In this document: one piece after another, positions 1 to 32,572 of the stretch
Numbering within the stretch: the stretch's first letter is position 1
Layout of the letters: every line of letters starts with the position of its first letter
Made by a program: the position numbers and the translations under genes
Assembly (NCBI GenBank): GCA_001275005.1
Contig: JWZX01002444.1
Coordinates: 1-32,572 of the forward strand
Source of the DNA: Chrysochromulina tobinii
Lineage: Eukaryota
Length of the DNA: 32,572 nt
Direction of reading: 5' to 3'
Notes under the pieces: model-generated
Database searches by the model: none
What the model was told of the DNA's origin: nothing
What the model saw: the letters and a program-made list of their open reading frames with translations, nothing else

Positions 1-2
1 AG

Positions 3-164
3 CGCTTTGTCTTGTTTGAGCCGACGCTCATCCTCGCAAACAAGGGGATTCCCATGCTATTCGCGAGCGCGTATTGCGCCACCTGCTGTGGCGAGACCAT
101 CGTCGAATCGCTTTCGCTGCTGTTTGCGATCCTTACCGAGCTCGCCAAATCGATGAGGAGCTGA
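3..164 (+). CDS. Possible 3' end of an upstream gene (partial, unknown product)
   Basis: The frame is open from the window edge to TGA at 162-164 (RFVLFEPTLILANKGIPMLFASAYCATCCGETIVESLSLLFAILTELAKSMRS*) with coding-like composition. No family recognised. Confidence 0.35.
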   Translation, partial: RFVLFEPTLILANKGIPMLFASAYCATCCGETIVESLSLLFAILTELAKSMRS

Positions 165-784
165 AAGAAAGCATGGGTCTAACTGAGCCGTCAGGAGGCG
201 GCCATTCCTAAGATGACAGAGGGCCACATAGAAGCTTATACAGGGCTTCAATGGTACAAAGCCCGCAAGCCCCACATGACGTGGCGCTGCTCGGGCATGC
301 AGGTTGCAGCAGCGTGCAGGAGCGGATGTTGGCATGCGCCACACGTGGGTTTGGGATAGATACACGAGGTGGTACGTGTGAAATATAGGGTGAACCCTAG
401 GCGACCCGACCCGAGCCCGAGCCGAAGTTTGAGTGTCATCGTGACACTCGGCCTTCTCCCTCGTCACGTTGGCACGTTTGGACGTTCAAGCATCAAGGAG
501 CCGGGTAGATCGTGTATGATTGTAGTAGACGAGACGCTTCGCTAGAAGTATACCGAATACCCGCTCCACCCCGTTTGTTCGCGCGTTTCGCGCCCCCGCG
601 CCCTGCTACCGTGTTGATGCGTGCGAGGTGTGCTGGATGAGTCCGAACCTGCCCTGTCGCGTGCAGTCCCCAAACCCACAACACTTGCCCGTGGCCCTCT
701 CGCCTCTCCCTCTCGCCTTTGCTGTAATCTGTATCGTTCACACCTCCTCAACGTGCACACCTCCTCCTCGGGTCCACGAGCCCC

Positions 785-2977
785 TCAACGCCCCCGGATC
801 GCCACGACAACGCCCATCAACGCAACCGCCGCGAGGCCGACGAGCGCCGCCACGGGCACCTGAGGGGGCCATCACACGCAACGTCAGGAAGGCGCGCCGT
901 CACGGGCACCCGGACAAGGCCGGCGGGTACGAGCGCCGTCACGGGCACCCGGACGAGGCCGGCGTGATGCGGGTTCGAGCGCCGTCGCGGGCACCTCGTA
1001 CGGGCTGGGTGAGCCTTTCTTCTGCCCTTCGAACGTGGCCGAGAAGTCGAGATCCGCGAGATTGCCCACACGCATCGCCGAGCGCATCGCCGCATCCGCG
1101 GTCGCGGCCACGGGCAAGCGAACGCCCACCTGGCGCGGCAACCAGAGGCGATCAGTGGCAATCAGCGCCCATCAGTGGTAATCAGCGCCTACTAAGCGCC
1201 CATCAGTGGTAATCAACGTCTATCAATCGCAATCAGCTCCTACTAAGCGCCCATCAGTTGCAATGAACGCCCATCAATCGCAATCAGTCGCAATCACCTG
1301 CCGCCCGAGGGCGCATGCGAGGCGCCTGATGAGGGACGCCATCAGTGGCAATCAGTGGCAATCACCTGCCGCCCGAGGGCGCATGCGAGGCGCATGTCCT
1401 TCTGCGCGTGTTTGAGGGGGAAGTTTGGCACGTGGTCGCCTGCGAACATCTCGGCGTCATTGAGCTCATTATGGCAATCGGCGCTCCTCAATCGCAATCA
1501 CGGTGGCAATCACCTGTGAGCATCTTGGCGCCCTTGAGCTCATTATGGCAATCGCAATCACGGTGGCAATCACCTGCGAGCATCTTGGCGCCCTTGAGCT
1601 TGAGGAGCGGCGCGCCGCATACGCCGAGCTCGAGCACCTGCAGCAGCAGCAATCAATGCCAATCAGCGCCGATTAGGGCCCATCATGGCAATCAATGGCA
1701 ATCAATGGCAATCAATGACAATCAGCGCCGATTAGGGCCCATCATCGGCCATCAATGGCAACCAATGGCAATCATCGGCCATCGTGCGCACACGCCGAGC
1801 TCTAATCAATAAATGGCAATGGCAATCAATGGCAATCACCGGCCATCGTGCGCACACGCCGAGCTCGAGCACCTGCAGCAGCTGAGACGCAATCCATCGC
1901 AATCAATCGCAATCAATTGCAATCAGTTGCTATCAGCGGTCATCACCTGCAGAAGCTGGGACGCGTCCAGACCAGCGGCCTGTGCGAGGCTGAAGCCCTC
2001 GCCGTACGCAGCCATCATCGAGCCCATGACCTGTGATGAGGGACGCCATCAGTGGCAATCAGGATGCCATCAGTGGCCATCATCGACGTCATGACCTGCC
2101 ATCACGAGGCCATCACGAGGCCATCACTCGGCGGTGGTCGGGGAGGCAATCAGTGGCAATCAGTGAGATCATTAGCAAGGCCATCGACGAGGTCATGCGA
2201 GATCTGTCGTGCCAACCCGTGTCAATCCGTGCTAATCAGGGAGGTCATTAGGGAGGTCATTAGGGATCAATAGGGAGGTCATGCGAGATCTGCCGTGCCA
2301 ATCCATGCTTATCAGTCGCGAGAGCCCCCCTCCCATGTTCACGCAAAGCTTCATGCAATCCATGCCTATCAGTGCCCATAAGTGGCAATCCGTGCCAGTC
2401 GAGAGAGCCCCCCCCTCACCATGTTCACGCAGAGCTTCATGCGGGTGCCTGCGCCCACCGCGCCAAAGAAGAATTTGGCCTTGCCCATCGCGTCGAGCTC
2501 CTTGGCGCACTTGGCATAGAGAGCCTCGTCGCCGCCGCAGAGGAAGATGAGCTGCCCCTGCGCGGCAGGGCCCTTGGAGCCCGAGACGGGCGCCTCGAGG
2601 AACTGGCCGCCCTTGGCGATCACCTGCGTTGAGAGTCTCTGCATGTCTTCAACAGCGAGCGTCGCGCAGTCGACGACGCATTTGCCGGCGACGACGCCGT
2701 CGAGGATGCCGCCCTCCATCTCGTACACTTCCTTGCAGGCCTCGGGCGTCGAGAGCATGACGTACGTGATCTCGCACGCCGCGATCACCTCGGCAGGCGT
2801 CTCTGCCACCGTGATGTGGTCTGCACCCGCATCCATAAGCAACTTCTCCGGCTTTGCGGGCGTCCGATTCCAGATCACGAGCTTGCGCTTGCCCGTGCCG
2901 ATGAGCTGCCGTGCCATGCCGTCGCCCATGATCCCCAAGCCGATGAAGCCGATGGGTTCGGGGGCGACTGCCGACAT
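785..2977 (-). CDS. GLYR: Glyoxylate/succinic semialdehyde reductase (beta-hydroxyacid dehydrogenase family), 6 exons, about 329 aa, with C-terminal hydrophobic tail
   Basis: Exons 2420-2977, 1947-2030, 1574-1637, 1366-1439, 995-1129 and 785-859 are joined by GT-AG introns that keep frame. Motifs: GFIGLGIMG Rossmann fold, WNRT, EAPVSGSKGPA, KLCVNMVMGSMMAAYGEG, FPLKHAQKD, DLDFSA. The last exon is less certain; without intron 5 the ORF stops at 884. Confidence 0.88.
1130..2419 (-). repeat. GLYR introns 1-4 (2031-2419, 1638-1946, 1440-1573, 1130-1365) filled with degenerate TGATTGC/TGATGGC repeats and exon-end copies
   Basis: Many GCAATCA/GCCATCA units on the + strand, interrupted by the short exons. 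Confidence 0.9.
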
Positions 2978-3343
2978 GGCTGCGTTTCGTGTTTTGACTC
3001 CTTGGATGTGAACGTTAACACGACAGACGCGACAGCCGGTGAAGTGTGAACGCGCTGTCTTGCGCTTTGTACGTGGACTAAAGGTACGTGCGGACCATCG
3101 AAAAATGAATATTTGAGGGGCTCAGCACGTAAGCCTACCAAGGAGGAATTGTTGTGGATGAAAGGAATCATCAAGGATGTAATCAATCGAATAGGTAAAT
3201 TCTCCCACAACGCGCACAAGCACTGCCTCTGGCTCTGTCTCCAAGCGCGCGCATTCAAGCCAGGCTCGTCCCTCAACTTACGGGTTATCCAGCACGTGAG
3301 GGACCACGGGACAGCGTGACTCTCCCTGGGACCACTCTCACTC

Positions 3344-5304
3344 TCACGACAGATGCTTCAGGTATTTGAGGTTCTTTTGCAGCAGCTCGTTCATGGCCGC
3401 GATGTTGTGCTCGAACTTCGCGTCCATCTCGCCCAGCTTCCGATCCAAGTCATCGAGTTGCTTCTCCACACGGGTACGGGTATCGAGCATCTCCTGCGAC
3501 CCGATGGGCCATCATAGGCAATCAGAGGGGCCTTCCGTCGCAATCAAAGGGGCGATCCTTGGGGCAATCAGACGCAATCAGATGCAATCAGAGGGGCGAT
3601 CCTTGGGGCAATCAGACGCAATCAGATGCAATCAGACGCAATCAGATGCAATCAGAGGGGCGATCCTTGGGGCAATCAGACGCAATCAGACGCAATCAGA
3701 GGGGCGATCCTTGGGGCAATCAGACGCAATCAGATGCAATCAGAAGCAATCAGAGGGGCGATCCTTGGGGCAATCAGACGCAATCAGACGCAATCAGACG
3801 CAATCAGATGCAATCAGAGGGGCGATCCTTGGGGCAATCAGACGCAATCAGACGCAATCAGACGCAATCAGACGCAATCAGAGGGGCGATCCTTGGGGCA
3901 ATCCGTGGCAATCAGAGGGAACAGAAGCATCAGCAACTCTCATCATCAACAGTTCATCAGCAGCTCATCAGCTCATCATCAGCAGCACACGCGCCTGGAA
4001 CAGCATGTGGAGCAGGTCATTCGGCTTCATCAACTCCTTCCGCACGCCTCGGAACCTACGCATGGTTCGGCAGAAGCGCCCATCGGAGTGTAACAGCTCA
4101 TTGCCCAGCAGCGCCGACGACTGTGAAGACGACTGTGAACGCTGCAGCCGCTCGAGGTATGACGCCCACGCCGCTTGGATGTAGAAGGCGGCGCACTGCT
4201 TCAACCTCGCATTCGATTCGGACACGGCGATCAGGTTGTTCACGCGGATCTCGGCGTTGCTCAGCTCCATCTCGCGGATGGTCGTCATCACCAGCAGCGC
4301 TGCCATCAACGCACCCCAGCCATCAGTGCCATCATTATCGCTATAATCATCATTAGTGCCATCATTAGTGCCAATCATTAGCGACAATCACCTGCCATCA
4401 GTGCACCCCAGCCACATGCCATTGTGGAGACGAACCGCCCTAAGCCCGTCTGCGGGTAAAAGTCGCCATAGCCAAGGCCTGTCATGGAGACCAGCGCCAG
4501 CCAGAAGTCATTAAGGTAATGGTCGAGGCCCTTGTCGACACGCCGCTCGGCGACCTGTGATGAGGGACGCCATCAGTGGCACTCAGGTGCCATCAATGGC
4601 CCTCAGTGGCCCTCGGTGGCACTCACCTGCAGCGTGAACCCGAAGCAGAGCAACAGCAGCGCCGTGGTGCCTCCGAGGAGGCGGAAGGGGTAGCGCTGGT
4701 ACATGACGCGTATAGAGAGCCACGTGGTGAGGGGCATGTGGTTGATGTTGGCGTACGCGCGCGCCGACTTGGCCGTCAGCCCCGCCAGGTAGGGCATGTA
4801 GTGCACAATCAGCGCGAGCCGCGCGAACATCATGCCCACCGTAAGCAGCTCGTCGGTGGCGAGCGTGGTGGGCAAGGTGCTTCCGCGACGCAGGTCGTAA
4901 TAGGAGACAGTGATCTCGACGTTGAAAAAGGGGACCGGGTGAATGAGGCACAGCAGCGCCTCGGGCAGCATGCTCCACTCGCTCAGCGACACGAAGATTC
5001 CCGACGAGAGCAGCGTATCCTGTGGAAGCAGCGCGTTCGTCGCCTTGAGCAACACAAACTTGCGCCGGTAGTAGATGAGCAGGAAGGCGAGCAGCCAGAG
5101 GGTCGAGAAGGACACGAGCAGTTTCAGCACGTCACACGTTGCGTCCGACTCGCCCCCATGCGCCCAGAGCCAGTAGACCTCGGCGATGGCGAAGCCGACG
5201 CCGAGAGCTGCTGCGATGAGGACCACGGTGAAGTTGCGTTTGAGCCTGAGCTCGATCTGCCGTAGACCACCGTAGCTCGCGGAATAGCTTGAAGCCTTGT
5301 TCAT
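3344..5304 (-). CDS. Small-conductance Ca2+-activated K+ channel-like protein (SK/KCNN-like), 4 exons, about 431 aa
   Basis: Exons 4627-5304, 4392-4554, 3995-4299 and 3344-3493. It has several TM helices, EALLCLIHPVP, a weakly charged S4, a pore region FWLALVSMTGLGYGDFYPQTGLGR, a calmodulin-binding-like segment (ELSNAEIRV...AAFYIQAAW) and a C-terminal coiled coil. The start codon and intron 3 donor are approximate. Confidence 0.82.
3538..3918. repeat. Higher-order intronic minisatellite in K+ channel intron 3
   Basis: Seven GGGGCGATCCTTGGG blocks separated by 3-5 GCAATCAGA(C/T) units. Confidence 0.95.
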
Positions 5305-5518
5305 GCCTGTTCGCACCAATAGCAGGTGACTCAAAGGCCTCCGGGTGCGGCTCTGAGGGGCGGCGGCAGCGGCTCCCGCTCCTGGGCCGCCTATCCAGAC
5401 GCGCTTGCCACCACAGCGGCCAAACTTTCTCGATTTGGGAGTGGGTGTTCCGATTGATTTGATTGTCCTGACGTCAACACAACGCTCATTCGCTCACGTC
5501 GCTCTGGCCTACATGTAC

Positions 5519-7676
5519 TCACTTGTCGACGCCCGTGCCGTTGATGTACGCGAGCAGGGCATCGGCGCACGCGTCCTTCAGATTGCATGCAGGCGCGCGC
5601 GCGTAGCTCTTGCCATGCACACGCCACAGGCGCTCGAAGAGAGACGCGTTCGTCGCCGCGGCCGCCGCGACACCCTCCCAGCTCAGCGGCGACAGGTCGG
5701 CCATCCCAAAGTCTACCGGCAGCTCATATTCGCGCGCGTACAGCGCAGCGCCCGCGGCGTTCGCAGCCGCAATGTCGGCGACGTACGTCGTCGACGCGGT
5801 GGGCGCCCATGACGACGCGTCGAGGGCCCACAGGCGCAGCGCGCTATTGGCCGGTGGGTACGATTCCACAACGGCCGGGACGGAGTGGAGCATGAACAGT
5901 GGCGAGCCGCCGCTGCCGCCCGGCCCGTCTTCGGTGCATGCGCCCGGCACGGCGCTCGCACGGGCCACACACACGGCGGGGCTGGCCGGGTCGGGCGGCA
6001 TGTTGGCGACGCTCGTGCGGAAGCAGCACTGCGCGCCCGTCGTCCCTTCGACCGGGTAGAAAGTGAAGCCGGCACACGACGCCTGGGCGCCACACACGCC
6101 TTCACACAGCGACAGCGTCGCATTCTCATCGAGGGGGGGGGGCGTGAGTGGGCACCACGCGTCGCCGCCCGCGAGCCCCTGTGATGAGGAGGCAATCGGA
6201 GGCAATTAGGGAGGCAATCAGGGGTCATTAGGGAGCTACTCAGGAGCACAATCACATGCAATCAAGGGTCAGTCGGGGGTTGCTCAGGAGCACAATCACC
6301 TCGCCAAACACATCTCCGACGTCGAGGTTGCCGCCGCTGCACCACTTGACAGCGCGAGTGATGCGCCACTGGATGGGCGCAGAGCCATTCGGCGCCGTCG
6401 CGGGCGTACACGAGCGCACGATGGCGGCCTCATCAACATGCACGTGCCCGAAGAAGCCAGCGCGCACCTGCATGCAATGAGTGAGGCCATCAGTGGCAAT
6501 CAGTGGCAATCAGTGGCCATCGAAAGGCCAGCGAGGTGGACGTGTCTGAGGGGCCTGCGCGTACGACGTTTGGGAAGCGCAATCAGAGGGCAATCAGAAC
6601 GCAATCAGAACAGAGCGCAATCAGAACGCAATCAGTGGCAATCAGAGCGTACGACGTTTGGGAAGCGCGTCACGAGCGCCCGGAAACGTGAGAAGAGGCC
6701 AGGTACCCAAGCGCCATGTGGCGGGATGTGGCCGAGTAACACGACTGCGTCGCCCGCGGCGCTCGCCTCCGTGAGCACGCTCTCGAACCACTCGAACTGC
6801 TTCTCACCCGCGATCGAGGCCGCCGACGACGCATTCTTCAGGAGTGGGTTGACGGTCGACCAGTACAAGGTATTGAGGCCAACGACCTTCAGTGGGGAGA
6901 TGAGGGCGCTGTGGTGAGCACTTGCATGCAGAGGGCACGGAGCAGGGTATTGAGGCCAACGACCTTCAGGCCGGGCTCCGGCGAGGTCGCGTAGTAGCCT
7001 CCGGTGCGTAACGTCTCGATCGCCGCCACGTCGGCCGCGAACGTCGCTCCAAAGAGCTCAACGAGTGCGTCGTACAGCCACGCCTGAGTGGGGCCCGCGT
7101 CGACGACGTCATCAATGGTCATCAGAGGTCATCAGAGGTCATCAGAGGTCATCAGCATGCCTGAGCGGGACCTGCGTCGACCACGTCGCCGGGTACGGTG
7201 TCGTGGTTGGCCACGACGCTGAAGACGGCCGCGCTCGGGAATGCCGCCCGCAAGCTGCTCATGCTGCGGTTCACGAGGCTCAGGACCTGCGCTTGCGCCG
7301 GGCTGCTCGAGCTGCACGCCGCTGCTGCGCCAGCCTCGGAAAAGTCCCCTGTGTGAAACACTAAGCGCACGCCAGGCGCTGTGGACGCCATGAACTCGAC
7401 GGCCGCGCTCCAAAGCGCGACGGGCGTCGCACAATTGTCCTGCGGCTCGCCGAACGGCCCTGCGCCGCCCGTCACCCTGGGCACACACGCGGCGGGCATC
7501 CGAGCGCACGCGGCGTGGCTTTCGCAATAGCACCCGGCGCCCAGCGGGATGCCCTCCTCGTAATAAGGGTCTAAGTGCGAGTCCGTGACGTGCCACGCGA
7601 GCACCGGCGCATCCGGCGCGGCCACAGCGAATGCCGCCGCTGCCAAAAGCGTCGCCATCGACAGGTTCTGTTTCAT
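5519..7676 (-). CDS. Secreted acid sphingomyelinase-like (SMPD1/SMPDL3 family) metallophosphoesterase with inserted PAN/Apple-like module, 5 exons, about 565 aa
   Basis: Exons 7161-7676, 6964-7083, 6653-6886, 6300-6467 and 5519-6178. It has a signal peptide and the metallophosphoesterase motifs DSHLD, TGDF, ANHD, GGYY, GLNT, QFEW, GHIPP and GHVH. The C-terminus resembles acid sphingomyelinase (EYELPVDFGMADLSPLSW). Confidence 0.82.
6869..6969. repeat. Perfect 24-nt direct repeat spanning both ends of a 77-nt intron
   Basis: GGTATTGAGGCCAACGACCTTCAG at 6869-6892 and 6946-6969. Confidence 0.97.
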
Positions 7677-7878
7677 GCCTTCAACACTTTCGCTTCGTCA
7701 CTCGACTTCGGACCCGCAAACGCCGACGGCGAAAAGCTGTGAACGAGCTGGAACATGTACGATTGCGTTTGTTTGGATTCGGTTGGACCAGTCTAATGTG
7801 TGACGACTCTTTTTGGAGGAAATTTTCCCACGAACTTTCCCACGCTTCCATTCACGACGACGTGTCGGGCTGGCTCTC
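7677..7878. promoter_or_regulatory. Putative bidirectional promoter region
   Basis: About 200 bp of lower-GC sequence between the divergent start codons of the sphingomyelinase-like and pyruvate kinase genes. Positional evidence only. Confidence 0.4.
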
Positions 7879-9978
7879 ATGCTCCGCCTGCCGGCTCGCC
7901 TCGCGCGCACGCAGCTGTCACGAGCCTCGCGGCAGCTAAGCACGGCCAGCTCCGCGCCGCTCACCAAGCTCGTCTCCACCATTGGTCCTGCCTCCGAGGA
8001 GGCCGAGCCGCTCGCTGGGTGCGTCGCGGCGGGCATGAACGTGATGCGAGTCAACTTCTCGCATGCGACGAAGGACGAGTTCCACCTGCGGCGCACCAAC
8101 CTGCGCGCTGCGCCCGGCGGCGAGTACGTTGCCGTCATGCTCGACACCAAGGGGCCGGAGATCCGCATGGGCGGCCTCAAGGTCTGCAAGGAGACGGGCA
8201 ACCGCAAGGCGAAGATGAAGCTCACCACGGGCCAGACGCTCACCCTGACGAACGACAAGGCGTTCGACGGCGCGGGCGACGAGCGGACGATCTACGTGGA
8301 CTACCCGCGCCTCGCGGAGGTCGTCGAGCCTGGCACCACCGTGCTGCTCGACGACGGGCTCATCTCGCTCGAGGTGGTGAGCGCCGCCGACGGCAAGGTG
8401 ACGACGACGGTGCTCAACAGCAGCGAGATCGGCGAGCGCAAGGGTGTGAACATCCCGGGCGTGGTGACCGGGCTGCCCGCCATGTCCGACAAGGACCTCG
8501 AGGACATCAGCTTCGGCATCGAGCACGACATCGACATGGTCGCCGCTTCGTTTGTTCGCAACGCGGCGGGCGTGCACCAGATTCGCGAGCATATCCTCAA
8601 GTGCCACGAGAAGTACGCGGCGAACGGTGGGATGGACACGCCTCCCCCGATGATCATCTCGAAGATCGAGTCGACCGAGGCTCTCGACAACCTCGCTGAG
8701 ATCATCGAGGCGAGCGATGGCATCATGGTGGCTCGCGGCGACCTCGGGGTCGAGGTACCCCTCGAGAAGGTGACGTCCGACCACAAACATGGAGTTTGAG
8801 TGCTTCGAAGTGCTTCGGATGAGCTCTGATTGCCTCGCCTCATCAGGTCGTGACGTGGCTCTGATTGCCTCGCCTCATCAGGTCGTGACGTGGCAGAAGG
8901 ACATCGTCGCGATGACCTTGGCCGCCGGCAAGCCGGTCGTCGTCGCGACTCAGATGCTCGAGACGATGCAAAAGAACCCGCGCCCTACCCGCGCGGAGGT
9001 AGCCGATGTAACGAATGCGGTGCTCGACGGCGCGGATGCCGTGATGCTCTCGGGCGAGTCGGCCAACGGACTGTACCCGACCGAGTCCGTCGCCATGCAG
9101 GTGATTGCAATTGATTGACGCTGATGCCCACCTTGATTGCCACTTGATGGCCCCCTTGATGACACCTTGATGGCCACCTTGATTGCCACTTGATGGCCCC
9201 CTTGATGACCCCCTTGATGGCCACCTTGATTGCCACTTGATGGCCCCCTTGATGACACCTTGATGGCCACCTTGATTGCCACTTGATGGCCCCCTTGATG
9301 ACACCTTGATGGCCACCTTGATTGCCACTTGATGGCCCCCTTGATGGCCATCTGAGTGCGCACGTGCATTGCATGCAGGCACGCATCGTGGCGGAGGCCG
9401 AGGCTTGGGCGAGTGCCCGTGGGCTCGCCCCAGGAGGCGTCGAGCCTCAGCTCGCGCCCGTATCTCGCTCGATCTCGGCGACCGAGTCGGACTTTGATGA
9501 GGACCAGGAGGAGGAGGAGATGTACCGTCGCGAGCTGACCATTCCGGATAGCATGAGCGCCGCCGCGTGCTTCCTCGCCGCGCGCGTCGGGGCACGTGCG
9601 ATCGTCGTCTTTGAAGACGGATGGGGCGAGACTGCTCGTAACGTCTCCAAGTTTCGTCCGACGGTGCCCATCGCGGCGCTTTGCGACTCTCTCAAGGTGT
9701 GCCGCCAGCTCTCGATCTCGCGTGGCGTCGTGCCGTTACTCGTCGAGCCGCAGCCCGAGATCGCGGGAGATCAGCCCGAGGGCGAAGACGAGTTCCGTAA
9801 CGACATGTTCTCGCTCGACACACTGGATGCCTCCGATGCCTGCTCGCTGGTCGCGGAGCGCACCGGGCTGCTCGAGCCAGGCGACCTCGCGATCGTGCTC
9901 GTCGGGGAGACTATCAGCGTTGAGGTCGTCATGGAGCCGATGGAGTGGGAGGGCGACGAGGCCGAGAGAAAGCCCTGA
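7879..9978 (+). CDS. PYK: Pyruvate kinase with predicted mitochondrial presequence, 3 exons, about 569 aa
   Basis: Exons 7879-8769, 8882-9100 and 9379-9978. Motifs: TKLVSTIGPAS, RVNFSH, LDTKGPEIR, SKIES, IMVARGDLGVE, ATQMLETM, PRPTRAE, DAVMLSGES, SKFRP. Confidence 0.95.
9126..9351. repeat. Intronic minisatellite in pyruvate kinase intron 2
   Basis: About 46-nt unit CCACCTTGATTGCCACTTGATGGCCCCCTTGATGACACCTTGATGG, repeated about 5 times and built from TTGAT-core subunits. Confidence 0.95.
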
Positions 9979-10967
9979 ACCCAACGCGTGAGCCCTAATA
10001 TGGAGTGGGAGGGCGATGAGGCCGAGAACTACGGGCGACGTTTCGGCCGCGAAAGCCGCACTCGCCGCGAGGAGGCCTCGTCTCCGAGCGCTCAGCGCCG
10101 AGATGAGCGCCGAGATGATTCTCAGAACACGCGACTGATTCTCAGCCGAACATGCAGCGCACGGCATAAAGCTGGGGCGGTAGTATTGCCTGATTGTCGT
10201 CTGTCTCTCCCAACCCGTTGGCGTGTTCTCTGTTCTGACTTCTGTGTCCTCAAACGTAAAAGGAACTACACCCGAGGCCGAGCGGTATAGCCCCCGGCCT
10301 TCCGCATAGCTCCGCTCCGCATCGGGCGTACACCCATGCGTACACCGTACTGAATCTCGAATCTCGAATCTCGTCCCGCGCCGCTCTAAGCGGAAAGCGC
10401 ACGGGCCACGGCGAGAGCGTCCGCCGTTTGCGGCGCGACACGCAGACCCCGCTCGTAAATATGTCATAATAGTAAATTATCGCGAACCGTTTACGTGTAC
10501 GCGGGCCCCATGTGACGCGGCCCGCGCCAGAGGGCGCGCAGGTTTTTCCCGCCCCCGCCCGGGCCCGCGGCGGGCATACACGCATACTGCCGTACGTATT
10601 CGAAGGAATTCCTATGAGATCCGAATACGGGCGTATGTGCGGACGAGTGGGCCCCGAGGGCTCTCCACTCCGTCCAATCAAAGGTCATCAGCGGCAATCA
10701 GTGCAAGTACCCTGCCCCGTGGGCTCTCCACTCCGTCCACTCCCCGCCAGCTTCCATGCAGCATGCCATACTCATACGTGATTCTCGAGGCGTGATTCGT
10801 CGGTTTCGTCGAGATGCAGCATGCCATGCTCATGCGTGACGCTCCTCGTCGGCGTCGTCAGTACGATCTCCCTTGATCTCCCTTGATCGCCCTTGGCTCT
10901 CAATGACACTCCTGCTCTCGTTGTGGCATGCATGTTCATCTGCTTAAGACCGTTGCTTGCATGGTCA

Positions 10968-12753
10968 TCATCTTAAGATTGAGTACTCCGCCCCCGGCGT
11001 TCTCCCCACCTCCCCCGGCATCAGAGGCGTTGGGCGTACCGGCCCGAAATCGGCAAAGATGGGCGCCCACGCCGTCGAGTCGAAAGGCACATCCTTCATG
11101 ACGCCGTTCGGTCCGAATTCCGCATCGGAAGGCGCCGCCCCGTCCTCGGAAATTGGCGGCAGCCAGGGCGCGGGCAGCTCCTTGCGCAGCAAAGCCGTCC
11201 ATGAGAACCCAACGAACCATGGATCAAGCTGCAGACCGAGACGCGAGGCACGAGCGGCGCTCAGCGACCATCGACCGACAAGGGTTTCGTCAGTGGGGAT
11301 GCCGGTAGATAAATCTCCGAGCTCAGCGGCCATCGAGCGGCACTCTGCGGCCATCAGAGGCCATCAGAGGCCATCAGCGGCCATCAAGAGGCCATCAGCG
11401 GCCATCAGCGGTCATCAGCGGTCATCAGCGGTCATCAGCGGCCATCAGCGGCCATCAGTGGTCATCAGCGGCCATCAGCGGCCATCAGCAGCCATCAAGA
11501 GGCCATCGAGCGGCCATCAGCGCACCTGCAGAGCGAGGAAGCCTTCGGGGCCGCATCCAATCCGTTCAGTCTCTCGCGCGCGTAAAAGTCCTATAAGGAA
11601 AGCACCGGCGGCTCTCGAGAGGTTCTCGGCGGTGCGACTCACCTGAGCGAGGAAGTTCCATATTAGGGAGTCAAGGTGGACCCTAAGTTCCATATTAGGG
11701 AGTCAAGGTGGACCCTAAGTTCCATATTAGGGAGTCAAGGCGGGAGCCGAAATGACAAAGACTCAGGGGGGGAGAGGGAAGCAATCCGCGCCGAGATGAG
11801 GGAAGCAATCCGAGGGCTCGTGGATGAGCTCTGATGAGGGAAGCAATCCGAGGGCTCGTGGATGAGCTCTGATGAGGGAAGCAATCCGAGGGCTCGTGGA
11901 TGAGCTCTACCTGTCGTTGAAGCCGCTCCGCGGCTTCGTGTCCTCCGCGCGTATACTGTTCGATAAGCGCGAAGATATCTTGAGCGGAGCGCCCCTCGAA
12001 GGGGGGGCGCCCGGTGAGCATCTCATGCAGCAGCACCCCCAGCCCCCACCAGTCCGCCGCCGTCGAGCGACCCTTGCCCGAGACGACCTCGGGCGGCGCG
12101 TACTCATCGGTTCCGCATTTGGTAAAGGTGCGTGACTCGGAGACGCACTTGGCAAAGCCGAAGTCGCAGAGCTTGACGTAACCGTCGCCGCCGATGAGCA
12201 CGTTCTCGAGCTTCACGTCTCGGTACACGTACCCACGCGAGTGGATGTGACGAAGCGCGAGCGCCACCGTCGCCGTGTAGAAGCGCGCGTGGTCCTCGCG
12301 CACGCCGGTCGGAAAGAGATCGAGGAGGCCGAAGAGGTCTCCTCCGGACATGAGCTCGAGGCAAAAGTAGAGGGAGGAGTGGTCCTGGAACGTGCCGAAC
12401 AGCCGCGTGATGAATGGGTGTCGGCAGTCCATCAGCGCCTCCTTCTCGGTGAACACACGCATCGCCGACTTGCGCGGCAGCGCGGCCAGCCGGCCCTTGC
12501 GTACCTGCTTGACCGCGTAGCGCAGGCCGCTGTGCGAGTCCTCGGCGAGCCACACGCCCCCCTGCCCGCCTAGCCCTATGGGCCGCCGGAAGCGCATGGT
12601 ATGCAAGCTAAAGTTGCTCTCCTGGTGTTCGTCGGCCGCCTTGAGAATCTCTTCGGTCACGTCGTCGAGATCCTCTATCTTCAGCTGGTCTACGAGCGAA
12701 GCGGCAGCCATGGCATCGGAGAGGTCCTTGCTCGACGACATATTGCGCCGCAT
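10968..12753 (-). CDS. AGC-group Ser/Thr protein kinase (PKA/PKG-like catalytic domain), at least 3 exons
   Basis: Exons 11911-12753, 11526-11642 and 10968-11228. Motifs: GLGGQGGV, YAVK, HPFITRL, YRDVKLEN, DFG, TKCGTDEYAPPE, DWWGLG, and an AGC tail (DPWF..FSW..LLRKELPAPWLPP, FADF). The start and extreme 3' end are uncertain. Confidence 0.88.
11348..11520. repeat. 10-nt tandem repeat in kinase intron 2
   Basis: G(C/T)CATCAGCG-type units in tandem. Confidence 0.95.
11653..11908. repeat. Two tandem arrays in kinase intron 1
   Basis: A 32-nt unit AAGTTCCATATTAGGGAGTCAAGGTGGACCCT (about 3 copies, 11653-11740) and a 38-nt unit GATGAGGGAAGCAATCCGAGGGCTCGTGGATGAGCTCT (3 copies, 11795-11908). Confidence 0.95.
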
Positions 12754-13861
12754 GCTACAAATGTTGGCGAGCCGACTCGACAGCCCCGCTTCTGGACCTT
12801 CCGCGCGCTCGCGACCGTCGCGTGTCCACAACGCGGAGAGGTTCCCCACGAAACCGAGATGAGACCTCAACGAAGGTGGAGTGACGAAAGGAGGAACTTA
12901 ATGAATGACGCGAGATTGGAAATGAAATGGCGGTGACCAATCACAAGAGCGGAACGGAAAAGTAGGGAAGAAAATGACCTCGCAGGTGCACGGGGCGCGG
13001 GGCTGCCCGGCGGGGGCCTTCGCCTGAAAAATGCCATCACAATAAATTTATACCGTACTTCAACCCCACGCACGCGGCGCAGGGCTCGCGCTCAAAGCGT
13101 TATGGGCGGCCGTCCTGGAATCCGAGGACCTCCTGCCGCACATCCTGGCGCCCTCGACTGCATCGGTTGGCGGTTCCCTTGACGTGTCGCCTGTGGCGCA
13201 CGATTTCCCTTGTTTGTCCATGCTCCCCTCTTTGAACCGGACCGTGCAACCGTCCGGTACCGCAACTGAGAACTGGAGGATCTGAAGATCTGAACAGCAC
13301 TTTTTCAACACATTTCCCGTCTGGGCATTACATGTATTCTCACGACTCTCGAGACCTACCACAAAAGCCCATCCCCGGATGGCAGCGGTCGACTGACCGC
13401 ACTTTACATGTAAAAAGGCATCACGTGGCGAATCACATCTCGAATTCTCGATACTCTCTAATTCACAGACAGCCCTTGTGGTCGACTCTCAACGTCTCAA
13501 GTCATCAAGCTCACCGCAGGTGTGGAATTGTTCTGTAGGTGTGAATGAGGACTCCCCGCAGCAAGCAAGCAAGCTAATTAGTCGACACACACACAGGCGT
13601 GCCGACCATCAGGTCCGGCCGAGCTTGCATGCATATATATACGATATATCGCCAATATTACCATATCGGGCATCGTAATGAACGCTGAGTGCGTCGCATG
13701 AGAGCTTCGAGAAAGCTTCGAGAACGCTCTCGCTCTCGTGCGCTGCGCTCTGTCGTGTTGTTGTTGTTGCGGACAGCACGACCCTGAGTTGGCCCAGTGA
13801 CGGAGCACACTCGCGCTTCATGCTCTGCGAACTGGCCCACGTGTGACCTTCACCACAGCGA

Positions 13862-15508
13862 ATGAGCGACCCGATTTGCCCCGGAATAACCGCCGCAGGG
13901 AAGTTGCTCGGGCGCGAGGAGGCCGCAGCGGGCGTCTTCTCGCCAGGCTATGCGCATCCTGTGCCGACGGACGACGCTCCTCCATGCTTCCGCTGCTGGG
14001 CACTGCCCGACGCATGCCTCGAGGTGCTTCCTACGAGACTAACATCAAAGGGTGCGTACGACGATCCACGAAGCAACGTGATCGGCGTGAAACTCTACCC
14101 GATAAACTCGCGGCCCTTTCGGCTCCATGTCGCCGGCCTCACCCATGCAGAGCTGCGCACGCGGCTCGATCGGCTCAAGGCGTTTGTCATGGACCCACTG
14201 AGGTCCGAGCTGCTCCGTCACCTTGAGTCAGACGTTTTTTGGATTGACCGCGCCAGTGCCAGCTTGCGCTGGCCACTCTACCCTGCGGGTGGGTCGGGCA
14301 ATGCCTCTGGCAATGCAGGCGCTGCAGGCGGTGACGACGAGCTCGTCATGATCTGGCCGAGATGGGAAAAGGGCTATGGCGACGTGATCGCGAACACGCT
14401 GCTACCTTTTGGCGAGATGCTGCGACGCGGCACGCCACCGCGCCACTTGGCGCTCTCGGGCATGCGTCACGCCACGCTGCTGCCGCCTCTCCGAGCGGCG
14501 ACGGTTTCACTGTGTGGAATCGAGAGAGACAATGAACCTCTGCTGCCTCGGTGCGTGTCCACTTGCTGGCGGGCTGTGCGCATCTGCGCGCCCAATTTTG
14601 CCGAGTCGACTGCGGACACTTGGCTCGATACTATAGCCCTTGACGCAGCCGCCGCCGCTGTGGATGTCGCCGCACCTACCGCCGCCAGCGCTGCCATTGC
14701 AGTTGCCGCCGCCGTCGCCGCCGCAGCAGCCACAGATGCCGCACCTACCGCCGCCGCACACATCGCCGCCGCCGCCGCCTCCTTGCCGCCACCGCCCGTC
14801 ACACGGCGCTCGACACGGCGCGAGCTTCGCGTGCTCATCGCGTCGCGCTCAGGTCGACGTCTTCTAGCTAACGATGCAGCGCTCAGTGCGGCCTGCGACG
14901 GCGTCGAGCTCGAAGGCACGCGACTCCGCTGCTCGCTTCTGCCGGCCTCGCTCCCGCAGGCCGCCAAGATTGCGCGCTTGCGCGAGGCCGACGCCTACGT
15001 GTGCGTGTGGGGAGGGGACACCGTGCATGCTCTCCATATGCGCCAAGGCTCGGCGGTGATCGAGCTGCGCAACGAAGGGTTCGCGAAGGGTGCGCCCCAC
15101 ACTTGGCTCGATCTGCACAAGCGCTGGGTGACGCGCTATGCCGGTCCATCGTTCAGCCGGCCACTCCACTTCACGTCCATCACGCTGCCTGCAAACTGGA
15201 CTATCCTTCGCGCAGCCGAGCACGAGTGCTTTGTACACAACGCCAAGGAGCGGAAGAAATTGATCGCGTCCAACGCCAAGGAGATTCCACAGGACGATTG
15301 GCTGTGTTACTGGAACGCTGACTTTAACGTGCCCTTCGAGCAGCTGCGCCCCGCGCTCGAAAAGCACATCCAGCGGCTCAAAAAGCTCGAGCCCCACCTC
15401 TGGGGCAGCGGCGTCAATACCACCAAGTCATTCAGAAGAACCAAAAGGAAAAAGAAGGCCAGAACAAGAACCTCCTCTGATCCTCGCTCTCCTGAAACAC
15501 ATGGGTGA
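13862..15508 (+). CDS. Glycosyltransferase family 61-like protein
   Basis: 548-aa ORF. The C-terminal segment RRLLAN...KIARLREADAYVCVWGGDTVHALHMRQGSAVIEL matches the GT61 pattern (..AD..VGVHGAGLTN..FM..G..VIE), recognised from memory. Confidence 0.65.
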   Translation: MSDPICPGITAAGKLLGREEAAAGVFSPGYAHPVPTDDAPPCFRCWALPDACLEVLPTRLTSKGAYDDPRSNVIGVKLYPINSRPFRLHVAGLTHAELRTRLDRLKAFVMDPLRSELLRHLESDVFWIDRASASLRWPLYPAGGSGNASGNAGAAGGDDELVMIWPRWEKGYGDVIANTLLPFGEMLRRGTPPRHLALSGMRHATLLPPLRAATVSLCGIERDNEPLLPRCVSTCWRAVRICAPNFAESTADTWLDTIALDAAAAAVDVAAPTAASAAIAVAAAVAAAAATDAAPTAAAHIAAAAASLPPPPVTRRSTRRELRVLIASRSGRRLLANDAALSAACDGVELEGTRLRCSLLPASLPQAAKIARLREADAYVCVWGGDTVHALHMRQGSAVIELRNEGFAKGAPHTWLDLHKRWVTRYAGPSFSRPLHFTSITLPANWTILRAAEHECFVHNAKERKKLIASNAKEIPQDDWLCYWNADFNVPFEQLRPALEKHIQRLKKLEPHLWGSGVNTTKSFRRTKRKKKARTRTSSDPRSPETHG

Positions 15509-15652
15509 GAGCGTTAGGGGCCGGGCTAGTTCGTTTTAGTTTTGAAAGTTACTCGCTTTAAGCGAAGTAAAGTAGGATCTGAGGCCTCTGTCACTCTCGA
15601 ACACTCTCGTCTTCCGTTCGATCCTTAGTGCATAGGTTTACCGTGGCTGCTT

Positions 15653-16336
15653 TTAGTCACCAGGGAGAGGGTGCTCGCTGCCCCCCTCGGTGGCCATGTA
15701 CTCATCGAACTGCTTTCTCAGGTTTGCGTACAGTTCCGAAGGCGGATCGCCTGCCGCCTGTTGGCGCAGCTCTTCGCGGAGGAGAGTCTGGATCCGACCA
15801 TTCCAGCTCGTCCAAGAGTAGCCATTGCCTGTTCGTCCGGTCCATGAGGTCGACGGAGCTCCGGTGATCTGGACGTCACCCGTCCCGAGCAGCTCGCGAC
15901 GCAGATCTTCGTTTGCGAGCAGCTTGGCTCGACAAATACGCAGCATCACCTCGATCTTGACAGCATCCCAATCCGAGCGCAGGTCGGCCCTGGCACCCTC
16001 GCGCCATACGCGCATGCCATGGTTGTGGTCTGTCTCGCCAGCGAAAGGAAGCATCCGCTGTATCCGTTGACGCCCGCTCGCACCGTGAGCCGTAGTTTTG
16101 AGAAACTTGCATGCCTGATAGCACTGCTCGACAGACTGCCACGTGTCACCGTCGAAATGGAATTGGGCGACTTGAAAGTTATCAGTGCACGGAGGGCCAC
16201 TGATGCGCTTTCGTGGCGCGACAGCGGGCGTCAACGCCACATGTCCACCAAGTGCCTGTGCGTCGGTGCCGTGGCTAAGTGCTACAGCGTCTGCAGGCAA
16301 TGGCTCCTCGATGAGAAGATAGCATGGGCCACCCAT
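15653..16336 (-). CDS. NADAR-domain (YbiA-like) N-glycosidase
   Basis: DNF...FHFDGDTWQSVEQCYQACKF and RSDWDAVKIEVMLRICRAK...LRRELLGTGD are typical NADAR segments. The first in-frame ATG is at 16336. Confidence 0.8.
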   Translation of the reverse strand: MGGPCYLLIEEPLPADAVALSHGTDAQALGGHVALTPAVAPRKRISGPPCTDNFQVAQFHFDGDTWQSVEQCYQACKFLKTTAHGASGRQRIQRMLPFAGETDHNHGMRVWREGARADLRSDWDAVKIEVMLRICRAKLLANEDLRRELLGTGDVQITGAPSTSWTGRTGNGYSWTSWNGRIQTLLREELRQQAAGDPPSELYANLRKQFDEYMATEGGSEHPLPGD

Positions 16337-17207
16337 GTGCGCGAGGTGCTCGTGTGAAAAAAGAATCAAGCGTCGCCGCGGGCGGTACCGGTAAAAAGAC
16401 ACCGGGGGGAGCCGGGACACTCACGGACGGTACCGGTACCTCTTCTTGAGTGACGAATTGTAACCGATGGCTATGAAGTGCTGATCAAACACCCTCCGAT
16501 GAGTATGTGTGATAATGTGTGAGTATGTGTGGTACGTTGGTCGTTTCGTAGGACGTTCAGATATCAGGAGTTAATGCGGAGGCGTGCATGTCGGAGGGTG
16601 TACCGGTATGTTCAAAAACACCGGAGGGAGCCGGAACACACGGGGGACAGACACACGGATCAGTGAGGACAAACAACCTCAGAACCGCGACCACACCATG
16701 CGGCTCACTGTTCGTTGTTCGAATCACTGTTACGCGTTACGGGTCACGGCGGCCGTCTCAACCGGTGATTCTGTGTGGGCACCCGGGGTTGGCGGTGACC
16801 GTGCTCGTGCGTAGGTGAGTTGGTTGGGTTCTTACTACGTAGATTCAATGTGCGAACCGGCACGCCGCCGTCGCCGCGTCGCGCAGCAGTGGCAGGAGTT
16901 ACGACCGGCACGGAGAGTGACCAGGGACGGGGTCTCGGCGGTCTGTCTAATCTTAGCTGTCAGGCGTTGCGTCTTTAGTTGTGTCCCCCGTTCGGCTCCC
17001 TGTTCGGTCTTTTTAGCGTTATTAAACACGCATATTCGTGTGCTAGCTTGCTTTCTTCAAGTCGTCTTCAACCCGGAACTGTATTGACTGAATTCGACCA
17101 CATAACGTTGCCCTCGTTTCGCCTCGCTGCATTGTTGAAATAGCGTGACGTTCGGTGCAATTGCTGCCTCCACGTAAGCACACGGTCGCGAGCACACATG
17201 GCGCACA

Positions 17208-18131
17208 TCAGCACGTCGTGCACTCAAGCATGGAGAAAGGGAAACACCGCGTTGCACCTCGAAATTCCTTGCCGATGCCAAATTTTGCGACGCAGCTGTC
17301 AATGTCCACCTCGAATCCTCTAGTATGGAGATCTCTTGCCGGCATGCGTAGCATCGCTGCCTCCTTTTCGGCAGGCCAGTGGCAGAAATCAGCAAAAGAA
17401 CGGTTCGTGTATTTCTCCATGAATCTTGTGGAGAATAGCACAGCGTGCCATCCACGATTTCCTGGTTGGCGCCCAGAGATGGGACTGAGCTCATGGTAAT
17501 GTGTCGAGAGCTGTTTCCCCATGACAGCTCGAAATGAGCCTAGGAGTGCAAGATCAACGTTCGTTGATCGATGCATGAAGTTCACTCCTTCGACGATTAT
17601 GCTGCGCGCAGCAAGCGCCGGAAGAGACGGTGCAAGGCAAGCGTCGTCTTCGAAACGCAGTAATGGCGCCTTGAAGTGGGCTAGTGCAACTCGGAACATA
17701 TCTTGTGCATTCACCCAGCTTGCCTGCTTGACGCACATGCTTGCCCTGTCTGCAACGATGCCGTTATCGCGGTATCCCGTACATGCCTTCGCTTCATGGA
17801 CTCGCAGCAATGTGGTGGCAGGCAGCGCCTGTTGTAATTGGCTGACCACCATCGCAGACAAGTTAGTTCGTGTGGTCAAGATTGCGGCATGAAAGTGTGT
17901 GACGTCTCCCGCGCTCTCACTTGCACTGAGAGCATGAGTGGGCTGGCTGCTCAAGGTACTCATGCCTCCCCTTTGTCGCACCTCTTCTCTCTCACTCCTG
18001 CAGGTCGCTCTCCCCAAGGCGTCGCACGCACCTCGCCCCACTCGCGGGCGAAGCCGCGTGAATACAATCGTTCTGTACTGTACCGTACCGGCAACTTTGG
18101 AGGTCCACACGAGTGCGCGTGAAGTGTGCAT
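17208..18131 (-). CDS. Putative GT-A glycosyltransferase (GT25-like); boundaries uncertain
   Basis: The motifs LLRFEDDA, DLALLG and GWHAVLFS occur in GT25-like order. GC content is lower than in neighbouring genes, and the N-terminus is unclear. Confidence 0.45.
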   Translation of the reverse strand: MHTSRALVWTSKVAGTVQYRTIVFTRLRPRVGRGACDALGRATCRSEREEVRQRGGMSTLSSQPTHALSASESAGDVTHFHAAILTTRTNLSAMVVSQLQQALPATTLLRVHEAKACTGYRDNGIVADRASMCVKQASWVNAQDMFRVALAHFKAPLLRFEDDACLAPSLPALAARSIIVEGVNFMHRSTNVDLALLGSFRAVMGKQLSTHYHELSPISGRQPGNRGWHAVLFSTRFMEKYTNRSFADFCHWPAEKEAAMLRMPARDLHTRGFEVDIDSCVAKFGIGKEFRGATRCFPFSMLECTTC

Positions 18132-18327
18132 GGACGCGGAAGCAGACGAGGAAGCCGACTAGCCCATGGCGAAGTCGCCAAGTATGGCATCCGGTGTGTT
18201 TGAACGGTACCAGGTACGTTGAACCACGACGACGCGTCGAAGATACAAGATACATGGTGACGTGGAACGCTCCGCTTCACGTCCAAGCGGCCCGCGCTTG
18301 CCCATCCGATACTGGCAGTAGGTGCTC

Positions 18328-32572: not shown

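What the first reader, a model, noticed from the sequence alone, without database searches (positions are those of the whole stretch)
860..11910. Systematic 'exon-echo' introns: introns carrying copies of their own flanking exon ends
Seen: at least 10 of 16 reconstructed introns, across four unrelated genes, contain copies (about 13-33 nt) of the adjacent exon end or start. Examples are 2334-2356 vs 2420-2442, 1852-1884, 1514-1540, 1440-1466, 1298-1325, 4300-4322 vs 4392-4414, 7084-7110 vs 7161-7187, 6946-6969 vs 6869-6892, 6554-6580, about 8847-8859 and three copies in 860-994. In several cases the copy itself supplies the working splice site: the acceptor AG is the duplicated exon-terminal AG, or the donor GT is the duplicated exon start. 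Known: tandem duplication of an AG|GT site is a proposed but rarely observed route of intron gain. Inference: an active mechanism duplicates a variable-length target and inserts repeat filler, creating or enlarging introns. Candidates are templated break repair, slippage, or an element with variable target-site duplication.
Basis: partly seen in the sequence, partly recalled or inferred. Interest (0 to 1): 0.9.

Follow-up and report, generated by a model that had tools for sequence, protein, structure and literature searches.

The report
Algal introns born by re-copying exons
In a freshwater haptophyte alga, 10 of 16 introns in this stretch carry a copy of their own neighbouring exon end, and related strains appear to lack one such intron and two such added pieces, so a likely ongoing copy-and-fill repair process seems to be both creating and enlarging introns.

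Summary
Ten of 14 introns in four genes echo their own junction (each p≤0.004); two more introns, in a kinase gene, do not. RNA contigs support the junctions and short-read DNA contigs hold the copies. The usual unit is an 18–28-nt duplication around 33–69 nt of a 10-nt filler rich in sense-strand branch-point-like motifs (88 sense, 2 antisense). New here, inferred from read-through proteins of other strains: intron B2 is missing from an otherwise matching allele on a 14.3-kb contig; the 88-nt echo unit of C3 is missing in a sister lineage; the A1 echo is missing in one allele. So the process is recent and enlarges old introns; it probably also creates new ones. Against the all-new reading, A1 and A2 positions also carry introns in other lineages, and the B2-less allele could be a loss. 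Best mechanism: microhomology-guided template switching (0.5); rival: an introner with long target duplications (0.25). The scan noted a 15-bp case on another piece of this genome (e1-2577349, unchecked). New variant of duplication/break-repair intron gain.

The parts
785..2977 (-). Gene A, glyoxylate/succinic-semialdehyde-reductase-like dehydrogenase, 329 aa, five introns, all with echoes
   Evidence: Clean frame and gapless alignment to homologues; RNA pieces; transcript contig L002
2031..2419 (-). Intron A1; echo 2334-2356 of the exon end plus the intron start with a dead donor, between 17-nt repeats 2299-2316 and 2356-2373. Enlargement of an older intron
   Evidence: echo present in 5 and absent in 1 (P0140) of 6 read-through proteins that reach it
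1638..1946 (-). Intron A2; 40-nt copy of the joined exon-exon sequence at 1851-1890; the acceptor repeats the last 9 nt of the upstream exon approximately
   Evidence: same position holds an intron in L032
1440..1573 (-). Intron A3; two 27-nt exon-end copies; 1440-1466 is the working acceptor, 1514-1540 ends in an internal CAG|GT site
   Evidence: L002 lacks exactly 1514-1573 and keeps 1440-1513 (0 mismatches in 1064 nt)
1130..1365 (-). Intron A4; a complete 40-nt GT-AG filler unit (1326-1365) between two perfect 28-nt exon-end copies, then a second intron body
860..994 (-). Intron A5; three copies of the downstream exon start, the first gives the donor
4300..4391 (-). Intron B2 of an SK-type potassium channel gene; 69 nt filler plus a 23-nt exon-end copy that gives the acceptor; absent from some alleles
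   Evidence: RNA joint in 3 of 3 RNA runs; P0198 and P0207 read across it while keeping B1 and B3; Pfam
4555..4626 (-). Intron B1; no echo; shares its 3' end with A1 and with the 40-nt unit in A4
3494..3994 (-). Intron B3; GC donor, long filler array, no echo
7084..7160 (-). Intron C1 of an acid-sphingomyelinase-like gene; GC donor, 50 nt filler, 27-nt exon-end copy as acceptor
   Evidence: (piece end); echo alleles
6887..6963 (-). Intron C2; perfect 24-nt repeat across AG|GT supplies both splice sites, 53 nt insert
   Evidence: absent in P0182, whose contig may be DNA or RNA
6468..6652 (-). Intron C3; 88-nt unit (22-nt perfect repeat 6559-6580/6647-6668 plus 66 nt filler) added to an older intron whose donor already echoes the next exon
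   Evidence: sister proteins P0193 and P0194 match the model without the unit
6179..6299 (-). Intron C4; no echo
8770..8881 (+). Intron D1 of pyruvate kinase; perfect 35-nt tandem duplication across the acceptor, second AG used
   Evidence: RNA joint in 3 of 3 RNA runs
9101..9378 (+). Intron D2; filler array, no significant echo
11229..11910 (-). Two modelled introns of a protein kinase gene (11643-11910, 11229-11525); internal tandem repeats, no echo
   Evidence: model only, no RNA laid

Best explanation
The echoes are real short duplications, and they are likely made when DNA repair or replication synthesis switches to the genome's 10-nt intron filler, copies 30-70 nt, and re-enters the gene about 20-28 nt upstream through a few matching bases, which would enlarge an intron at its edge and create a new one at an AG|G site in an exon. 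Shown: unit anatomy, splicing, use of the copy as donor or acceptor, strand-specific branch-point-like filler. Inferred from read-through proteins: absence of B2, of the C3 unit and of the A1 echo in other strains. Inferred: the direction of these changes, the template-switch chemistry, and that the filler works as a ready-made donor and branch point so that selection keeps only inserts that splice out cleanly.
For: Eight dissected units have repeats of 18-28 nt and inserts of 33-69 nt, no two inserts alike. The repeat begins with bases that continue the filler unit: pooled match 10.0 against 2.8 for random coding positions, p=0.0008 over 8 units, test devised after seeing the pattern; only B2 (0.014) and C3 (0.050) reach 0.05 alone. 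The motif YNYTRAY (recalled branch consensus) occurs 88 times in 2718 intron nt, 2 times on the other strand, 8.9 in shuffles, and 1.2 per kb in coding sequence. 12 of 14 introns are phase 0. A B2-less model that keeps B1 and B3 gives a 141-aa frame equal to P0198 at 140 of 141 residues; P0198 is on 5 contigs, the longest 14,296 nt. Removing the 88-nt unit from C3 gives the sister's read-through tail. The same kind of unit occurs at edges of existing introns (A1, A4, C3, D1). L011 is intron-free over residues 2-301 (A1-A4) and L012 over 7-327 (A1-A5); P0018 reads through A1-A3.
Against: No DNA was obtained for P0198, P0207, P0140 or P0194. Deletion between the direct repeats would also give a B2-less allele. 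A1 and A2 positions are shared with other lineages. Shared 3' ends (A1, B1, the A4 unit) and about 350-fold summed depth at 1347 in run X1 (not a copy number) fit a mobile family. In-cis copying predicts a perfect copy at birth, yet B2 has two differences in 23 nt, both synonymous (chance 0.006-0.02 at 0.5-1% divergence, 0.19 at 3.5%). Phase-0 bias is partly built in: 19 of 23 AG|G sites of gene A are phase 0. Only 16 introns of one region were tested.
Confidence: 0.5

Rival explanations
1. A short mobile element (introner) carrying the donor and branch points inserts with an unusually long, variable target-site duplication that supplies the other splice site; later slippage scrambles its body.
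For: A4 is a complete 40-nt GT-AG unit between perfect 28-nt repeats. Its 30-nt end recurs at 97-100% in A1 and B1. High summed depth over it. The earlier scan note e1-2577349 claims over a hundred related introns with such a footprint (unchecked). Introners in a Chrysochromulina sp. genome bin co-opt the 3' site from their duplication (10.1101/2022.06.06.494994, passages).
Against: Inserts differ in length and sequence at both ends; B2 and C1 lack the shared 3' end; A1 and D1 duplicate intron sequence with no element; introns with the shared end (B1, C4) have no echo; junction microhomology. Duplications in the introner passages read are 4-8 nt. No transposase or reverse transcriptase was sought or found.
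Confidence: 0.25
2. Echoes are copied from another haplotype: at a site where one chromosome has the intron and the other lacks it, a broken end copies 20-40 nt of the intron-less allele and rejoins, leaving exon or junction sequence inside the intron.
For: Differences between echo and exon are 11 of 12 synonymous in A1, A2, B2, C1 and C3 but 0 of 7 in A3 and A5 (heterogeneity p=0.005). The one non-synonymous change in C1 is absent in 3 of 10 full-length alleles (P0180, P0186, P0188). B2-less alleles exist. Diverged haplotype blocks segregate (L001 is 96.6% identical over 3039-3592 but has 2 differences over about 690 nt of 2294-2980).
Against: Overall 11 of 19 synonymous is not beyond neutral ageing of both copies (p=0.09), and transition bias would weaken it further. 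A4, C2, D1 and the C3 repeat are perfect copies. One weak extra hit in A1 (score 12; 1 synonymous, 2 not) and repeated copies in A2 and A5 were left out of the tally. Ploidy is unknown.
Confidence: 0.12
3. The introns are old; slippage in their repeat arrays spreads over the boundaries, and intron-less alleles are losses by deletion between the repeats.
For: A1, C3 and D1 are shown or likely to be secondary duplications; A1 and A2 positions are shared with other lineages; echoes now mutate freely (A1 echo changed in P0129, P0131, P0133; two C1 echo variants).
Against: Boundary slippage cannot bring the upstream exon end to the far end of an intron (A3, B2, C1, C2). The more diverged P0207 also lacks B2. 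No relative showed an intron at A3, A4 or A5, though truncated proteins reveal only the first intron.
Confidence: 0.12
4. The copies are assembly artefacts.
For: No long reads; the DNA runs may be the source strain.
Against: Contigs of two runs and two other assemblies carry them; lake contig L001 carries the A1 echo; read-through proteins from many contigs carry the A1, B2, C1 and C2 echoes with their own variants; RNA uses the echo AG in B2.
Confidence: 0.01

Closest known systems
[quoted passage not shown]
   Same: Insert flanked by a repeat of the adjacent exon end; presence/absence in populations; later rounds enlarge young introns
   Different: Daphnia exon-intron repeats are 4-12 bp (33 cases among 90 new introns) and inserts are AT-rich; here 18-28 nt, in 10 of 16 unselected introns, with a GC-balanced branch-point-like filler
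Intron gain by tandem genomic duplication of AG|GT (PMC3443670 and PMC2891723, passages read; PMC3265369 seen as listing only)
   Same: Duplicated AG|G site supplies donor and acceptor; C2 is this geometry
   Different: The intron is not the duplicate alone: 33-69 nt of non-exon filler lie between the copies, and the event recurs at most introns of a region
Introners with target-site duplication: Chrysochromulina sp. genome bin, Symbiodinium, Polarella, Aureococcus (10.1101/2022.06.06.494994 passages; 10.1101/2020.10.14.339549 part 1 of 4; PMC12130899 passages)
   Same: One splice site carried by the insert, the other taken from the duplication; shared intron ends; phase bias
   Different: Duplications there are fixed at 4-8 nt in what I read and copies are alike end to end; here the length varies from 18 to 28 nt, bodies differ, and junctions show microhomology
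Recursive splicing at AG|GT ratchet sites (recalled; one search listed only stwintron papers)
   Same: Echoes in A2, A3 and A4 end in CAG followed by GT; transcript L002 has exactly the first 60 nt of A3 removed
   Different: One contig only; reverse-transcriptase switching between the 28-nt repeats or assembly collapse gives the same sequence

Membership tests
Break-repair intron gain (Daphnia type) | [quoted passage not shown] | tested here: met
   A3, B2, C1, C2; longer than the 4-12 bp reported
Break-repair intron gain (Daphnia type) | Intron-less alleles in the population | tested here: met
   B2: 2 of 7 informative proteins lack it, among 15 listed of 27 cluster members; protein-level evidence
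Break-repair intron gain (Daphnia type) | Intron-less state is ancestral | tested here: inconclusive
   P0207 is more diverged and lacks B2, but no DNA or tree; L011 and L012 lack gene A introns, while A1 and A2 recur elsewhere
Tandem genomic duplication | Duplicated AG|GT gives both splice sites | tested here: met
   C2; only one of the two sites in A3, A5, B2, C1, C3
Tandem genomic duplication | Intron consists only of the duplicated exon segment | tested here: not met
   33-69 nt of filler between the copies in 8 of 8 dissected units
Introner | Multi-copy family alike from end to end | tested here: inconclusive
Introner | Fixed short target-site duplication | tested here: not met
   18-28 nt, variable
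Introner | Autonomous partner (transposase or reverse transcriptase) | not testable with these tools
   No genome held
Recursive splicing | Intermediate spliced to an internal AG|GT | tested here: inconclusive
   L002, one contig

The most novel reading that the evidence does not exclude
This alga runs a transposon-independent intron factory: its introns are arrays of a 10-nt unit that is at once donor and branch point, a repair pathway pastes that filler while re-copying 20-28 nt of exon, sometimes from another haplotype, and the result is a ready-to-splice intron. Births and enlargements are segregating in lake populations now, across most genes.
Probability: 0.35. Interest if true: 0.85.

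Novelty: new variant of a known kind. Interest (0 to 1): 0.68.

Why it matters
Where new introns come from outside transposon bursts is a long-standing open question, and most known gains carry no readable trace. Here most introns of a region keep a long, readable scar, at least one appears present in some strains and absent in others, and the organism grows in mixed culture with RNA and lake sequence available. Duplication-and-fill intron gain could then be counted, polarised and perhaps caught in mutation-accumulation lines. It also warns that repeats at intron edges can be added after birth, so an echo alone does not date an intron.

Tried and rejected
Filler motifs found nothing in viral contigs; in genome contigs one motif found nothing and the other gave 8 prokaryotic records, none rich in the filler motif, taken as chance. 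The gene A query found no locus in viral contigs. Run X20 gave only short, unlike pieces. The 6-kb extension of L005 beyond the window showed one long reading region and no filler introns. L007-L010 and L017 are short, transcript-like and were not counted as intron-less genes. The six modelled introns of L032 have no echo (best score 10), so the habit is not general to this gene family. The search for C2-less genomic alleles returned only the sister's C3 read-through. The profile search over protein representatives was not run. A present-day coding role of the echoes was rejected: no in-frame alternative path was found by inspection, and amino-acid-changing variants segregate in the A1 and C1 echoes. 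An overall excess of synonymous differences was not established (p=0.09).
Full report
Setting. The window is a GC-rich eukaryotic contig. The best named relatives of gene A are Chrysochromulina transcriptome proteins at 71-78% and Prymnesium parvum at 68%, and the runs that hold the DNA are mixed-culture and freshwater samples. I call it a Chrysochromulina-like freshwater haptophyte; the species was not determined.

Gene models. Four genes give clean frames: A, a glyoxylate-reductase-like dehydrogenase (gapless alignment to homologues); B, an SK-type potassium channel; C, an acid-sphingomyelinase-like protein; D, pyruvate kinase. RNA contigs from a lake run and two culture runs give listed joints for B1, B2 and D1 and pieces that skip A1, A2, A4, A5 and C4; A3 and C3 follow from piece lengths; C1, C2 and D2 from piece ends; B3 from transcript-type proteins.

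The observation. Ten of these 14 introns match their own junction far better than other junctions or random coding windows (p 0.003-0.004 each); B1, B3, C4 and D2 do not. Two modelled kinase introns have no echo: 10 of 16 in all. The copies stand in contigs of two DNA runs and in two other assemblies and, with their own variants, in read-through proteins of other strains. They are not assembly artefacts, though no long reads were available.

Anatomy. Eight dissected units are a repeat of 18-28 nt around an insert of 33-69 nt. The copy is the working acceptor in A3, B2, C1 and C2, and the donor in A5, C2 and C3. In A1 and D1 the duplication spans a boundary and includes intron sequence. The filler is a 10-12-nt array. 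On the sense strand it holds the motif YNYTRAY 88 times against 2 on the antisense strand and 8.9 in shuffles; the motif is the branch-point consensus as I recall it, not one measured in haptophytes. The filler also often begins with a GT donor. The repeat tends to start with bases that continue the filler unit (pooled p=0.0008 over 8 units; post hoc). That fits re-annealing by microhomology better than a nuclease stagger.

Other strains. Gene callers that ignore introns read into them, so their proteins report intron state; this is indirect, since no DNA came with them. B2: of 15 listed members of a 27-member cluster, 7 start after B1 and end in B3; 5 carry B2 with the echo (one is the window's own) and 2 read straight across (P0198, 5 contigs, longest 14,296 nt, 140 of 141 residues equal to the B2-less model; P0207, 1 contig, more diverged). 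The other 8 end in B1 or are transcript-like. C3: sister proteins P0193 and P0194 (longest contig 22,912 nt) match the window's intron with the 88-nt echo unit removed. A1: the intron is in 29 of 29 read-through proteins (30 listed of 61 cluster members plus P0058, two transcript-type ones set aside); of 6 that reach the echo, 5 have it and P0140 lacks it. C2 is absent in P0182, but its 867-nt contig may be RNA and its tail does not match the window.

Other lineages. Of 34 loci for gene A, 6 are this species and 5 look like transcripts. L011 and L012, which fall among the haptophyte-like rows with moderate support, are on multi-gene contigs and intron-free (A1-A4 and A1-A5 covered). P0018, 73% identical, reads through A1-A3. 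Against recent origin: distant L032 has 1 of 6 modelled introns exactly at A2, P0044, P0045 and P0116 break off there too, and P0022 and P0043 break off at A1. These are old introns lost many times or sites gained repeatedly; I cannot tell which. None was seen at A3, A4 or A5, but truncated proteins show only the first intron.

An unexplained pattern. Echo-exon differences are 11 synonymous and 8 not. That exceeds change in the intron copy alone (p=0.0025) but not ageing of both copies (p=0.09). They sort by echo: 11 of 12 synonymous in five echoes, 0 of 7 in three (p=0.005). One weak hit and repeated copies of the same change were left out. Echoes are unconstrained today. Copying from a diverged haplotype, or error-prone synthesis filtered by selection, would explain it; the sample is too small to decide.

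Mechanism. Most likely (0.5): synthesis leaves the gene, copies filler, and re-enters about 20-28 nt upstream by a few matching bases. At an intron edge this enlarges the intron (A1, A4, C3, D1); at an exonic AG|G it would make a new one, with donor and branch points from the filler and the acceptor from the copy (B2, C1, C2, A3). Rivals: an introner with long variable duplications (0.25), copying from an intron-less allele (0.12), old introns with slippage and loss only (0.12), artefact (0.01).

Literature. Daphnia new introns have 4-12-bp exon-end repeats (PMC4202315, passages). Tandem duplication of AG|GT is an accepted route (PMC3443670, PMC2891723, passages). Nematode gains show 3-5-bp repeats (PMC9169325, passages). 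Introners in a Chrysochromulina sp. bin have 4-bp duplications and co-opt the 3' site (10.1101/2022.06.06.494994, passages); dinoflagellate classes in the part I read have 4-8 nt (10.1101/2020.10.14.339549, part 1 of 4). PMC12130899 does not mention haptophytes in its main text (passages); a single Replitron locus is reported in C. tobinii (PMC10288648, passages). Ten searches listed no paper describing 20-28-nt exon echoes in haptophyte introns. The library lacks most subscription journals, I read no haptophyte nuclear genome paper, and the unseen supplements of the introner surveys may list a family for this lineage. The scan's own note e1-2577349 reports a 15-bp case on another piece of this genome and favours a mobile family; I could not check it.

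Verdict. Real, recent and recurrent; it works like break-repair or duplication intron gain but with longer repeats, a pre-adapted filler and a second role in enlarging old introns. New variant of a known kind; interest 0.68.

Noticed in passing
window 3007-3041: A 35-nt stretch just upstream of gene A has extreme summed depth in DNA run X1 (90,186 in its bin against about 120 nearby), and lake contig L001 lacks about 31-39 nt there, between short TTCAC repeats: a possible polymorphic, very high-copy mini element.
   Followed up: partly
L002; window 1440-1573: A transcript contig has A1, A2, A4 and A5 spliced but only the first 60 nt of A3 removed, ending at the echo's CAG|GT: a stepwise-splicing intermediate, a template-switch artefact or a collapse.
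   Followed up: partly
window 9942-10028: A 29-nt repeat at the pyruvate kinase 3' end; removing 9961-10020 (GC-AG, 60 nt) extends the frame, so it may be an eleventh echo intron. No RNA was laid there.
   Followed up: partly
window 10651-10739 and 10753-10838: Two 26-nt repeats with 32-37 nt between them, the first spacer filler-like, outside any confirmed intron; possibly the same event where no splicing is needed (seen).
   Followed up: no
L001 against window 3039-3592: The lake contig is 96.6% identical here but almost identical over gene A exon 1: mosaic haplotype blocks.
   Followed up: no
P0182: After the shared part the protein runs into a tail that looks like filler read on the opposite strand; a chimeric contig or another insertion.
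   Followed up: no
window 12753-32572: The filler arrays seen in the first 12 kb are absent from this part; intron-rich and intron-poor genes are clustered.
   Followed up: no

What the first reader, a model, noticed from the sequence alone, without database searches (positions are those of the whole stretch)
1326..8881. Shared intron termini across unrelated genes: possible Introner-like family
27 identical nt (CTGTGATGAGGGACGCCATCAGTGGCA) form the acceptor end of both GLYR intron 1 (2031-2057) and K+ channel intron 1 (4555-4581). Related ...CCTCATCA(CA)G ends occur at 1326, 6179, 8846 and 8881, and inside the kinase 38-mer. Five introns begin GTGATTG. Intron 6179-6299 reads AG|GTGAT...ATCAC-AG, which resembles a short terminal inverted repeat with an AG target duplication. 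Known: Introners are transposon-derived intron families in other algae. Inference: a common mobile or templated source.
Basis: partly seen in the sequence, partly recalled or inferred. Interest (0 to 1): 0.78.

Follow-up and report, generated by a model that had tools for sequence, protein, structure and literature searches.

The report
Algal introns built from copied introns
Many introns in this freshwater alga are a 10-55-base duplicate of the neighbouring exon joined to repeat filler whose splice ends recur in unrelated genes, which suggests new introns are likely made by copying pieces of existing ones during DNA repair rather than by a classic jumping gene.

Summary
The shared ends are real and widespread, but this is not a classic Introner family. 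RNA contigs confirm 14 introns. The 27-mer ends two of them, and the match extends to 48 of 52 columns. The '1326' and '8846' ends are unused internal copies. In 141 metagenome loci, mostly apparently the same haptophyte, 191 of 216 motif hits are followed by G or CAG, usually after same-strand decamer repeats. Whole introns are not alike (best pair 66%), and the inverted repeat is at most 5 nt.

The footprint is a long duplication of the flanking exon. It is in 10 of 14 window introns, and 76 of 200 repeat arrays have one (controls 1-2). One class takes its donor from the duplicate and its acceptor from a shared cassette; a mirror class does the reverse. Junctions show microhomology, neighbouring introns share ends more than distant ones, and paralogs lack the intron at 3 of 3 testable sites.

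Best reading (0.5): intron gain by staggered-break repair, with filler copied from existing introns. Gain itself is not proven. The scan noted the same footprint earlier on another piece of this genome (e1-2577349).

The parts
2031..2419 (-). GLYR-like dehydrogenase intron 1 (GT-AG, 389 nt); holds copies of the upstream exon end and the downstream exon start; ends in the shared cassette
   Evidence: RNA joint
2031..2082 (-). 3' 52 nt of GLYR intron 1, 48 of 52 columns identical to 4555-4605 (includes the 27-mer)
4555..4626 (-). SK potassium-channel intron 1 (GT-AG, 72 nt); pure decamer filler plus cassette, no long exon copy
   Evidence: RNA joint
860..994 (-). GLYR intron 5; starts with a 19-nt copy (2 mismatches) of the downstream exon (class A geometry)
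1130..1365 (-). GLYR intron 4; GTGATTG donor; internal unused cassette at 1326-1343 followed by a 28-nt copy of the upstream exon end (1298-1325)
1440..1573 (-). GLYR intron 3; GTGATTG donor; ends in a diverged 27-nt copy of the upstream exon end, with a second copy inside (class D)
1638..1946 (-). GLYR intron 2; contains a 40-nt copy of the joined exon-exon junction (1851-1890)
3494..3994 (-). K-channel intron 3 (GC donor); long decamer/44-nt array, no exon copy found
4300..4391 (-). K-channel intron 2; GTGATTG donor; ends in a 23-nt copy of the upstream exon end (class D)
6179..6299 (-). Intron 4 of a phosphodiesterase-like gene (label from my reading of the sequence; exon 1 had no Pfam hit); GTGATTG donor and CCTCATCACAG acceptor give the 5-nt 'TIR'; no exon copy
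6468..6652 (-). Intron 3 of the same gene; contains a 28-nt copy of the joined junction (6553-6580); ends in the second cassette (CTCATTGCATGCAG)
6887..6963 (-). Intron 2 of the same gene; starts with an exact 18-nt copy of the downstream exon (24-nt direct repeat in all); carries the third cassette (GTGCTCACC...)
7084..7160 (-). Intron 1 of the same gene (GC donor); ends in a 27-nt copy of the upstream exon end (class D)
8770..8881 (+). Pyruvate kinase intron 1; 35-nt tandem duplication across the acceptor (unused end at 8846, used end at 8881)
9101..9378 (+). Pyruvate kinase intron 2; GTGATTG donor, 11-12-nt repeats, second-cassette-like end; only 7 nt shared with the exon end
11643..11910 (-). 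Protein kinase intron 1 (inferred); three 38-mer copies with internal CCTCATCA just after the donor
   Evidence: open frame; RNA contig piece ends at 11909
11229..11525 (-). Protein kinase intron 2 (inferred); decamer array
   Evidence: open frame; RNA contig ends near 11235

Best explanation
These introns are built from a 10-55-nt duplicate of the adjacent exon plus a filler of decamer repeats and splice cassettes shared across genes, and they likely arise when a staggered DNA break in an exon is repaired by copying part of an existing, often nearby, intron into the gap. Shown: the anatomy; two mirror classes (A: donor from the duplicated downstream-exon start and acceptor from the filler; D: donor from the filler and acceptor from the duplicated upstream-exon end); sense-strand bias; variable duplication length; junction microhomology; excess identity between neighbouring introns. 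Inferred: a staggered break with 3' overhangs, fill-in that makes the duplication, a 3' end that primes on intron DNA through a few matching bases, and selection that keeps only frame-neutral, spliceable results. Also inferred: the CTGAT in the decamer is a branch-point-like motif, so each copy brings a ready branch point, pyrimidine tract and CAG. Later slippage and boundary-spanning tandem duplications lengthen the introns and leave unused internal acceptors such as 1326 and 8846.
For: 10 of 14 RNA-verified window introns hold a copy of their own flanking exon (score 15-31; other introns' junctions reach at most 11), and two hold the joined exon-exon junction. 76 of 200 arrays have flanking direct repeats at score 14 or more, against 1 and 2 in two controls. 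33 of 78 terminal acceptors have an upstream copy of the next exon's start, against 0 and 0. There are 44 class A introns, 43 with an open frame across the junction; copies are 6-55 nt, mean 23, with 5.8% mismatches and 15 perfect. Class D: 15 of 51 repeat donors against 1 control. The exon after the main cassette starts GT in 103 of 137 cases against 2 of 15 in class D (p=4e-6), so AG|GT is a footprint of donor co-option, not a splicing requirement. Copy-to-repeat microhomology is 4.0 nt against 1.5 in the null, in the 14 of 36 cases where it could be scored. Same-contig acceptors share 27 or more terminal nt in 3 of 88 pairs against 22 of 9228 (p=0.002; permutation at 24 nt p=0.009). The window pair scores 38 against at most 24 for 404 other ends. 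Paralogous sites lack the intron for 3 of 3 testable introns, and no shared position was seen. Precedent: direct repeats at Daphnia neointrons (PMC4202315) and tandem duplications at 3'-overhang breaks (PMC8355091).
Against: Gain is not shown against orthologs. Two strain pairs share all their aligned introns, and an intronless paralog can be a retrocopy. 4 of 14 window introns, including 4555-4626 and 6179-6299, have no long exon copy. Neighbour likeness of decamer variants is weak (0.034-0.046 against 0.023 between loci), and the excess of long shared ends rests on 3 pairs. Local copying alone does not explain why 77 of 136 sites carry one identical cassette variant; selection or long-range copying is needed. 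37 of 80 direct-repeat pairs give no frame-neutral intron by themselves. Some class D calls are nested or doubtful. Loci were seeded on the motif, so fractions are biased. DNA and RNA templates cannot be told apart here.
Confidence: 0.5

Rival explanations
1. RNA-templated gain. A nick primes reverse transcription on intron RNA (excised intron or pre-mRNA), as in target-primed reverse transcription, giving a fixed 3' end at the acceptor AG, a variable 5' end and a long variable target duplication.
For: Class A geometry is exactly duplication-insert-duplication with the insert ending at AG. Adjacent arrays under 1 kb apart are on the same strand in 111 of 114 cases, and the acceptor motif is sense to the downstream coding sequence in 69 of 85. 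In the window only one short array lies beyond 12 kb, just 3' of a gene and on its strand.
Against: Class D inserts have a fixed donor end and a variable 3' end, which needs internal priming. No RT, integrase or transposase family was among the families shown for 84 of 141 long ORFs near the motif. Selection and cis copying also explain the strand bias.
Confidence: 0.2
2. No gain. These are old introns with a long lineage-specific branch-point/acceptor consensus kept by selection, reshaped by boundary-spanning tandem duplications ('mirages'), deletion and gene conversion.
For: Tandem duplications across existing acceptors and donors are plain in the window (8770-8881, 1130-1365) and in loci (47 of 76 direct-repeat cases nested). 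Repeat number differs between strains. The cassette reads as branch point, pyrimidine tract and CAG with A at -17 (partly by construction of the search).
Against: It does not easily give clean exon|copy-filler-AG|exon introns (44) or joined-junction copies inside introns. It does not explain why 75% of exons after the cassette start GT when class D introns splice without it. Paralogs lack the intron at 3 of 3 sites.
Confidence: 0.2
3. Classic Introner: a non-autonomous DNA transposon (MITE-like) with GTGAT...ATCAC inverted ends and a short AG target duplication.
For: Shared termini in unrelated genes. Introners are reported in marine Chrysochromulina MAGs, one with a 4-bp TSD supplying the 3' site (PMC9860276).
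Against: Best global identity among 120 intron pairs is 66%, between simple repeats; TIR at most 5 nt. CACAG ends are only 5 of 238 cassette ends. Duplications are long and variable, not a fixed 2-9 nt. The two 27-mer introns are 72 and 389 nt long.
Confidence: 0.07

Closest known systems
Introners / introner-like elements (Gozashti et al. 2022, PMC9860276: passages and supplementary table rows; dinoflagellate ILEs, bioRxiv 10.1101/2020.10.14.339549: passages and section 5)
   Same: [quoted passage not shown]
   Different: Those TSDs are fixed per family and 3-9 nt, and family members are alike near both ends. Here the duplication is 10-55 nt and variable, the insert is a variable low-complexity array, and there is no TIR. 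That screen filtered out partial-length and low-complexity similarity.
Daphnia pulex neointrons from staggered double-strand-break repair (PMC4202315, passages)
   Same: A direct repeat of the adjacent exon end at the far end of the intron; repeated internal duplications lengthen young introns.
   Different: Daphnia repeats are 4-12 bp and the filler source is mostly unknown. Here the repeats are several times longer and the filler is recognisably other introns' repeats and splice cassettes.
Tandem genomic duplication of AG|GT (Rogers model) and intron transfer (review PMC3443670, passages)
   Same: In some cases both splice sites come from a duplicated exon stretch containing AG|GT (18 of 80 pairs with the site mid-copy).
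   Different: A foreign filler lies between the copies, and transfer is between non-paralogous genes.
Amphioxus 'mirage' minisatellites (PMC3087553, passages)
   Same: Tandem copies of intron-exon boundaries leave unused internal splice sites (1326, 8846, loci L071, L087, L121, L160).
   Different: Mirages duplicate an existing boundary. They do not give clean copy-filler-copy introns or cassettes shared across genes.
Emiliania huxleyi intronic 10-11-bp tandem repeats with strand bias (Read et al. 2013; recalled, paper not held)
   Same: Haptophyte introns rich in strand-biased decamer-scale repeats; GC donors occur (PMC4028052 passages for the donors).
   Different: As recalled, no exon-duplication footprint or gain mechanism was described; this could not be checked.

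Membership tests
Introner (Gozashti et al. 2022 criteria) | Sequence similarity between introns of non-paralogous genes reaching near both ends | tested here: not met
   Best global identity 66% of 120 pairs; longest shared 5' end 11 nt; the 27-mer pair differs 72 vs 389 nt. Tested on 16 window introns, not genome-wide.
Introner (Gozashti et al. 2022 criteria) | Not low-complexity or microsatellite-like | tested here: not met
   Fillers are 10-12-nt tandem arrays.
Introner (Gozashti et al. 2022 criteria) | Many copies, enriched in genes and spliced out | tested here: met
   191 of 216 hits followed by G or CAG; sense to downstream coding sequence in 69 of 85; 14 window introns spliced in RNA contigs.
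DNA-transposon (MITE) Introner | Terminal inverted repeat of 6 nt or more | tested here: not met
   0-5 nt in 15 introns; folding z-scores -2.1 to +0.3 for 6 introns.
DNA-transposon (MITE) Introner | Fixed short target-site duplication (3-9 nt) | tested here: not met
   Copies of 6-55 nt, mean 23; 14-76 nt in the array-flank set.
DNA-transposon (MITE) Introner | Autonomous partner with matching ends | tested here: inconclusive
   None among 84 of 141 long ORFs scanned; no whole genome held.
Break-repair neointrons (Daphnia type) | Direct repeat of the adjacent exon terminus at the opposite intron end | tested here: met
Break-repair neointrons (Daphnia type) | Recent gain shown by presence/absence among alleles or sister species | tested here: inconclusive
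   Two strain pairs share their introns; paralogs lack the intron at 3 of 3 sites.
Target-primed retro-insertion | Fixed 3' end with variable 5' truncation and variable TSD | tested here: inconclusive
   Fits class A; class D has the fixed end on the 5' side.
Target-primed retro-insertion | Dependence on a reverse transcriptase | not testable with these tools
   Needs experiment.
Mirage minisatellite | Tandem copies of an intron-exon boundary, with only the authentic site used | tested here: met
   RNA uses 8881, not 8846, and skips 1326. It holds for a subset of introns only.

The most novel reading that the evidence does not exclude
A transposase-free, self-feeding intron factory. Existing introns act as templates for repair of breaks in nearby exons, so branch-point repeats and acceptor or donor cassettes spread gene to gene. 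The process may have made thousands of this haptophyte's introns and may explain the strand-biased decamer repeats of haptophyte introns generally.
Probability: 0.4. Interest if true: 0.85.

Novelty: new variant of a known kind. Interest (0 to 1): 0.68.

Why it matters
The source of new intron sequence is a long-standing open question; in Daphnia most fillers have no known origin (PMC4202315). Here both the target duplication and the filler source are legible in many introns, so gain by break repair or RNA-templated insertion becomes directly testable with strain genomes. The published Introner screen filters out partial and low-complexity similarity, so this route would be missed. The internal decoy splice sites and exon copies will also mislead gene prediction in haptophytes.

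Tried and rejected
No whole genome was held, and the metagenome records could not be opened as whole contigs, so genome-wide numbers are extrapolated from loci.

The viral-contig scan gave 32 hits, only 2 with even one upstream repeat word; these were treated as chance background.

An Rfam scan of the window found nothing. RNA folding of 6 introns showed no consistent hairpin; only 4555-4626 reached z=-2.1.

Replitrons were considered and dropped: the paper reports no TSDs for families other than Replitron-1 (PMC10288648 passages).

The first microhomology test had a null that ignored extension bias; it was redone.

Decamer-variant likeness between neighbours gave only a weak signal. The first shared-suffix test grouped by locus, not contig, and was redone.

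Strain alignments found no presence/absence.

Fifteen loci judged non-algal were dropped from then on (16); instead left out 38 loci of low repeat density.

Paper searches and term look-ups in three haptophyte genome papers (PMC4580454, PMC8379373, PMC12480563) found no description of this footprint. The library lacks most subscription papers, and the Gozashti supplement was cut when stored (62 of 214 Chrysochromulina places seen). In it 'tobin' occurs once, in the list of screened genomes.
Full report
Setting. The window is from a GC-rich haptophyte. The nearest named pyruvate kinase homolog is Haptolina brevifila at 77% (search limited to proteins of 521-2000 aa). DNA holders are mixed-culture metagenomes with 95-96% of words, and one RNA holder is a freshwater metagenome. 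A Chrysochromulina-type alga is my inference. No genome was held. Pfam names the SK channel, the NAD-binding dehydrogenase and pyruvate kinase.

Observation. RNA contigs define 14 introns: 860-994, 1130-1365, 1440-1573, 1638-1946, 2031-2419, 3494-3994 (GC donor), 4300-4391, 4555-4626, 6179-6299, 6468-6652, 6887-6963, 7084-7160 (GC donor), 8770-8881 and 9101-9378. The spliced frames are open. Two kinase introns are inferred. The 27-mer is exact, ends two used acceptors, and extends to 48 of 52 columns. Five introns begin GTGATTG. The ends at 1326 and 8846 and in the kinase 38-mer are internal copies. The TIR is at most 5 nt and the AG 'duplication' is the splice context.

Spread of the motif. 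They come from mixed cultures and lakes. Overlapping loci from different assemblies are 93-100% identical in most blocks, so most are probably one species or close strains. None overlaps the window, so identity with the window's organism is indirect. Of 216 distinct hits, 188 are followed by G and 3 by CAG. Upstream repeat words are on the same strand 467 times and on the opposite strand 11 times. Downstream sequence scores better as sense coding in 69 of 85 cases. Away from the seed, 157 kb hold 6 exact and 17 family sites. On a 59-Mb genome such as C. tobin's (PMC4580454) that is roughly 2,000 and 6,000 sites, biased upward by clustering. Two further acceptor cassettes recur (7 and 15 terminal cases against 137).

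Not an Introner family. Whole introns are not alike: the best of 120 pairs is 66%, between simple arrays. The published screen needs similarity near both ends and removes low-complexity families (PMC9860276). Known TSDs are fixed at 3-9 nt.

The real footprint. Ten of 14 verified introns contain a copy of their own flanking exon, and two contain the joined exon-exon junction. In loci, 76 of 200 arrays are bracketed by direct repeats against 1 and 2 in controls. This includes 56 of 146 arrays without the seed motif, with 29 of the 76 clean on both sides. Class A introns start with a copy of the next exon and end in a cassette: 44 found among roughly 150 terminal acceptors, 43 in frame, 6-55 nt, 15 perfect. 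Class D introns start with a repeat donor and end in a copy of the previous exon: 15 of 51, control 1, a few doubtful. Exons after the main cassette start GT in 103 of 137 cases but in only 2 of 15 class D cases. This suggests most cassette introns took their donor from a duplicate, even where it has decayed.

Source of the filler. Where the copy abuts repeats directly (14 of 36 cases), it overlaps them by 4.0 nt against 1.5 in the null. Long identical ends are about 15-fold commoner on the same contig (3 of 88 against 22 of 9228). The window pair carries a rare variant: its 20-nt core occurs 0 times in the loci, and the variant is at 3 of 136 sites. Its 52-column match beats all 404 other ends. 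Two introns of one gene in L047 share about 60-70 nt of non-repeat sequence (seen). The window pair was chosen after the fact, and variant likeness overall is weak.

Gain or remodelling. The window's intronless 1558-aa gene has a paralog on L047 with many such introns, one with a perfect 15-nt copy at a site that is continuous in the window gene. Filamin-repeat paralogs likewise lack two introns. No shared position was seen. Against this, two strain pairs share all aligned introns and differ only in repeat number, and retrocopies can lack introns. Gain is likely but not proven.

Mechanism. Breaks with 3' overhangs give tandem duplications, and polymerase-theta joining uses microhomology (PMC8355091 passages). 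Daphnia neointrons carry 4-12-bp exon repeats (PMC4202315). I put DNA-templated repair from existing introns at 0.5, RNA-templated insertion at 0.2, remodelling of old introns (mirage-like, PMC3087553) at 0.2 and a classic Introner at 0.07. Reading CTGAT as a branch point rests on general splicing knowledge and its position at -17 (partly built into the search); it is untested. No RT or transposase family was shown for 84 of 141 long ORFs near the motif, and Rfam found nothing in the window.

Novelty. The parts are known; their combination of a long variable duplication, intron-derived filler and two mirror classes was not found in my searches. The strand-biased repeats of Emiliania introns are recalled only, and supplements I could not see in full may bear on whether marine Chrysochromulina Introner families match these cassettes. 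An earlier scan note on another piece of this genome (e1-2577349) reported the class A footprint and read it as a short mobile sequence. I had the class A result before seeing it, and it is not independent support. This report adds RNA verification, the mirror class, the GT contrast, microhomology, local copying and paralog checks, and it favours piecemeal copying over a fixed element. Verdict: real, a new variant of a known kind, interest 0.68.

Noticed in passing
window 700-12800 vs 13800-32572: All five intron-bearing genes are adjacent and have a first exon over 500 nt with introns crowded 3'; the genes in the next 19 kb appear intronless and almost free of arrays. This fits local spread but was not tested genome-wide.
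   Followed up: partly
window 6896-6925 (-); L035, L047, L056, L083, L091, L098, L104, L107, L110: A third conserved intron cassette (GCATGCA-GTGCTCACCACGGCGCC, then pyrimidines and CACAG) recurs in unrelated genes; 15 terminal cases, all followed by GT or GC.
   Followed up: partly
window 10675-10700 (-) and 30552-30584 (+): Short decamer arrays 3' of coding regions, on the gene's strand; possibly UTR introns or unspliced inserts.
   Followed up: no
window 24666-29342 (+); L047:800-4400 (-): Intronless 1558-aa gene with a repeated helical module; an intron-rich paralog at about 45-50% identity lies on L047.
   Followed up: partly
window 2997-3041: High-copy short sequence just upstream of the GLYR gene: very high DNA-contig depth and many loose ends at 3007 and 3041, suggesting a dispersed repeat in the promoter.
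   Followed up: no
window 15656-16336 (-): NADAR/YbiA (DUF1768)-family gene by cluster names, with repeated GGTACC-containing motifs upstream at about 16380-16640.
   Followed up: no
window 31041-31985 (+): Gene with very long Asp tracts alternating with Lys/Ala-rich repeats, resembling a nucleolar phosphoprotein (recalled likeness).
   Followed up: no
window 9982-10019: The end of the pyruvate kinase gene appears duplicated downstream (about 9940-9975 vs 10000-10030), with RNA loose ends at 9982-9983.
   Followed up: no
L070:1819-4254, L071:1-1700, L074:8700-10800: A multi-copy gene family at 50-90% identity on three contigs; the L070 ORF has LRR hits and the other two have no Pfam hit.
   Followed up: partly

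What the first reader, a model, noticed from the sequence alone, without database searches (positions are those of the whole stretch)
6869..6969. Candidate newborn intron: 77-nt intron bounded by a perfect 24-nt junction-spanning repeat
On the minus strand the sequence reads CTGAAG|GTCGTTGGCCTCAATACC...CTGAAG|GTCGTTGGCCTCAATACC. The repeat offset equals the intron length (6887-6963), so both splice sites come from one duplicated AG|GT. Removal restores GLKVVGLNTLYW, whereas retention gives a stop. Perfect identity implies a recent origin (inference). This intron lacks the TGAT filler.
Basis: partly seen in the sequence, partly recalled or inferred. Interest (0 to 1): 0.8.

Follow-up and report, generated by a model that had tools for sequence, protein, structure and literature searches.

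The report
Young intron missing from sister alleles
A 77-base intron in an algal enzyme gene is absent from three other, 99% identical copies of the same gene, and it likely arose recently when 27 bases of the gene were duplicated around 50 bases likely copied from the end of an existing intron, a pattern that also marks most neighbouring introns.

Summary
The 77-nt GT-AG segment (6963-6887, minus strand) lies in an acid-sphingomyelinase-like gene of a haptophyte alga. Of 5 close metagenome loci, 3 lack exactly these 77 nt while keeping the other introns (0.7-1.05% from the window); 2 match the window. The duplication is really 27 nt with one synonymous C>T. Intronless DNA has C, so it is not an assembly collapse. 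mRNA spliced from the intron allele must have T: that form occurs in 2 of 5 freshwater RNA runs, but cannot be phased to the intron, so splicing is likely, not proven. The 50-nt filler is not unique: about 40 nt match a high-copy intron 3'-end motif. Two more polymorphic duplication-plus-filler insertions lie in the same gene, and 8 of 13 introns in the window hold a copy of 12 nt or more of their own exon flank (0 of 156 control pairs). Best reading: recent intron gain by staggered-break repair with templated filler; main rival: a mobile element. The scan noted a similar intron elsewhere in this genome (e1-2577349).

The parts
6887..6963 (-). Intron 2, 77 nt, GT-AG; present in window, L004, L005; absent in L001, L002, L003
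6943..6969 (-). First copy of the 27-nt duplication (6 nt exon end, GT donor, 21 nt now intronic); has C at 6945 like the intronless alleles
6866..6892 (-). Second copy of the duplication (6 nt intronic ending in the AG acceptor, 21 nt of exon 3); synonymous T at 6868 marks mRNA of this allele
6893..6942 (-). 50-nt filler; about 6892-6931 matches a high-copy sequence that elsewhere ends introns; holds branch-point-like CTCAC and CTCAT words (motif recalled, not tested); no terminal inverted repeat, no stable fold
5519..7676 (-). Host gene: acid-sphingomyelinase-like metallophosphoesterase, 5 exons, 565 codons plus stop when the four introns are removed
6964..7083 (-). Exon 2
6653..6886 (-). 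Exon 3
7084..7160 (-). Intron 1, 77 nt, GC-AG, with an in-register 29-nt junction repeat carrying 4 mismatches around TGATGACC filler; likely an older event of the same kind; its acceptor junction is present in all 4 close loci that cover it
6581..6668 (-). 88-nt insertion at the intron 3 donor: perfect 22-nt duplication plus 66-nt TGATTGC filler; in window and L003, absent in L001 and L002
6468..6652 (-). Intron 3, 185 nt, GT-AG
6179..6299 (-). Intron 4, 121 nt, GT-AG; L001 and L003 carry a further 89 nt at its donor (43-nt duplication with 1 mismatch plus 46-nt filler) that the window lacks; L002 ends inside that insertion

Best explanation
This 77-base GT-AG segment is present in some copies of the gene and exactly absent from others of the same species, and it likely arose recently as an insertion that duplicated 27 bases of exon containing AG|GT around 50 bases likely copied from the 3' end of another intron, giving an intron that is likely spliced out cleanly. 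Shown: presence/absence in DNA, the duplication, frame restoration, the high copy number of the filler, and T-form mRNA in two RNA runs. Inferred: direction (gain), that the T-form mRNA comes from this allele, and the route. The route I commit to is repair of a staggered break (or an equivalent template switch) that fills in the overhangs, so duplicating the target, and patches the gap with sequence templated from the abundant intron repeats. The duplication supplies donor and acceptor, the filler would supply branch point and pyrimidine tract. Such insertions would arise anywhere, and survive where they fall at an existing splice junction (lengthening an intron) or on an exonic AG|GT or AG|GC (making a new one).
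For: Intronless allele in 3 of 5 close loci (L001-L003), which keep other unspliced junctions and are syntenic, so genomic. They read C at the marker site, like the first copy; a deletion inside the 24-nt perfect repeat, an assembly collapse or loss through cDNA would leave T. RNA contigs read T in X13 (depth 39.9, spliced at introns 3 and 4 as well) and X16 (depth 4.4), C in X14, X15, X18. Only the last of 3 AGs in the intron restores the frame, and the spliced protein aligns without a gap here to P0001 and P0002. Filler: DNA run X1 depth 29,003 in bin 6858-6938 against 83-90 in unique bins; other copies join TGAT filler upstream and go on into AG|GT downstream (tables 2, 5, 5c, 7). The three polymorphic insertions of this gene have duplications of 22, 27 and 43 nt and three unrelated fillers; the best matches of the intron 3 and intron 4 fillers include the same intron (18 and 16 nt), as local templating predicts. 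8 of 13 introns hold a 12-nt or longer copy of their own exon flank, 0 of 156 controls. Staggered breaks with 46-nt overhangs give tandem duplications, sometimes with templated inserts, in mouse cells (PMC5730883, passages).
Against: No DNA exists here for the samples with T-form mRNA, so a T-type intronless allele is not excluded; no intron-retaining contig or intron loose end was seen in 4 of 4 RNA runs. X13 differs from the window at 13 exon sites, so its T needs recombination or a mosaic contig. The X16 call rests on one contig under depth 5. L004 and L005 are near-identical to the window (0 and 1 difference) and may be the same source, so the intron allele is seen directly in one strain only. 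L001-L003 are closer to each other (0-0.5%) than to the window (0.7-1.05%), so their number does not fix the direction, and no sister-species outgroup was found. The intron 2 filler has no second copy in the window, so it needs a distant template, which suits a mobile element equally. No break or repair enzyme was tested. 9 of the 13 introns are my own models checked only by open frames.
Confidence: 0.5

Rival explanations
1. The filler is a short non-autonomous mobile element, for example a fragment of intron RNA inserted by a retrotransposon enzyme, and the 27 nt are its long, variable target-site duplication (an introner-like gain).
For: About 40 nt of the filler is high-copy and has no local source; it lies in sense orientation. 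Marine Chrysochromulina MAGs carry introners (827 in one; PMC9860276 supplement), and P. glacialis class 14 takes both splice sites from an AGGH duplication (10.1101/2020.10.14.339549). An earlier scan note (e1-2577349, unchecked) read a 15-nt-flanked intron of this genome this way.
Against: The shared part stops at about 6931; depth falls to 10.8 in the next bin (though X1 has a hole there). The four fillers of this gene are unrelated, have no fixed ends, no poly(A) and, for intron 2, no terminal inverted repeat. Duplication length varies 22-43 nt against 4 or 8 nt in the introner classes read. C. tobinii scored 0 introner families in a survey (PMC12130899 supplement), if the window is that species or close to it.
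Confidence: 0.27
2. The insertion is real and recent but is not spliced, or poorly, so the strain carries a damaged allele; the T-form mRNA comes from an intronless allele that simply has the T variant.
For: No RNA of the intron-bearing strain was available; no retention contig in 4 of 4 runs; X13 shares flanking variants with L001 rather than the window; the acceptor is AAG and two earlier AGs would frameshift.
Against: T was not seen in 3 of 3 intronless genomic contigs. The first copy continues CTG exactly as the C allele does, which an insertion into a T allele would match only by chance or by use of two alleles. The gene is otherwise intact.
Confidence: 0.12
3. The intron is somewhat older and was lost from the L001-L003 lineage by deletion between the repeats, before the C>T change arose in the window's lineage.
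For: Long direct repeats favour precise deletion (general knowledge); L001-L003 form a close group; no outgroup was found.
Against: It needs the loss to precede the T change. C-form molecules occur on at least two backgrounds (T or G at 6839). One mismatch in 27 still makes the intron young, so this changes the direction of the last step only.
Confidence: 0.08
4. One of the two forms is an assembly artefact.
For: Short-read assemblers can collapse or misjoin repeats; DNA run X1 shows no contig over 6932-7131.
Against: A collapse at the perfect repeat gives T, the intronless contigs have C; three separate assemblies agree and share a linked variant at 6839; an X14 contig that runs into intron 3 also lacks intron 2. 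X1 record 7 (6492-6931, 0 differences) joins the filler to exon 3 at normal depth, and L004 and L005 span the whole intron.
Confidence: 0.03

Closest known systems
Neointrons from staggered double-strand-break repair in Daphnia pulex (PMC4202315, passages)
   Same: Presence/absence within a species; a direct repeat of exon sequence at the intron ends; further staggered insertions that lengthen young introns.
   Different: [quoted passage not shown]
[quoted passage not shown]
   Same: Both splice sites come from one duplicated AG|GT and the protein is unchanged; in potato the splicing signals are inherited from an existing intron.
   Different: Only 27 of 77 nt are duplicated exon; 50 nt are foreign to the locus, so it is not a plain tandem duplication.
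Introners: Chrysochromulina sp. family (4-bp TSD, no TIR, carries 5' site; 10.1101/2022.06.06.494994, passages) and Polarella glacialis class 14 (both sites from a 4-nt AGGH TSD; 10.1101/2020.10.14.339549, first quarter of text)
   Same: Insertion with target duplication that supplies splice sites; related genus; repeated sequence inside the intron.
   Different: Long and variable duplications; intron ends are host exon sequence, so similarity to other introns cannot reach the ends; fillers differ between events.
Tandem duplications with templated inserts from cNHEJ or polymerase-theta repair of paired nicks (PMC5730883, passages)
   Same: Duplication of tens of bases, sometimes with a templated insert between the copies.
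   Different: Shown in mouse cells with Cas9 nickases; inserts there are templated in cis, while the intron 2 filler needs a distant template; not tested in haptophytes.

Membership tests
Spliceosomal (U2-type) intron | GT..AG ends whose removal restores the reading frame | tested here: met
   gap-free alignment to homologues at the junction
Spliceosomal (U2-type) intron | Removed from mRNA of the allele that carries it | tested here: inconclusive
   T-form mRNA in 2 of 5 RNA runs, not phased to intron-bearing DNA
Spliceosomal (U2-type) intron | Functional branch point | not testable with these tools
   branch-point-like words are in the filler (recalled consensus); no lariat data
Recently gained (polymorphic) intron | Precise absence from conspecific genomic alleles | tested here: met
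   3 of 5 close loci lack exactly 77 nt and keep other introns
Recently gained (polymorphic) intron | Absence in a close outgroup, fixing gain against loss | tested here: inconclusive
   only distant, intron-poor genomic homologues (L006, 40% identity to P0001; L008, 28%) lack it; the C/T marker favours gain
Staggered-break neointron (Daphnia type) | Direct repeat of adjacent exon sequence at the intron ends | tested here: met
   27 nt, 1 mismatch; longer than the 4-12 bp reported
Staggered-break neointron (Daphnia type) | Origin by break repair | not testable with these tools
   inferred from the footprint only, as in the Daphnia paper
Tandem genomic duplication intron | Both splice sites from a duplicated AGGT | tested here: met
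Tandem genomic duplication intron | Whole intron is a copy of adjacent sequence | tested here: not met
   50 of 77 nt have no local source
Introner | Family of 4 or more introns similar up to both ends (within 10 intronic bases) | tested here: inconclusive
   no genome held; shared part is about 6892-6931 only and the first 21 nt are host exon
Introner | Terminal inverted repeats (optional in the family) | tested here: not met
   only a 6-nt internal palindrome; fold z-score 0.51
Introner | Short target duplication of fixed length | tested here: not met
   22, 27 and 43 nt in one gene
Acid sphingomyelinase-like phosphodiesterase (host gene) | ASMase_C and Metallophos domains | tested here: met
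   PF19272 at 23.9 bits, cut-off 23.7, on the last exon, 1 of 6 pieces scanned; nearest homologue P0001 carries PF00149 and PF19272; activity untested

The most novel reading that the evidence does not exclude
This alga runs an ongoing, transposon-free intron-making mutation: 20-45 bases of a gene are duplicated and the gap is patched with copies of existing intron sequence (possibly from intron RNA), so old introns seed ready-to-splice new ones and keep lengthening each other. It would be common enough to mark most introns and to segregate several times within one gene, and genome-wide introner screens would miss it.
Probability: 0.35. Interest if true: 0.85.

Novelty: new variant of a known kind. 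Interest (0 to 1): 0.68.

Why it matters
Where the sequence of new introns comes from is an open question: for most recent gains the source is unknown (PMC4202315, PMC3443670). Here one case has the empty allele, a long duplication that supplies both splice sites, a traceable filler and a built-in SNP that tells spliced mRNA from the empty allele's mRNA. The same gene shows an older event (intron 1) and two intron-lengthening events. A population survey of this alga could measure directly how often such insertions become introns.

Tried and rejected
No whole genome is held, so the filler's source locus and its copy number could not be searched directly. Motif scans: 0 matches in viral contigs; 55 in genome contigs, all in prokaryotic records and none continuing into the rest of the filler, so all 55 were dropped. 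Viral scan with the exon 3 alignment gave 1 weak unrelated locus (L012). No second copy of the filler in the window or in L001-L003. No terminal inverted repeat or stable RNA fold. The X14 'skip' of 77 nt first looked like independent proof of splicing; it is the C form and so comes from an intronless allele, and I rejected it as splicing evidence. Of 21 runs listed I laid 6: X1, X13, X14, X15, X16, X18; no environmental DNA run (X19-X21, share 0.00-0.04) was laid. X1 shows no contig over 6932-7131; the tool warns that a hole proves nothing. Neither homologue search listed a protein of this species (7997 candidates scored each). L007 and L009-L011 were not counted for intron position because they may be transcripts. 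Replitrons were read as a lead (PMC10288648, passages) and dropped: no element ends fit. Look-ups of earlier findings by sequence, by seven words and by relatives gave nothing.

Full report
1. The observation. On the minus strand the 24-mers at 6969-6946 and 6892-6869 are identical and 77 nt apart; keeping the 77 nt gives a frameshift and a stop, removing them an open frame. Of 25 equivalent cuts only 6963-6887 has GT..AG ends, and of the 3 AGs inside the segment only the last restores the frame. A 24-nt repeat is expected about 5e-7 times in the window from base composition.

2. The gene and organism. The segment is intron 2 of a five-exon gene (7676-5519) that gives 565 codons and one terminal stop when its four introns are removed. 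The last exon hits Pfam ASMase_C just at the cut-off (23.9 against 23.7 bits; 1 of 6 pieces scanned had a hit at cut-off). The nearest homologue, P0001, is 62% identical over exon 1 and carries PF00149 and PF19272; named relatives further out are SMPDL3A/B-like phosphodiesterases. Exons 2 and 3 abut without a gap against P0001 and P0002. The neighbouring pyruvate kinase has Haptolina brevifila as closest named relative (77%), so the organism is a haptophyte. Chrysochromulina is my inference from that, from freshwater RNA holders, from GC near 60-65% (C. tobin 63.4% and probably haploid, PMC4580454 passages) and from recalled intron motifs.

3. An intronless allele exists. A metagenome scan with an exon 3 alignment gave 11 loci, 5 of them 100% identical in protein. 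L004 and L005 match the window, intron included (0 and 1 difference over 8240 and 6614 nt) and may be the same source. L001, L002 and L003, from three assemblies, lack exactly the 77 nt. They keep other unspliced junctions, and L001 and L002 run into the neighbouring genes, so they are genomic alleles of the same locus. They are 0.7-1.05% from the window and 0-0.5% from each other.

4. A marker base. The empty alleles read ACC CTG TAC. The intron allele has CTG after the first copy and TTG after the second, so the duplication is 27 nt with one synonymous C>T at 6868, and the filler is 50 nt. Any deletion inside the perfect 24-mer, an assembly collapse, or loss through cDNA would leave T; all 3 empty contigs have C. 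That rules against artefact and favours gain. Loss remains possible only if it preceded the T change. Either way one mismatch in 27 makes the intron young.

5. RNA. Contigs from freshwater RNA runs support introns 1, 3 and 4 (cuts resolved; intron 1 is GC-AG). At intron 2 the marker matters. Laid on L001, X13 (depth 39.9) and X16 (depth 4.4, weak) read T; X15 and X18 read C; X14 reads C by its junction position. So 2 of 5 runs carry the form that splicing of the intron allele must give, and 3 of 5 carry the empty allele's form. Against my reading: no DNA from those samples links T to the intron, no retention contig or intron loose end appeared in 4 of 4 runs, and X13 differs from the window at 13 exon sites. 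Splicing is therefore likely, not shown.

6. The filler. It has no second copy in the window. In DNA run X1 the bin 6858-6938 has depth 29,003 against 83-90 in unique bins; the tool warns that depth is no copy number, but it points to very many copies. Joints and loose ends cluster at 6892-6906 and 6927-6931; other copies are joined to TGAT filler upstream, and an X16 loose end and an X13 joint show AG|GT directly after the motif (tables cut to the best-supported rows). About 40 nt of the filler is thus a common intron 3'-end motif whose own final AG is replaced here by the duplicated exon end. There is no terminal inverted repeat and no stable fold.

7. The pattern is general. Two more polymorphic insertions in this gene have the same build: 88 nt at the intron 3 donor (22-nt perfect duplication, TGATTGC filler; window and L003 have it, L001 and L002 do not) and 89 nt at the intron 4 donor (43-nt duplication, 1 mismatch; L001 and L003 have it, the window does not). 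The first cannot be cleared of assembly collapse by a marker. Their fillers match the same intron for 18 and 16 nt, though the 18-nt match also occurs elsewhere. Intron 1 has a decayed in-register repeat (27+2 nt, 4 mismatches). Across 13 introns of four genes (4 RNA-supported, 9 modelled by me and checked by open frames; a probable fifth intron of the dehydrogenase gene left out), 8 hold an exact copy of 12 nt or more of their own exon flank against 0 of 156 swapped pairs, and 4 have in-register repeats scoring 15 or more against 0 of 156.

8. Mechanism. Shown: duplication, filler of intron origin, presence/absence, frame restoration. Inferred: a staggered break or template switch duplicates the target and patches in templated intron sequence; selection keeps the events that land on splice junctions or on AG|GT or AG|GC. 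Variable duplication lengths and unrelated, partly local fillers favour repair (0.5) over a mobile element (0.27). The distant source of the intron 2 filler keeps the latter alive. An unspliced allele (0.12), loss (0.08) and artefact (0.03) follow.

9. Comparison. It works like the Daphnia staggered-break neointrons (repeats 4-12 bp, source mostly unknown; PMC4202315 passages) and shares AGGT recruitment with tandem-duplication gain (PMC3443670 passages; PMC4974935 abstract), but 50 of 77 nt are foreign. It fails the fixed short duplication of introners (4 or 8 nt; 10.1101/2022.06.06.494994 passages; 10.1101/2020.10.14.339549 part 1 of 4), and family membership could not be tested without the genome. 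Marine Chrysochromulina MAGs have introners (PMC9860276 supplement rows), while C. tobinii scored 0 families (PMC12130899 supplement row; 2 of 14 files not searched; passages). Paired-nick repair gives such duplications in mouse cells (PMC5730883 passages). I also saw the abstract of 10.1101/051292 and passages of PMC10288648; neither changed the reading. Nine library searches listed no paper on nuclear intron polymorphism or junction duplication in freshwater haptophytes; the library lacks most subscription journals, and bioRxiv supplements were not seen. An earlier scan note on this genome (e1-2577349) describes a 66-nt intron with a 15-nt repeat and reads it as a mobile family; I did not check it, and it led me to the dinoflagellate paper.

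10. Verdict. Real, young and polymorphic; a new variant of a known kind of intron gain. Interest 0.68.

Noticed in passing
window 7187-7161 and 7110-7084 (minus): In intron 1 the intron copy differs from the exon copy at 4 sites, 3 of them synonymous third positions, unlike the copy in dehydrogenase intron 3. It could mean that the copy came from another allele.
   Followed up: partly
L001, at window ~6408: In-frame 48-nt tandem duplication in exon 4, absent in window, L002 and L003; real allele or assembly effect not resolved.
   Followed up: no
L002, pyruvate kinase intron 2 (window 9101-9378): L002 has a shorter intron that contains a copy of the acceptor junction and about 22 nt of the next exon; the window lacks it. 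Pyruvate kinase intron 1 also differs by 72 nt.
   Followed up: partly
window 2977-843 (minus): Dehydrogenase-like gene (label recalled from its N-terminal motif) whose introns hold nested copies of their own junctions; a probable fifth intron near 890-861 was not modelled.
   Followed up: partly
window 4391-4300 (minus): Modelled intron of a potassium-channel-like gene (label recalled) ends in a 23-nt copy of the upstream exon end with 2 mismatches; only the AG comes from the duplication.
   Followed up: partly
window 7676-7879: The host gene and pyruvate kinase are transcribed divergently with about 200 nt between the start codons.
   Followed up: no
window ~6150-5960 (minus): The host protein has a cysteine-rich insert with a weak PAN-like match (PF08276, E 0.06, below cut-off), shared with P0001-P0004 and P0007 and absent from L006.
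   Followed up: no
window 10016-10000 and 9956-9940: A 17-nt piece of the pyruvate kinase C-terminal codons is repeated 60 nt downstream, just past the stop codon: the same kind of duplication outside an intron.
   Followed up: no
window 11653-11740 and 11795-11908: Perfect tandem arrays of 32-nt (2.8 copies) and 38-nt (3 copies) units near the end of a kinase-like reading frame on the minus strand.
   Followed up: no
window 24645-29342 (+) and 31263-31981: A 1565-codon open frame with 108-nt internal repeats, and a long acidic low-complexity stretch with 21-nt repeats.
   Followed up: no
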